From the NCBI GenBank assembly GCA_965644295.1, contig CBFFRP010000234.1:62001-126000 (forward strand): a stretch of DNA of 64,000 bases, given 5' to 3'. A model generated the notes under the pieces. The model was not told where the DNA came from. It saw only the letters and a list, made by a program, of their open reading frames with translations, and did not search any database. This document shows positions 1-64,000 of the stretch, piece after piece; within the stretch, counting starts at the first letter, position 1; each line of letters starts with the position of its first letter. The stretch is from Paraphysomonas bandaiensis. Taxonomy: Eukaryota > Protista > Chrysophyceae. The translations under genes were made by a program, and so were the position numbers.

Positions 1-1587
1 TACCATACAGGCAACAGATGGTTTAGAGCGTTTGCACATAAAGTCGAAGTCAAGCATACCCTGCACAGCAGTGGTCTGTAGACCGTACACGATGGCTCTG
101 CTATCAGGAGTGAGATCAGACACCGCGTGAGTGTGACCCTCCGCACCGTAGTCCGTCTCTGTTGGAAGCTTCCCATCTTCCACGGGCACAGCTTCTGAAG
201 CAGTGGTTGCTCCTGTGTTCTGACGTGTAGCGGCCATCATTTCTCTGTTCTCAGTGGCCACATCGAACTCCGGGTAGTCTGCAGGGTCGCGAAGACCCAA
301 CGCAAGAGGAACAACTGCTGTCATGTGTGTCTCAGGGCCATACAAGTGAATATGCAAACCAAGCTCTTCACTGGTTGCACGCATATTTTTCAACCCTTCC
401 TGGTAATTAGGACCAGCACGGCGAACCCAGATGGAAATATTGTTCTTTATGATCTCGTCGCGGTACTCACGTAGGGCTTTCTGGATACCACGGAATGTAG
501 CAGCTACATCAGTGAAGTTCGCAATACCTCCTCCAATAATAAGAATTTTTCCGAGCGGGTTCTTGTGACGGCACATAAGTTTGAAAATTGTACGAGCATA
601 GTTATAAGTCTCCATAAGAGATGGGGCACCGGAGTACTCCCCATAATTGGCGAGTTCGTGGCCGAATCCGAGATCTGAGATAGTATCCGCATACACGACT
701 GAGGCACCACCTCCTGCAACCATTGTCCAAACTCTACCGTACTGATTAAGAATCGTCAACTTAAGAGAACTACCAGAAGTTTGGTCTAGACTTTTGATGT
801 AAGACTCTTCCGGAAACTCTGCGCGACCAAACGGAGCTGGGAAATCAATAGAACCCCATTGCGTAGAGTTGATGAAGTGTGCAGTTTCGTCCAACTTCGC
901 AGCCATATCAAGAGGTGTGATGCGCCCGTCATCAGTCATCACAAGGGGATTAATTTCAAGGTAAACGAAATTGAGTCCACGGAAAAGTTTGAAGAGAGCG
1001 ACAATAAATCCGGCAAGATACTGTTGCCGGGAGGCGGGAACATGCTTTAAGAGGATGGCAATGACAGCATCACGGGTAACTTTCTCATCAATGCCAATCT
1101 GCAAACGCTCAGCCTTAGCATCGACGTCACCAACATCAACACCGCCTTCATGGTAGAAAAGAATTTCGTCGTTGTTGCGGAAATTCTGGATACAGACGTA
1201 GTATTCATCCGACTGAGCATGTGGTACGAAGGGCTCAACAATGAAGTGATCGAGAATGCCAGAAACAGTCTCAACTTGACACTCCTTGTTCATTCTATCC
1301 TTGATCCATTCAACAACTTCCGGCCATGTTTTATTGATAGCAAGTAATCCAGCCTTTCCTCGTCGCTTGATCAACTGGTCAGGCTTCACGACAAGATTCG
1401 TCTCCAACAGCCAGGGGTTCTCAGACACAAGCGCACTGAATGACTCTGGGTCCTCTGGGCGAAGAGAATTAGTGGTGACTAGAAGCGCACGATCTTCGAG
1501 GTTGTATACATCGCCATCGGAATAGCTTTTAATCCAGCGTGAAGCCAGTTTCTTCCCGTGATACTCTCTGATCGCTTTAGCAGACAT
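1..1587 (-). CDS. ACLY: ATP-citrate lyase, single-chain (fused) type; 3' part runs off the window
   Basis: ATG at 1587 reads MSAKAIREYHGKKL. The frame stays open to position 1 and contains SLKLTILNQYGRVWTMVAGGGASV, RRAGPNYQEGL and GMLDFDFMCKRSKPSVACMV, so both ACL halves are in one chain. It is absent from the ORF track, presumably because its stop lies outside the window. Confidence 0.95.
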   Translation of the reverse strand, partial: MSAKAIREYHGKKLASRWIKSYSDGDVYNLEDRALLVTTNSLRPEDPESFSALVSENPWLLETNLVVKPDQLIKRRGKAGLLAINKTWPEVVEWIKDRMNKECQVETVSGILDHFIVEPFVPHAQSDEYYVCIQNFRNNDEILFYHEGGVDVGDVDAKAERLQIGIDEKVTRDAVIAILLKHVPASRQQYLAGFIVALFKLFRGLNFVYLEINPLVMTDDGRITPLDMAAKLDETAHFINSTQWGSIDFPAPFGRAEFPEESYIKSLDQTSGSSLKLTILNQYGRVWTMVAGGGASVVYADTISDLGFGHELANYGEYSGAPSLMETYNYARTIFKLMCRHKNPLGKILIIGGGIANFTDVAATFRGIQKALREYRDEIIKNNISIWVRRAGPNYQEGLKNMRATSEELGLHIHLYGPETHMTAVVPLALGLRDPADYPEFDVATENREMMAATRQNTGATTASEAVPVEDGKLPTETDYGAEGHTHAVSDLTPDSRAIVYGLQTTAVQGMLDFDFMCKRSKPSVACMV

Positions 1588-2135
1588 ATTTCAGGAAAAT
1601 TATGGCTTACGTCAACAATTTCCTAATTGTGCTTCCTACGTTGGAATTGTAATATTATGTCAATCTTTCGAGATCAACGTTGGATCGTTCGATATGATGA
1701 TCCGATCTATGAATTGCTCGGTGTCATACATTGCCGCCAACTGAATGGCCCGGGATGAGGGTGGTGATGATGTCTGCACTATACACTGGCGACGTTGTAC
1801 TTCCCTACACCACATACTTCGACGGTCGATTAGAACTAATAGATCAGCTCCACAGGGATGTGATTGGATGGAGTATCCACTTGAGACTGTATTCCAACAC
1901 TGTATTTTCCATTATTAGAATTTCTACGTATTTTTGAGTATTGTTTCATCAACCGCAACATCGTAGTGTGTATATTGGGCGATAATACATATGTACATAC
2001 GAGGTAATACGATACGATGTAAGCAAGCCTGAGGAGTGTGTTGCATTGCCCGTATCGATCCTATCCCTTGACTCTCAACAAAGTTGCAAGCATTTGACAC
2101 AATTACTTGTAAATAATTCCAAGAGATTTTGCGCA

Positions 2136-3405
2136 ATGTCATTGGCTCGCTCTCGTATATTTATTGTTGGCGCAAAGCGCACTCCTTTTGGTAACCTAAA
2201 TGCTGCTGCATTCTCTTGTTGTGATCAGTAACGTGCTCTGCTGTATAGGTGCTTTTGGAGGCAAACTGAAGCACTTGACGGCAACAGAACTCGCTACTCA
2301 TAGTTCTGTTGCTGCACTGGCTGAGGCAAATGTTCCTGGAGCTAAAGTTGATGAAGCTTTTTTCGGAAACGTTATTCAGAGTTCTTTGGATGCCGCCTAT
2401 TTAGCTAGACATGTTGCTCTCAAGTCTGGAGCCCCAGTCCCCTCTCCTGCATTGACTGTTAACCGACTCTGTGGAAGTGGGTTTGAAGCTGTGTGTCTAG
2501 GTGCTGAAGCCATTGAACTTAATCGTGCTAGCATTACACTCTGTGGTGGAACGGAGAACATGTCCCAGTGCCCCATGGTAATGGACGGGTTGACCGCTCG
2601 CTGGGGTGCCCCTCTGGGCAAAGGAATGAAATGTGAAGACAGCCTTTGGGCAGGATTAACTGATGCCCATGCTGGTCTCTCCATGGGTCTCACTGCTGAG
2701 AATCTTGCGGAGAAGTATGACATTTCCCGTGAGGAATGCGATGCATATGCTCTGCGCAGTCAGCAGTCTTGGGCCCGTGCTAATGAGGCTGGTGTATTTA
2801 ATGCCGAAATCGCCCCCGTGGAAATCAAAACGCGCAAGGGAGTTGAGTCTATGACTGCGGATGAGCATCCTCGCCCGTCCACTGTTCTTCCTGACCTCAT
2901 CAAGTTAAAGCCTGTCTTCAAACCTGACGGTAGAGTGACTGCTGGTTCCGCATCAGGAATATGCGATGGTGCCGCCAGTCTAGTTGTTGCCAGCGAAGAG
3001 GCATGCAAAGAGAACAATCTTGTTCCACTTAGTCGTGTGGTTGCATGGGCGCGTTCCGGATGTGACCCCTCTTGTATGGGTATCGGACCTGTACCTGCAA
3101 TTGAGTCGGTTCTTAAGGCTACTAACCTCTCGTTAGCTGACATCGAGATTGTAGAGATTAATGAAGCATTTGCGGCACAGTACTTATCTTGCGAAAAAGC
3201 ATTGGGATTGAATCGTGATGTGGTCAATGTCAACGGTGGAGCTATTGCTTTGGGACATCCTCTGGGTGCATCTGGAGCGCGTATTCTAGCCCATCTCACC
3301 CATGAGCTCCGTCGCACCGGAAAGAGATACGGTCTTGGAGCCGCTTGTATTGGTGGTGGGCAGGGAATCGCTGTACTTCTAGAGAATGCTGATGCTTCTG
3401 CTTGA
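2136..3405 (+). CDS. ACAA2: 3-ketoacyl-CoA thiolase (ACAA2-like)
   Basis: Exon 1 MSLARSRIFIVGAKRTPFG, then GT-AG intron ~2191-2248. Thiolase motifs NRLCGSG, NEAF, GGAIALGHPLGASG and CIGGGQG. Confidence 0.93.
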
Positions 3406-4502
3406 GATTGTGTAGTTATGGTGTAGTCCTGAGTTGCTATGTTATTTGACTTTCATTAAATCGGTAACTTAATTAATGACGTCAAAGTATGAAATCATTA
3501 GTTCCAAACAAAATATGGAAATTTCTTATGTGATGGACTCATAGCGTAGGCTTCCTTGTACCCTTGCACCGTAAGGGCAAAAGGTGGGTGTCAGTGCCAA
3601 GGAACAATATATAGTATGAAACGGTATAATGGTACTGTGCAGTATGTGGAGCTAGTACATCACAGAGTAATACAGTTACCTAAATATGCTTTTCAGTTTA
3701 TATGTAACTAGTTTCTATGTCGGAGTCCTTTGTGTCTTTGTGTAATACATGAGAATGCTAGCAATACAATTTCCGTTCGCAAATAATCTATAATTGAAGT
3801 GTACGGTACTTGTGACTATTTTTCATCAGAAATAATTATTGTTAATATGACGAAATATAGACAACTCAAAGCTAAACTAATGTATATATGCATTGGCAAA
3901 ATATCTATAATACACAATATTTAATTCTGCTCGTACTAAACTGAAAATCTCGACAATGCATAGTGTCGCACATCACTCCAACTCAAATTACGTTAGCAGG
4001 ATGTAAATCTATCAGGCCACCATCAGGCGCACTTTTCATGCTTCTTAACCTGAACATCTACTTTCTGTTGGTCAAAATCTAGACATATGCATTCTCACGA
4101 CATGAAAAAATTATCATTAAGATTCAGTGAACTTGATATATCCCTCCATATTGATAAATCCGTTACTGCTGAGTAGATATAATGCCATATGCCATATCTT
4201 ACTATCAAGATATGCACAGCATGATACGAACGATATGTACAGCAGTATATTCTCAAAAACTGAAAATAGCATCTTTTCAAGATGCGTTTTGTTTCTTTGA
4301 ACGAAGGTGATGTTTAGTTTTTGAGGTTATTTTAGTGTTTAGCGCCATGTTTTTTCTTTCTCTTCTGTTTGTTGGCAAAAATAAAGGTGTAAACAACCTC
4401 ATTAGAGAGCAAAAAAACAATAGAGTTACTACCATTTCAAAAAAAGAATCACGATATAAATTTTTTTTCGATTCAAATCATCAGAGAGAGTGAGAGGCGA
4501 CC

Positions 4503-5363
4503 ATGTCAGAACAGGGAGAAGAAGCGCCAAGTGTGGCGGTGGTAAATGGGGTGCAGATCGGAGACAAGGTGAAGGTGTTGTGGCCGCTGCGGGGTGAAGA
4601 CCCTCATGAGTGTCAAGCAGTAGTGGAATCAGTCGCTAAGAGAAAGAGGAAGTATGGGGGGATATCCTGTAAGCTTTTATTTGAAGATGGTGTACAGAGG
4701 AGGGCAGTACTCACTCCTGGAGAGTACAGTGTGTTGGATAAAGACACTGGATCATTCGTTCCTTCAGCCAAGAAACAGAAGCGCAATGAATCGGCTACAG
4801 GGAATGCTGACGGGGAGACTCCTATTATAGCGTCTGCTGCCATAGCACCATCTGATAACCCGATGATGTTTTTGTCAGACAGGCCCATGAAGAGATCGCT
4901 CTCCCAACAATCTAAAACACAGTATATGTATGGGTGGAATCGCTATGCCAAGTTCTGTGCAGAAAGAGGCCTCAGTGTTGATGCTGCTGGTGGATCTATA
5001 TCTGAACAGATGGAGGCCTTTCTCACCTTCGTTGTGGTTGAAGATCCTGTGAAGACTGTAACCCCAGCTGTCGCGAACTCATATATATCAGCCATAGGAA
5101 AGATGCTAATTGAAGCCAACCAAATTGAATCGATGGCACAGATTCGCACCCCCAAGTTCAACGCACAGCTGGAACAATATACCCGGGCATTTAAACTTCT
5201 TAAGCAGCAGCAAGTTGAGCGGCAGGAAGCGGAGATGTCACGCTTGAACGAGAATGGTCCTCTGCCCGAGGTACCAACTGTGAAAAAGAACATTCCGCCA
5301 CCTCAGAAACAGCAGCAGCGTAAACCAGATGTTCCCGGAGCTGAGAGTGTGATTGAGGTTTAA
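4503..5363 (+). CDS. Hypothetical protein: Tudor-like N-terminus plus tyrosine-recombinase core-binding (SAM-like) domain, no catalytic domain
   Basis: Intronless 286-aa ORF. IGDKVKVLWP...AVVESV...LLFEDG is Tudor/SH3-like. SLSQQSKTQYMYGWNRYAKFC...EAFLTFV...ANSYISAI resembles YR N-terminal domains. Confidence 0.6.
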   Translation: MSEQGEEAPSVAVVNGVQIGDKVKVLWPLRGEDPHECQAVVESVAKRKRKYGGISCKLLFEDGVQRRAVLTPGEYSVLDKDTGSFVPSAKKQKRNESATGNADGETPIIASAAIAPSDNPMMFLSDRPMKRSLSQQSKTQYMYGWNRYAKFCAERGLSVDAAGGSISEQMEAFLTFVVVEDPVKTVTPAVANSYISAIGKMLIEANQIESMAQIRTPKFNAQLEQYTRAFKLLKQQQVERQEAEMSRLNENGPLPEVPTVKKNIPPPQKQQQRKPDVPGAESVIEV

Positions 5364-6912
5364 GTTGAGTGTTTGATGCAGATCTGCTGCCAACGTATCT
5401 TAAAGTTATATGAATTAATGTTCCTGACGTGTGAATTCTGGCGTTTATGTATGCCGCGTAGCTGTCCGCCTTTGCTTTGTAGTTGTAGCAAAGAATGTGA
5501 TACCCGTATCGTTTGGACACGTGTTAGCGTAGTATGTATAATTAATGTAGCTGATATGAACTTTAACGAATACGGCTTACTTATTACACAACAAGACATC
5601 ACATATATAAGAGTGTCTGATTCAAGACATCATATCTGACATCCTCTACCAATTATTTCTATATTATATATTACAACACCATAGAGTCAATGTAGAAATA
5701 ACATTCAATAATACAAGGAAACGAGAACAATATTAAAATGTCATCTGAATTTTGATGTAAACTTAAAGGTTTTGTAAGAGTTAGTCACAACTTTGCTGAC
5801 TACATCTGACATCTGTGTACTCACATCTAACATCTAACAGTTTTGTTGTGGTTGCTGCTTCTTAGCTCTTCATATTTTACTATAGTGACTATTTTTTTGC
5901 TTAGCTCATTTTATTAGGATTCAGCTTATTTCATGATTGTATCTGTGAGTTATAATGTCCAATGAAATATATCATGAACTGAATTAGAGAGATTATCTGT
6001 CGAAGATACATGATCGTCATCATAACGTCGTCATTATCAGTTACACTTCTAACTATTCCGTTGTGCATGATAGTTATGTTCTATATTGTTATTCATAATT
6101 TTCACTCTATCGTGTTCTTTACTTACACTCTAATAATCACAAAATTGTTTTCTTATTATAAAGATCAATTCTTTATTCATTTTTGTTTTAACCGCTTCGA
6201 ACTCATAAATAATGTAATTTTCATAATATTTTGAAAGCCAGAATTCACAGCATGCGGGCCCTCTCTTCTCTTTTCGATAATTTACATATACACTTAACAA
6301 CTTATCTTCTACCCCGTTCACAAACTTTACTTAGGAATAAAATGTATAAAGTATAAGTACGAAATTCTATGTTTCGTATGATTTGCAGCTAATTGCAATG
6401 GTTTTCCTCTCAGTAGAGTCGGACTTTCCTCATTTCGTGGTGTTCTGAAGGACAAGCACCGTAGAGATTTATTCGGGAAACTGACGTGAGTCGTGAGACG
6501 CAAACATATAGACAGCAGATAACAGGGCCAGGTAAAAATATATTGGATTGCAATATATTGCAATATATATAAATATCGCAATTATTTGTTTTTGCTTGCT
6601 ACAATATATTGATTATTATATAAGCAAAATTTGGCCAGATAACGTTTTGCCCAATCATAGCCAAATGCTTGTGTGGTACAAAAGGGACACAAATATGTGT
6701 CATTCATGTAGACGTCTTATGGCATTGATGAATAAATAGGTATTTGAATATGGGCCCACGCCTGACAGGTAACCGGGGTATTGGGATGCCTGCTGAAGTC
6801 AATCCTCCGGGCTGTTCGCCTTCTTAGGGACTCTAAAATCCTGAAGTTAGCAGATGTCAGGTATATCCACATTCTGCTTGCTCACAGCGTTTGCCTTGAG
6901 TGATAGAGCGAT

Positions 6913-7030
6913 AGTGGTTGCTCCTTGTTGGTGGTTGCGGTGACGCGCAAGTAGCGTTCGTAGCGTTAAATAGTAGGAAATCAGAGTTCAGTATTAGATA
7001 GTTAAATTGTAATGCTAAACTAGTTCTGGT
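6913..7030 (+). mobile_element. Degenerate fragment of a non-LTR retroelement 3' UTR
   Basis: agtggttgc...gcggtgacgcgcaagtagcgttcgtagcgttaaatagtagga matches the 3' UTR of the insertion at 39806-40606. Confidence 0.7.
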
Positions 7031-7720
7031 TCTTTTTGATCGAAAGACACATACACTGCTTATAAAGGGAAAAACTCAGTAGTAGTTGATTAAAAATATT
7101 CTTCCAGTACACTTTGTTGGATACTCTTCTGGACAACGTTTCACATACCATAGCACTATATACCTCAAACATCATGCTAATGAAGCAAAAATACTCCAAA
7201 CTTGGAAGTTGATGGTATTGTGTTGACTATGTCCTAAAGACGGCTACGTCAGTAGAGCATCTACACGATGACTTCTTAGAATTATAGATATCGTAAAAAT
7301 ATCATCACTGGTTAGTTTTGTTCTCTCAGTTCCTTTATTTTTTGTAAATTACTATAATAAGTTTTGTTTCACAACCAGTTTCAGACAATTTACGACACTT
7401 TCAGCCATTGCTCCATCAAGAGAATTAACGGTTATAATTTCACGATAATCACTTATAGTACAAGCTTCAAATAACACAAGCAAAAAGTTTGACGAAATAT
7501 GCAAACAACTCAAATAATATAATGACTTTTGCGAACTCTACTATTTTCTCTATAGTAATATATATTAATCAGCTACTATTGTGTACCTTGTTATATGTTA
7601 TCAGTTACATTTGAGACTGTGCTGTTTATCAAGTAATATACTTACTACTCTAGTATTTGATTATTATAGCTTCTTGTTGTAATGATTTTTTCTATAATTA
7701 CCCAACAAATCTAAAGAAAG

Positions 7721-9676
7721 CTATGACATCTCTAATAGCGTAGCAACATCATCTGAAACGTTATCTTTGATCCAATCCATACCATCGAATAATTCACAAG
7801 TGAAGTGACTTCCAGACGCCGTCCGAAATTCTTCTTTCTTCATTTCACTTTTGTTCGACTCCCAGAAGTCTTCATATCCGCTTCGCGCTGTTATATTTGT
7901 GAATATCACCAATTTGTCCACTTCAACCGTAATTTGGAATACACGACTCAAATGGTTGACAAGTGCTTCAAATCCGCGTTCAGCTTTCACAAGAATCCCT
8001 GCAATGGTAGCATCATCCATTGCTCTGATTTTCTTCTTGCGCTGAGTAGTCAACACGCCTGATGTAATATGTTTTGTTTCTTTTCCCGATTTCACTTGAG
8101 CACCAGAAACATAGAGGATATCACCGTTCAATTGCAACCATATTCGATCAATCCCAATCTCAACTCCATCGATGCTCCAAAGCAACAATTCATTGCACAA
8201 CGACTCAACATTTCCTGTGAACTCAGCACCATCAATGATGATGCTTGCGCTACCTGATTGCAGAATGCTAATTTCCTTTTGAGGCATGGAGCTCTTTAAT
8301 TTCAACAGAGCTGGAACAATACTGAAGAGTAGTTCTTCATTGGAATGTCCAGGAGTTCCACCACGCAACCCCTTACGAGTAAGATTAAACACATGAATCA
8401 TCCTATACAACTTTTCATTGACAAAGAAATCACGGACTTCATCTGCAATTTTACGTGTTAAAAACTCTACTGAGGTCCCGTCACAATACAATATCATACT
8501 CTCCACCCACTTGTTCACTAAAGACATGTTAATATTGTACCATTGCAGCGAAGCAAGGTTTATCACTGGGCTGGACAAGAGCAATCCTGAGAGGTTAAAG
8601 AGTTTTGGATCATTGAGAAGGAAACCGCAATGGAAATTGATTTTGATTCTTCTTTCCGTTTTGTAGCTGTCAATGGAACGCCCAATTCCACCTGTGTAGT
8701 GAAGCACTTTTTCCGCCTCAGCTGCTGTGATATTTTCTCCGTATTGGGCACACCAGTAGTCCTGCACAAGCGGCACAGTTCGAGGAGGGAAAATTTGGCT
8801 TACTGTGAACAACCCACAGTTTAAATTAGGATATATCATTAGCTCGATATTTTGCGGTTGGAATACGTAGTCCTTTATGTTGACCTTAGACGCAGCTAGC
8901 ATGATGATCACGTCTCCTTTGCGAGCAATCTCACGAAACAGCCCAAGAACGTATGCGCACGTGTTCCTCATCATATCAGTCGTCTCGCTGCTCGCATATT
9001 CTGGAGGAATGTACAAGGTGGTCACTTCATCCAATAACAGGAAGCACTTGCTCACTTCATATTTATCAGTGCCGCTCATATCCGTACCACTTGGCATCAA
9101 CTTCAACACAAGCTCATCAAAATTTACGGTGAGTAAATCGTCAAACTTCAAATCATAAAGCGATAGCGCTGCTGTAATCATTGTATACGGACTCACAGGT
9201 GGGCTTGGCAAGCGTTTCTCAAATATCCAGTAAATAGGAAAGTTGCGTTTGGAGACACATGCTGCTATTGCACCGAGTGCGTGAAGCATTGTGGTCTTAC
9301 CGACTCCCTTTAGTCCATTTAAAATATAATTAGCACCCACTGAACGAGCACCAACCTCCATAGCATATATGGACCTTGCTGCCGCAGTGAGCAATTCAAG
9401 AAAGCTCTCGGAACTGTATCTGCAAGGCAAAGCATATCTATTTATTTGTTCTTGAGAACTTAACGTGGAGAAGAGATCCCACACTTGCGTGCATGTCTCG
9501 ACGAACTGTTCACAATCTTCATTGACGATGTGCCTCTGGGCCCTGGCATGCAAATTTCTCAAATCGGTGGCAATACCTTCCAATGCAGGGAGATTACCAG
9601 CTCCCTTACTCACTGCTCGCACAATGGCAAATTGGTAGTTGTGTAGAATGTTGCACTCATGACAGTGAAGCGACAA
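7721..9676 (-). CDS. P-loop NTPase plus putative PD-(D/E)xK nuclease (Crinkler/CR-effector-like architecture); start codon uncertain
   Basis: 651-aa uninterrupted frame with Walker A GLKGVGKTT and Walker B FLLLDEV. The C-terminal GIDRIWL...GAQVKSG fits a D...QxK REase core. Confidence 0.65.
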   Translation of the reverse strand: MSLHCHECNILHNYQFAIVRAVSKGAGNLPALEGIATDLRNLHARAQRHIVNEDCEQFVETCTQVWDLFSTLSSQEQINRYALPCRYSSESFLELLTAAARSIYAMEVGARSVGANYILNGLKGVGKTTMLHALGAIAACVSKRNFPIYWIFEKRLPSPPVSPYTMITAALSLYDLKFDDLLTVNFDELVLKLMPSGTDMSGTDKYEVSKCFLLLDEVTTLYIPPEYASSETTDMMRNTCAYVLGLFREIARKGDVIIMLAASKVNIKDYVFQPQNIELMIYPNLNCGLFTVSQIFPPRTVPLVQDYWCAQYGENITAAEAEKVLHYTGGIGRSIDSYKTERRIKINFHCGFLLNDPKLFNLSGLLLSSPVINLASLQWYNINMSLVNKWVESMILYCDGTSVEFLTRKIADEVRDFFVNEKLYRMIHVFNLTRKGLRGGTPGHSNEELLFSIVPALLKLKSSMPQKEISILQSGSASIIIDGAEFTGNVESLCNELLLWSIDGVEIGIDRIWLQLNGDILYVSGAQVKSGKETKHITSGVLTTQRKKKIRAMDDATIAGILVKAERGFEALVNHLSRVFQITVEVDKLVIFTNITARSGYEDFWESNKSEMKKEEFRTASGSHFTCELFDGMDWIKDNVSDDVATLLEMS

Positions 9677-9899
9677 TGCAATCCTGCATGAAGATTGTTG
9701 GACTGATGGGTGTTTCAGTGCACTGGCGTTATGGTGACCGAATTTAGGCGATTTTAGGGTAGGTAGGGCCTTTTTTGCATAAAACCCACACTTTATAGAA
9801 ATTTATAGAAGTGAAAACCCTTGTATTGGGTGTTTTTTGTGATACAATGTGGTGATATAGCTAAGAGTGCGTCAGGATTTCAACCGATTCGTTGCGTGC

Positions 9900-10300
9900 A
9901 AGAAGATCGTATTCAGCTGAGCGGCATTCTCTAATCGGATTAAGGCCTGGAATGATGGACACTGAAGATTGAAACTTGCACGGGCCGCAAGAAGCAAAGG
10001 AAGGGTTCATTTCCTGAAGTGGAGGAAAAACTTATTGAGTACATTAATTTTGGTTGGAGCTGATTCATCTGCAAGAGGACTGTGCATAGGTTTACAAGAT
10101 TAATAAGCAATGGCATGTATTGCGAGGTTGAAGCGAGTAAGAAAATACATGGAGTCAAGCAGATGAAAGACAAGGAGCGTGTAGCAATTATGTAGTTGTG
10201 AATATGCTTCTACTCTTTACCACTAGTTTGTTAAGACTGCCTCCGAATTGACAAAAGTTGCTCAGAGAAGTGCACCAAATCTTCGTCACAATCAAATATG
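9900..10300 (+). pseudogene. Degenerate pogo/CENP-B-type transposase fragment
   Basis: Plus frame reads GRKKQRKGSFPEVEEKLIEYI followed by a stop (CENP-B-like HTH start). LTKVAQRSAP appears downstream. Confidence 0.5.
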
Positions 10301-11770
10301 CAGCACTTTTCTCGGTGCAGAGATATAACTCTACACTATAACAGCGCTATGTTGTAATTCTATGTTATACAGCTGTCCTGTGTAGTGAAGTGTTAACAAC
10401 GCATTCCTATCTAATAACAACGCTTGTCACATAGTTATTTATCTGCAATGCGATTATAGAATTTTCCAGCCTTAAGCACTATACATTGTTAAATTGTAGT
10501 GTAGAATACGGAATCTTAAATAATAGTGGAACTTCTGAACATTCTCATGTATCCTCAACAGTCAAATCTTTACAGTCTAGGAAAGAATATCACAACAGTA
10601 TCAGTTGAAGATACTGTCTATGTCGACCTCAGGTTACCTGTGGTACGAGAGTCTCGGCTTACCGGATTTTGCTACGGCTGCGTAAGTCATGGAATTCACG
10701 TACACTGATAGGTATCACAACAATTCGAGACGTAAGATTAGCGCCTGTTTTAAGTTTAGCGGTTCCAATTGTGCATTTGACGACTATTTGGTCTACGCTT
10801 GGGGATCCCACAAGGATTTCGACCCTGCTTTCATGATTATGGTTGATGCGTTGCTGGATGCGGCTTATCCCAAATTTATTCAGGATGTAGGTGGCAGTTG
10901 GCTGTCCAGTTCGTAAGACAGCTATAGGATATATATGCAATATACACAGTATTTAGTGTAGTGCATGTGTCCTGTGTAATTGGAGTCTTTCGACTAGGAA
11001 CCTATTTTCTTATCTTCTTGCTTTATTCTTTACCTTTCTAAGTAATCCATATAGCTAATTGACTGATCTGCCCTCTGTTCGAAATTGCTCATTCTTAACT
11101 AGATCTCAGACAGAATTTGTCGTTAGACTAGATAGAGTAATGAAAATCGATTACATGACTTGTGACAAAGAACACAATCTCATTTTGTTCATTTTGTTCG
11201 ACGCATAATCTCCTACATATGTGAAACTCTTGTTACTAAACATATTTTAAAAGATCAAACTATTTCAGTTTCTCAATATCATCACAGCATTTGTACATCA
11301 CCATATTTCACTGTATTCTCGTACATTGTCTTTAAGTAACACACTGAATATCCTAGAATATAATCCATATTCTAACACCCTCTGCGAACTTAGGGCTGCA
11401 GGGTACTTGGGAGCTTGTATTTCCATCAGGACCGGTGGTTGTTAACAAAATTTCGTCAAGCCTATATTCTCGGGAAAATATTTTACTGCTTTGTACGAGG
11501 ATTTAGAATCTCATAAAATACTATTTCTGGCTATTGACTAAGTTAGATTTCATTCCTTTCAGTGATCCGAGGCTTCAAAACTGAGTTTTGCATAAAAAGG
11601 ACTTCATACAGCAGAAAAAAAAGTAGTTATTACCTCTCGCAGACATAGTATATAAATACTTATTCCTTCAACTTAAGAACTACACTACGACAAAAACAAC
11701 ACAACATAAACGACAGATTTTAACTCGAGGTAAATATAAGCCCAGACATTTCAGGTGAAATATCTGACAC

Positions 11771-12985
11771 CTAGTTTTCAAATGCCATGTTCGTGATGAG
11801 GGCTAATCTTTTGGTATTTACAGCAGGAGATTTCTCAGCAACTCTCTCGAGTATTCGCGAACATTCATGACGGTTAAACAGCTTTCTTGTCTCAAGAAGC
11901 TGTTGCCGTGAACCTGAGTGGTTGCGGTCAATACCAAGTATATCCGTTTTAGCGATTTCCACAGGGGCATCACTGTACCCCATGCAATGGAGCATTTCCT
12001 TTGAAGATCGTCCTCTTAGAGAGCTTTCCACACCTTTAAGAAGATTTAGCGTACGTTCAAAGTTGTGTGCATTCTCCAGCCGCTTGACGTTCTCCTCGTA
12101 TGTCGAATTTGCAATTTCTTTTCCAAATACATGTACATTATCTTTGTGACGCTTAAAGAACTCTTCCGCAATTACTCGTTTAGCAACTTTCATCTCTTGC
12201 GGATCAATTACACCGTTCCCATCGAAATCAAACCTTTTCGCTAGTCGATAATCCTCCTGGCTGACCCATCCGTCACCATCCTGCCACCCAGAGTTAAGCG
12301 GGTATTTCGCACAAAAACAACGTACAATATCAAAGCTAGCATGTGGGACACAATTTTCTCGTCTTTTTCGCAGCATTTCCGATCGCGTTTTGCTAGGTGG
12401 GATGTTGTTGACACTTGGATCCATTAATACAGATCTCAACGGCACTTCCTGTAAAGGATGACTTTATACCGTACCAGTATGAAATGTACATACCAATGAC
12501 GAACGAGGACGAGAATAGGCATTATATTTCCCCAAAGAGAGAACCTCCTTCTTTACAGCCTGTCGCTTGGATTCAGCATGCTTTTCTTGCATTCTTAATA
12601 AGATTTCTTCCTAGATAAATCACAGTTATATAGATATTACTTGACAGTAGAAATATAACCGTAGGTATATCGGAGAGCGGTGTGTCTATCCTCCCACTCG
12701 AACGAGAGGTTATAATATCAGATCTTCCCGATAGTGCAGGGACTTTTCTTGCTGACTTTTTTATAGGGGACTGTGGAAGTTGCTGTGGCAGATAAGAGAG
12801 GCAGTATAAGGCATAGTACATACACTCATATCTCTCGCTTTCAAATGACTCCGCGAACTCAAATTTGATGCTGTCGTCGCTGGCCTTTGGATGGGAGTAA
12901 GAGTAGGAGGAGTCCCATTAGACCTGGTGCTGGGGTTAGGAGTATTGATTTTACCGCTCGGAGCACGGCACTTGCGATTTATCAT
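11771..12985 (-). CDS. Multi-exon uncharacterised protein with EF-hand-like loops
   Basis: ATG at 12985 (MINRKCRAP) and several short GT-AG introns. Splicing gives SFDI|DGDGWVSQEDY and DFDGNGVIDPQE EF-hand loops. Confidence 0.7.
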
Positions 12986-13629
12986 AGTGACAATTAGCAA
13001 GACTGATCACAGTACTGTCTAATTGCGGTTTGTTGCATGCACCACAGGAAAGATATCTCGTGTATATGTAAATATACGTGGGCAAACCACCCCTTACTCC
13101 ATGACTATGTAAAGTGATTGCACGCAGCGATGATCATACTCTCCTGCCATCTCACACACAAAACGTTTCATGTCCACAATATGGTATACCATAAACTACG
13201 ATTGTATACCCCGTATTCTCTTCCCCGTATTCACTCCGTATGCATTTTTGCCATATTTTTTCATAACTTGTCTAGATATCCGGATATTCCAATATAATTT
13301 GAATCATTTTCAAAAAACAGCTATTTTATAGATATATCTCTGCTCAGTATTTAAATGTAGGAATGTGTATGTAGGAATGTATACTATACTATACTGCTGT
13401 ATATGTAGTGCGTATATCTGGTGTGCCATTGTTTAAAAAATAAGTACCTCACCTCACATACTGTTGATTGCAGTCATCTGTTGCCATCAACCGCATCTAA
13501 CACTCACTGTTGGCGAATTCGTAGACTTCCTGCATAGGATCTTACCTGACATCGCCTGCACAGGCCCTCATTATTATCTATATCGAGAACAATGAGCCGC
13601 TGCTGATTTAGTCACGTATCAGATTTGCA

Positions 13630-15745
13630 ATGACGTTCTTGGCAACCTGTTCAAATAATCTGAAGCTTTGGAAATTTGAGGAACCTAATAACCTCCCTCT
13701 CTCTTCATCCTGTGTGTTTGATGGGTCGCGGAAGCTGACAGAGCTCTATTCAGTGTCGTGGAATCACAACCAACAGGTCATTGCCGTTGGTGGAAATGCC
13801 CCACATATCTTCTTGGTTCAGTCCAGTACTGGACAAAAACTGTCTACTATTCCGTTTAATAAAGAAGAGGACCACCTTCGAGAAGATGTCTCCTCATTAT
13901 CTTTCTCTCATAACTCACGTTATCTTGCATCTGCTATGTCTGATAGTGTTTTAATATGGGACCTCAAGAATCGCAATGTCAAAAGTACTCTTCGTGGGCA
14001 CAGAGATAGGGTTAACGTGTGTTTGTTTTCCCCGGAGGGCTGGTTAATATCGGGAGATAGTCGTGGGGCCTTACGGGTGTGGGATGTGAGTAAGCGCACC
14101 TCTACTCCAGACCTTATCCTCCCATCTGGCTCTACTGCTGCTGTTGAGGGAATACAATTGTCGCCAAGCACCACCAGACAAATGTGTGCGGGATATAGCT
14201 CTGGTTCAGTTGCCCTTTGGGACCTCGAGAGCACTTCAGTTGTTAAGGTAGTTGAGGGGGTGCATGCTGGCCCCGTCACAGGACTCTCCTACTCTCCCCG
14301 AAACTCCAGGCTGATTGCTTCTGCTGGCAAAGATGGGTATGTGCATCTTCTTGACCTCTCTCTCTCCACAAACACTGCGCCAACTTATGCAACTTCTATT
14401 GCTGTTAAAGAAGCTGTCACTGCGGTGTCCTTCCACGAGAGCTCTTTGTACACGGCAGTAGGGACACAAAGTGGATACGTGTACGTATATGACTGGAGGA
14501 ATAGCAGTAAGCCCGTCACTCAGATGCCTGCACACAATCCACATGCGGTGTTTGCTGTAAGCTTTCAGGTAAGCGTGGCGGTTGTCGTTAACAGTTCTAT
14601 ATAATATTTCTAACTAGAAAACTCCTCCACCTCCCCGGTCTTCTAAAAATTCAGCGGCAAGCTCCGCCCAAGGACTCAAGAATCCAAGTGAAACCACTCG
14701 CCCAGAACCTTTGCATGTCCCGTCTATGTCTTCAACTGGGACGCGTGTTGATGCAGATCGAGTATCTATGTCTTCCACAAGGGCACGAGATAATGCAGAT
14801 CGGATAGTGGCGTCTTCAGTTGACGAACGCGTTAGTGGAGACCGTGTGCCATCTTCAACAGAAAGGCAACAATATTCAGATAACGTGTCTACATCATCAC
14901 CGGGAGTTCGTAAGAGTCCAGGCCGTACTGTATCGTCTACAGTGGAGACACGTGTTAGTAGAGACCGCATGTCAGCTTCTTCGACCGAAAAGCACGATTA
15001 CTTAGCTCATACAAAGACCTCATCCATGGAGACTCGCGACAACGCTGACCATGTGTCGAATTATTCTGGGGAACGTGAGAATACAGATCTTGTAGGCTCA
15101 CATCAAAGCTCACAACGCCCTACCGTTGCGCGTTCTGTCGATTCCCGGGAGAATATTTCTGGAACTCATCGAGCCGATGAGATAAGAACCACTCCTAAAC
15201 GGGAACCAACCTCGGAGCCTGCTCACCTTGAAATGAATGCTGATAGTGGTGGCGAGAAGTATGTTCCCAACAGATATCGATCTGACATTGCTGATCGAGT
15301 TTCAAGGCTAGCAGATAAATCCTCTGTGTGCTCTGAGTCAGTGGTCTCGCGACAAAGTGCTCGTAGTCCTTCCCAGTAAGACCGGCTGAATTTTAGTAAA
15401 ACTAATTTGTTATATTTCTATTGCAGGCGCGACATATCGGAGGTAGAGGATGGCATCCGGAAAGCAATTAGGCCAGTATCGAACCAACAACTAAATGAGG
15501 CACTGGAGTTGCTGAAGTACGATCTGCACAAAGAGTTTCAGGGTATCATTCGGGAGCAAGTGCGTCAATTTGCTATTGCAAAGGTCATTCATCATACAGT
15601 TTATGTGGTCATCCGTTTGTTAATGTGAGCAATGTAGGAAGAGACGGCTGCTCAGATTCAGATGCTATCAAAGCAATTGCACGATGTTCTAGAAGCTAAC
15701 AAAGAGTTACGTGCTGAAAATGAACGATTGCGACATATATATTGA
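13630..15745 (+). CDS. NEDD1: NEDD1/GCP-WD gamma-tubulin targeting factor
   Basis: N-terminal WD40 repeats and an S/R-rich linker. The spliced C-terminal helix reads LKYDLHKEFQGIIREQVRQFAIAK|EETAAQ...ELRAENERLRHIY*. Three short introns. Confidence 0.8.
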
Positions 15746-16929
15746 TTCGTCTTGTTAGGATTTAGATATTCTTGTATGTGTAGTGTAATATTGACTGCTA
15801 GTTTCTGTGCAGAATATGTAAAACTCGTAATCACACTTACTGACATAAGTGCTCGATATATGCAAGCATTTCGAGGAGGAGATATATGATAGCATATATT
15901 CGTATGGATAAAGTATGCCGTTTTCAATCTAATAATACGCCTAAAGTTGAATAGATACATGTAGCAGATATGGAATTGCCAGGCATGCTGACGTTTGTGT
16001 AAAGTAAAGCAGTAAGTGTTGATTAACCTATGGAGCTAAACAATGCATAGATCCATGCGTATTCTTTGTGTATGGCGCCAAGAAAGATTCAGTGAGATCC
16101 AGCTTATACCTGCGTAGTCCATACATGACTACGAGATGCCCAATTTAATCATCGCGAAGGAGAACACGGGTGGTGAGTCTAGCAGAATCTTTGTGCGGTC
16201 TCTCTGATCAGTGGGTAGGTGGATGGCTGAGTAGAGCACGCTCAAAACTCTTAGCATTACATGTGGTGTACCAGTGATCCTACAGAATGGTCTTTGGTCA
16301 CACTGTCGGAATGCAGTGGATCTGATTTCAGCTATAAATGAGTAGATGTTGTATTATAGGTTACCAGTAAGATAATAGACAAACTTGATATCAGTCAGTT
16401 GGATAGACAGAATCACTTCTAAGTTTATCTATCAATTACAATTCAGATCTCATGAATTCTACAATCATGAGTTAACAGTTCAACACAGGTAATCACGATA
16501 TACAGCCACTGTTATGATCCCATTGTGCAGCTTCAGTGTAGTTTCATTCAGAGCCTTTGAACTAACAGCGAGGCTTACTCGTGGAAGGGGAATAGTTGCA
16601 CCAACACGGTGAACAGCCTTGTATAGAATCGCTCAGATGGCAATCGTCCAAATCCAATTGTAGCACTTTAGAGCCATATGATTGGTTATATCTTCATAGA
16701 GAGCAACCGCGAGCACTAAACTGAAAAATAAAATGTTGACGAAACAAAAACCAGAATTCGCTTTTCATTCGTTCGTTCGCTGTATGCCTGGATATACGGC
16801 AGTGAGGAGTAAAGTACGTATGACATCTCGATCTGCGGGAGTGTGTGTGGTCTCATATCAACATAGAAGAGACATATGTGTGTCTGATTGCCACTGGAAG
16901 AACAAATGAATTAATCACCACCTGCTAAC

Positions 16930-18551
16930 ATGAGTGAGATGGATGAGCTTGTGGGGTCGACCCCCTTTAAGCGAATTTCTCGATCTCAGATGAGCGAAAT
17001 CGAGCAATCTTTATTTCTGGTAAGTTGAGTGTAGCCCATCTGCTGTGTGTGTTATTCATAGCACTCTTCAGGTTCCATCTCGTAACGACGATGACAAAAG
17101 TAGAAGCAAGAAGCTCTTATTTCGTATCGTTCAGGCGTTGCACAGTTGTGGTAACTTGTCATATAAGACGGAAGACACCGTTCAGACGGTGGCGCGGTCA
17201 CTTGATATGTACGCTGTTTGTTCCGTTTACCCGGTCACTGTTAGTATTACTTTTAATGAATCTTCTGTTATGAGTCCGAAGAACACAGAAACGTATGTGT
17301 TTCGCATTGCTCGGGGAGTAGATTGTTCCAAGCACCAACAACTGGATGAATTGTGTACTCAATTAGAGTCTAGGGACATTGACGTATATATGGCAGAGAG
17401 AAGACTAAAAGAAATAGAGGAATCCCAATCAATGTGAGTTTATCTTTAATTTGCTATTTTCTATGCAATGTCAATCATGAGCTGGTTGTAGGTACCCGTG
17501 GTATGTCATAGCCGCAGCTCACGCACTCGTATCTGCTGCAGGTTCTGCACTATTTTACAATGGCGGATTGCTTGATGCTTCTATTGGATTTTTTTTGGGG
17601 CTCGCAGTTTATGTTGTTAACAGAATATGTGCTCTGGCAGAAGGTTTACCGCAGATAGAGTGTTTTTTGTCCGCATTTATTGTAGTTTGTCTGTGCTACT
17701 TCATCAACGAGTTTATCGTAACAGGATCGTGCGCGTATGCTCAAATTTTTGGAGGAGTTGTATGGCTGCTACCAGGTTTCACTATCATTATATCTCTTCT
17801 AGAAATATTCTCCAATTCAATTGTGTGTGGGTCTGCAAGACTTGTGTATGGCGTGTCTCTGGCTTCTCAACTTGGTTTCGGTATTGTTATGGGCTGTGGA
17901 TTTCTGTATCCTGAAGTAAACATTCCTGACAGCTTTCAGCACGGGTGTGTTAGTCCATTTCCCACTATAGTGCGTGTTTTAGTGTTGCTTCCAATAATGA
18001 GTATTTCGAATGCTATTTTAGTAAATACATCCTATCGCCACTTATTTTTGATCATTGCTGTTTGCCTGTGTGGTGAAATGGTTGGGATCTTGATACAATA
18101 CGTGGATATTAGTAGTGCCTTCAAGGATAACGTTTCTTCCACGCTTGGCGCTATTATAGTGACCATCGCAGCGCGTGTTTGCGGGGGTAGGCACTACTAT
18201 GTCTTCCTAGTTAATGGTATGCTTATTCTGGTCCCTGGTGCCGTTGGGGTGAAGGGTATGTCGGATATGTGGTCCGGAGATATGCTTGGAGGAATTAATT
18301 TTACATTCAAAATGTTCATGGTTGGTGTATGTCTTGCGATAGGAGTTTTCATGGCCCTGATTCCTAAAGCTCGATGGTTCAAGTGCTGTGGACGAACCAA
18401 GGGTAAGTATTTTCCCATCGCAGAAATGAAGAGTGGTAAAATAAGAATCTTGCGAGCATCCTCGAATGGCATACCCGAAGATGAAATATACGACGGCGAC
18501 CTTGTGTTGCAGCACTTGGAGTCCCCTCATGATATGAGAGGATACGTATGA
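16930..18551 (+). CDS. ThrE/DUF1212 (Prm10-like) membrane exporter
   Basis: ALHSCGNLSYKTE, Y|PWYV, GGVVWLLPGFTI, GSARLVYG and LILVPG motifs; about 10 TM segments; two introns. Confidence 0.82.
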
Positions 18552-20496
18552 CAGAAGAGACTATACTTGTACATACATTTTATTAGCAATTCAATGTTCT
18601 AATTTGGCACAGCAGTGTACACGTGTGTTAGTCTATATAACTTCTGTTGAGATAGGAAAACGTTGTATTTTTTCTTATGTTTTGGTATTCCTACAATTTA
18701 AACAATGAATGAATCATCATGTTTTATACAGTTCGAAATAATAATGTCGTAAAATCGTGTTGTATCTACTGCGACTCTACAATCCAACTGTATGTATGTG
18801 TGTAGGCCATATAGGCAAACTAAGGCATTCACTCACACCATATAGCTATGCAGTATATATTGTGCTTCTGCTCCAAGTTGCCAATAAACACACGTCAGAA
18901 AGTTTAAATGCAATTGAAAAAAGCTTTGCTATTTAAAAAATACTCATAACAGTACCCCAAGATTAGCAGCCAATTCGTAGTGAGAAACTACAATGGTTTC
19001 TAATACGTAGAATGTCTACGACAGAAAATATCCCTTAAATTGTATACTATATATAGTACATCGTACATATCTAGTGCAATCTATCAAAAGCTGGATGGTA
19101 ACTACTGCATGGCCCATACAATGGGTTTCTTATAGGCAAGTTATAATAGTAAACCCGAACTGATCAACCATAAAATAAAATATTTGCATTTAATAATCAT
19201 TCAATACTTAAATATCAAACCTCGTGAAATCTATTTTCCACTTTTTGATATTACCACGAAGGTAATAAGGAGGCAATATATATCGTTCCACATTCAAAAA
19301 TTTTAACCGATGGCGAAAAGCCGCACTCAAAGCTTGGACAAGAGACGATACTCCTTATCCGTAGTAGAGGTGAAATTTTAGTTTATTCTCATGATGCTGA
19401 ATGCCTAACATATCCAGAATGTACATAGCTAGTTACAGCATGCTCGCTGCAAATGTTGAGATCTGAAGATTCTATATACTTGCAATTGAGTGCAGTATTA
19501 TGTGAGATGCAAGGATCGAAAGATATATATGTAATTAGTACATTATATATTGTGTAGTATGAAACTGAAGTGGAAGTGGGTGACTATGCAGGATACGATC
19601 ACTGAGTGTGTGGTTTGTACACTATAGTAGTAAATGAATGGTGTTGAACACATCGAACACAACTTAGGTTCTTTATCATGTAATGTTTATAATTTCATCT
19701 TATCATTTGAGAATAGTAAACCTTAGCAAATAACGTCAACTTCTGATAGCAAAAGAAAATAGGTGCTCCTATTAAAATTTAGAAAACTAATGAAAACTCA
19801 GTGTTTTGTTCCAAAAATCAATGGGATCTAGACATAATTTTAGGGATTGGCAATTGCACTAGATTAACTCAAAACAATAATCTTCCAAATTTCAATAATA
19901 TCTAAAACAAATGCACCGTAACCACAGAAGGATACTGAGAGAATAGCAGCTTCGAGGTATTGCAATTCATACACATATGAGATAATGAATGTAAAAAATT
20001 GTATTTGCACCAGGCTTCTTATTATTGCCTTTAGCATCATCGTCGCATTTATGTACAGCACACTTAATCTCTGCAAGTGCACCTGATTTGTTGAATGATG
20101 TGTGTATGATATATGATATGAGCCACGTAATCCTGACACGCAAGACGTAACCCAAGAACCCTGAAGGGAGGGTGTCACTGCTTCAAATCATATTCAGCAT
20201 CAGATGTGGTTCTTGAAGTTGTTTTGAAGTCCTGGTTAAGAAAATCTATCACTTCCACTGACATCATTATGATCTTTTACATCTGGTGGAGGATGGAATA
20301 CAACTTGAATTGTTTGATGGTCTACTTACTATACTGTTACACTGATGTATAAAAAGTAACTCTTATATTAATATTAGTAAAAGTAAATATATATATAATA
20401 ACCACAGAGAAACAACAAAATCACAAGAAGAAAGCGACTATAACTTCATAACGGCATATGTAGCATTACAAAAAACAAGCGGTTCGGAGGAGTCTC

Positions 20497-21435
20497 CTAG
20501 CTCAGGCAACAGCTCGCGAATACGCCGTACTTCTTCCTGCGTTCCCTACGTTTCGCAATTCTAATGTTTTCTTCTATGTGTACTTTCTGAATGATCGCTG
20601 CACTGTGTCGAAAGTTCTTCATGAACCCCTGCGGCAGTGGAGGTCTCACTTCAAGCACCCACTTCCAATAAGTATCTTCATCTGTGCCACCAGGTTCGGC
20701 GGGAATAATTTTCTTGATAACGGTTCCGCATAGAGGGCAGTTCACATGCCCCTTAGGATGTTTGTTTGCATCTTCTAAAGACACGATGACTTCACTGATA
20801 ATGCAACGCCGACACACACAGCGATGCTGACATGGATAGAGTACATCGTCGGGGGCATGCCGATGACACAGTACACATTTCACATTCGACTTTGGGTCGG
20901 AATACGGGCGTTGTATTTGATATATTTTTGAGAGACCGATGTAATCTTGCTGTTTACCACCTATAAGTGTCTTTCCCTCATTCGTAGACTCCAGCGGTGA
21001 CTCTCTATGAGAGGGCAGCGAACCCGGCCCATCATCATCCCTAGATTTCGTCTGATCGACACCATTATCGTTAGTAGGGACCACTTTCTTGGATTGAACT
21101 TTAGATGGTAAACTTAGAGCTTTCAACTTTAACTTCTTTGGGGCACTAACATTAGGTTTGTCATTCAGTGGAGAAGATGTTGTCGTCGCTGGGGTGTGAT
21201 CATCGCTATCTTTCATATCCACATCAGCAGCAGCATACTTTACATGAGGGTGAAATCCCCCCGGTGGTTGAAAGAAGTGACTGGGTGCGGTAGAAGGGCG
21301 ATGAATAGCGTCATGTGACGGTACTTCCCACTGCGTCTCACCACTCTGCATATTGTAATAATACGGAGACCCAGACACTTCATCATAATGCTCTGTCCAA
21401 CCAGATGGAAGAATACACGGCTCTGATATATTCAT
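20497..21435 (-). CDS. WW domain plus C3HC4 RING E3 ligase-like protein with polybasic-CaaX tail
   Basis: LPSGWTEHYD...YYYN...TQWEVP (WW); CVLC...PCQHRCVCRRC...CPLC (RING); ends KRRERRKKYGVFASCCLS*. Confidence 0.85.
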   Translation of the reverse strand: MNISEPCILPSGWTEHYDEVSGSPYYYNMQSGETQWEVPSHDAIHRPSTAPSHFFQPPGGFHPHVKYAAADVDMKDSDDHTPATTTSSPLNDKPNVSAPKKLKLKALSLPSKVQSKKVVPTNDNGVDQTKSRDDDGPGSLPSHRESPLESTNEGKTLIGGKQQDYIGLSKIYQIQRPYSDPKSNVKCVLCHRHAPDDVLYPCQHRCVCRRCIISEVIVSLEDANKHPKGHVNCPLCGTVIKKIIPAEPGGTDEDTYWKWVLEVRPPLPQGFMKNFRHSAAIIQKVHIEENIRIAKRRERRKKYGVFASCCLS

Positions 21436-22249
21436 CTATTTACAAATATATACAACTGTAAAGACAATAAATCAGCAGTGTGCAGTGATGTTATCTCATC
21501 ATCGAACACAGCATCATATACATATTCTTCGATCATTCATACATCAAATGAGCACCCGGCATGTCTAATCACCACGTAGGTGTGGATTATCAAGGACTCC
21601 TATGCTGCTCCAATAATCAGTTTATACTTTTCACTGCTGTCTGTCTCTTCTTCCTCTACACATACATGTATGTATATGAGATCTTTCGATGCATGTGTCT
21701 CATATGTATGTATGTATGTATGTATGTATGGAAGTCAACAAAACTGCTACTTGTCTGGTAAGAGTTCTGTTGAGTACAGATAATACAGACCGTAGTACTC
21801 CTAAATCTGCCGAAAAAACAGAGTGCTACAAACCCCCTGTTTTTGGAAAAAAACTGCTATTCCCGCCCAAAACCCAAACAAACGAAGTACCTCTAACGGC
21901 TTCCATACTTCACTTGTGCTTTACAGTATTATCTATAGCATAGGTATGTATGTACTGTACCGGTGGATGTCTCTGTACAAATACATACAATCCATCATAT
22001 AGGAGTATACTCTACACTTCTATGTGTCTGGTATCTAGCTGTAGTTAACAACCAGAAGATTACACACCTCACGGGCCCAGTTTAGATAGTGATAAGACTA
22101 TCACACACAACAGTGTGTTTGTGTATCAGGAAACACCGGTGAGAGGGGTCTGTACAGCTATCAGATAAACGATACATTAATATCAAATAGAACGATTCCG
22201 TATGATAATTATCGTCCTCCTCTAGTCTTTATAGTGTGGATTGGATTGT

Positions 22250-25071
22250 ATGGCCAGTGGTATAAAAGTAAAGTGTGTGTGTCGCATACGGCCACTGATC
22301 GATCGAGAAAAGGATGATAGTAAATGTGTGTCTGTAGTTACTCCACATAAAACATTAAAGGTCGCACCGGTAGACCCCGATGATAAGCCAGAGCTTCATA
22401 GTTTTAATTACGTTGCATCTGAGTTCGTCGCACAGAAGGCTTTCTTTCATACTGTAGGTAGACCAGTAGCTGAGAAATGTATTGCAGGTTGCAATGGTGC
22501 TATTTTGTGCTACGGCGAAGCCGGGGCCGGTACGATGCAAAAACTATATATTGTAGTCTCATAGCTTTGATCAGGTAAAACTCATACTGTATTCGGTACT
22601 CCTACTGTTCGGCCTGGGCCCTGGGACCGCGGCTTGGTTCCGCGTATGTTGGAGCTCATCTGGAGCCATTATGTTAGACTCCAACGAGAGGGGCGGCAGG
22701 CAAGGACTGTTCGGCATGAGCTGAAATGCTCAATAGTTGAGATTTATCAGGAAAAAATCTATGATCTTCTTCAAGCGCCTGAGACAGAGGGATGGACGGA
22801 GAGTTTGCAACTGCGAGAGGACATATCCAATGGGGTGTATGTTCAGGGTGCAGAGGAGAAAGTTATCGAGTCATGCCGTGATATAAAATATATGCTTGCA
22901 TTGGCATACCGTAACCGTAGAGCGGCAGGAAAAACTATTCATCGAGCACCCAACCGTTCTCACTTTGTATTTCAACTATATGTGGACTGCATCGAGGCTG
23001 CTGGGGAGGATGAGGGGGAAACTACATCGCGGGCGGGCACCGAAGGAAATACACTTATTGGAGACATATCCCGCGAGGAATCTCGCAGACGCGTTTCCAA
23101 GTTGTGTGTCATAGATTTGGCGGGGACAAATGTCTCAGCAGCTTCCAGTGTAAAGGGCGCACCGTTGACATCCAGGCGCTCACAGCCCCGACTGGAGGAG
23201 AGCATTGTTATTAGTCAATCGCTAGCTGCACTGGGAGATTTTATTCGTTCCCTAAGTTATTCTAGTGTATCTACCTCGGGAGCGTACATGAAGAGTGCGG
23301 ACCATACTATTACCCATATGCTTCAGGACACTCTTACTCCAGAAAGTGCAAAGGTAATACTCTTGTGCTGTACTAAGCTGTTGATTTTATATTATCAGAA
23401 CTGTATTCTCATTGCCGCTGTGTCCCCGTCGTCTATCTCTCGACAAGAGACATTACGAAGTATTATGTATGTGCAGCGTGCAGTTGGGCGTGTTAAGTCT
23501 TCCCGTATACGTTCAGATTCTGTCGTGTCTGAGACCGAACCTCCTTGTGAGTCGTTGCAGCTTGAAGGACGGACCCTTAAGCACTGCTTGAGCTCCATGT
23601 CTGTAATGACTGTTGACAGACCTCTTGGTTCTTCCGATAACGAAAAGGATGATACCTCGGAGGACATTGATAATTCAATGACTTCGTCAGAGTCCAGTCC
23701 TGTCTCAGAACAGACAGCTGATCCTTCTGCGGAGTTAGATATTGATGCCCAGGTATACTCGCGTGAAGCGGTATCACATCCTCGATCCCCAGAGACAACC
23801 CGGAAGGGTCGCTTTTCCGGTAGTCTTGCACGTATTTTTAGTTCAGAGGTCAACGGGCAAGACGCTAACACCACAAGAGAGACGAGGGAAGACGACCGCG
23901 AGGAGATAGTATCTTTTTTCACGCCACCTGCAATTCAAGAGCGCCCTAGCATTACCCAGCATGAAGTAGACACAATGATTGTATCACTTGCTGGCGAGAG
24001 TGACCGCAATGAGACAGATACCCAGCCTCAAATTCCCACGAAATCGGTAGACGAGGAAATAAAAGTTGAAGGAGACATTGGTTCTGGTGATGGGGGAGGA
24101 GATGAGGCGGTATGTGCACTTTTATATTATTTTTTGAACTATGTTACTAGTATTGCCAGGCTAGTGCAAGCTATGCCGATCTCGCATATCAGCTGAAGGA
24201 GGTAGTTGAAAGTAATATACGATTGCAAAAAGAAGTGAATTATTTGCGTGATCTTGATGTTATAAAAAGTCGTCGAATTACTGATTTGGAGCGAGAAGTT
24301 GAGGAGCTCCGCAAAACTCATGGATCTAATGCACATCGCGTGGGCTCCCCATGTGTATCGTCTCCCCCCATATCAGTGTCCGGCGTCCCTCCCCGGGTAC
24401 ACCCACACAGCATCTATACTCCCTACTCCAAGTCGTTAGATGATGATTTGGATGAAATTCCTTCTCAGATGGACTCTGAGTCACCCCAGCAGTCAAAAAT
24501 GCCATTGACGGGCGTCAAAGACAACCTGTCGAGACGATACAGTACAGGAATTCTCCCCAGTGAGGGAGGAATCACTACAATACATTCACCTCGACCTCGA
24601 TTCAGTGTCAGCGCAGCCTCAGGATATTTTGACACTGGCGAAATGGGTACTCAAGCTCTTTCGAACTTCCAGCGCAGAAGGAGCACAGGAGGTTTGCAAA
24701 GTGCATCTGCGTTGATCATGCAATCTCCTCTAGGTTCGCCGATTGCTACTGAATCCCCGCAGGTCCGAAGCACTCGTCGCACCAGCTTAACCTCGAGACT
24801 TCTTTTTCCTGGTCGCTCTGGCTCGTTTGATTTTGCGCATGCAGACTTTTTGTCTGATACCAGCGATGGTAAAGTAGGAATGCATACACCCATTCAGCGC
24901 CGAAAGTCTTTAGGAAATTCTTCTCCGAAAAGTCAACAAGCACTGGATATTAAGCCACTACGTAAAGTTGTTCAGAAATCTAATAGCATGAGACAGTCTT
25001 CTGATGGTATTACCAGGCGACAGGTATGGCTCTTTCAACTGTACATTCAATGCTACCTTCGTGAATCATAA
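22250..25071 (+). CDS. Divergent kinesin motor-domain protein (multi-exon; 3' end uncertain, may extend to ~26620)
   Basis: RIRP, spliced P-loop GEAGA|GKT (intron 22530-22574), VEIYQEKIYDLL, NRSH, IDLAG, LQDTL, followed by an S-rich/coiled tail. Confidence 0.8.
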
Positions 25072-28000
25072 GTACATATGATGTTTGTTTCAACTATTTC
25101 TATTGTATTGACGCCCGTTCACAGAGTTTGCCATCCCGCGATTATATCAGGCGACAGGTATTTGCTGAAGTGGGTATACTTCGAATATTGACGTATTTTG
25201 CAGAGTTCATCATTTGCATTTGCGAAGGATGATATGTTCCTGAATTCCATGGAGGGAAGTGATGATGCTGACTCCAAATGCTCTATTTCGTAGATACCGG
25301 CGAGTAGTAGCGCTTGTGAACTGCTTCCACAGGTATGCAGGATATATAAATCCGTTGTAAGCGTAATATATATGGCACAGAGGCGTAAACAATATTTCGA
25401 AATTTTAATCGTCGTGACTGTGCTTCAGATTTCATATGGAAATTAAATTAGTTATGTGTTGCCCAGCGCAACAGTGAGTATGTGTTTGACAGCTTTATGT
25501 TGTGTCAGTGTGCGTTAGTCATTTTGCAGTAATGCAAAGTATGGAATACTTAAAATTCTGGCGATTCACTTGGACAGTGTGTCCTCCATGTATTTATAAT
25601 AATGTTCACGTTTTGCTGTATTTTTGAAGGCACGGATAAAGCCTGTTCAGAGTATTTCTTTGGTCGTGTTGATTTGTTTTTGATCACTGCGTTCTGTAGT
25701 CTAGTACTGTGATAAGTTCTGACGTGATCTATACACTCGAACTAGAGAGAGTGTCGCACAGATAATCACGTTGTTAAAATTGTGAGTCGGCTGAGCCTTC
25801 GCATTGTCTGGAGTAGGCGTGAATGAAACATACATATATACATAGGTGGTACGAACTACAGCTGGGCGGAAGTGCGAGACATGGGATTGTGCTCCTTAAA
25901 TTCAGCCGAGAGCGGTGCATTTCGTGTGTATATTCCCAACAGTGTGTTGCGCATGAGTGCTGCAGTTAATGTGTGGTGCGCACCGATTGGCAAGACAGCG
26001 AAGCATCTCGTCTCTTCGCTCGAGGAGTTTGTCAATGCTGTAGACGATAGCATGTATGAGGTAGAAATGTTGCAGTTATGGGAAAATTTGGTACGTAATT
26101 TTACTGCTTTCGTGTTTGGAGCTTGGGGTTAAAGAAATTTCTTTGACAACGTTGTTCGGGGGACTTTCAATGCAATTGCACTGATGTGGTGAAGTTGACT
26201 CCACTGTGTGTATTTCTCTCTGCAATGGCATTGCATCCCGAGCTGCCTGATATGCTACCTGAATACGAAAATACTGCTAGTGAGATTAACGGACAAGATG
26301 GTAATGAGGTTGTTATAAACGCAGCTGGGGTATCGGCAGTAGATATATTTTTTGCCTTGGGGCTGCCATCAGGTCGCGTGGTGACCATACTGGATCAGCG
26401 GAAGGAGCGAGCGCAACGGTACATTCAACAAAAGCAGTTTAATGCTTATATGATAATGCTCAACGGCATACCGACGACAAGTTTGTGTTTGCTCTTCTCA
26501 ACAACTTGTCCTCTCGTTGCCGATAAGAGCTACGTAAAAAATTGCAATTGTGGTGTCAAGTGTGGAGCACAGAAATTTTTATGGGTTTATATCTACTCAT
26601 CCAGCTGCCAACCCCTCTCTTGACATTAATTCGGCCTCGTAGTTGCTGTTGCAGTTATTCACCCCTATGAAGGAATTTAGTGTTGCCAAAGCTATCATGC
26701 TGCGACGAAAGTCATATCGTTTTGAATCTTTTGAAGATTTACGAAGTTTTTTTTAATGCGCAGTGACAGGAGGCGATAAGAAATAAAATGGCTAATAAAA
26801 ACGAGATGAAATAATAGGTGCAAACATTTATTTTTCTGAGTAAGAGAGGGAGCGACTATACATTTTCAAGTCGCAACGTGTAATTGAGATAAACTGTTTA
26901 ATATAGTCGCCCTTTTGACACCCTTCGGCTTCGAGATGAGGTTCAAAGCCGACTTAAACGAATGAACTAGCGAATGTCAATTTAATATGACACCAGGAGT
27001 GTTAGCACCTGTGTGAGAGGGCATGTTTGTGAATGAAAATGTGCACAGATATATTATTGGGGGTATGTAGTAAGTATCATGTTATCTGTAAGTGGGATAA
27101 TGGATAATGTATGTAGTATGTAAACATAGCAGTGATAGTTGGTGTGTGAATGGCACAGAGTAATGTGTGAGGCAATGCTAATAATAGTATATTTATTTGT
27201 GATATCAGTCACACACAAGGAGATAGACCCGAGCTAGATGGCTAGGGACAATAGGTACATTGTGCTAAAACCATATAGTCTCCACAAGATATGTGGTGCG
27301 AGGCAGGTAGTAGGGGATACAACATCTACTATATTTGAGTTTGGCATATAGCAAACTCAATTTAACAAGGCGCGTAGGCAACCGAGTTAGCACCTGAAGA
27401 CACAGCAGAAAGAGCAAGGTTGATGTAAAGTTAAACTTAGCTCCTGATTAATTAAAATCATGAATAAACACAACAATAAATTTTATTCCTAAACATTTTC
27501 ATCTGGGTTTAAACGCGGGATGAAGAACATACTAAGCAGCCGTGGGAATCCAATGCAGGTGGTGTCATGGGCTAAAAATGCAATAGGAATAAAACAAAGC
27601 ATGTTATAAAATTCAGCACCACCCAATCATTTGTCTCGAAAACTAGTAGAATGAAGTTAGAATCAGCAGTGCAACGAATGTGTGTATCAATTGTGTGATG
27701 TAAAGGGAGGAACGCGTGAATAGTGATTGATATATAGTGCGGTGGATAGAGGTGTATATACGAGAATGGAGTTCAGGAGAGGTATGATATAATTAAATCT
27801 TAATTTAATGTACATGATGATATAAGTTTATCCAATGCTCTTGGGTAGATATGACAGACACGTCACAACACTATCCCTTCTCCTCCGGCAATAGTTGGAT
27901 GATAGGGTTAGGGTTAAGAGGGGTGAGAGGTTACGTATCAGTGGACTCGTCATCACCAAACATCATGGATTCAATGTAGGCACGGTGACAGGTGTATACT

Positions 28001-28467
28001 ACCACAGATACTGCTCTTGTCAATATTCTTACCACTTCTGGGGTACATATAGCCTTTTTGGTTGCAACCAAGAGTGCTCCTCTTAATTCTCCACTCCACA
28101 CATGGCGGGTTGTCTTTCAGTTGAAGAACTGTAAGAGGGGAGAGGGGTCAGTGTATGTGATTCGTAATGCGACTTGAACTCCCATAGTTTCCAAGGAATA
28201 TTGGCTTAAAAATTTACTAGAAATGATTTTGCTGGTCTCGATTTCTTAGTAGAGTGGAAAGATTTCTTACATAACCAGTTCGTAGCTAATCGCTCAGTGC
28301 AGTGTTACTAATTACTAATGGATTCGAATCCATTGCGATCTGTGCTCAGCCCATTCATGATGCAGTTTACATATTTCTGCAACATTTTCCGAGGAACATA
28401 TGTAATTCACATCGCCAAGTCAAATCGATAAATGCAGTACAGAAGTACTGTGCTGGTATTTATAAGT

Positions 28468-28554
28468 CAGGGCCTGGTAACCATTAATGGTAGTCCAGTT
28501 CCCGGAAATTATAATGGCGTTAATGGCATTACCATTAACGGTTACCAGGTCCTG
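28468..28554. mobile_element. hAT-type MITE (87 bp)
   Basis: TIRs cagggcctggtaaccattaatgg / ccattaacggttaccaggtcctg; 8-bp TSD ttataagt/gtataagt (7/8). Confidence 0.85.
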
Positions 28555-28983
28555 GTATAAGTACTGTGGTGCTGTGGAGAATATCCAGTTGACCATAATA
28601 GACTAGACATTCTGACGACACAGCTTCTCTTAAGATATACCAACCAATGTCAATTTCTGAGAATATTAATATGAACCATAATATATACATAACATACCAA
28701 TCTTTGCAATTTCCAGTGTTTAAAAAAATAGTGGAAGTATTACTTTACTTCATATAATAGTCAATGTTCACCGAAAACATAATTTTCGAAACACTGATAA
28801 TACGACTAGATATAACCATTACTACCCTAATAATCAGTATACTTTAAATAACTAAATAACTGCAGTCAGTAATAAACAAGACCTTGACGAAATATCAAAC
28901 AGGACAATGCAGTAATATTTCATAATAATACAATGTGAAGAAATAATCGCCCTCAACAAAATCTAACTTCTAACGTAGTCAAG

Positions 28984-30905
28984 TCAGAGCCGATGATACA
29001 AAGACTTTCTTGTATGATCTAAACGCAGAAATATAATGAGATATATAGCATATTCATAATCCTCTTACCTTGACCTTGACGGATAGTGCGCCCTGTATCA
29101 GATATTTTCGGAAGTAGTACGGGGCTCTGAGGCTTGTATAAACTAGGCGGTCGAGGACTGATACGCACCACGTGTTGGTCCATTGAGTCCTCTCCACTGA
29201 TTGACTTCCGGCGAGCATTGCCTGTTTGTAAAGTAATTATGTAGTTATATATTGCATATATATAACAACTCTTCACTGGATGATTACATTGTCAGGCATT
29301 TAAATATTTAAGAAAGACTATATGCGACGTCGTACCGTCATTGTCGGCTCTCTTACACGGTGTATTATCGAGTGATGCCCTTTGAAGTGGTGTAGTACAC
29401 TTCCCCTCAGCTCGCTCCTTCAGTCTTCCTCCTCTATTATTGATGCGGTGGTCCAAAGAAAGAGACGCAGCCACACTCTCTACCACCTCTCGAGTACCGC
29501 TGGAAGTCTGTCGATTGCACTTACTGCTCGCTGTATTGAAAGAAGCCCCGACACTCTCGATAGATGTTTTTTGATGCAACACGGGTGGCAACATTTCTGG
29601 TGAAAGTGCTGAATCTGTGATAACGTAGTTTTGGCCTATCTGCGTGTTTCTGTTAACATTTCGTATCACTTTCTCCGGGCTTATGGGAAATACATGAGTA
29701 GGTGACTCTTGTTTCGGATGATATTTCTCCTGTTCTTGATAAGAGAGATCGCTGAACTCTCCACAGTTGAACATTGACTGCCGTCTCTGCCTGGGTTTTA
29801 CCAGTTTTCTTTTGAATTTCTGAGCAGCCATAACTGCCCGGGCAGTAACCTTAAACTTCATACGTGCCTGGTAGGCACGTAGCTCGTCGAGGTTACCAGT
29901 CAAGTCGCGGGCACTCAGAATCATGGGGTCCACATGAAGCTAAAGAGATATTACCACAACAGGACGCAGAACAGATATATATAAATGATATGTTACTTAC
30001 CCATGGATGATCCAGCGCCTCATGCGCCGTCATACGCTGTTTGGGGTTTACTCTCAATAGACTCGATATAAAATTTTTGGCCTCCGTGGACACAGCTCCC
30101 CAGTGTTCTTCGTCAAATTCATACTCACCACGCTTTATACTTGAAAACAAATCTCCTATGTCCTCTTCATCAAAAGGTAAATATCCCCCAAGCAAACAGT
30201 AGCTGACCACTCCCAGCGCCCACATGTCCACTGCTTTACCATAAGGACAAGAGTTGAGGATCTCAGGAGCTGCATATGAAGGAGTACCACAAGGAGTCGA
30301 GAGAGTTGGCTGTGAAGCAACTGCTGCCAGACCGAAGTCTGCAATTTTCAGACTGGTGTCATCGCTTTTACTCACCAAAAGCAAATTTTCTGGCTTGATA
30401 TCTCTGCATCACATTTATTAAATATATACCATTAATACAGTATGAAGCTTGCCTGTGAACGACATCATTGTCGTGGAGATATTTAATTCCCGTGCAGATG
30501 ACTCGCACACAATCTCGAGCAACATCTTCCGTGTATTTTACTTTAGTGACTATTCGCTCGAACAGCTCACCGCCTGCCATATACTCCAGTACCACATACG
30601 TAGACGTATTGTCATCAAAAGCGTCCATAAACTGTACAATATATGGATGGTTTAAGCTCTTCATTATCTTAATCTCGTTATCTAAGTTGTCTCTATCAGC
30701 AGGGGGCATATCCTTCTTACAGCAGCACTTCACTGCGACTCTCTTTCCTGTCACTCTATGCGCAGCTAACTTCACTACTGAAAATGCTCCTTCTCCTAAC
30801 TATACGATAGATAATAAGCATACACAGCACAGTCTCTGATAAGAGTGTTACGACCTTCTTCCCCACAGCATACTGCTTCTTTAACATCACGTACCCGTCA
30901 CTCAT
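28984..30905 (-). CDS. CaMK-family Ser/Thr protein kinase (CaMKI-like) with long C-terminal tail
   Basis: LGEGAFSVV, VAVK, GGELFERI, spliced HR|DIKPEN, DFG, GTPSYAAPE, DMWALG. Multiple introns, including GC-AG 30452-30404. The last exon is inferred. Confidence 0.9.
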
Positions 30906-31133
30906 ATTGTACAGCAACGGTCTACTATCTCATCATCTGAAGAAGCTCTTGGCCCTCTCGATAGAGCGGAATCTTTAGGTTGGATGTATGTGTGTGTTAA
31001 TACTAAGAGCTCGACCAGTACACGTGCCGTCTCTGTACTGTATGCTGTGTGTGTATGTATACAGAGTGCTACACCCTCAGAAGTGAAGTGAAGTGAAGTG
31101 CCAACCAATCACACGACATCCATGGACTGTATA

Positions 31134-34126
31134 CCGACAACAGCATCGGAGGGGCAGCACCCACATCGGAGGGGCAACATCCGTAGTCCCGTTTTTGTGT
31201 TCTGTACGTGAATATTAGTATGATCGAATGGGGATGGCGGGCTCTTCATATCTACACACCACATCCAAATAAGCATATCTTCATATTTAAACTATTCGGA
31301 ATGTACTGTTGTGTTGTTGTGCCCACTGTAGAAACTTAATTTTATCGATTTTATGCTGTAATGATGCAGGAAAACCACCCAAATAATGACCACAGTGGGG
31401 ATCACACAATCCCATTATCATGAAGTGCTCGTGACAATCATACATCCCTACTAGATGAAGACTGTCCCCTGGATGATTTGTCATTAGATATCTTTTGAAG
31501 GAGCTTCAGAAAGAGCTATCAGCGGATGAGGTATACGACGAAAAGTGTTTACATGAAGCTCTTCTGCAGCAGTGCAGGGCAACTATGAAAGGAAGGATAT
31601 ATGCAAAGATATCCAAAGAGAATGGGGAAATGGAGGGAGAAACAAAACTAGGAGACAAGATTTGAAGATAGGTGGCATTGAATATATATCATTATGCTTT
31701 ATCATGAAGACTTTAAAGCGAACTAGAATTTAAGGACATACATACTTCCCTTGCAGTAAGTTGTAAGACGAAGTTGTTTGTGAGTATGGATTTCATGATA
31801 TATACAACTAATGTGGTGTACGTTGTAGATCGCCGTAATGATATTGCATTTCGGTCAATAGTACATACTTAAATCATCGTATGCCTTATTTGCATAAACC
31901 ATTTGATGTAACCTAAAACTGTAATGATGTATGTTATACTTTCCGTGTAGTAAGCTATTTATGCATGTATATTGCATGATGTAACAAATGTAATGTATGC
32001 TGTAGGCCGCTGCAATGATATTCGAATTTGTTTTTGTTAATTGCACATACTCAAACCTTCGTATGTCACAACTATTTGTCTAACGTTATCTCGCAGCAGC
32101 AATTTCTAGCGAGCGTGTGCAAGCAAGCTAGGGACTATTTATTATAGTTTACAGACAATCGTTTCAATGTACTCATGCTAAGGTATAGCAAGTAGCTATG
32201 TAACGCTTGTAAAATGTTTATATGTGCGCGAATAATAAGACGAAGAGCCGTTGCATCTAACACTATTATAAAACGGGACAACCTCACCCCTGTACGTCAT
32301 TTGTCTAAATTTTAAAGTCTAAAATATTTACTACCTGCCAAACTGTGTCTAGGTACAAGTAGGAAAAGGCTTGTTAAGACCCTGATATAGTGGAGAAATT
32401 TTGCAAGGAGGAGGGGTGAGAAGAAAGAAATAATGCCGCAGCTTTGGCGAAACATGCGAAGGCGGCTTAGGCTCTGTTGGGAAGGTAATCAGAGAAGGAC
32501 AGGTTTAATTCCTTATCTCCAGAGCAGTATAAGGCTGAGAAAGTGACCAAGAAAAGAGTAGGAGCTGAAGCAATAAGACAGAAGTTTGAAGCAGTCGCTG
32601 GAGAATTAGCTGAAGCTCTTGTTTTCCTTGAAACATATCATCGTTGAAGAGTATCTGAGTTAAACGTTTTTGAAGTATATTAGTTGAAACATGTTTTGTT
32701 TGAAAAGTGTTTCAGCTGTAACATGTCTTGTTTGAAAAGTGTTTTAGTTGTAACATGTCTTGTTTGAAAAATATTTTAGTTTTAACATGTTTTGGATGAA
32801 CAAATGAGAAGTATTCTAGCTGAACCATGTTTTGTTTAAAAAGTGTATTAAGTAGAAACGTACTAACCTTTTTTAAAAGTATCTGAATTGAAACAACTTT
32901 TGAAACATCTAAACGATGTATGAAATAAATTGCCCAGGAATAGTATGAAAAAATTCCATGTACCTGCACGAAACAGATTGCTTACGAGGCCAGGCAGCAA
33001 GCAGTATAACCGTTTTTCGTCTTATTATTCGCGCACATATAAACATTTTACAAGCGTTACATAGCTACTTGCTATACCTTAGCATGAGTACATTGAAACG
33101 ATTGTCTGTAAACTATAATAAATAGTCCCTAGCCTGCTTGCACATGCTCGCTAGAAATTGTTGCTGCGAGATAACGTTAGACAAATAGTTGTGACATACG
33201 AAGGTTTGAGTATGTGCAATTAACAAAAACAAATTCGAATATCATTGCAGCGGCCTACAGCATACATTACATTTGTTACATCATGCAATATACATGCATA
33301 AATAGCTTACTACACGGAAAGTATAACATACATCATTACAGTTTTAGGTTACATCAAATGGTTTATGCAAATAAGGCATACGATGATTTAAGTATGTACT
33401 ATTGACCAAAAAGCAATATCATTACGGCGATCTACAACGTACACCACATTAGTTGTATATATCATGAAATCCATACTCACAAACAACTTCGTCTTACAAC
33501 TTACTGCAAGGGAAGTATGTATGTCCTTAAATTCTAGTTCGCTTTAAAGTCTTCATGATAAAGCATAATGATATATATTCAATGCCACCTATCTTCAAAT
33601 CTTGTCTCCTAGTTTTGTTTCTCCCTCCATTTCCCCATTCTCTTTGGATATCTTTGCATATATCCTTCCTTTCATAGTTGCCCTGCACTGCTGCAGAAGA
33701 GCTTCATGTAAACACTTTTCGTCGTATACCTCATCCGCTGATAGCTCTTTCTGAAGCTCCTTCAAAAGATATCTAATGACAAATCATCCAGGGGACAGTC
33801 TTCATCTAGTAGGGATGTATGATTGTCACGAGCACTTCATGATAATGGGATTGTGTGGTCCCCACTGTGGTCATTATTTGGGTGGTTTTCCTGCATCATT
33901 ACAGCATAAAATCGATAAAATTAAGTTTCTACAGTGGGCACAACAACACAACAGTACATTCCGAATAGTTTAAATATGAAGATATGCTTATTTGGATGTG
34001 GTGTGTAGATATGAAGAGCCCGCCATCCCCATTCGATCATACTAATATTCACGTACAGAACACAAAAACGGGACTACGGATGTTGCCCCTCCGATGTGGG
34101 TGCTGCCCCTCCGATGCTGTTGTCGG
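31134..34126. mobile_element. Non-autonomous DNA transposon with 1111-bp terminal inverted repeats and TA TSD
   Basis: 31134-32244 is the reverse complement of 33016-34126, with about 6 mismatches seen. Termini are TA|CCGACAACAGC...GCTGTTGTCGG|TA. The spacer is 771 bp. Confidence 0.9.
32688..32795. repeat. 32-bp tandem minisatellite (~3.4 copies) in the element spacer
   Basis: aacatgt(t/c)ttgtttgaaaagtgttttagttgt-type units start at 32688, 32720, 32752 and 32784. Confidence 0.85.
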
Positions 34127-34411
34127 TATACTGGTATACAGGAGTGTATGAAACGTAACCAACACACCGCTGTGTACTCTGACTGTATACTGTACCGTAT
34201 ATAGACCAAGATACCAGAGAATGTTTAGAACTTTCACGAAAAACTACACCGTATACTGCGGTATACACATGCCATACTGGTGTGTAACTATCTCTTGAAC
34301 TAGCTAACCACTCCAATGCTACAGGCTGGATGGTCAGAGCAGGCACACAGTTCAACGGTGAATGCTTTCTCCTTGTTCCTCATATCATTTGACCCGCACT
34401 AGTTATATGAA

Positions 34412-35383
34412 ATGGCTGACAAGGGTCCTATAATATGTATCAGTGATCTTCACGGCAACTTAGATTTACTTAGACGAGCCATATCTAAAGGGCTGGATCT
34501 TGCGGGGCGGTGTGACCTAGAAGTAATATTGCTGGGAGACTATTGTGATAATGGTTTGCAAGTAGTAGAACTGCTTGAATATCTTTCCAAAGAGAAGTGG
34601 AAAGACGATTTTCCTGGTGTGACTCTTCGTGGTATTCTTGGAAATCATGACATGGCATGTTTACTGGCACTGAATCCAGGAGAATTTGGAGCTGATCCTA
34701 ACTTTATACGTCGGGGAAAAAACAGATGGGAGATGTGGAGCCAAAGATTTTGGACGCCAGGGGGAGAGACAGCGCATCAGTATGGATCCACCACTCAAGA
34801 AGAATTTCTTGTTGCCTTTCCATCGTCGCATCGTAATTTTCTTCGCTCACTCCCGTGGTACATAGAGAGTGATCAGTACATATTTGTCCATGCAGGACTC
34901 CGTAAGGCATCAGAAGAATCAGTGGAGTCTCAACTGAAGTATTTGTCGGCTAGGAACTTGAGTGACATGTCAGGCCACACGTACGGCGGTGGCAACTACG
35001 GTATTCCAGATCAGCTGGCGCACAAAGGTTGGTGCCGTGATAATGACCCAGAGTGGAAAGCAGTCGTTGTGACGGGTCATAATAAGTATGTTCATTATAG
35101 TGAAGACACCGGGGATTCACACCACTTTGTTTCATCACATCGCATCGGATTCCACTCCTGTGCATGCTCCATTTTAATGAATTCTTCGCTTCCACTTCAT
35201 GCTGCTTTATTACCACGAGGACCAAAAGGAAGTACTGTGTGGGACTACCCACCAATAATGTTTTCAGTACGTTACGACTTGCCTCCTTCTATAACAACGC
35301 GTCATATGCCAGGTCTAGACGATACTTCCACAGATAGTGTGGACAACATTCGTCAGAGAAAGCACCATTCAAAGTCTAGTTAA
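34412..35383 (+). CDS. Metallophosphoesterase, PPP-superfamily bacterial-like (RLPH-like) phosphatase
   Basis: SDLHG, GDYCDNG, GNHD, FVHAGL, VESQLKYL and VTGH motifs; intronless. Confidence 0.85.
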   Translation: MADKGPIICISDLHGNLDLLRRAISKGLDLAGRCDLEVILLGDYCDNGLQVVELLEYLSKEKWKDDFPGVTLRGILGNHDMACLLALNPGEFGADPNFIRRGKNRWEMWSQRFWTPGGETAHQYGSTTQEEFLVAFPSSHRNFLRSLPWYIESDQYIFVHAGLRKASEESVESQLKYLSARNLSDMSGHTYGGGNYGIPDQLAHKGWCRDNDPEWKAVVVTGHNKYVHYSEDTGDSHHFVSSHRIGFHSCACSILMNSSLPLHAALLPRGPKGSTVWDYPPIMFSVRYDLPPSITTRHMPGLDDTSTDSVDNIRQRKHHSKSS

Positions 35384-35929
35384 ATAGAATATATTTGTTG
35401 TTATATGAATTGATGGAATAATCTTCAATTGCCCTGGTCACTTTTACCACAAGCAGTAGAACTACGCGACTATAGTCCACATCCGTAACATTTCTTGACC
35501 AATCTAATTTCATTCCACTGCAGGAGGGTAAGCCGCTATCTAGAAAGTTTCAATTACAGTGTTTTTTGTTGTTAGGTGTAGATAAACGAGACGGTACACA
35601 GATTTTGATTTCGAATTGCTTGTTTACAGCATTTTTGGATGTATTTGACCCTAATAAGCGGTCACTCATATTTGTATGTGGACATTACTTCCGAGTCTTT
35701 GTACCTTGAATTGTTCGATCGTCTAGCTTAAATTGTTGGTAAATAATCAACTAAGCATAGAATGCGGAGAATATATGGAAAGTCACGAATTTCCTTGTCA
35801 CTAGATGTACAAATGTCGTGACATCAATTGTTAACCTGTTGTGTACATCAACATATGAAATTGTTAAGTTTTAAGGCCATGACCCGTTCCTGTACTCACT
35901 TGTTAAATACTATAGTACTGGTAACTTTG

Positions 35930-36035
35930 GTGTTTGTGGCGACGCACAAGCAATTCTCGTAGCGTTAAATTGTCCATCGTGCTACTAAGCTGGTGCAGAG
36001 TTTTAACGTCTATTGCTAATAGTAAGACTTTCAGT
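35930..36035 (+). mobile_element. Degenerate copy of the same non-LTR 3' tail
   Basis: ggcgacgcacaagca...cgtagcgttaaat...aacgtctattgctaa...agactttca matches the tails at 39806 and 62361. Confidence 0.7.
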
Positions 36036-36052
36036 AGAGGAGAAGCAAAGCA

Positions 36053-36198
36053 ACCATATGCTGTCTGTTTGGCTGCATCACGTATAGCGTATAGCATTTT
36101 GAAGGCATGACAATGCTCTATGACTACCATATGCTGTCTGTTTGGCTGCATCACGTATAGCGTATAGCATTTTGAAGGCATGACAATGCTCTATGACT
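36053..36198. repeat. Exact 73-bp tandem duplication
   Basis: accatatgctgtctg...ctctatgact occurs at 36053-36125 and again at 36126-36198. Confidence 0.95.
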
Positions 36199-36886
36199 AC
36201 GCGGTAAAATATTCTATCAAGAGTAGATTGAGAAAAACGTATTATTTCTATTTTGTATTGACTATTTGTTAACTGGCACAAAATTTTGTCGACATTCGTA
36301 TGTTCCGATCACTCAGAATCTACTCAATGCCTTCGCACTATTAGAAACGGCGGTTCCTTCTCGTTTTCAGCATTTGACGTTCAAAATATGTCGTGCTCAA
36401 ATGGCTACAGTCTATTGTATTGTATTATCCAAACCATGGCTTCAGAAAATCAGGAAAGGGCTTCACATCATATCATTCTAACCTCACAGTGAAGTACTCT
36501 ATAGAGAAAATTCACATTTCCATCCGAAGCATTATGACGCAGTAAAGCTTGAAGTGTGTTCAGAAGGACACCAATTTCGGTCAGAAGCGGTATATCAAAC
36601 GGAAATAACGGAACCATAACACAGAGACAACAGAGAACTGGTAGTGAGCTCGTTGAAGTGTAATACCTATAAATACAGAATGCGGAATCAAATAATATAA
36701 CAGCAATAAAGTTAGCTCAGAGGTCAGTGGTCAGTGTAGCCCTGACCGACTCGAGTCTTCACATCATCAACAAGCGCCGCACAGGACGGATATATAACAT
36801 CCACACTGACATCTACTAGCTCTCATATCTAGATATCATAAGACACAACACGAACGCAAAATACAGTAGAATACACGCAAAATACA

Positions 36887-38968
36887 ATGGCAATGCTGTC
36901 CTTCACATATTCCACCCCACGAATTTAAACAACTTGAAGGCAGAGGTGAAGTCGATCGGTGTCCAATCAGCTCCCGGCAGTAGCGTGAAAGTGAGTGATG
37001 TCAGCAGTGCGATGCAGTGTTTGTAGTAATGGTGTATGATGCGTGAATAGGCATATATAAGCGATGAATATCTCAGTTTACGAGTAGCCTCATATGGCGG
37101 GTGGAATGGACCGTATATTGCACACTCTACGGTAAAAGTTATTGGTATTGGCTCTAGTCTGTAGCCACGTTAACTGATGTGATGTCAGTGAGAGCGGACT
37201 GCCGATAAAGCCGCATGTGATGCGTGATTGCATGAACTCGGGCTATGGCTACAACAGGAATGGTAACTGGGCGTTGTGCTGGTTTATCTGCCTATAACCC
37301 CCTTGCAGGAGGAGGGTATGATCCCGATGAAGTCTTTAAGTGTATGTTATACTGTGATCTGTGTGAGGTTGCAGCGGGAGTGCTGCCTGCTGATGTTAAG
37401 GTACTTATATGTCACATCACTCTTCATATCATAACAATCGCTTTTAAAATAGACTAAGCACAACATAAGACTGAAAGGACCCATTGTACTGCAGGTGTGA
37501 AGTGAATTTAACTGATCATACGCTATCATTCTGATGTATCTTGACTCTGCCAGGTCGAAGAGGTTATCAATATTAGTGCTAATAGAGAGAACAGGACTTC
37601 TGATGGACCTAATCGTATGCTGAAGCTATTACTCACTGATGGGTTACAACGGGTGGGGTATTTATTTTGACGTGCTTGCTTACCTAATATTTTTTATTGG
37701 TAGGTTGTCGCGCTGGAGTACCGATCAACAGCTTGTCTGTCTGCCTCCATGCCCCGAGGAACTAAGGTAATACTCTTTTGCTCACACTAGTTAAATTATG
37801 ATTATTTGGACAGCTTTGTGTGTCTGACGTGCTGGTGCGAAGAGGCGTTTTAATGCTGGACCCGTATAATGTGCTGCTGTTGGGGGGCGCGGTGCCTAAA
37901 GACAATTCTACAGTTGAGAATACCACGGCCGTCTCTAAACCGGACGGCACAGCACCGGAAAACATTAGTAACCGTGCAACAGGACAACCCTTCCAGCAGA
38001 CTGATTCTACTCTAGCACCCACGGTAATCATGTCACCCCGACATTCAGGTCCCACTTCATTTAATAATCCTGCAACCCACCCATTTGTATCCCATACATC
38101 ACACGACGCAATGGCATCACGAGCACCTGTTTATGGAAGCAGTGAAGTGGAAAGGCCCCGGCAGTCAGAAGGACACAAACCATTAAATGACATGGCAGCA
38201 AGAACGCCAATAACTTCTTCGGATGGGCTAGGAGAATCCCATTCAGCAGTAGACACTTCCATAAATACATTTAAAAGAGCAGCGCCAGTTCCCTCACCTG
38301 GTACGATGTTGACGGCACTATCGTCTACGATTCATACGTCGTCAAATACAGTGTCTGCTCGTCAATCTGTACACACAACGGAAAATGAAGTGACAGCTCT
38401 TTCGTCAGCAGGCCAGCCATTACCCAGGACGGCAAGAATGCGGCACTCAGAACAATATGATTTTGGTGATACTAATGCAGCCAATCTAGATTTATCTAGT
38501 GATGCCGTAACAACGACTGAATCAGCCAATGTTTCCGACTCTGCGCAGTACAGTTGTACGAAGAATGCTGAATCTAAATCTGCAAGCCACCGCGTCCGTG
38601 GTGACTGGGGGCAGGATAACAGTAGCTTTGATTATGGTTTCGATATCGATCATACGGAAGCATCAAGGAAACCCACTGAAGAGAATCGTATGCGTGTCAG
38701 AGACTTTTTTTCTGGAGGCCTGGTGGAATTGAGTGCTGATGAGCCTTCTCCATTTGTATCACCTCCATCCTCACCAATAGTGTATGATATTTCTGAATCT
38801 CAATCTCCTTCCAGTGCCATCCCTCCCTCATCCATCAATAAGACTCATGTTAGCACCGTCGTGGCAACTGGTGAGCCGTCAGTTTGCAAAGACAGCATAC
38901 ATGACGACGATCAGGACTCCCTCGTACCGACCCCTCCGGACTTGTCAGACTCAGATATGGAATTATAG
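36887..38968 (+). CDS. RMI1: RMI1 N-terminal OB-fold protein with low-complexity C-terminus
   Basis: Spliced exons give LKGPIVLQ|VEEVINISA...RMLKLLLTDG..|VVALEY...GTK|...VRRGVLML...LLGG. The first exons are less certain. Confidence 0.7.
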
Positions 38969-39216
38969 GAGTAGTTAATTTTCCACCGTAGGTTTTATAT
39001 TGCCTGTAAATAGGTAGCTCAGGTGTAGTATTTGTGTCTAGTGAACCATATGTGTAATTCTTAAGTATATATGTTCTGATTTTTGTCACACTGGAGATTT
39101 TATCGATACAATAATTTTAGTTACTTTCTGCAGTCCCCTGCAATCACAATGAGATCTTGACAACATGAAATATGGTGGTGGTATAGAGGAATACTTCTAT
39201 CCTGAGACTAGTAAAT

Positions 39217-39329
39217 CAGCGCCTGGTAAACAGTAAACATTAATTATTTTCAGTTTTAGTAATAGATATGCAGTATAATTGCGGATAACTGGGCACACAT
39301 AGTGGGCCATTAACGGTTTCCAAGCCCTG
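39217..39329. mobile_element. Diverged member of the hAT MITE family
   Basis: cagcgcctggtaa...ccattaacggtttccaagccctg; TSD degraded (5/8). Confidence 0.6.
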
Positions 39330-39376
39330 TAGCATTTATTACAGATATAGTACAATGAAATAGTATATAATTGTTC

Positions 39377-39600
39377 GGGGATCTATTATTCAACCTCTAG
39401 TCAATTTGGTGTAATTTCCTGGTCACACCAAAATTGGTGTAAAAGTCTAGTCAAGTAGTTGAAAACCTAGTCATTTAATAATTCATATTTTCTGTTTACA
39501 ATGACTAGGTTTAATCATTTATTACTTTGACTAAGTATATACACCAAAAATAGTGTGACTCGAAAATTACATCAATATGAGTAGGTTGAATAATATTTCC
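39377..39600. mobile_element. Mutator-like foldback MITE (224 bp)
   Basis: Imperfect long inverted repeat (tattattcaacct...gtcacac...ttggtgt versus its reverse complement). G-rich termini; 9-bp TSD taattgttc/taattgttt. Confidence 0.8.
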
Positions 39601-39805
39601 TAATTGTTTGTAGAAGGACTATAAATATAGTACTATGTGTTATACTCATGAAAATAATTTTGGTGCTATAATTTAGTTCATACAAATACTTTCATTGAAG
39701 CTGTGCGTTCAAAAGTTATTTTCTATTGTTTACAGGTTTTGTTGTTATTATATTGAAGATTGAAGTATCTACCTACTGTTATTAGTGGCCAGCTTAAAAA
39801 TATGA

Positions 39806-40606
39806 GTAGTGAATGTCTGATTATTTAGCAATAGGCGTTGAGACCTTGCATCAATTAGTGGCTAGAAGAATGCTAGTCATACTAGTTAGACCACTACCCG
39901 TAACTAATCAATACAAACTCTTTTATCCTACTATTTAACGCTACGAAAGCTGCTTGTGCGTCGCCGCAAGCACCAAGGTGCAACCACTTCCGTTCTTTTT
40001 GTGTGATATGAAATTCGCCTTTATCGTGTGTCCGTGGACTCACCGGCGCTTTTGATCTGGGGGTCTCCCTTTGGGATGGGTCTCCATTGGTTTTGGAGGG
40101 GGCTCAGCATTCTGAATTAGGGTCCTGAGTGCACCTAGTTCCAGATGTGTGGGTTGGGAGTGGTGGGGATTGTTGGGAGGAGGAGTTGGGTTTGTAGTAT
40201 GTGTTACTGTGCTCCTGTGGGGCCGCGGGTGTAGATAGAGTTGTCGAAGCCGTCGGCGTTGTGGAGGTCTGGGCAGTCCAGTGCTCTGTCGGGTAGGACC
40301 TGTGAGGTGTGCACGTGTGTCTGGAGTCGGATACGCTGTGGGGGGTCTTCGTTGGACCCCTAGTAGTCGAAGGACTCTCGGACGTTGTCTTGACTGACTG
40401 CGTTTCGGACGGGGTCTCGGGAGTAGCCTGGGCGGCCTTTTGGACATGGTGATATAGCGACAACCGCGATCCTGTAACATAAGCTTCGCTGCAGTGTAAA
40501 GCGGTTGCAGGAGATTAATAACCACTGTTTCTAGGTTCCGTAGACTGTGAGCCGTCAGGTGGTTGTGTATGTCATCTCCGAAGACCGTTTCCAGTTGGGC
40601 TGCTGT
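39806..40606 (-). mobile_element. 5'-truncated non-LTR retrotransposon (end of ORF plus 3' UTR)
   Basis: Flanked by a perfect 14-bp TSD gcttaaaaatatga (39792-39805 and 40607-40620). An open frame runs from the truncation point to ...HPKGRPPDQKRR* at 40040. The 3' UTR is shared with three other loci. Confidence 0.82.
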
Positions 40607-41080
40607 GCTTAAAAATATGAAATATGCATTACGCAGCCAGATATCTTCACAAAAATCAACTCTGTGGTCAATATCTTAAAAGCGAAATTTCCGGTCACCA
40701 AACATATCAGATATTCCGTCCTTTGTTTTGAGAAACCAAATCAATGAGTTGATGATCAGTTTCTTAAAAGCTTGCTGGCAACGTGTATTTAGGTGTCAAC
40801 ATTAACTTCGCACTCCATGTGTTTAATGGAAGCAAATTGATTCAATATACATTGCCCGATTAAGCCATAATTTCTTGTGACATGAAATTTAGGTTCTGCT
40901 CGTAGTTTAGCTCTTTCATTTAGTTAACTTCTAGTTTAACAGAAAATCAAGATGAAGAAGGGAGATTTCAAGCGACTTCAAGAATTATGCAAACTATGGA
41001 ATTCTGTAGCGTATATTATTTACATATTTTCAACATATAGGACAGTAAAACAGGCTCCAAGATGTGTAAAACATTACTTT

Positions 41081-42768
41081 CTAATTTTCAAACCTCTGTT
41101 GAAACAACTGGTATAGGTCCTCCAGTTTATCAAGAGTCACATCTTGCGCTTTCTTTATCTGTTTCAACTCTTCCTCCAATGCCTCTATATGTGCATGCAT
41201 CTGGGTGTATGACAGTTGACTTTCTTGTATCGGACAAGTGGCAGGACTAGGAGCTGGAGAAACGTGTTCTTTCCGCCTATCTATGGCTTTTTCGATCAAT
41301 CGGTTCTCCGCCTCCGATGGTGCATTTGATCTTAGTCGAGACAATGCACTGACCTATAGAAGTCCCCATTAATAGGAATACATTGTGGAATAGCATTCTT
41401 ACATTACTTTTCTGACTTCCCCATTCCATATCAAAGATCCTGTTAAGCGTGGACGAAAAGTTCTTGAAAGTATTGTCGCGATAATCGTCGTACCACACAC
41501 TTATGCGTTGTTGCAGATCATCCAATGAACTGTACAGAGAGTTGTTACAGAAATACTAATATACGCAGTACCAACGCACGCTGCATCAACACTCATTGCA
41601 AAATCGATTGCATCAGTCCAGTTGTCGAAAATGGGACCGGGGTACCCCACCCACACTACATCAAAAATAACTACGTTTATGAGGAAAACATTGCACGAAC
41701 TCACTGTTGAGAAAATCCGAGTGAGAAGGAGGACGAACTATCAGAGGTATCGAACCCATTTCCATAGCCTGCATTGTACAAATCTGATCAACCTAATCAC
41801 CAAGAAAATAGATATCACACCTCGTAGTGCCGAAACGTTTCAGGGCTATTTCCAGCTGGACAAGGGGTAAACACGGTTTCAGAAAGCTTCTCTATATACT
41901 GTTCGAATGTATAACTGTGACCATCTCTGCCGTCAAGATCGTACACAGCTTGACATGCTTTATCTCCGAGAGCTATATGAGATTCGGAAGTTATTATTCG
42001 CAAAAATTCGTCTCGCTCATAATTGAACACAGACGGTCCACCATTATCCTCTGCATACTGAATGCGCCCCGCAAAAACGCACCACCTAGGCCGTTGAGAT
42101 GACGGTATCATTGAATGGGCGGCATTATATAAACGTAATTCCCGAGGACGCAGAGAGAGGAGCGGAACGTACTGGGAAACAGATGCAAACGGTTCGAAGT
42201 AGTAGTTACGGAACACATGCTGATAATTACTATACACAGAGGGGAGGTGAGATGCATGGCATGTGTTTCCATCAGTGCGAAGGCCGAATGATCTGTTAAG
42301 GTTCCACGGCTGCTCGTGGTTCATGTGGAAAATTGTAGCTCTAGTGTGGCCCAGATAGTACCTTGCTGCACTTAAAAGGCATATATCGTACAACAGAACC
42401 TGATCTTGAATTAACACAAACAAAGTCTTCCTGGGTACATGTTTCAATGCATCTCTAAAGAGATCATGACGACGAGGAATCCCACTGAGTATAACATGCA
42501 CACTCTGCGTGTCTCTGGTGAGTTCTAGCATGTATTCTAAGTATATCTTGAAATACGGATCCAGCTCATGATCGAATGTTGTCCATAGAATAACGATCTT
42601 ATTCATAAGATCAGCCGCTTCAAACACTTCTTGTGCGTACTCAGCAGACTCTGCGATGAAATAGAGTTCAGTTGGATCAAATTTCATTCGAAAGTTATCA
42701 AACATAGTGGAGGAGTAGCTCACAGGGGCTAGAGATGCGAGAAGAACTACAAGCAGGTGGGGTGTCAT
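41081..42768 (-). CDS. Exostosin/GT47-like (RXYLT1-like) glycosyltransferase with signal peptide or anchor
   Basis: Hydrophobic N-terminus. Spliced FTPCPAGNSPETFRHYE|AMEMGSIP matches the GT47 C-terminal motif. Coiled-coil last exon. Confidence 0.75.
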
Positions 42769-43182
42769 GCTCTATGGTTAATAGAGGGGGTTATGGTGAT
42801 GTTATGTGTGGATGCCGCCTGGTGATGGAAGAAGCAAGTATCGCTCACGCAAGATATATACTGAGGCTGTATACACCAGTACACAGTGTGTCGTCCAGTA
42901 CTGAACTGTACACCAGCACACACCGCATTGTACTTATGTACCTATCATATTTGTATGCAGCCGTACATGTTACACAGATCACAGATCGAGTACAGTGGAT
43001 GTCCATTGAAGGTGTATACATACCTATACAACAGTAGCGTAGTGCTCTGCATGTACATGGACACCATTAACACGCACTCTCTCTCTATACATACATACAT
43101 ACTGCACATATATATCACCCTCTATCCTCCCCCTCCCCCTATCACTATCACCCTCTATCCTCCTCATGCCATACCCCTCCCT

Positions 43183-45798
43183 ATGAGCGGCACACATAAA
43201 CTAGAGAAGTACTTGTTGAGGCAGCTGATGGCTGGTCTCGAGTCATGGCCATCATCATCAGACATATGCAGGACCCGCCTAGCCCATCAGCTGATACAGG
43301 AGATACGAGATGATATTACATCCACACAGGTGCATCATAAGGAGTTCAACTCTCTCTTGAGGGTGAAGGGTGAAGAAGTGGTGGGGATTGTAAGGCGCAC
43401 ACCGCGTGATGTGAACGAGCTGCTGCTTCAGTCTGATAGAGTTCGCTTACTGATAGATGAGAATAATAAAAGACTGCAGCTGGGACAATCGACTTATTTA
43501 GACATTGTCTCTCACCACACGAACCTGTCTTCTTCAGGCTGGGAGCAGGGAATAAAGAACGACGAGGCACTGCGTCGCTACGGTAGAAGCGCAGAAGAAA
43601 TGGGAAGTCGTAGCTGGGTAGTTGAGGCTAACCAGTGGATGTGGCGTACTGTGAACTCGTTTTTTAATGGCCGCGGCGCCGTGAAGGAGTATATTAAGGA
43701 TGTTGCAAGTATGACTGGTGAATATGTATACGTTGAGCGCCCTCTATCAACAAGAATCAGTCCGGTGAGAGTATTGGATGTGGGCAGCTGCTATAACCCT
43801 TTGGGTGAGATGCAGCACCAGAATGAGTCATCAGGACTGAAGATTGAGGTCACTGCGCTTGATCTTCACCCCAGACATCCTTCTGTACACAGATGTGACT
43901 TCTTTTCATTGTCTGATGGGCCGCCGTTATCACCTCCTGTGTTTGAACACTCAGTATCCAGTTCGAACAGTAATAGCGTCCTTGTCCGCCTACCTTTGCG
44001 CTCTTATGATGCAGTATGTATGTCACTTGTGCTCTCCTATCTCCCCTCTGCAGAAATGCGGCGACGGATGATTGCCCGGGCTAGGGAATTTCTCGTTCAA
44101 CCAGATGCCCCAGATCTATCCGCTCCCTCTATAGTTACAGAAGACAGACTGCGCTACGGACTTTTACTGGTAGTTGAGCCTTTCTCCACTCTCCGATGTT
44201 ATGATTGGCTAGGCGATGCACCAATCGCAGACAATGATGGTGTCTTTTCGTCACGCACACCGCATGGAGTGGAGAGAACCCGTTGGCGTCGTGTAATTGA
44301 GAGCCAGGGATATAGATTTGTCAAGTCGGAGGTATTACACTGTAGTACCGGGAAGAAAAAGGCTATAGGAATGGTATATCGTGCATGTTCTATTGGTGCG
44401 CAGTCACGCCACTACTCTACTGCGGCTACTCCAGCACCAGTTGGCATTGTTGGGTGCGGACTGGGTGGGGCTGCTCTGGCCTGCATATTACAACACCGTG
44501 GCATCCCATTTTACGTATTCGAAGCTGACGAATCCCTTTCCTCTCGTCGTCAGGGTTATGCACTCACTGTCCAGCAGGGATTAACTGCGCTTCGTACAAT
44601 GGGTGTTCGGTTGCCAGGGGAGGTTGGTTCTGGGCCAGTTCTTCATGGCTGCACAACCACTCATTCACACATATCTCTCACATCCACGGGGCGGGTACTA
44701 GGCGCATTCGGCCCCCCTAGTGTAGTAACCGCTGTTTCTCCAGACTACTTCGGTGAATGTAACGATTTTCTTCTTGCAGCAGAGGCTTTAAATGACATAT
44801 CTCCTGCTATTAAGACCGGAAGAGGAAGGCAAAACATTCATATTCCTCGACAGTCTCTGAGGGGCGCTCTGATGGAGGCTTTCGATCCGTCGTCTATACG
44901 CTGGGGTCACCGTTTTGCAACGGTAAATCGCATTCATGCTGGTGGTTTGGTTGCTCGTTTTGAGAATGGGGAATCATACGAGCTAAGCGCACTTATCGGT
45001 GCAGATGGAGTGTACAGTCGCATCAGACAACTATTATTGGACCAAAGAAATGAGGAAAATAGCGTAACCCCATCGAATCGTAGTGTCGGTCTAAATTTTC
45101 TCGGGTTGATAGTCATCCTTGGTATTTCTCCACAGGAAGACTTGTGTCATGGACTTTTACAGGAGCCGCTACTTGCCTCTCGGCGGAAGGTGCAGTGGGT
45201 CGATGGTGTCACGCGAGTATTCTCCATGCCCTTCGACGAGAGAAACACCCTTTGGCAGCTTTCGTTTCCTATGACGGAAAAGGAGATTCTTTCTGTGAAA
45301 TCGAGAGATATGAAATCGTTAGCATTCGATCGATGCAAAAACTGGCATACGCCCTTAGTGCGAATGATAGAAAACACAGATGAAAATTTGGTTACAGGCC
45401 ACCCAGTGTATGACAGTGACCCCCATGATCTTGCCGATATGCGACGAAACGATATGCTGGTCGGTGGTTCATCGACACCTATCACTCTGCTTGGAGATAG
45501 TTGGCACCCTATGAGTCCATTTAAAGCGCAGGGAGCAAACCAGGCACTTTTGGATGCACAATGGCTAGGTGACAACATGTCATTGTGGTTTCGGTGCCGA
45601 CATCAACCGGACGTTACAGTTGCAAGTTATTTTCAAACATACGAGGCTGAAGCACACCCAAGAGCTGTAAAAAAAGTATTGAAGAGTCGATCTGCAGCTA
45701 TATATCTCCACTCTCCTGCTGCTCTTACTCCAGGAAATATCACCCGAGCTTTCGCTGCAGAGCGCTTTATTCCTACTCAAGAACGAAATGTAAAATAG
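43183..45798 (+). CDS. Fusion of SAMTOR/BMT2-like SAM-binding domain and FAD-dependent monooxygenase
   Basis: One uninterrupted frame, likely ATG 43183 (871 aa). SAMTOR-like motifs VLDVGSCYNP, HRCDF and SLVLSYLP are followed by IVGCGLGG, RRQGYALT, LIGADG and LLGDSWHPMSPFKAQGANQALLDA. Confidence 0.85.
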   Translation: MSGTHKLEKYLLRQLMAGLESWPSSSDICRTRLAHQLIQEIRDDITSTQVHHKEFNSLLRVKGEEVVGIVRRTPRDVNELLLQSDRVRLLIDENNKRLQLGQSTYLDIVSHHTNLSSSGWEQGIKNDEALRRYGRSAEEMGSRSWVVEANQWMWRTVNSFFNGRGAVKEYIKDVASMTGEYVYVERPLSTRISPVRVLDVGSCYNPLGEMQHQNESSGLKIEVTALDLHPRHPSVHRCDFFSLSDGPPLSPPVFEHSVSSSNSNSVLVRLPLRSYDAVCMSLVLSYLPSAEMRRRMIARAREFLVQPDAPDLSAPSIVTEDRLRYGLLLVVEPFSTLRCYDWLGDAPIADNDGVFSSRTPHGVERTRWRRVIESQGYRFVKSEVLHCSTGKKKAIGMVYRACSIGAQSRHYSTAATPAPVGIVGCGLGGAALACILQHRGIPFYVFEADESLSSRRQGYALTVQQGLTALRTMGVRLPGEVGSGPVLHGCTTTHSHISLTSTGRVLGAFGPPSVVTAVSPDYFGECNDFLLAAEALNDISPAIKTGRGRQNIHIPRQSLRGALMEAFDPSSIRWGHRFATVNRIHAGGLVARFENGESYELSALIGADGVYSRIRQLLLDQRNEENSVTPSNRSVGLNFLGLIVILGISPQEDLCHGLLQEPLLASRRKVQWVDGVTRVFSMPFDERNTLWQLSFPMTEKEILSVKSRDMKSLAFDRCKNWHTPLVRMIENTDENLVTGHPVYDSDPHDLADMRRNDMLVGGSSTPITLLGDSWHPMSPFKAQGANQALLDAQWLGDNMSLWFRCRHQPDVTVASYFQTYEAEAHPRAVKKVLKSRSAAIYLHSPAALTPGNITRAFAAERFIPTQERNVK

Positions 45799-46151
45799 AA
45801 TATTGGACAATAGAAGTGTTACTGTGCTTGTGTGATTATGTATTGCTGAACACACATCGTTTATATTTTTTCATATTTATTGTGACTTTACTGTGGTGTG
45901 TTTTTGTAGCAATGGATAAACTATTATTTCCTTCAGCTTTATCATCTGTGTTTGGCATTTGTAGAGTAGACAAACATCTATAAAGACAAAAGTAATCGCT
46001 GTCATTCCGACATCCCCAATACAGGATACACCAAAGTATAATTGTTAATTAGGGTAGTCAAAACAACGCCACTCTTCATCTCTGCATGCCAGTTGGGGAG
46101 TACTGTAGCGACGAAAACTGGCAAGAAGAGCATGCTCAATGCTGAACCAAT

Positions 46152-47652
46152 TCAATCTTCACCACCACCAGTTCCAGGAAGGACACCAGGTAGTCGCAAA
46201 AACTCCTACAACGAAGGAAAGTAAATATCATATCAAATTACTTTCTGTCTTTTAAATACCTCAAAAGATAGTGTCCCTGAACCATCTTCATCATATTTTC
46301 GCATCAACTTTTTCAATCGACGTTTCCTCATGAATGTTCCATTAAGCAGTAGCGCACGATTTAGCTCACTGAGAAAACGAATTATAGGATTCATACATAT
46401 ATTCGCAAATAGTACCGTATGTTAAGGGAGCCACTTTGATCCTTGTCAAAGTAATCGAATACTCTTCTTGCTTCCGCAACAGGATCAAACATTTGTTCAA
46501 CGTCACCACTTTCTACAGCTCCGGCTTCTTCAACTTCTTCCTCTTCTACCTCAATTTCAACATCTGTATCCTCGTCCTCTCCCCTGTATTCGTACATAAA
46601 ACAAAAAAACAGCTTATATTCATTCCACCTTTCAAACAAAGCAGTAGAATCATCCTCATCCTCTGGAGTGAAGTCTGTATCGGTCAAACCATAAATCGCG
46701 TATTGGCCAAGGAAATTAAACTCCTCATTGGCGGCGTAATCGTATGGAATATAGCAGTAACCACGGTCAGCCCAGCTGTCGCCCCAGCTGTTTCGGACTA
46801 TGAACCTGTAGCTCCACAATTAATACTTACACACGCTCTAACACGCGGAAAGATTGTATATTTTGAATATATATGCACCAGGAGTTACCTTTGCTCAGCA
46901 TCAGAATATCCTACGATAAGCATCGCATGCAAACCGTGCTCTGCTGACTGTGGATCAGATGGATCAGGGGTATCAATACGCCCACTGGGACCGGGATTAA
47001 AAAACTTTTTTGTAAGCTTTAGACCAAAGATTATTGGGAAGCCTTCAGCCAGACAAGCCTTCATGGCCTCGACGGTTGCGGGTATCTCTTTCGCCTCGGA
47101 TATCTTATACCGCATGGCCTGCTCTGTGCGTGCAGTGAGGTTTTGCTGTAAAATATAAGATGTATTACCAAATGCATCCGGTGGGGGGGGGGTGTTTATT
47201 TGGCTGAGGTCGAAAGGCCATGCATCGTCAAGACAAGCTCCTTTCATTGAGAGCGCATCGATCGCTCCCGTCAGTGTCATACCTTCATCACTGAGGGGGT
47301 CCGTATCTCGCCACAACTGTTTGTCTCGTAATCTACCAACATAGTAGACGAATAAACGCGATATATCTCCAGGAGTGTCGCCGCTCATGGCAGCTTCTCG
47401 CCAACAGAGGTATTCATAGGCCCCAACTGCAGCATTAGCACAGCAGGAATTGGACTGAGACTGATCCTCAACTGGACTGCAATACTTTCTGAGGTCTACT
47501 CGTGAGGGGGGTTCACGAGAGGGAGAGAACACACCAGTCTTTATGGGTGGAGGAGCTCTCTCGGGCTTCATTCCATGACTCGCTATGCGCTTACCATGCT
47601 TGTTTTTTATTATTCTCTTCACTCGCTTTCTAGCTCTTCTGAGATAGTCCAT
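46152..47652 (-). CDS. Papain-family (C1A, xylellain-like) cysteine protease with two C-terminal EF-hands
   Basis: VDLR, DQSQSNSCCANA (catalytic Cys), GLHAMLIVGY (His), RNSWG (Asn), an acidic linker, then DKDQSGSLNIRE and DEDGSGTLSFEE loops after splicing. Confidence 0.88.
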
Positions 47653-47790
47653 AGCAGCTCGATGATAAGTACTGCACACCAGTCTATGCAGCAAATAGTC
47701 TGTATGGAATTATGTACAGCTGCTTGTGACAGACCCAACTGCAAGTTTGCTTTGCAGCTGGATCTTTTTGTAGGATGCATGCGGTGTACG

Positions 47791-48030
47791 TATGTATGTA
47801 TGTATGTATGTATGTATGTATGTATGTATGTATGTATGTATGTATGTATGTATGTATGTATGTATGTATGTATGTATGTATGTATGTATGTATGTATGTA
47901 TGTATGTATGTATGTATGTATGTATGTATGTATGTATGTATGTATGTATGTATGTATGTATGTATGTATGTATGTATGTATGTATGTATGTATGTATGTA
48001 TGTATGTATGTATGTATGTATGTATGTATG
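47791..48030. repeat. (TATG)60 microsatellite
   Basis: 240 bp of perfect TATG units, degenerate out to ~48055. Confidence 0.98.
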
Positions 48031-48382
48031 TCTGTATGTATGTTTGTACGTATGTAGGTATCTGTGTACAGCAGTACAGCAGTACATATGCTGCTGCATG
48101 TACATCACATAACGGTAATAATACATCAGAGTACATAGAGATACAGCTGTAATGGCATGGTTTGATTTCAAGTTTAGCAGGCAGCAGTGCAGTGCACGTC
48201 TATCTGTTGAAATATTCATTCCTCCACAAGATGTTACTTTAACACCACTTCAAGTGTTATTGTAGCTGTCTGTAGGCACCTCACTGTACACTGTCAGAGT
48301 GATATATAGTTATCTGATTATAGTTATTTAATACTGTTGTTGTCCTCGTGAGACATCGTTCAGTTAATCATACTAGCAGTCA

Positions 48383-50707
48383 ATGATGACTACGAACTGG
48401 GCAACAACGGATGTGGGCACGCGGTTAGTTGATTTCTCCTCTGAGACAGATGGCTGTGAGGCTGAGAATGTATTGGACCCTAGATTGAACAGTATATGGC
48501 TCTCCGCGGAGGGGTTGCCGCAGTGGTTCTGTTTATCTCTTGGTGCTGTGGAAAACGTTCGCGATATTGTCATCAGGACAATTGGATGGCACTGCTGGCA
48601 TCCGTATTCAACAAACCCTAAAGTTGTGACACTGCATGTCTCTCCAGATGGTGCGAAATTTAAGCAATGGGATACATTTCGCATATCGGCACCAAAGAAA
48701 GGAACACAATTATTTTGTTGTGCCCCAATTAGTTCAACTCTATATCCTTTTCTTGCTTTCGAAGTGACCGAGGTCTTTGGAGGAAATCAGACTTATATGA
48801 ATAGACTTTTTCTGTATTCTGATGAGGTTGCTTCATCACCGCAAGTCTCTGATAACAGCATTAGATCTACAGAGGTATCTCTTGATGTTGCATCGAGTGA
48901 ATTGTCGGGTGCCAACCCAGATTCTATAGCGACGGCTTCTCTCTTGCATAAGCTGGAGCATGCTTTGGGGTTAGACGTTTCTGTGGAGCAAGAAATAAAC
49001 GATATTAAGATATCTCAGAATCTCCCTGAGCAGAATCGCTCATCATCGGCAGGAATTCAATTGGACCACGCAGAAGAGATTATGCAGGACATGCACAATG
49101 GCAATGTCACACATGATATAATAGAAGTGAGTCGTCAGAATACCAGTACTACAGAATCTGTCGACACTCTTGTGGCACTGGAAGAGTCTCACCGGTATCA
49201 CAGCCGTGGTGGCCATGTACGTTTAGAACACGATAGTGGGAAATCGGCAGAAGAGAGGGAGAGGAACATCTCTACAGAACCGCACATGATAAATAAGGCC
49301 ATAGATAATAGTCATCCACAATCTTCAGTTTCCCGCGATCGAGATATTTCGCTGCCAACGTCCCGTCGTGAACTCATAAATGAAAGAGTAGATGCTTCTC
49401 AGGAGAGCAAAACTTACGAACCATCTCGACAGGTTCCCAATTCTATCCCACGAAAACCAGCGGCTTCGGTCCCTTCACAGTTACCGACGGAAATCAAGTC
49501 AACATCTTCCCGTGGCAACACACCTAGCACGACACCGGTCACCCCTAGACCTGCTGCTTCGAGGAATATGCATAGTAGCATTAAGGAAACCAGTAAACAT
49601 TCTGGAGAGGAAGTAGGTGACCGAGTACGTGACTTAGAGGCAAAAATGAATGCTCTTCTGAATGCCTTTCAAACGTTTCAGCGCATGCCACCGCCACCTA
49701 CCCCTGCCGCACCGATCTCATTTTCAGTGCAAGCACCTAGGGATGAAGTGGAGCTTGATGACGGGGAAGGAAGCGATAGTGATAGTATTCCTGTGACACA
49801 GACTATTGGATCAAATTACAGACCGTTGGTCAACCGGACACAAGTTTCCCCATCGAAAATGCGCAAAGATATTCCTACACACACCCCTGGTCGCGATTAC
49901 GCATCTGAATCTCTCCCACCCAGTAGACGAGACAAACAGGAATGTAGTCGTGATGGACAGCAGTACAGTCGGAGCAGTAGGCGAAACAGTGCTGATAGGG
50001 AATTGAAGGTTGCTGCAGACAGGGAAGGGGGTAAAGGAAAATGTGTTTGTCGCACAAAGCATTGCTGCTGTTGTCACCGTTTCGGCGATAGTGAGGATGA
50101 GAGCGAAGAACTGTCTGTGGATGCGATACGGACGGTCCAAGGGCTGGAACGGACTCTCAGGCTTCTTATGAAAAGTTCTAGCATATCCAACAAGCAGCAA
50201 AGTAACGCAACCCAGGAATCAGATTTTGATGATGATAGAACAAGAAGTCCTTGTTCCAGATGTATCAAAAACAGTCCAAATCATCCCTGTGGCTCCAGGA
50301 TAGGTGACTGTCGAGAAGTAGTTGGGTATTGCACTTGCAGCAGAAACTTTGATACGAGCAGATGGGAGATGAATAAATGCCCAACTTCAGCATGCAGTTC
50401 GGGAAAGGGGCCGGGTGGTGTCTTCCGCCCAGGGAAAGCATTTTGTCCTACTATCGCTACTTTTGACCCGTGTAGAAATAGTAAAGGCGTGTCAGTACCC
50501 GCGCCGAAGTTGGCGGAGTCTATACAATTGCGCAGCCCCTCTAACGGAGTTGGGAAAGCCGCTTCTCGGTATGATCACCGCGCTGATGATGATGACCTGT
50601 GTACTATCGTCGAGAAACTTCATGAAAAAGTTCTTGAGAAAACCATGAAGGAAGCTGAACTTAAATTGATCAGAAAGTTCAAACAGCGCCAGGCAAATGC
50701 CATTTGA
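48383..50707 (+). CDS. Uncharacterised protein: N-terminal discoidin/galactose-binding-like domain, disordered middle, Cys-rich patch, C-terminal helix
   Basis: Intronless 774-aa ORF. FSSE...AENVLD...WLSAEGLPQW...HVSPDG..F..W resembles F5/8C/IFT25-like jelly-roll domains. Confidence 0.7.
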   Translation: MMTTNWATTDVGTRLVDFSSETDGCEAENVLDPRLNSIWLSAEGLPQWFCLSLGAVENVRDIVIRTIGWHCWHPYSTNPKVVTLHVSPDGAKFKQWDTFRISAPKKGTQLFCCAPISSTLYPFLAFEVTEVFGGNQTYMNRLFLYSDEVASSPQVSDNSIRSTEVSLDVASSELSGANPDSIATASLLHKLEHALGLDVSVEQEINDIKISQNLPEQNRSSSAGIQLDHAEEIMQDMHNGNVTHDIIEVSRQNTSTTESVDTLVALEESHRYHSRGGHVRLEHDSGKSAEERERNISTEPHMINKAIDNSHPQSSVSRDRDISLPTSRRELINERVDASQESKTYEPSRQVPNSIPRKPAASVPSQLPTEIKSTSSRGNTPSTTPVTPRPAASRNMHSSIKETSKHSGEEVGDRVRDLEAKMNALLNAFQTFQRMPPPPTPAAPISFSVQAPRDEVELDDGEGSDSDSIPVTQTIGSNYRPLVNRTQVSPSKMRKDIPTHTPGRDYASESLPPSRRDKQECSRDGQQYSRSSRRNSADRELKVAADREGGKGKCVCRTKHCCCCHRFGDSEDESEELSVDAIRTVQGLERTLRLLMKSSSISNKQQSNATQESDFDDDRTRSPCSRCIKNSPNHPCGSRIGDCREVVGYCTCSRNFDTSRWEMNKCPTSACSSGKGPGGVFRPGKAFCPTIATFDPCRNSKGVSVPAPKLAESIQLRSPSNGVGKAASRYDHRADDDDLCTIVEKLHEKVLEKTMKEAELKLIRKFKQRQANAI

Positions 50708-50949
50708 TATTGGATTGAATTAGTCTTGTCAATAATTATGGTATGAGTTTTGTACTGACAACAGCTTTACATGTATGCTTTAACGTTTAATAATAATGCT
50801 TTTGTGTCGTCATTACTATTTGCAATACGCTATGTTTGTCGGTTATTTTACTCTGTAGTATTACGTAGGAGAGCGAGTTGATGTTGACATTCCTTCTCTA
50901 ACCCCATTGACGCGTATAAAATTATTTTCAAGTCCTCCAGTAAGTACAC

Positions 50950-51042
50950 CAGGGCCTGGTAACCACGGAACCACTAATGGTAGTCCAGTTCCCGGCAACT
51001 ATAAATTATAATGGCATTACCATTAACGGTTACCAGGCCCTG
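50950..51042. mobile_element. hAT-type MITE (93 bp), same family as 28468
   Basis: TIRs cagggcctggtaacc / ggttaccaggccctg; 8-bp TSD aagtacac/aattacac; internal taatggtagtccagttcccgg is shared with 28468. Confidence 0.88.
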
Positions 51043-51648
51043 AATTACACCAGCTTGACATGCTCCTTTTCGCTTGAAAGTAGACATAACACGTCAGAAC
51101 CACACCGAATAATCAGTATAAATGTGGAGCCCTATCTGGTGCTTTGTTCGTTAGATTACTGCGCATAAAGGATGATTCTTACGGATATTACTTGCTTTAT
51201 TTAGAGCTCACAATTAGAGACACATATCTGTTAACTTACCCACCAAGATTGAATACAGCCAGATTTCATTAGTGGCTTGCACATCCAATGAGCGGTAATA
51301 TTGCTCATTGTATATTGTAATGATGTATTTAGAATTATAATGATGTTATTCAGGACAAAAACACTATTTTGATTAAGGCTGCGTAACAATTAATTGCAAG
51401 TGTTTTTTAGCAATTAAATTGCAACTATTAGTTATAGATCGTGCAGTTATAATTGCAATTATTGATCACTCAAACTTATATTAAATATAAAATATATGTG
51501 CAGCTGTTTATGATAGCATTACAATTGCGACTGCATCTGAAACTTGAAAGTACGAACACTCTAGACTTAAGACATAGGCTCAATTATTTTCATTTATACC
51601 ATCGATACCATAATACTTCGAATCATAACTCCTGATAGATCTATACAT

Positions 51649-53172
51649 CTACACACGTTTGAGTACGAGGACTTTCCCTTCCACGATATCATTCTCAAGC
51701 AACGCAATCTTCGCCAGGATGGCCTTCAATCTAAGTAAAACGCAAGATTAAAAGAGCTCCAAATGCAAGCATTATTCCTATACCTTTCTCGGCCGTTGTC
51801 TGTATTCTTTATATGTACCTTTAGTTTCTGAAAATTGAGATGTGTTAGAGCTGTACAGGAAAATGGATGGATATATACCTTCCCGAGGTTGCTCGTGGTC
51901 ACTCTACCGCCCATGCTCGTTATTGTGTCTCTGACTAAGTCCTCTGTCAATGCCATACCCCGACCCTTTTTGGGTTCGCTAGATCTTGAAGAAGAGGAAC
52001 TATCCCCTTCTGTCCTCTGTCCAGATGAAACGGCAGCTTGCGTTGGAGCGGATGGCGGGGGCATTGAAGAAGGATTCGAGGAGCTGGGGTCCAACCTTCC
52101 CTTTTTTGACTTGCCCTGAACCTCCTCCCCATTAACTTCTCTTCTCCGCTTATCTCCCCCTTTCTCTTTTCGCAGGCGGTACTCACGTAACTCCACCATA
52201 TCCTGGATCTGAGCCTCGTCCTTCTTACCTCCCTCCTCATTGTCACTGCCATTCTCACTGTCGTCATCCTCGTCCTCACTGCTGTCCTCGTCTTCATCAT
52301 CCATGTATCCAACATTGTTCATAACGTCCTTTTCCTCTCGATATTCGTCCATTGCCTGTTGGCCGGTAACGTCATCTTCATCGTCAGAGAAGGTACGATC
52401 ATATTCTAATCCGACCCCGTTATATTCTACAAACTGCGACTCCTCATCAATATCAAGCCCCCCGTCGTTCATGTGACCCTTGAAACCACCCCCACCTCGG
52501 CCAGTCTTTGCTGCTCCCGCTCCAAATAGATCTGGAGCATGAAACTCATCATCATTGCTCTTCATTCCTCTCTCCACAGCAACGGCAGACATCTGCGCGA
52601 GTCGATTGGTTATGCGCTTGTAACGCTCATTTGAATCCTTTTTAAGCTTTTGCATTTTTTGAGTTTCTAACTCTACATCTTCCAGAGACATTACCGGTCT
52701 TGCATATCCGGGTTTTTTGAACCGGTACCAGTCGCCAATAGAAATCACATTCACTGGACACATATATTATCATCACGAGAATACACGAGTGTGCCCTACC
52801 TGTCACGTTGGACATATCGTTCGGGTTTTTAACCATTTTAAGTACAGCATATTTGGCAGATGGCCCATTGTCCAGTGTGGTGTCGACTACTTCTCCATGC
52901 ATATTCACTCTGTCACTCTCTGTTTTACTCTTAGAGGACTCCTCCAGCACTAACAGCGACTTATTCTTAACCACAGACCGCCTCTTCTTCTTTCTCGGTA
53001 ATCCAGACTTGTCATCCCCCCCATTATCATCCACGTCATCTTCCTTTATCTCCTCATTCTTATTGTACATGTAGAAGACCCCGCCGTCTAGTGATAAGGG
53101 CTCAGAGAACCGTCCAAGAAATGCTGTCGTGTTGTCCGCGCCTGCCTTCTTCAGTGTGAAAGACTGAGCCAT
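51649..53172 (-). CDS. GTF2F1: Transcription factor TFIIF large subunit (RAP74-like)
   Basis: YAVLKM...|VNVISIGDWYRFKK...SLEDVE, an acidic middle region, and a C-terminal winged helix LTEDLVRDTI...GGRVTT. Three introns. Confidence 0.7.
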
Positions 53173-53632
53173 TTGAATGGAAGAAGAAATAGAGAAGGGT
53201 GTTGTGGTGGTGTGTAGTATATATTAAATATATATATACTGAGGCAGGTGTATATACGTAGGTCTGTTCACAGCACTTGTCCAGGCAGGATATGCATATA
53301 TGTGCATAGGTATGTATGGTATGGTATGTATACTGGTATAGGCATACTCTGAAGAAGAAGAAGAGAAGAGCAATGCACTTCCGGACTTTCATCTATAAAA
53401 CTACTACTGTATTTGAGGGTATACAGTTCAGTATGCATCAGTGCAGTGGACTCTACCTATGCTGGTATACTGCTGTACTACAATACACTACACGATCAAG
53501 TCGCCCTCTGGTCTGGTCTGCTGCGGAGAGTGCACTGAGCATATGTATTAACCATTGCAACCAGTAAAGCACCACACCATCCACTTCACCCGTTCCAATT
53601 AACTCTATATCCTTCAATAGAGTTTGTGGACA

Positions 53633-54256
53633 ATGATAAAGTTCGTGCTGATGGTGAATAAACAGGGCCAAACTAGGCTGGCGTCTTATTTTGAGTGGTT
53701 TCCTGTGCAAGAGAGAGTCGCTCTAGAGGCAGAAATCATTAGAAGATGTCTGTCCAGAACAGAGTATCAGGCATTATTTCATCCTTATTAGTTTAATTGT
53801 AGTGATATTTTGTCTTGAAGTGCTCGTTTATAGAATACCGTGGGTTTAAAGTGGTGTATCGGAGATACGCATCTCTCTTTTTCGTTGTTGCAGTTGATGG
53901 TGATGATGAGGTACTTAACGATGTGTTTTTTATTGCATTTATTGCTACTTCTCATTTATTTATACAGAATGAGCTGGCAATGCTGGAATTTATTCACTCA
54001 CTTGTGGAAACAATGGACAAATATTTCGAAAGTGTCTGTGAGTTGGATGTGAGTTATGCGTTACATGTGTACTTTCAACTGTTTCATTTATATTTTACTA
54101 CAGATAATGTTTCATATCGAGAAAGCATATTACATTGTTGACGAAATGGTGGCGAATGGGTATGTTGTCGAGAACAACAAGGCGAATATTTTAAAGCCCC
54201 TGCAATTAATGGACAAAGTTGCGAGCGAGGAGTCTATTTTCTCAAGGAGAGGGTAG
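53633..54256 (+). CDS. AP4S1: AP-4 complex subunit sigma
   Basis: [17 protein letters not shown]...RCLSR..Q|CSFIEYR...YRRYASLFF...ENEL...YFESVCELD|IMFH. Three introns; the first is GC-AG. Confidence 0.95.
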
Positions 54257-55164
54257 TGTAGTTATATTCTGATGGTTCATGTGTTAAACTTAGTACAAAG
54301 TCTAGCAGGTTACACTATGTTCTTCGTATTGTGGGTCATTAATTTATAAAAATAATTTGTTGCTTATGAAGTCATAAACACTCTCTTCCAACCTCATGTT
54401 GCATACCGAAGGTCATTCTACTTGAATAATACATTCTGCATCCTATTTTGTAATTTATTATTTTGCTTAACTCTAGTATTTGGTTAGCAGTACTACTCAT
54501 TTTGTATACAGCAGCGTCAAGAGTATTTTTCTTATACTTATCCCCCAAGCACCAGAAGTCATAGCCAAGGAAGGGAAATATATTTCATGCAGCTGAACCT
54601 GAAACTGTCGCGATTTCTATTGTACTCCAGTATTGTTGTGCTACAATTGACAATTGAATATTTCAATAACATTGCAATCTACAACCTACCTCCCCACGAT
54701 ACCATCGAAATAAGATATTACGAATTAATATTAAAAAATTATGGCATTCACATGCTAAGAGCACATTCTTCTTAGTAAATATTATGTAGTGATTGCATTT
54801 TGATATAGTTTATAGTCAGCATAGGTGAATGTGGCATTGCTTGGAGTAGATTATACAACGCCTAGTGGCATTCAAGTGAGTTGCGTATTGATCACTGATA
54901 CTCGTTTATCACAATATCGAAGGAAAAGAAAATACTGATTCCTTATGGCATATATTATATATTAATTTCTTGTTACAATTTACTGCAAAGAATATTAATT
55001 CACTTGAACACAAAATTACTTATTGCTGAATGCAAACTGAAGCAAAACACTGAAATCTATACCGAAAGTAAATATATCGAACACGTAGTCTGCAAAGTAC
55101 ACCTTCTAGACTAGGGACATACATTGAACTATGTACAGCGCACCTATTCAAGTGCATAATTCTA

Positions 55165-57505
55165 TTAACCATCTTCTGATGCTTTCACTTCTGCACCATT
55201 TGACTGAGAGCCTCGGACCGCCTTCGGCAACCATTTAAACCTACATCATATACCACGGGTCATTGCGACACTATAACACTAGAAATGTGTGTAACCTAGA
55301 AGTGTTTCCACTTTCAGTTTTTGGCTTGTTAGTTTGAGGCAGAGAATCAAAGTCGTCATCACCATCATCACCGTATCGAATTTTATCAATCCATCGCCAC
55401 ATCCTATCATAGAGATCTGAAAAATATTCCGAAAAACTAAACCGTTCCCCATTCTCCCTCTTTCCAAAGAAAAATTCCCCAATTCCTCCTAATACATTGC
55501 TCACTGCATTCAAAATGCCTGCATCCTTCTTCGTGGCGCGATAACGCTGCTCGTCCAGATACTTCAGAGGAGAAGCTGCACTCTTGTACTTAGGAGTGTA
55601 CCCCATTATCATCTGTGCAGTCACCATGCATCCTGCTTCAGTGGCAAGCTCCGCTGCTTTCTTGCCATCCTGGTCAATAATGACGTATGTTAACCGCAAG
55701 CATATGATGAAGACTTACATTATCACGGCCATCCCGTTTCGCCCCTAGCCGAAGTAGAAATTGTGCAGTTCGCGTCTGACCAAATTCAGCGCTGCCAATG
55801 ATTACGCAAATGACACATGGGTTGCATAGTGCATAAACTATACCTGTAGTGAAGTGCTGCTCTTCCTCTTAACTAAAATACGCAGTATGTATGAGTCCAC
55901 GACTATGGGTTGGAAAGACAAAAGCTTACATCCTTGTAATTAACTTCTCCCTTCACTGCATTCTTTACAAGGGCAGCAATAGCCCTTGCATGCCCAAACT
56001 TTGCCGCCATCATAATAGGGGTACAGCCAGTCTTCGGAGAGCGTCTATTAGGATCAGCACCCTTAGATAACAACCACAGGACAAGGTCTTCATTCCCAGC
56101 TGCGGCTGCAATATGGAGAGGCATGACTTTGTCCTCTCCGAAAGGCACTACACAGTCTAGGTTGGCGCCGTGCTTTGCGAGGGCATCCAGAATCTTCATA
56201 CACCCCTTCCTCTCTTTAGTGTTCTGTACAATGAACATTATCATGCGATATTGCCGTTAAAAAAAGTATGCCTTACCTTGTCTTCGCCAGGAAGGCTCTG
56301 GGAATCAGACAGAATCACCTACTCAGGGGAGGACAGTATATTTTGGGGAAAAAGGTCACAAACGGAAAGTCAACATCGAATGAATAATTCACCTTATTCA
56401 TTAGCATTACAAGAACAGGGCCTTCGTCCTCGGTCATTGTATTAGGATCTGCACCAAATGCTAGCAAAGGTACAGCTTTGACAGCATTGGCCTTCGCGCA
56501 GGCGTCAAGAAAATCCATCCCACTACCATCAAATATACTTTTGGCCCGTGCATTCTCGCGCCGTACCTTCGCAGCAAATTTAATAAACTTTTCACTTATT
56601 TTATCTACACCCTCATCGCCGCCAAGTCGGCTCTTGTATTTACGAATCATTCGATGCAATCTAGCAGCTTTCTTCCCTATTCCCGCTCCAGTAACAAGTT
56701 TAGAGCCTTGGCTTATATCCTCAAACTCTCGGATGGCCTCCTCTATCACAATCTCCATTTCTTTGGCGTTATATTCTGCAAGAGCTTCAGTCCCCTCATC
56801 AGTGAACTGATTCCGTACCACTGGACGGCCCCAGACAGACTGAGGCTTGCGACGGGGTTTGCCCCAATCCTGGGACACAGAAAGGACGGACAGTTTCTCT
56901 TGCCTTACCTTCTCACGCTTCTCTCTGTCTTCCTGAATATAGTCTTCAATCGTTAATAGGGAGTTCACACTGTCTATGTCACTTGCATCTATGTGAGAGC
57001 CGTCCCCTTCTTCCTCGTAGATATGATGAACATACATTTGATCTGCCACACTCTTGTTCCACCAGGGGTCATCGAAGTCAGAATCGCGGTTAACACGTAA
57101 AGAGTGCTCATACTCATGTGCTGTCACATTTACATGAGAAAATTCACCGTGTGCCCCCATCTTCTTGGGCACATAATCCTCAGCCATCTCTGATTTTTTC
57201 ACTTGAAGTTTGCTGTAAACTAGCTCAGGATTATCTTCGCAACGGACTGACCATCCTCCCGCTACCGCAGCGTCAACATCTCCCCTAGCTTTTCGTGGTG
57301 TAGAGGTATGAGGATGCTCCCTATGCCACTTTATGTATGACTCTAATCCATCCAAAACATCATCCTCCACCTTCTGATAGAGAAACATGTCCACATAGTC
57401 GCTCTCTCTCTTCGGTTCATTGATGGGCCCTTTGATTTTAGTCTCTTCGTTCTCATCCTCTACATCAATGAGCTCATCAGGAATGAACTCAACTTTCCGA
57501 GCCAT
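55165..57505 (-). CDS. Ankyrin repeat protein
   Basis: GADPN, PLHIAAAAGN..LV.WLL.KGADPN, TPIMMAAKFGH and ALHY|S repeats across about 7 exons. Confidence 0.85.
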
Positions 57506-58044
57506 AATAAATGAGGACTTCTTCTACTAACAGCTACTCGACCCGTACAGGTACCACACATCCATCCTGATATGTATCTAACTACCACAGCACATGATGT
57601 TATAGGTGGTTACCCTCTACACTCATTAAGGTATTCTCTGTTGTCGGACTAAGCCATTCAACAGGTGAAGTTACATACACACATAGCAACGAATAGAACT
57701 AGTCGGCAGCAGTTGTGATATGTACACTATAGCTATATATGTGTGTGTCTGTATACTGTGTGTGTATACCGTATACCAGAATAGTGTAACTTCTTCCTTC
57801 AGGTTCCCGTATGGACTGCTGTAGTGGTATCTGTATACATGGTATTCATCTCTGCTGCATTCTAGACTTGCTTGGACACTGCACTCCTCTAACACCAGGA
57901 CTGTAGTACAGCAGTGTAGTCCTGTCTGTCGACTTGAGCAGATTGGAGAGCAGATTCGTGAGGGGTCTCGAGGTACAGTACAGCACACAGTACCCTTCAC
58001 AGTCCTTCCAATATATTACATCGTACGAACTGAATCTATCCACT

Positions 58045-58618
58045 ATGTTTTCTGCATCTACTCAACTTCGCAGTGCTGCAAAGAGAGCATTCAATGGTAA
58101 GGATCAAGCTACTGTGATATGTGCTCATTGACTGACTTATTGTTCTCTAATGAAGTGAGCCAAAAGCGTTCGTGCTCATTTGTTAATGGTATGTGAGCTA
58201 TGAAGTATTTTATTATAGTGACCTCTGCCTGTAGCTGACAGCGGGCGGGCCGGTACGAAATGGTTCCACACGACGAACTTGTTATTAGTGGGAATGTTTC
58301 CTGTTGCTGTAGTGTCGAGTCCTTCCACTATGAGCTATGTGTTAGACCTACTTATGGGTGTTCTGATTCCGATTCATGCTCATGTTGGAGTTAACATTGT
58401 GATTAGTGACTACGTTCCAAAGGCAGCTAGAAGTGTGTTCATGTCCGCATATTGATGTTGTGGTTGACATTTTTGCAGGTGTCTGTAGGTATGGTATGGT
58501 GGGTGCTACTGTGATCACAATTGCCGGATTAACCAAGTTAAATGTTTTTGGGCCTGGAATGACGGAGACAATCAAGTACCTATGGAGGACCCCGAAGAAG
58601 CAGAAGACTAAAGCTTAG
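58045..58618 (+). CDS. SDHD: Succinate dehydrogenase membrane anchor subunit (CybS)
   Basis: Mitochondrial presequence MFSASTQLRSAAKRAF; DLLMG...HAHVGVNIVISDYVP...GPG.TETIKYLW; three introns. Confidence 0.9.
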
Positions 58619-59128
58619 GGGAGCGTGCTTTGATTATAGCACTCATGGTACCATATGCCATGATCACTGACATTGAAATTTTTGTGGTTTATTAATAACC
58701 AGTATCCTGCTGTATTTCATCATTGTTGATTAAGCTATCTGAGAAGTATCGAAGTTGTCGAACTTATGGAACAGTAGGACTAGCATCTCATAATAAACTA
58801 CAAGCCCTAATTTTGTGTGCCTTAAAAAATGTTTTGTTAAATGCGCCTTGAATTCTAGAAAATACGATTATTAGGGAATTACTTAGTAATAAATCCAGGC
58901 AAGTAAAGTTGTAAATTTTCAAAAATGATATGAATGAGAAAAGCGCTAACTCGGATTATGAAATCATTGGTCAAGTCACAAAACATTATAGCACGTAATT
59001 TTCATAAATAATAGAAGTACAAAATTGACAATGTGTCAGCTGCCAAATAACAACTAACGAAAAATGTTGTCATCACACATGGAGATGTTATTCCACACCC
59101 GTTTACAAATTCTTCTTAACACAGAATA

Positions 59129-60367
59129 TCAAATTTTACTGCAAAACATTGACCCCACCACCCCAGTATTTGGTGATACTTTTCCGTCTACCAGTAGCCT
59201 CCACTGATCTTTCACCCCCTCCGGGCCGTACACATGTTGCACCTTCATCCACTCTCTCGACCCCGCTACAAATACTCCAAGAGCCTCTTTCGACCTAGAA
59301 ATAAATTCTTTAAGTCCCCAACGCTCAACACAACTCGAGAACTCCGCAGGGGCGAAAAAGAGTGTTGGTGGCGGTCCTCGTACCACAGAGGCTTCAGTGG
59401 GATTGTCATGATGGCTCTTACCAATTGACATCGAATATTTAAGGTTTTCTCCAAGGACTTCGTGTAATTTGGAAACTATATCCCAGTTTCCTGACATGTC
59501 AATGATAACAGCGCCCACATTGCCACAGAGAGAGTGAACGTTATCATAAGGAATTACACGGTCAAAATAACCTGTGGATTTGACAAAATCTACATTATTG
59601 AGAGAAGTTATTCCAATTGTCTTAATTGGAAGAGAGCCAGGGCGTCGTTGAACAGATATTCGCTGGGCTATGCCGAGGGCTGTTTTACTTGATGCAGAGA
59701 TGATGTATACCTCTTCCGCACCAAGATACTCCCCATTCTTGTGGTGTCTGAAAAACTCATCTGCTAGAAAAGATGTCAAAAACAGACCTCTCAGAAGAGC
59801 TTGTCGATCTTCGCCATCTTCTGTGTCGTCCACGTTGAAGGGGTCCACATCGGTTCTGGAAAAGTCTACGTAAACTTGTGCATGCTTCGCTCGGTGCTCA
59901 CCAACGTCGAGGAATCCACCATCGGGCTTCGCTTTGCCTGTTATTGTCACATATTTGCTCATAGGATACCATCCAAAGTATTTCTCGCCAACTGTGACAT
60001 TGGGTACCAAGGACTCGATGACAGTGGCCCACCCCATCGCCGGTACACGTCCCCACTCTAGACTGCTTTCACTGGGGAAAAAGTCCCAATACCCTAGCTT
60101 ATCGCCCGCCCATGCATACGTGACAGTGTTAGCGGTCAAAGAGAACTTATCAACCTGAAGTCTAACTTCTCCTGTTTGTACTGGATTCAAAGTACTCTCC
60201 CTCACTATTCTCGTTTCTTTGATATCTCTTTTGTTTACCTATTGCTATAGTCATCTATCGATACATATAAACTGATGCTAGTAAATTACCTCTAAAGTTA
60301 CATTCGATACAGTTCGAAGCACTCCTGTGGGGCGTGTAAAGCACGTCATCCGGGAGCACCACATCAT
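59129..60367 (-). CDS. DUF2855 family protein (MDR-like fold)
   Basis: FSLTANTVTYA, YWDFFP, GRVPAMGWA, GLFLTSF, SASSKTA and LFFAP. A short first exon MMWCSRMT...TLE is followed by one intron. Confidence 0.85.
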
Positions 60368-60910
60368 CTTTAATTATGTGGCTCGTATCGTATTGGCTAA
60401 TCACAAGCAAGCAACAGACAATTACATGCACTACGACGATATATTTTTATTTAAAGATGGATGTTCTCTGATACAGTATGGTACTTGTATCTTAGCTCTG
60501 TCGATAGATATACACAGCAGTGTGTAGAATAACTTCTTGCTGCAGAAACTCCCGCAACTGAACTGCTGGAACACCACATTACTGCAACATACAAATACAA
60601 CAGCAGCGAATGTATTTCACAGATACAGTGTGACAAATATTCCGCTGTATTCTTTGTTATACAGCGTATACTAACCCACACTGCTCTGCTCTCCCCCCGT
60701 TAATATCCGGTATTCAGATATCGTATGGTGTGTATGTTAGGTATGCGAATAAGTGAAGGATGCTGTACGTACCGCGTGTAATAAAGATTCACACCCGCTC
60801 GCTATGTAGTGTAGTTTTCTATATGTTACACACGGGTCTGGTCGAGTCGACACAGTAGAATATATATACCATCATCGTCCACTGCATCTTGCAATATTAA
60901 CATTCACAAC

Positions 60911-61734
60911 ATGCTTTACTCAACTACCTTATTTCTTGCGTTGGCGAGTGCTGTTGCGCTTCAGGTAGAATAACATTTCGTCGATGTTCTGTGTCTCGAG
61001 GCTGATGTTGTATTGTATCAGGAGGCTCCACCTGTGACGGTCGAGCTCTACTATGAGAGTCAATGACCCGGGTGCCAGAGCTTCACCACAGGCTCATTGA
61101 AAAGAGTCTTGGATGAGCCTGACATGGTTGCTATTATTGACTTAAAATTGGTGAGTTAGTGGACACGTGAGGTCCTGTGAGTCGTAGCTAACCTTTCCAA
61201 CCAGGTGGCATATGGAAACACCCAACAGAACAGAGATGGATCTTTTACCTGCCAGCATGGCGCTGGAGAATGCGAGACTGATGCCATGGAGCTATGTACT
61301 CAGTACAAGCTTTCTGGCGATATAAGCTCTATTTCCAGCGGCGACACATCACTTGCAGCTTGGCCATTCATCCTATGCATGGAAGAGGCAGATGGGTCCC
61401 CAGCAATGGGTCAGTCGTGCTATGAGAAGAACATGAATGCGACTGCTCTGCCTTGGTCTACCATTAGTGCCTGTGTCGCTGACGAGTATGAAGCGGTGCA
61501 GACTGCCGCCATGAAAGCTACTCCGAACCACGAATGTGCGTGATTTGTTAATTGTTTATCCACATTTCTAACATGGATGTAGATGTTCCATGGGTTTTGG
61601 TTGATGGCGAACTCCTTGAAAACACTAATATGCTGGAGAAGGCCATCTGCGATGCGTACACTGGTGTTCCCCCCGCAAGTTGTGGTGTGAGGTCCAATGG
61701 TGCTCTTCCTGAGGTGGAGCCCTGCTTCGCGTAG
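60911..61734 (+). CDS. GILT (gamma-interferon-inducible lysosomal thiol reductase) family selenoprotein with UxxC active site
   Basis: Exons 60911-60964, 61022-61150, 61205-61535 and 61583-61734. Signal peptide; VELYYESQ-TGA(61064-61066)-PGC; CQHGAGEC signature; YVPW. Confidence 0.9.
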
Positions 61735-61842
61735 AATTCTACGCAACGCGATAATTAAGATATTATCGTAGTATTGCTAATGAGAGTATTTGATGCGAGC
61801 AAGAAGATGTCTTAGTGGTATGTTATGTGTTGTGTTTACGCT

Positions 61843-61888
61843 GGAGGCGGAATGACGGATATTATTTAGATATCCCGATATGCTATCC
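61843..61888 (+). promoter_or_regulatory. Candidate miniature SECIS element in the GILT 3' UTR
   Basis: AUGAC/CGAU quartet with tandem G.A pairs; 7-bp helix GGAUAUU/GAUAUCC; lower helix GGAGGCG/UGCU(A)UCC. Confidence 0.55.
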
Positions 61889-62360
61889 CCGTGCTCATGG
61901 CATATATTTTGTATTTCTGAGCTCAACTTGTGAGACAAATATTCTCGTAAAGTAACGCGAATAATATATCATGATTTATATTCACAATAATGATAAGAAA
62001 TCTTCATCACTATCTTTTCCTGGTAGTGTACGATGTACGATGCTATACCATAATACATACATATCATAAATTTTATTGGAGCTCTCTACTTCGTATATCG
62101 TGTATGGTGGGAGCCAATACGAAATATTACAATATATATTTAGAGCGCATCTTGTACTCATTTATTTATTCCTCCTGAAGGGAAATCTCTTAGCTTTTAG
62201 CTCCGGCTTTTAAATAGCTACAGTAGGAAGTGGCGGTTGTGCTAACCACAGAACTTTAAGGAAACTGCTCCCGATATTCTCAGAAAACTTAATATCACTA
62301 TGTGCTATCTAATGTTGGGTTATAGATTAGAGCTACATTGCTTTGTGATGGTTTACAAGC

Positions 62361-62412
62361 TATATTGGTACAGGTTTTTAACGCCTATTGCTAAATAAAA
62401 AGACTTTCAACA
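62361..62412 (+). mobile_element. Extremely 5'-truncated (52 bp) non-LTR insertion
   Basis: Perfect 13-bp TSD atggtttacaagc (62348-62360 and 62413-62425). The insert aacgcctattgctaaataa...gactttca matches the extreme 3' end of the 39806 element. Confidence 0.82.
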
Positions 62413-63160
62413 ATGGTTTACAAGCAGCGTCTGTTTATTTATAGTTTATAGTTATGAACTTATAGACGTTGCAAAATACTGTGAGGATAAACGCATTGTA
62501 TTGCAATATATATATATTGATGTAAAGGTCCTCGTCAATACATTCAAATATATTGTTCATGAACACTGCAATATACTGAATCTTAGCTACTATTTTTAAA
62601 AAAACTATGGCAGTGGTCTTAAAAGTAATAGTGTAACAGTATATATAATATATAGGAGTATAAAAACTGGCGAAAACAGTCCGTACCATAGCAGTATTTC
62701 TACGCAGTGCGCGGATAAAGACAGCATATTTACACTTTACCATCATATACTTATCGAATCCATTTGTCTAACTCATCAAGATAAACAGTCTTATATCGTT
62801 GCTACATTAGGAAGAAAAGTGGAATATTGGTGGGAAGGTACAGCTTTAGATTGTCAATGACTTTATTAAAGTATGTACAGTATATGTGGGAGTTCTGGTG
62901 AAAGATATGATGAACAGTACATACAGTACATGTACAAGTATATCTTCAAGATATCTGGATGGACAGTGCTGGATTTTCTGGGATTTTTGTTGCAAAATAT
63001 GTGCTATTTTGATATTGCTGACGGTGAAATTTCGAATTTTGTGTGCAATTTCTCCTACATTGTCCTTGACTACGCACATAAAAATCAACCAACAGGGTCA
63101 CTGGGTGATCCATTGAACCATTGCGACAATCATTTCCGTTCTATAGCACTTGCTTCAACG

Positions 63161-64000
63161 ATGTCAGTTCTAATCTCTGCTTGCCTTGTAGCAATAGCTC
63201 TTACACTGGGATATCAATATAACCGGCATATCAATCGCATTGAAACACTATCGCGGACATATGCTCCGCTCTCCTGCCATAAAATCGGAGATCATCTGTT
63301 ACACGGACCCGAGGACATTGCATTCTCTAGAGGCAATGGTTTATTGTTTGTTTCGTCTCATAATAGACGAAATATGTCTTCCACGGGCTCACTATACACT
63401 GTCAATGTAACCTCTGAAGTAGTACGACACTTTGACATCTTATATCCTGACAACTTTAGACCTCATGGAATGGCGATAGCTCAATGTGAGAGTTTAGAAA
63501 TTTTGTTTGTTATTTCACATCGACACGAAACTAATATGATGCACACCATCGAAGTGTTCGAATATAATTTAGAACACGACTCGCTTGAACACGTCAGAAC
63601 ACTCGCCAGCAGTAAGCTAGTCAGTCCAAACGATCTCATAGCATTAGACTGTAACAGATTAATAGTGTCAAACGATCATGGTGATGGTATATTACCGCGC
63701 CTTCTTTGGGATGATGTCACCCAGTCCCGCAGGTCTGACATGGTTTACTTCGACGGAAAAGATTGGCATTTTCTGAATACTTACGCTGCTTTTGGAAATG
63801 GATTGATTTTGCACCACCAAGCTGGAAGAGATTACCTTCTCCGCTCGTCAGCTGCTGACTACTCTCTCTTAACCTACGAGATTCTGCAGTCCCAAGATGA
63901 GCATTTAACTTTGCGCTTAGTTCATGACGAAAAGTTGCCACTCTCTCCTGATAACATCGAGTTTGATGAAGTGACCGGCGGGGTAGTGATTACTGGTCAC
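63161..64000 (+). CDS. Paraoxonase/arylesterase family six-bladed beta-propeller; runs off the window
   Basis: Hydrophobic N-terminus, then HGPEDI, FRPHGM, TIEVF, SPNDL, VSNDH, FGNGL and SPDNI. Confidence 0.9.
   Translation, partial: MSVLISACLVAIALTLGYQYNRHINRIETLSRTYAPLSCHKIGDHLLHGPEDIAFSRGNGLLFVSSHNRRNMSSTGSLYTVNVTSEVVRHFDILYPDNFRPHGMAIAQCESLEILFVISHRHETNMMHTIEVFEYNLEHDSLEHVRTLASSKLVSPNDLIALDCNRLIVSNDHGDGILPRLLWDDVTQSRRSDMVYFDGKDWHFLNTYAAFGNGLILHHQAGRDYLLRSSAADYSLLTYEILQSQDEHLTLRLVHDEKLPLSPDNIEFDEVTGGVVITGH

What the first reader, a model, noticed from the sequence alone, without database searches (positions are those of the whole stretch)
43183..45798. SAMTOR (SAM sensor) domain fused to a flavin monooxygenase
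Seen: one stop-free, intron-free frame joins a SAMTOR/BMT2-like domain (~43540-44385) to a complete FAD-dependent monooxygenase (~44440-45780; GxGxxG, DG and GD motifs). The SAMTOR part has WEQ..NDEALRRY...W, VLDVGSCYNP, CDF, SLVLSYLP, GLLLV and W..IESQG. Established: animal SAMTOR is a stand-alone SAM sensor upstream of mTORC1, and yeast Bmt2 is an rRNA m1A methyltransferase. Inference: either a SAM-regulated hydroxylase or a bifunctional methylate/hydroxylate enzyme. I do not know this architecture from the literature.
Basis: partly seen in the sequence, partly recalled or inferred. Interest (0 to 1): 0.8.

Follow-up and report, generated by a model that had tools for sequence, protein, structure and literature searches.

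The report
SAMTOR-family methyltransferase fused to flavin monooxygenase
One expressed, intron-free gene joins a full-length relative of the animal SAM sensor SAMTOR to a complete flavin monooxygenase, and the same fusion recurs in distant protists and a brown alga, which suggests the SAMTOR family began as a working enzyme partner rather than as an mTORC1 sensor.

Summary
Window 43183-45798 (+) is one 871-codon frame. Residues 96-401 are a full-length SAMTOR/Bmt2-family class I methyltransferase: Pfam PF11968 scores above its cutoff, a family profile hits human SAMTOR at E=3e-63, and the fold match has Z=20.6. The SAM-contact residues G172, D190 and D202 are conserved. Residues 419-871 are a complete group A flavin monooxygenase (PF01494) with GxGxxG, DG and GD motifs and a TetX/AbsH3/HpxO-like fold.

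An RNA-run contig lies colinear over 43106-45786 with no joint, while both neighbouring genes are spliced. At least 12 relatives at 31-38% identity carry the same fusion, including Ectocarpus fasciculatus. Two apparent "adjacent unfused genes" turned out to be intron or stop artefacts of gene calling.

The monooxygenase halves form one clade, sister to stand-alone bacterial enzymes. The linker varies from 21 to 164 residues.

My best reading is a bifunctional hydroxylate-plus-methylate enzyme, analogous to fungal CTB3/ElcB/PsoF but built on a different methyltransferase family. A SAM-gated hydroxylase is not excluded, and the substrate is unknown.

I found no paper describing this architecture. 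I class it as a new variant of a known kind, of moderate interest.

The parts
43166..43186 (+). six-codon upstream ORF (ATG CCA TAC CCC TCC CTA TGA) overlapping the main ATG, inside the transcribed 5' leader
   Evidence: Sequence read; the RNA contig starts at or before 43106. Its function was not tested.
43183..45798 (+). whole coding sequence, 871 aa plus stop, no intron
   Evidence: ORF and translation. A colinear 2,714-nt RNA-run contig covers 43106-45786. In-frame upstream ATGs at 43051 and 43057 lie before the contig start and encode low-complexity sequence with no match in relatives.
43183..43467 (+). N-terminal helical extension (aa 1-95), absent from animal SAMTOR
   Evidence: The AF2 model has helices 4-19, 27-46, 52-72 and 77-81 with pLDDT above 90. 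The profile match to human SAMTOR starts only at profile position 96. The extension is shared with a roughly 550-aa PF11968 cluster of protists and green algae (aligned 2-409).
43468..44385 (+). SAMTOR/Bmt2-family domain (aa 96-401): helical lid plus class I methyltransferase core
   Evidence: PF11968 scores above its cutoff. A single-sequence phmmer search hits SAMTOR chains at E about 4e-10. The family profile hits human SAMTOR 9o5d at E=3.3e-63, chain 27-349. VIA-align gives Z=20.6 (7yri), 19.4 (7vkk) and 17.0 (9o5d).
43771..43800 (+). motif I VLDVGSCYNP (G201 = human G172; Y204 = human F175)
   Evidence: D199, G201, S202, C203 and Y204 are invariant in 30 family members. The mapping to human SAMTOR comes from the alignment. 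The roles of the residues come from PMC10883374.
43861..43863 (+). D227, equivalent to human SAMTOR D190 (SAM ribose contact)
   Evidence: Invariant; aligned to GID190I; D190A abolishes SAM binding (PMC10883374).
43897..43899 (+). D239, equivalent to human SAMTOR D202
   Evidence: Nearly invariant; aligned to KCD202F; D202A is SAM-binding deficient.
44023..44046 (+). SLVLSYLP motif (after strand 4), shared with SAMTOR FSLLLSYFPSP
44386..44436 (+). short inter-domain linker, low model confidence
   Evidence: pLDDT is below 50 at aa 407-413. Linker length ranges from 21 to 164 aa across fused relatives. The LWIxQDF motif found in most relatives and in human SAMTOR is missing here.
44437..45795 (+). 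group A flavoprotein monooxygenase domain (aa 419-871)
   Evidence: PF01494 scores 50-53 bits. PDB sequence hits include AbsH3 at 2e-17, TrlE, 4hb9, NicC and TetX. Foldseek gives TM (normalised by target) of 0.77-0.80 to AbsH3, TetX, HpxO and TrlE.
44452..44469 (+). GxGxxG dinucleotide-binding motif (GCGLGG)
   Evidence: G424, G426 and G429 are invariant; position.
44995..45027 (+). DG motif (IGADGVYSRIR)
   Evidence: D608 and G609 are invariant; position.
45487..45558 (+). GD motif and flavin-contact helix (LLGDSWHPMSPFKAQGANQALLDA)
   Evidence: The motif is shared almost letter for letter with the bacterial sister clade (GDAAHPMSPFKGQGANQALLDA).

Best explanation
This is a real, expressed single polypeptide belonging to a conserved eukaryotic family. 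A SAMTOR/Bmt2-family class I methyltransferase with an intact SAM pocket is joined by a flexible linker to a single-component FAD- and NAD(P)H-dependent group A monooxygenase.

Most likely it is a bifunctional tailoring enzyme. The C-terminal domain uses reduced FAD and O2 to hydroxylate an electron-rich aromatic or heteroaromatic substrate. The N-terminal domain transfers a methyl group from SAM to the same molecule, either to the new hydroxyl or to a ring nitrogen.

Shown: the gene, its transcript, both folds, the cofactor-binding residues, the conservation of the fusion, and the single clade of the monooxygenase halves.

Inferred: catalytic activity of the methyltransferase half, the order of the two reactions, and the class of substrate. 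The substrate's identity is unknown.

My confidence that the fusion is real is about 0.95. My confidence in the bifunctional mechanism is about 0.45-0.5.
For: Both domains are complete and their cofactor residues are conserved. One RNA contig crosses the junction, and the neighbouring genes assemble into separate contigs.

Nine full-length relatives carry PF11968 plus PF01494. L002, L003 and Ectocarpus fasciculatus L008 are also fused across the junction. L002 and L008 share an intron position inside the RKQ|GYALT motif.

In the monooxygenase tree, all fusions fall on one side of a 100% SH-aLRT split.

The linker varies from 21 to 164 residues and is of low complexity. That fits two enzymes on a string better than a fixed allosteric interface.

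Unfused members of the same monooxygenase clade exist (P0061 on L089, P0072 on L090), and stand-alone SAMTOR-like proteins exist in protists. This is the usual pattern for a fusion of pathway partners.

The nearest language-model look-alike is the fungal 'dual O-methyltransferase/FAD-dependent monooxygenase ElcB' cluster (score 0.88). PsoF, another methyltransferase-monooxygenase fusion, appears among the fold hits.

After SAMTOR and nucleomethylin, the next structural neighbour is a small-molecule heteroaromatic N-methyltransferase, 5ufm (Z=14.6).
Against: No methyltransferase activity has been detected for SAMTOR itself (PMC11514484), so the family includes at least one apparently non-catalytic SAM binder. 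The residues conserved in the fused family are also conserved in animal SAMTOR, so they do not separate an enzyme from a sensor.

The only member with a known substrate, yeast Bmt2, methylates rRNA rather than a small molecule (my own knowledge).

The full-length model has pTM 0.71, which hints at some preferred domain packing.

There is no biosynthetic cluster around the gene. Bacterial synteny gives no support either: two bacterial relatives had a methyltransferase next door, but 80 further loci showed no homolog of those and no conserved neighbour at all.

No curated equivalog names the monooxygenase; the best is HpxO at 75 bits against a cutoff of 500.
Confidence: 0.48

Rival explanations
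1. SAM-gated hydroxylase. The SAMTOR-like half is a non-catalytic SAM sensor whose helical lid closes on SAM binding, as proposed for animal SAMTOR, and switches the attached monooxygenase on or off. This would couple an oxidation step to methyl-donor supply.
For: SAMTOR binds SAM without detected methyltransferase activity, and its N-terminal helical domain acts as a SAM-dependent switch (PMC10883374). The lid helices and their invariant residues (H112, Y133, W145, W152) are conserved here. The full-length pTM of 0.71 is higher than expected for two freely tumbling domains.
Against: The linker is hypervariable in length, 21-164 aa. Unfused monooxygenases of the same clade exist. The bacterial sister enzymes work without any SAMTOR-like domain. 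No precedent is known to me for a group A monooxygenase regulated by a fused methyltransferase-fold sensor.
Confidence: 0.22
2. Macromolecule-directed modifier. The Bmt2-like half binds and N-methylates an RNA base, as yeast Bmt2 does for m1A in 25S rRNA, and the monooxygenase hydroxylates a base or residue on the same RNA or ribonucleoprotein.
For: The family includes an rRNA m1A methyltransferase (Pfam PF11968 description). Nucleomethylin, a nucleolar methyltransferase-like protein, is the best non-SAMTOR fold hit (Z=17.3). The bacterial sister monooxygenases carry a basic N-terminal extension resembling the DnaJ CxxCxGxG zinc finger, which could bind a macromolecule. They are about 70% identical across phyla and have no conserved neighbours, as expected of a housekeeping gene. 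The best curated family hit, HpxO, acts on a purine.
Against: I know of no PHBH-fold monooxygenase that hydroxylates RNA. The zinc-finger hit is below Pfam's cutoff (23-24 bits against 32.7). The closest structural relatives of the monooxygenase half all act on small molecules.
Confidence: 0.13
3. Artefact. Two adjacent genes were joined by an assembly or reading error, or are expressed only as separate mRNAs.
For: A contig across two genes does not by itself prove one transcript (tool caution). An additional internal start for a monooxygenase-only mRNA cannot be excluded.
Against: The frame is continuous. The junction is present in six runs from four studies, and a colinear RNA contig crosses it. 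The same junction is open in at least 12 independent relatives. GC content is similar in the two halves, 0.49 and 0.485.
Confidence: 0.03

Closest known systems
Animal SAMTOR (human BMT2/C7orf60; Drosophila dSAMTOR; PDB 9o5d, 7vkk, 7yri)
   Same: Homologous over the helical lid, the class I methyltransferase core and the C-terminal strands (profile E=3.3e-63 over chain residues 27-349; Z=17-20.6). The SAM-contact residues G172, D190 and D202 are conserved as G201, D227 and D239.
   Different: SAMTOR is a stand-alone protein of about 405 aa that binds GATOR1-KICSTOR. This protein has about 95 extra N-terminal residues and Tyr in place of Phe175. It lacks the LWIxQDF motif and is fused to a monooxygenase. 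The equivalent of R95 is unclear.
Yeast Bmt2, 25S rRNA (adenine2142-N1)-methyltransferase (PF11968)
   Same: Same Pfam family. A fungal Bmt2 cluster aligns structurally over aa 99-410 (213 residues; TM 0.67 normalised by the fungal model).
   Different: Fungal Bmt2 proteins are shorter (about 265 aa in that cluster) and stand alone. No sequence comparison with the yeast protein itself could be made here, and rRNA activity was not tested.
Fungal dual methyltransferase/FAD-monooxygenase enzymes: CTB3 (cercosporin), ElcB (elsinochrome), PsoF (pseurotin)
   Same: One polypeptide with a SAM methyltransferase and a PF01494 monooxygenase acting on the same small molecule. CTB3 and ElcB have the same N-to-C order. 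ElcB is the best atlas look-alike (0.88), and the PsoF methyltransferase domain is among the fold hits.
   Different: Their methyltransferase domain belongs to another family (PF00891 in ElcB). They sit in polyketide gene clusters, whereas this gene has no such neighbours.
TetX / AbsH3 / TrlE / HpxO / NicC group A flavoprotein monooxygenases
   Same: Same fold and the same three fingerprint motifs.
   Different: Only 16-22% identity in the fold alignments. Every curated equivalog scores far below its cutoff, so no substrate can be transferred.
Bacterial (mostly Flavobacteriia) stand-alone monooxygenases of 470-490 aa with an N-terminal CxxCxGxG pair
   Same: They form the sister clade of the fused monooxygenase halves (100% SH-aLRT split), at 33-35% identity over more than 90% of the domain. 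The shared motifs are RxQGY(A/G)LTxQQ, MWQLSFPM and HPMSPFKGQGANQALLDA.
   Different: They have no SAMTOR-like domain. Instead they carry a basic zinc-finger-like extension of about 84 aa, and they have no conserved neighbours.
MnmC (bacterial tRNA mnm5s2U enzyme; from my own knowledge)
   Same: A bifunctional FAD-oxidoreductase plus SAM-methyltransferase fusion that carries out two successive steps on one substrate.
   Different: The FAD domain belongs to the DAO family rather than the PHBH fold, the methyltransferase family is different, and the substrate is tRNA.

Membership tests
SAMTOR/Bmt2 family (Pfam PF11968) | Pfam model hit above the gathering score | tested here: met
   31.8 bits for the whole protein and 34.6 bits for the N half, against a cutoff of 20.
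SAMTOR/Bmt2 family (Pfam PF11968) | Homology to solved SAMTOR over the lid and the methyltransferase core | tested here: met
   Profile E=3.3e-63 to 9o5d, chain 27-349. Z=20.6 with rmsd 2.3 over 191 residues to 7yri.
SAMTOR (SAM sensor of mTORC1) | SAM-contact residues G172, D190 and D202 | tested here: met
   G201, D227 and D239 are invariant or nearly so in 30 relatives. The roles of the residues come from PMC10883374.
SAMTOR (SAM sensor of mTORC1) | R95 (SAM carboxylate contact) | tested here: inconclusive
   Human R95 falls in an insertion of the alignment. This protein has A149/N150 near that position. Most fused relatives have an Arg five residues before W152, but this protein has V147.
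SAMTOR (SAM sensor of mTORC1) | Phe175 of the GATOR1-KICSTOR contact surface | tested here: not met
   Tyr204 occupies that position and is invariant in the protist family.
SAMTOR (SAM sensor of mTORC1) | Stand-alone protein that binds GATOR1-KICSTOR and releases it on SAM binding | not testable with these tools
   The protein is fused rather than stand-alone. Binding partners, and whether KICSTOR exists in this genome, cannot be examined from one window.
Yeast Bmt2 rRNA m1A methyltransferase | N1-methylation of A2142 in 25S rRNA; nucleolar protein | not testable with these tools
   Only shared Pfam family membership and a structural match to a fungal Bmt2 cluster.
Group A flavoprotein monooxygenase (PF01494, PHBH fold) | GxGxxG, DG and GD fingerprints in one chain, with no separate reductase domain | tested here: met
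   GCGLGG aa424-429, GADG aa606-609 and GD aa771-772 with the following helix. PF01494 scores 50-53 bits against a cutoff of 22.
Group A flavoprotein monooxygenase (PF01494, PHBH fold) | Fold match to solved members | tested here: met
   Foldseek E about 1e-22, TM (by target) 0.77-0.80 to AbsH3, TetX, 4hb9, TrlE and HpxO.
Named monooxygenase equivalogs (HpxO, COQ6/UbiH, salicylate hydroxylase, Tet(X)) | Score above the curated NCBIfam cutoff | tested here: not met
   HpxO 75 against 500; Ubi-OHases 34 against 225; COQ6 25 against 489; salicylate 1-monooxygenase 34 against 446; Tet(X) 39 against 750.
Fungal dual O-methyltransferase/FAD monooxygenase (CTB3/ElcB type) | N-terminal methyltransferase followed by a C-terminal PF01494 monooxygenase in one chain | tested here: met
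Fungal dual O-methyltransferase/FAD monooxygenase (CTB3/ElcB type) | Methyltransferase domain of the Methyltransf_2 family (PF00891) and a location in a polyketide cluster | tested here: not met
   The methyltransferase domain is PF11968 with no PF00891 hit. The neighbours are an unannotated 317-aa protein and a papain-like/EF-hand protease.

The most novel reading that the evidence does not exclude
The SAMTOR family is ancient and was originally the catalytic or SAM-reading partner of a specific flavin monooxygenase. The two would act in a conserved, still unknown two-step modification (hydroxylation plus methylation) of a heteroaromatic metabolite or an RNA base. On this view animal SAMTOR is a relic that kept only SAM binding and was later recruited to GATOR1-KICSTOR. 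The fused proteins would then point to the family's lost substrate, and to a functional link between stand-alone SAMTOR-like proteins and this monooxygenase clade in other eukaryotes.
Probability: 0.2. Interest if true: 0.8.

Novelty: new variant of a known kind. Interest (0 to 1): 0.55.

Why it matters
Reviews state that SAMTOR has no readily identifiable orthologues outside vertebrates and that its origin is unclear (PMC8945916). They also describe it as a methyltransferase-fold protein with no detected activity (PMC11514484).

Here, full-length SAMTOR homologues with an intact SAM pocket occur in protists and a brown alga, repeatedly welded to one particular clade of flavin monooxygenases. 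That gives a concrete, testable handle on what the family did before it became an mTORC1 sensor. One can purify the fusion and look for a product that is 16 Da heavier, 14 Da heavier, or both.

It also predicts a functional partnership between stand-alone SAMTOR-like proteins and this monooxygenase clade. More modestly, it adds a third methyltransferase family to the known methyltransferase-monooxygenase fusions.

Tried and rejected
1. Bacterial synteny as a clue to function. A class I methyltransferase overlaps the start of the monooxygenase gene in Polaribacter (L006) and lies one gene away in Wenyingzhuangia (L004). However, the two methyltransferases are unrelated to each other beyond the fold (E=0.009) and unrelated to the SAMTOR profile (hhalign probability 1%). 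F. aquidurense has none. No homologue of either was found in 80 further loci, and no neighbour family is shared by more than 6 of 83 loci. I dropped this line.

2. Ubiquinone hydroxylase (Coq6/UbiH/CoqF-like) paired with an O-methyltransferase. The scores are far below the cutoffs, so I rejected this as a membership claim.

3. Identifying the organism. Rfam and tRNA scans found nothing. An atlas search with the thiolase at 2200-3405 returned only bacterial clusters. Earlier first-stage notes guess 'stramenopile', which is unverified.

4. The two-genes reading in relatives. In L002 the first ORF already contains GxGxxG and is followed by two GT..AG introns. In L008 the single in-frame stop lies inside a 57-nt GT..AG intron at RKQ|GYALT. 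In L003 there is one in-frame TAA in the variable insert of the methyltransferase domain, with no clear intron. I could not resolve that stop, but it is not at the junction.

5. The big representative search was not run. The word search and family scans had already settled the protein, and no claim here rests on an absence of relatives.

6. Literature. No paper joins SAMTOR or Bmt2 with a monooxygenase.

Full report
**Observation**

Window 43183-45798 (+) is a single 871-codon frame. It lies inside a longer stop-free stretch that begins at 42886. At the window's stop frequency of 0.050, 871 consecutive sense codons have a chance of about 10^-19. Pfam finds Bmt2/SAMTOR (PF11968, 31.8-34.6 bits, cutoff 20) in the N half and FAD_binding_3 (PF01494, 50-53 bits, cutoff 22) in the C half.

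**Is it one gene and one transcript?**

Six public runs from four studies hold all sampled 31-mers of the stretch.

X1 proves to be RNA. Its contigs for both neighbouring genes skip GT..AG introns of 45-83 nt on the minus strand, and one contig ends in a poly(A) tail at 46027. In the same run a 2,714-nt contig lies colinear on 43106-45786 with no difference and no joint. It is separate from the neighbours' contigs at 41820-42858 and 46027-47400.

So the two halves are transcribed as one unspliced stretch. A contig cannot show transcript ends, so an additional internal start is not excluded.

The ATG at 43183 is the first in-frame ATG inside that contig. The in-frame ATGs at 43051 and 43057 lie upstream of it and would add only low-complexity residues that no relative shares. 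A six-codon upstream ORF at 43166-43186 overlaps the start codon.

**The N half**

A single-sequence search of the PDB hits only SAMTOR chains, at E about 4e-10 over aa 195-306. A profile of 30 relatives (A2) hits human SAMTOR in the KICSTOR-GATOR1-SAMTOR complex (9o5d) at E=3.3e-63. The match runs from SAMTOR residue 27 to 349, so it covers the helical lid, the class I core and the C-terminal strands.

The AF2 model of aa 1-416 has pLDDT 88.3 and pTM 0.86. It matches SAMTOR best, with Z=20.6, 19.4 and 17.0. Next come nucleomethylin (Z=17.3) and then small-molecule methyltransferases (Z 14.6 or less).

Tang et al. showed that R95, D190 and D202 are needed for SAM binding and that F175 contacts GATOR1-KICSTOR (PMC10883374). 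Using native numbering in the alignment:
- Human G172, D190 and D202 correspond to G201, D227 and D239, which are invariant or nearly so.
- F175 is replaced by an invariant Tyr.
- The equivalent of R95 is ambiguous.

Residues 1-95 form an extra, confidently modelled helical extension that SAMTOR lacks. It is shared with a roughly 550-aa PF11968 cluster led by green algae. In the shape search, arthropod and chordate SAMTOR clusters align over more residues (257-265) than a fungal Bmt2 cluster does (213).

Stand-alone homologues of 380-470 aa exist in protists, among them one from Pavlovales. A scallop 'SAMTOR-like' protein is also found.

**The C half**

It is a complete group A flavoprotein monooxygenase. 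GxGxxG, DG and GD motifs are present and invariant. The best solved relatives are AbsH3, TrlE, 4hb9, NicC, TetX and HpxO, and the fold matches them with TM 0.77-0.80 normalised by target. No curated equivalog comes near its cutoff, so no substrate can be inherited by homology.

**The fusion is a family**

The full-length word search found nine proteins of 839-1083 aa, at 32-38% identity, that carry both Pfam families. Invariant columns lie in both halves.

Three further loci looked like adjacent or partial genes but are fusions:
- **L002.** The 'Bmt2-only' ORF already runs through IGIVGGGIGGCAL before two GT..AG introns.
- **L003.** One frame covers aa 2-861, interrupted by a single in-frame TAA in the variable insert of the methyltransferase domain.
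- **L008, the brown alga Ectocarpus fasciculatus.** A 565-codon ORF runs through the SAMTOR-like domain and linker into the monooxygenase. The only in-frame stop lies inside a 57-nt GT..AG intron at RKQ|GYALT, the same position as an intron in L002.

A maximum-likelihood tree of 74 monooxygenase domains splits with 100% SH-aLRT. One side is a 31-row clade holding all true fusions and their fragments. The other side is a 43-row clade of stand-alone, largely bacterial enzymes. The tree used the quick method, and I left out rows with fewer than 340 aligned residues.

Within the fused clade at least two members look genuinely unfused: P0061 on a 448-kb eukaryotic contig, and P0072. The linker ranges from 21 to 164 residues. 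This protein has one of the shortest linkers and lacks the LWIxQDF motif that most relatives share with human SAMTOR (LYIPQDF).

**Mechanism**

The full-length model has pLDDT 85.8 and pTM 0.71. It shows two well-folded halves and a disordered linker. I could not inspect the interface.

I favour a bifunctional hydroxylate-and-methylate enzyme, for these reasons:
- Both cofactor sites are intact.
- The linker is hypervariable.
- Each half also exists on its own in other organisms.
- The arrangement is an established one in fungal CTB3/ElcB and PsoF.

The SAM-gated hydroxylase reading stays open. SAMTOR itself has no detected activity, and its lid is a SAM-dependent switch.

A third reading is a macromolecule-directed modifier. 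It draws on three points. Yeast Bmt2 is an rRNA methyltransferase. The bacterial sister enzymes carry a basic extension resembling the DnaJ zinc finger, though the Pfam hit is below cutoff. Those sister enzymes are also about 70% identical across phyla with no conserved neighbours.

Bacterial gene neighbourhood gave no support for a methyltransferase partnership.

**Comparison and novelty**

The parts are known families, and the kind of fusion (methyltransferase plus group A monooxygenase) is known. What is new is the pairing of the SAMTOR/Bmt2 family with a monooxygenase, and the existence of clear SAMTOR homologues in algae and protists. I found neither in the searchable literature. One review states that SAMTOR has no readily identifiable orthologues outside vertebrates. 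Automatic databases may already list the architecture: one relative is labelled 'salicylate hydroxylase' by JGI.

I rate it a new variant of a known kind, with interest 0.55.

**Limits**

Earlier notes guess a stramenopile, and I could not verify that.
- No activity, localisation or interface could be tested.
- The big representative search was deliberately not used.

Noticed in passing
window 46027-47694 (-): A papain-family (C1) protease gene with a C-terminal acidic and EF-hand region. It is transcribed and spliced, with at least five GT-AG introns of 45-83 nt (46205-46258, 46369-46415, 46583-46627, 46804-46886, 47124-47168) and a poly(A) site at about 46027. An earlier first-stage note already flagged it.
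   Followed up: partly
window 41600-42858 (-): A 317-aa ORF (41815-42768) with no Pfam hit is transcribed divergently from the fusion gene and spliced (introns 41656-41704 and 41768-41819). One X1 contig carries small T insertions near 42685.
   Followed up: no
window 43070-43165: A CT-rich, ACATAC-repeat low-complexity tract lies between the two divergent genes and forms the 5' leader. It contains a six-codon upstream ORF (43166-43186) whose stop overlaps the main ATG (ATGA).
   Followed up: no
P0164, P0169; loci L004-L088: The bacterial sister monooxygenases are found in more than 598 genome loci, mostly Flavobacteriia but also Verrucomicrobiota and Gammaproteobacteria, at about 70% identity. 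They carry a conserved, basic N-terminal extension of about 84 aa with two CxxCxGxG motifs. The DnaJ_CXXCXGXG hit is weak (E about 5e-5, below cutoff), and they have no conserved gene neighbours. Their function is unknown.
   Followed up: partly
L002 9946-10021 and L008 10119-10175: Two distant fused relatives, a metagenome contig and Ectocarpus fasciculatus, share an intron position inside the RKQ|GYALT motif of the monooxygenase domain. The window's gene has no intron at all.
   Followed up: partly
L089 346-5738: The contig with the unfused monooxygenase P0061 carries two tandem genes of about 700 aa that combine ubiquitin, protein kinase and RING (zf-C3HC4_3) domains.
   Followed up: no
window 59129-60205 (-) and 2200-3405 (+): An intron-free DUF2855 protein (275 bits) and an intron-free thiolase. 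The thiolase's nearest atlas clusters are all bacterial, so these may be genes of bacterial ancestry in this eukaryote.
   Followed up: no

Follow-up and report, generated by a model that had tools for sequence, protein, structure and literature searches.

A GILT-family gene with a predicted active-site selenocysteine and a small SECIS-like hairpin in its 3'UTR in Paraphysomonas bandaiensis

At positions 61064–61066 of the window (by which we mean the whole 64,000-nt stretch of DNA that was analysed), an in-frame TGA falls within what otherwise reads as a GILT thiol reductase, where the GILT CxxC motif has its first Cys. Is this codon read as selenocysteine (Sec), and if so, what would direct the recoding? 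We found that the gene is real and expressed. Judging from the sequence and its relatives, the locus very probably encodes a secretory or endolysosomal GILT thiol reductase with Sec at U33-P-G-C36, inserted at the UGA and directed by a small SECIS-like hairpin in the 3'UTR.

To establish the gene model, we read the window from 60300 to 62600 and translated it piecewise. The locus has four exons, with a coding span of 60911–61734 on the forward strand and an ATG at 60911. A 5'UTR occupies 60835–60910; the longest transcript contig, L009, begins at 60835 and its first ATG is the one at 60911. Exon 1 (60911–60964) encodes MLYSTTLFLALASAVALQ, a hydrophobic N-terminus of 18 residues that is also found in orthologues and is a probable signal peptide. 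Intron 1 (60965–61021, 57 nt, GT..AG) is followed by exon 2 (61022–61150), which encodes EAPPVTVELYYESQ-TGA-PGCQSFTT... and thereby the UxxC active site, with the TGA as the predicted Sec codon for residue 33. Intron 2 (61151–61204, 54 nt, GT..AG) separates this from exon 3 (61205–61535), which encodes the GILT domain (Pfam PF03227) with the CQHGAGEC signature and carries CQHGAGECETDAMELC. After intron 3 (61536–61582, 47 nt, GT..AG), exon 4 (61583–61734) completes the Y of YVPW (HE-Y-VPWV) and ends in a TAG stop at 61732–61734. The 3'UTR runs from 61735 to the poly(A) site; L009 has its poly(A) run at approximately 62019 and other RNA contigs end between 61984 and 62006. The joint across intron 1 is present in L009 and in RNA contigs of X10, X11 and X12, and RNA contigs also give the joints across introns 2 and 3. 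A sequence-only reading of this DNA had proposed the same coding span and intron 1 as a canonical GT-AG intron, and those coordinates were right, but it had not spelled out introns 2 and 3.

The spliced product is 221 residues long, and the TGA is its codon 33. By itself, exon 3 matches PF03227 in a Pfam profile search (42 bits, E 1.3e-10, cut-off 22.4), and the genomic match reaches 53.4 bits. The signature of the family is CQHGxxECxxNxxxxC, with N as the animal consensus, together with a C-terminal YVPW block. In CQHGAGECETDAMELC there is a D where the animal consensus has N. The redox motif of GILT is present with Sec in the place of the first Cys (YYESQ-U-PG-C), and the C-terminal block reads HEYVPWV after splicing. 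The frame had been proposed to continue intact through the CQHG signature and YVPW; it does so, with CQHGAGEC in exon 3, and YVPW appears only once intron 3 is spliced out. The upstream neighbour is a DUF2855 gene (59132–60238) on the opposite strand, so the spacer of about 600 nt between them (60239–60834) would be a divergent promoter region common to DUF2855 and GILT.

When we used exon 3 as a query in a word-index protein search, we found 85 relatives, most of them of about 170 aa. The best relative (P0001) is 99% identical and is encoded on five transcript contigs. L009, a poly(A)-ended transcript of 1024 nt, comes from MMETSP1103, labelled taxid 36769 Paraphysomonas (chrysophyte). It corresponds to the window from 60835 to approximately 62019 minus the three introns, with the TGA kept, and differs from the spliced model at 3 positions in 666 nt of coding sequence, all outside the TGA. 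Three runs, among them a poly(A) marine metatranscriptome, gave RNA contigs that have exactly the three GT..AG joints and leave 61064–61066 unchanged, and a DNA contig of a second sample shows no differences over 60835–61672, TGA included. The TGA is thus carried by an independent DNA sample and by at least seven transcript assemblies; this evidence consists of assembled contigs, in which rare variants may escape. Neither the transcript contigs nor the second-sample DNA contig has TGC or TGT at this position, and the RNA contigs and L009 confirm both the codon and the junctions, which are the outcomes that the sequence-only reading had named as checks on an assembly error and on its splicing. 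In the second DNA sample (X3), some short contigs of low depth have deletions of 1–2 nt around a run of C at 61669–61694 in exon 4. We read these as probable assembly noise or allelic bubbles, since the RNA contigs are without such deletions.

If the TGA specifies an amino acid, it should be conserved together with the codons around it. The TGA sits at the same alignment column in all 13 orthologues that we inspected at the DNA level, on transcript or genomic contigs (56–77% protein identity), in a context of a probable signal peptide followed by AP(P/N)VxVELYYE(S/A)Q-TGA-P(G/S)CQSFTT. We compared the orthologues with the window by the Nei-Gojobori method and found that synonymous differences are saturated around the TGA (pS 0.65–1.0), while pN is 0.03–0.49 in the 14 codons upstream and 0.16–0.34 downstream, with dN/dS of approximately 0.08–0.18 where it could be computed. 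The low pN on both sides indicates that both sides are translated in one frame and are under purifying selection. Relaxed selection on the downstream codons had been named as the mark of a pseudogene; what we see is strong purifying selection on either side of the codon.

The residue that the column calls for can be read from the Cys forms. Aligning the homologues, as had been proposed, places the TGA opposite the Cys that opens the CPxC motif. This holds for P0092, P0098 and P0100, which are full-length homologues (YYEALCPxC), for an orthologue with 69% identity (L030, FESLCPYC) and for a paralogue of the same genome (L027, contig C196; YFEALCPGCQEF). When P0092 is aligned to the solved GILT structure 6NWX, its CPGC lies opposite the active-site CGAC. 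The paralogue locus lies at G000:C196:50321–53593 on the minus strand, with its GILT match at C196:51821–52093; two or more introns interrupt it, its N-terminus is extended by a Cys-rich stretch resembling that of database protein P0104, and it has no match to the SECIS-like model (R1) described below. Among the Sec forms, one metatranscriptome orthologue (L034:188–892) has about 60 additional Cys-rich residues at its C-terminus, which the other orthologues lack. Two close Sec-GILT relatives with 69–71% identity (P0011 and P0013) come from transcriptomes whose labels name the ciliate Mesodinium pulex and Durinskia, a dinoflagellate that houses a diatom endosymbiont; these sequences may derive from prey, endosymbiont or contaminants rather than from the named hosts.

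We next looked for the Sec machinery and found a single tRNA-Sec gene (L001; G000:C339:26360–26445, minus strand) with anticodon TCA. It passes the cut-off of Rfam RF01852 with 69.6 bits, and ARAGORN calls it tRNA-SeC(TCA). SepSecS is found on contig C182 (426 bits) and SelD/SPS2-like exons on contig C428. For eEFSec, the candidate is a multi-exon GTPase gene (L059; G000:C287:91500–94600, minus strand, with the gene at approximately 92.7–94.1 kb), for which selB ranks first among NCBIfam families in three of the five exon pieces and second or third in the remaining two. We rejected the two best single-ORF candidates from TIGR00475, which are TypA/BipA and IF-2, as well as the C265 candidate, which is EF-Tu. 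PSTK gave one weak exon match (34.6 bits), with its candidate gene on contig C141. The genome also has two GPx genes with a catalytic-site TGA (ENIASL-TGA-GTT), L045 (G000:C145:93384–93725, plus strand) and L047 (G000:C77:46011–46394, minus strand), and further GPx matches with a TGA on contigs C41, C352 and C335. The search for Sec machinery that had been recommended therefore returned tRNA-Sec, SepSecS, SelD-like exons, an eEFSec candidate and other Sec genes; the PSTK part of it gave only that weak match.

To identify what would direct recoding, we compared the 3'UTRs of the gene and its orthologues, counted pairings and built a covariance model. This identified a SECIS-like kink-turn hairpin of 56 nt at 61838–61893 on the forward strand. 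Helix I pairs 61843–61849 with 61881–61888, and the core sets a 5' A-UGA-C (61852–61856) opposite a 3' C-GA-U (61876–61879). Helix II has 7 bp, formed by GGAUAUU (61857–61863) and GAUAUCC (61869–61875), and is closed by the loop AUUUA. The layout of a SECIS is thus recovered: helix I, internal loop, 5' A-UGA-N opposite 3' N-GA-N, helix II and loop. Orthologue 3'UTRs have the same hairpin core, GGAAUGACGG...YGAU, and so do the regions that follow Sec-GPx genes in this genome. In 3'UTRs of GILT genes that are otherwise unalignable, the decamer GGAATGAC(G/A)G is present in 10 of 15, and the core in the form GGAAUGAC(G/A)G...YGAU is shared by 3'UTRs of GILT orthologues and the downstream regions of two Sec-GPx genes. 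The GPx genes L045 and L047 have a SECIS-like hairpin with a GGA(A)UGACGG core approximately 350–550 nt downstream. In each case, GILT and GPx, the motif is followed by a complementary arm ending in YGA(U/C). One Sec orthologue (L028) has the 5' GGAAUGACGG motif, and a clean 3' GA partner was not found there.

To quantify the pairing, we used an alignment of nine sequences. Pairs form in 75.6% of cells as compared to 58% in shuffles (0 of 500 reach the observed value) and 32–54% with slid partners, and 8 of 10 pairs have changed on both sides; the pairing structure was derived from the same sequences on which these pairs were counted. The covariance model R1 was built from this alignment. In the 64-kb window, its only match at E < 1 is 61838–61893 (35.9 bits), which is itself a training member, and the next, on the opposite strand at 61954–62019, has E = 2.2. 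At loci that were not in training, all seven matches at E ≤ 1 are on the coding strand, approximately 50–400 nt downstream of the coding sequence of a Sec-family gene, although each is weak on its own (E 0.07–0.6). Besides GILT orthologues L031, L036/L037 and L038, these loci comprise two more GPx genes and one gene of the Rdx family. With filters off, R1 gave weak matches in the 3'UTRs of Sec forms L032, L034 and L029 and none at the Cys-form loci L027, L041, L062 and L063; at L030 there was wrong-strand noise only. Across the genome, R1 was scored on 150 of 7809 candidates, and within this subset it matched the two GPx elements used in training.

Standard models see none of this. With cmscan, Rfam gave no SECIS at E ≤ 10 in 60000–64000 or in seven orthologue transcripts, only snoRNA and miRNA noise, and Rfam SECIS_1 (RF00031) had 0 matches at E ≤ 1 across the 62.6-Mb genome. 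Because this genome has Sec genes, we read the blank for RF00031 as insensitivity rather than as absence of SECIS elements, and standard SECIS models appear to be blind to the elements of this lineage. Two ad hoc scans of the 3'UTR for a canonical SECIS by pattern (AUGA, 8–14 nt, AA, then GA) gave nothing convincing, and an AUGAG at 61780 was rejected as a SECIS core since it has no matching 3' GA or helix.

The small hairpin is the oddest, and less expected, feature of the gene. One reading is that 61838–61893 is a functional SECIS despite a helix II of 7 bp, a loop of 5 nt and the lack of an AAR motif, which would mean that the machinery needs only the kink-turn core, without a fixed spacing to an apical motif. 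We regard the case for this as evenly balanced. It draws on the L038 element, which is smaller still (a 5-bp helix and a 5-nt GAAAA loop), and on the variable length of helix II in other elements, where it ranges from about 8 to more than 15 bp with 29–64 nt between the core halves. If true, the hairpin would represent a minimal form of the eukaryotic SECIS, which would account for the failure of standard models to find any in this genome.

How else could the TGA be explained? One alternative is that UGA terminates translation and that the product, if any, starts from a downstream Met (MVAIIDLKL..., 169 aa) and is without the probable signal peptide and the active site. The complete public calls of this family that we inspected do start at that Met, and the SECIS candidate is non-canonical. 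However, the 14 in-frame codons upstream of the TGA are under purifying selection (pN 0.03–0.12 against pS 0.65–0.86 in the closest relatives), every orthologue keeps the probable signal peptide and APPVxVELYYESQ, and no function is evident for a GILT protein that has neither CxxC nor a signal peptide, so we consider termination very unlikely. We find it similarly hard to credit that a near-cognate tRNA (Cys, Trp or Arg), and not Sec-tRNA, decodes the UGA. Sequence alone does not reveal the inserted residue, and a SECIS this small might be inefficient. Yet the codon takes the place of the catalytic Cys in a CxxC of the thioredoxin fold, a classic Sec site. The genome has Sec machinery as well as further Sec genes that share the 3' element, and all 13 orthologues keep TGA although a single mutation would give TGC or TGT, as in the Cys paralogues.

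The other two explanations we regard as refuted. That the codon is an assembly or sequencing error or the mark of a recent pseudogene has a negligible chance of being right, given its presence in an independent DNA sample and at least seven transcript assemblies and its conservation in orthologues with dN/dS of approximately 0.08–0.18. A genome-wide reassignment of TGA, for example to Cys or Trp, is contradicted by its use as a stop: the thiolase ORF (2200–3405) stops at TGA 6 residues past the end of the Thiolase_C profile, and the DUF2855 ORF (59132–60238, minus strand) stops at TGA at the end of its profile. These ends bear out the claim of the sequence-only reading that TGA is an ordinary stop in the window. 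In addition, the 535-codon frame of SepSecS has zero TGA, and the GPx matches have exactly one TGA each, in ENIASL-TGA-GTT at the Sec site. There is next to no likelihood of reassignment on these data.

Taken together, these data support the original proposal of a GILT reductase encoded as a selenoprotein: the TGA is kept, homologues have Cys at its column, Sec machinery is present and selection acts on both sides, while the SECIS-like element is non-canonical. In the selenoprotein reading, the organism's own Sec machinery would read the UGA as Sec, with the kink-turn SECIS-like hairpin, approximately 690 nt downstream in the 3'UTR, directing the recoding. By analogy with GILT, the selenolate of U33 would attack a substrate disulfide and C36 would resolve the mixed selenenylsulfide. 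The hydrophobic N-terminus suggests secretory or endolysosomal routing. As the organism label points to a phagotroph, a likely role would be to unfold disulfide-bonded prey proteins in acidic food vacuoles. The pKa of Sec is near 5, so the nucleophile would stay ionised in an acidic vacuole.

With this locus, a predicted family gains a culturable source organism and a complete, transcript-verified gene, and the Cys paralogue in the same genome is a natural comparator that makes the enzyme testable. The question that this raises is whether Sec favours disulfide reduction at acidic pH. The locus also bears on annotation. The 85 short-form relatives in the database all have their start inside the first exons or beyond them, the 13 that we inspected at the DNA level carry the TGA, and those inspected with a complete shortened call start at the Met after the TGA; public gene calls thus cut the Sec-GILT protein short. 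The Rfam SECIS model overlooks this genome's SECIS elements, so counts of selenoproteins in protists of this kind are likely to be too low.

In comparison with known systems, the hairpin resembles a canonical SECIS in its 3'UTR site, helix I, internal loop, 5' AUGA opposite a 3' GA tandem (the kink-turn core), helix II and apical loop. Human SECIS elements need AUGA/GA together with an apical AAR (or CC), and a helix 2 of 14–15 bp sets the spacing between the two (PMC2761289), and the consensus core is UGAN/KGAW (PMC3753652). In contrast, helix II here has 7 bp instead of 14–15 bp, there is no AAR or CC, the 3' core is CGAU rather than KGAW, and the element falls below Rfam reporting thresholds. 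The protein shares with mammalian GILT/IFI30 (6NWX) the PF03227 domain, an N-terminal signal peptide (probable here), YYE-x-x-C/U-x-x-C, CQHGxxEC, the C-terminal YVPW and conserved cysteines; unlike the mammalian enzyme, it has Sec and not Cys at the attacking position, and sequence identity is low. Sec-GILT was reported as a new selenoprotein family of eukaryotes on the basis of three reads from Global Ocean Sampling, whose source organism was not known and one of which had a predicted SECIS (Zhang and Gladyshev, 2008; PMC2398784). Jiang et al. (2020; PMC7539508) list GILT with the algal Sec families of narrowest distribution, and the main text of that paper names no chrysophyte. The remark in the sequence-only reading that Sec-GILT had already been predicted was therefore correct, and the literature library that we searched gave no paper linking Paraphysomonas with selenoproteins. 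Like the 2008 Sec-GILT, the present one is a eukaryotic GILT homologue with Sec for the first Cys of CxxC and a 3'UTR SECIS (SECIS-like here), and it is a well-documented addition to a known family that is still without biochemical characterisation. Unlike the environmental reads of 2008, it is a complete four-exon gene with Paraphysomonas-labelled transcripts and many orthologues, in an assembled genome that also has a Cys paralogue.

Follow-up and report, generated by a model that had tools for sequence, protein, structure and literature searches.

A shortened SECIS-like hairpin without an apical AA motif in the 3'UTR of a Sec-GILT gene from Paraphysomonas bandaiensis

The window analysed here, a 64-kb stretch of the Paraphysomonas bandaiensis genome, carries on its forward strand a Sec-GILT thiol-reductase gene (60911-61734) of four exons (60911-60964, 61022-61150, 61205-61535, and 61583-61734), whose spliced translation comprises 221 codons and ends with a TAG stop at 61732-34. 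The three introns of 57, 54, and 47 nt are all of the GT..AG type, the N-terminus of the product is signal-peptide-like, and exon 3 matches the Pfam GILT model with an E value of 1.3e-10. A single in-frame TGA occurs across the whole reading frame, at codon 33 (61064-61066), where the UGA occupies the position of the first Cys in the CxxC redox motif (YYESQ-U-PGC). Sec-GILT has already been listed as one of the less common selenoprotein families of algae (PMC7539508), and the selenoprotein itself is not new. The GILT gene is adjoined on the minus strand by an intronless DUF2855 gene (59129-60205), for which every one of the nearest atlas clusters is from bacteria (Pseudomonadota); judged by these matches, it may be a neighbour of bacterial origin in a eukaryotic genome. 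Elsewhere in the window, a long tandem array at 47600-48200, whose repeat period yields (YVCM)n or (HTYI)n in translation, according to the frame and strand read, is located upstream of a papain/EF-hand gene.

Transcript contigs from four public runs, which include poly(A)-selected marine metatranscriptome material and cover cultures as well as field samples, skip the three predicted introns exactly, and the Sec-GILT mRNA is abundant and fully spliced in both types of sample. The Sec-GILT gene is thus real and expressed. The window transcript contigs stop at 61958, 61984, 61985, and 62006, while the same-species contigs L098-L102 encode a 99%-identical product, retain the UGA, and have a UTR identical to that of the window. 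This 99%-identical product is on record in MMETSP1103 (taxid 36769, Paraphysomonas, a heterotrophic chrysophyte). Close GILT homologs are also filed under Durinskia, a dinoflagellate, and Mesodinium; culture labels of this kind can reflect prey or contaminants. L098 enters a poly(A) tail after ...CUUCAUCA, at window position ~62007, so that the 3'UTR, as delimited by the transcript ends and this tail, covers 61735-62007 (273 nt, plus strand) and contains the hairpin described below, about 119 nt 5' of the poly(A) site. Mapping of this site had been proposed as a check by a first-pass annotation of the sequence, and it places the hairpin at 61843-61888 upstream of the transcript end. Downstream of the gene, a segment of ~50 nt (62360-62410) that is single-copy in the window matches many unrelated contigs with 2-6 differences; such matches were present in all four runs, with a summed depth of >13,000 in one of them, and both flanks diverge. 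No tRNA was found at 62360-62410; the segment could be a dispersed repeat, or it could be part of an abundant RNA that carries it as a conserved module.

The window UGA aligns with a Cys codon in P0002, P0004, and L016 and has a UGA counterpart at the matching position in about 30 fetched orthologs; it therefore aligns with Cys or Sec in its homologs, and the hairpin is situated in the 3'UTR of the same mRNA. Downstream of the UGA, comparison of the window gene with five orthologs gave pN values of 0.17-0.22 and pS values of 0.75-0.82, synonymous sites being saturated at these distances. Two differences were detected between the assembly and the transcripts within Sec-GILT, and both are synonymous. 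These substitution rates indicate that the coding sequence 3' of the UGA is under purifying selection. Because low pN and saturated pS past the UGA mean that this region has evolved as coding sequence, recoding would be required, and translation past the Sec-GILT UGA is implied.

Two further observations concern the coding region and its Cys-encoding relatives. L013 (Sec, TGA at 947) and L016 (Cys, TGT at 440) are near-identical GILT copies from shared environmental samples, and an identical SECIS lies downstream in both (L013:1864-1904 and L016:1389-1429), the Cys copy having kept it. This pair looks like a recent Sec/Cys switch, or like two paralogs or alleles of which one has a fossil SECIS, and the existence of a near-identical Cys copy indicates that the replacement of Sec by Cys is still going on in this group. 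In addition, exon 2 of the window gene includes a perfect 9-bp stem (CAGGCUCAU/AUGAGCCUG, 61089-61124, plus strand) about 25 nt past the Sec codon. Stems are found at similar positions in several orthologs, including the Cys copy, with z-scores from -0.2 to -3.8, and the exon 2 stem may be SRE-like or a mere consequence of conserved codons.

The hairpin itself starts 108 nt after the TAG; the first-pass annotation, which had put this distance at about 110 nt, had read its letters and coordinates exactly, and RNAfold returned the structure that had been claimed. The 5' strand of helix 1, GGAGGCG (61843-61849), pairs with UGCUAUCC (61881-61888), which carries one bulged A. It is followed by an internal loop and the 5' core strand, GA-A-UGA-C (61850-61856, with GAA at 61850-52 and UGAC at 61853-56). 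The apical domain (61857-61875) comprises 19 nt, with a 7-bp helix 2 formed by GGAUAUU (61857-63) and GAUAUCC (61869-75), an AUUUA loop (61864-68), and no AA; sequence and folds agree here with what had first been noticed. The 3' core strand CGAU (61876-79) and one unpaired A (61880) complete the element, all of which is on the plus strand. MFE and centroid folds both consist of a lower helix of 7 bp with the bulged A, an internal loop, the 7-bp upper helix, and the AUUUA loop. Judged by sequence and predicted secondary structure alone, AUGAC thus faces CGAU with seven pairs below and seven above, and the sequence fits a K-turn in which a bulge of GAA or AAU is followed by G.A and A.G. The upper helix is rich in A and U and only weakly stable (-5.3 kcal/mol), and the local folding energy is unremarkable, with z-scores of -0.9 for a 61-nt piece and -1.7 for an 81-nt piece. 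For the whole 3'UTR, an MFE of -70.8 kcal/mol was calculated (z -2.6), and 3 of 200 shuffles were as stable. In this fold, helix 1 is extended into a long imperfect rod (61774-61954) that takes up most of the 3'UTR and is kept in the centroid, with the K-turn hairpin at its tip. The hairpin is invariant among the transcript runs, without within-species covariation.

To gauge how often such a structure arises, a descriptor was used that comprises (A/G)UGAN...NGAN with at least 6 contiguous pairs above the core, a loop of at most 9 nt, and at least 4 pairs below. Dinucleotide shuffles contained 0.6 matches to it per 128 kb, compared with 3 in the real window (both strands), and the chance of finding such a hairpin in a given 273-nt UTR is about 0.001-0.006. 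A descriptor match at 46293-46262 on the minus strand was rejected since it falls within an EF-hand coding exon, as was another at 58194-58220 on the plus strand, which lies between coding ORFs in what is apparently an intron. Strict scans from the stop to the poly(A) site, as well as relaxed ones that allowed core-strand spacings of up to 130 nt, GGGA-type cores, and any preceding base, revealed no second candidate with a closing helix. A core-like site at 61781-61844 was discarded as its helix fails to form, and another at 62858-62904 because it lies past the poly(A) site and outside the transcript. Searches with Rfam, both at gathering score and at E<=10, returned no SECIS in the window and no snoRNA or K-turn family match at the hairpin site. 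The Rfam models did not match any of 20 ortholog loci as SECIS either, even those with canonical AA bulges, so the negative result for the window carries no weight. The hairpin is the only SECIS-like element in the Sec-GILT 3'UTR, which bears out the earlier remark that no convincing canonical SECIS lies nearby.

We also considered that a different recoding signal acts on the UGA and that the hairpin is accessory, either because a canonical SECIS lies outside the mapped transcript or because a stem-loop in the coding sequence does the work. The core-like site at 62858 and the 9-bp stem of exon 2, together with its counterparts in several orthologs, could be taken in this direction. Yet 62858 is absent from the mRNA, since the transcripts are polyadenylated and stop at ~62007; the Cys copy L016 likewise contains the coding-region stem, for which the z-scores are modest; and the relaxed UTR scans yielded no further candidate. 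To our knowledge, the redefinition elements described for eukaryotic Sec codons modulate a SECIS and never replace one, which is a general consideration against a substitute within the coding region. We regard a different signal as quite improbable.

The relationship of the hairpin to SECIS elements of other Sec-GILT mRNAs was then evaluated with orthologous elements located in Sec-GILT mRNAs and genes from many environmental and culture transcriptomes. In an unbiased k-mer test, GGAAUGAC (61849-56), which contains the 5' core strand, emerged as the 8-mer of the window UTR most common to ortholog UTRs, being present in 8 of 25 where about 0.16 would be expected by chance, and it has been kept although synonymous sites are saturated between the GILT genes. 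The (C/U)GAU-AU sequence is moreover common to the window, L008, L022, L013, L024, and L027. A covariance model was built from four longer orthologous SECIS (L109, L110, L022, and L008), with the window left out. Across both strands of the 64 kb, it gave one match, at 61841-61889 with 19.2 bits; the corresponding E value of about 0.025 is only moderate and its calibration rough. Applied to 69 sources, the same model recovered the predicted SECIS of L001/L002, L027, L034, L024, and L013/L016, and produced just two weak matches off predicted sites, both with E>1. MAFFT was unable to align SECIS of very different apical length, and the comparison was thus based on a four-sequence subset that aligned correctly, on anchored tables, and on a model-based alignment. 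Both helices covary, as 91% of the cells pair, compared with 18-46% (mostly about 40%) when the partners are slid, and 11 of 11 helix pairs have changed on both sides across orthologs in an alignment that was fitted to the model. Taken together, the covariance-model match, the shared core 8-mer, and the covarying helices argue for orthology between the hairpin and the SECIS elements in other Sec-GILT mRNAs. Absence from orthologous UTRs had been named in advance as an outcome that would speak against the element; instead, core and covariance model are shared with the orthologs.

These data also bear on the possibility that the hairpin arose by chance and takes no part in recoding. Its ordinary local folding energy (z -0.9) and the two similar hairpins at other positions of the window, one within a coding exon and one within an intron, are what such a structure might show, but an expected number of about 0.001-0.006 in a 273-nt UTR, the sole covariance-model match in the 64-kb window, and a core strand conserved in orthologous UTRs despite synonymous saturation are not, and we consider mere coincidence highly improbable.

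While the core is shared, the apical domain differs widely within the family. Counted as the nucleotides that separate AUGAN from NGAN, the distance amounts to 15 nt in L026, 19 nt in the window hairpin, and 20 nt in L001-L004, followed by 30 nt in L109, 33 nt in L106, 35 nt in L013/L016 and L034, 36 nt in L110, 37 nt in L022, 39 nt in L107, and 40 nt in L008. Longer apices are found in L070, L071, and L076 (42 nt), L029 and L091 (44 nt), L031 (46 nt), L005 (49 nt), L084 (52 nt), L019 and L027 (57 nt), L023 (59 nt), and L024 (62 nt), and in L018 a stable rod of 125 nt separates the core strands. Apical lengths therefore grade continuously between 15 and 62 nt, with a single case of 125 nt, and most orthologs fall between 30 and 62. 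In the 3'UTR of L018 (798-930), the core GGAAUGAC ... CGAC encloses this GC-rich rod (-73.9 kcal/mol), and it is the opposite extreme to the 19 nt of the window. At the other end, a Sec-GILT transcript of 69% identity, L021 (780-810), has GGAAUGAC and CGAA separated by 19 nt that form 4 bp at best with a bulge; its SECIS may be smaller still, or it may be broken. No clean upper helix could be drawn for L021 and L104/L105, each of which has the conserved 5' core strand or a similar one.

The AA motif is distributed just as unevenly. An unpaired AA after 8-11 pairs, much as in the textbook form, occurs in L071, L076, L091, L084, and L023, which belong to a distant GC-rich clade, and its recovery there demonstrates that the procedure detects canonical features where they are present. 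Within the clade around the window gene, no AA was seen in the 5' side or loop of the window element, L034, L008, L029, L031, L005, L027, L024, L018, L107, and L109. The short forms of L001 and L026 carry an AA, but merely 5-8 pairs above the core. In the nearest relative of the window gene, the L013 group, the apex measures 35 nt and its loop contains an AA. In an approximate tree (FastTree on a query-anchored alignment, branch supports not considered), the window adjoins L013/L016, L001 is close, and L026 adjoins L034. The short-apex L001-L004 and L026 represent independent lineages whose helix sequences differ and whose genes are intact. Apical shortening therefore seems to have been recurrent, two or three independent times, rather than inherited once, and the comparison indicates that the window SECIS descended from one of ordinary size and lost most of its apical domain. 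The first-pass annotation had proposed a shortened SECIS for the whole lineage; orthology and position in the UTR sustain this for the Sec-GILT hairpin, whereas, given the 35-nt apex with AA in the nearest relative, its lineage-wide form is supported in part only.

Compared with known elements, the window hairpin resembles type I SECIS in its position in the 3'UTR of a UGA-containing mRNA, the lower helix, the internal loop, the unpaired A before UGA, the UGAN/NGAN quartet able to form tandem G.A pairs, and the loop-closed upper helix. It departs from them (SECISearch/SECISearch3 and Rfam SECIS_1) in helix 2, where 7 bp and 19 nt between the core strands stand against 12-14 bp in the type I helix (PMC13059024). 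The SECISearch pattern places an unpaired AA/CC 10-13 nt past the quartet, and GA another 15-39 nt beyond (PMC2375036); in the window, the loop is AUUUA, no unpaired AA(R)/CC occurs 10-13 nt after the quartet, and NUGA is separated from GA by 21 nt where at least 27 are needed (PMC2375036). Since SECISearch3 filters out candidates in which helix 2 or the apical loop falls below a length limit (PMC3753652), and the AA is missing as well, standard predictors would miss the window hairpin. Type II SECIS from Ostreococcus, Chlamydomonas, and Dictyostelium (PMC2375036) likewise depart from type I in the apical part in a lineage-specific manner while keeping the core. They lengthen the apex and keep an unpaired AA(A), whereas the window apex is shortened and its AA lost; the long Sec-GILT forms L018, with its 125-nt rod, L005, and L024 resemble the long mini-stem of type II. 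The GGGA-type SECIS of Toxoplasma and Neospora are also protist-specific, non-canonical, and overlooked by standard patterns, as the window element would be. In these parasites, GGGA replaces AUGA within a normal architecture, while the window combines a canonical core with a shortened architecture. The 3-nt bulge, the tandem G.A, and the two flanking helices are further shared with the kink-turns bound by L7Ae-family proteins (box C/D snoRNA, U4 snRNA, and rRNA; PMC2792357). The overall size of the window element is in fact nearer to these generic kink-turn RNAs than to SECIS, but unlike the window hairpin, they are not found in 3'UTRs of UGA-containing mRNAs and play no part in recoding. In the literature searched, of which coverage was incomplete, no shortened or AA-less protist SECIS is described, and there is nothing on selenoproteins of Paraphysomonas.

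With a short helix 2 and a missing AAR motif, the element should work poorly by the known rules: in mammals, mutations of the AAR motif block Sec incorporation, although no factor was known to bind it (PMC2792357). It might hence be argued that the hairpin is the decayed remnant of a SECIS, that its apex has been lost, and that codon 33 mostly terminates translation, with pseudogenisation or a Sec-to-Cys switch under way. Helix length and AA, which are essential in animals (PMC2792357), are indeed both missing, a Cys copy with a retained SECIS (L016) exists in the sister lineage, and the 19-nt apex of L021 barely pairs. However, a decaying gene is hard to reconcile with the abundance and complete splicing of the mRNA in both cultured and field material, with an intact frame past the UGA in which both polymorphisms are synonymous, with the recurrence of short apices in L001-L004 and L026 alongside intact genes, and with a core strand that is the best conserved element of the UTR. 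We thus deem decay unlikely.

We favour the interpretation that the hairpin at the tip of the 3'UTR stem is the working SECIS of Sec-GILT, to which we assign a probability of roughly 0.75; that it binds the Sec machinery and that the UGA is decoded as Sec are inferences. The core A-UGA-C opposite C-GA-U would fold into a kink-turn with tandem G.A/A.G pairs. In known eukaryotes, the SECIS core is the binding site of SBP2. By analogy, the core of the window element is predicted to recruit the SBP2-type protein of the organism and, together with it, eEFSec and Sec-tRNA(Sec) to the ribosome, whereupon the UGA at 61064 would be decoded as selenocysteine in place of a stop. An eight-fold range of apex size within one gene family, combined with frequent loss of the AA, suggests that the apical domain contributes little in these organisms. 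Two views of this can be taken. The better-supported one is that constraint on apex length and AA may be relaxed in this stramenopile group, with the window gene at the short extreme. A bolder proposal holds that in this lineage and its relatives, Sec insertion might need only the K-turn core and a few base pairs, helix-2 length and AAR being dispensable; we treat it as tentative and lean slightly against it.

Textbook SECIS models, which are mainly based on animals, require in every eukaryotic SECIS an AAR motif at a set distance from the core, and prediction tools filter on both. The Sec-GILT family has kept the core, while its apex ranges from 15 to 125 nt and the AA has often been dropped. 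It thereby provides a series of naturally occurring length and motif variants with which the function of the apical domain can be probed, and suggests that searches insisting on a canonical SECIS predict too few selenoproteins in chrysophytes, diatoms, and related plankton. If the K-turn core and a few base pairs do suffice, this would be a mode of recoding that current predictors are designed to discard, the SECIS complex would make a different contact with the ribosome or eEFSec, and selenoproteomes would be under-counted.
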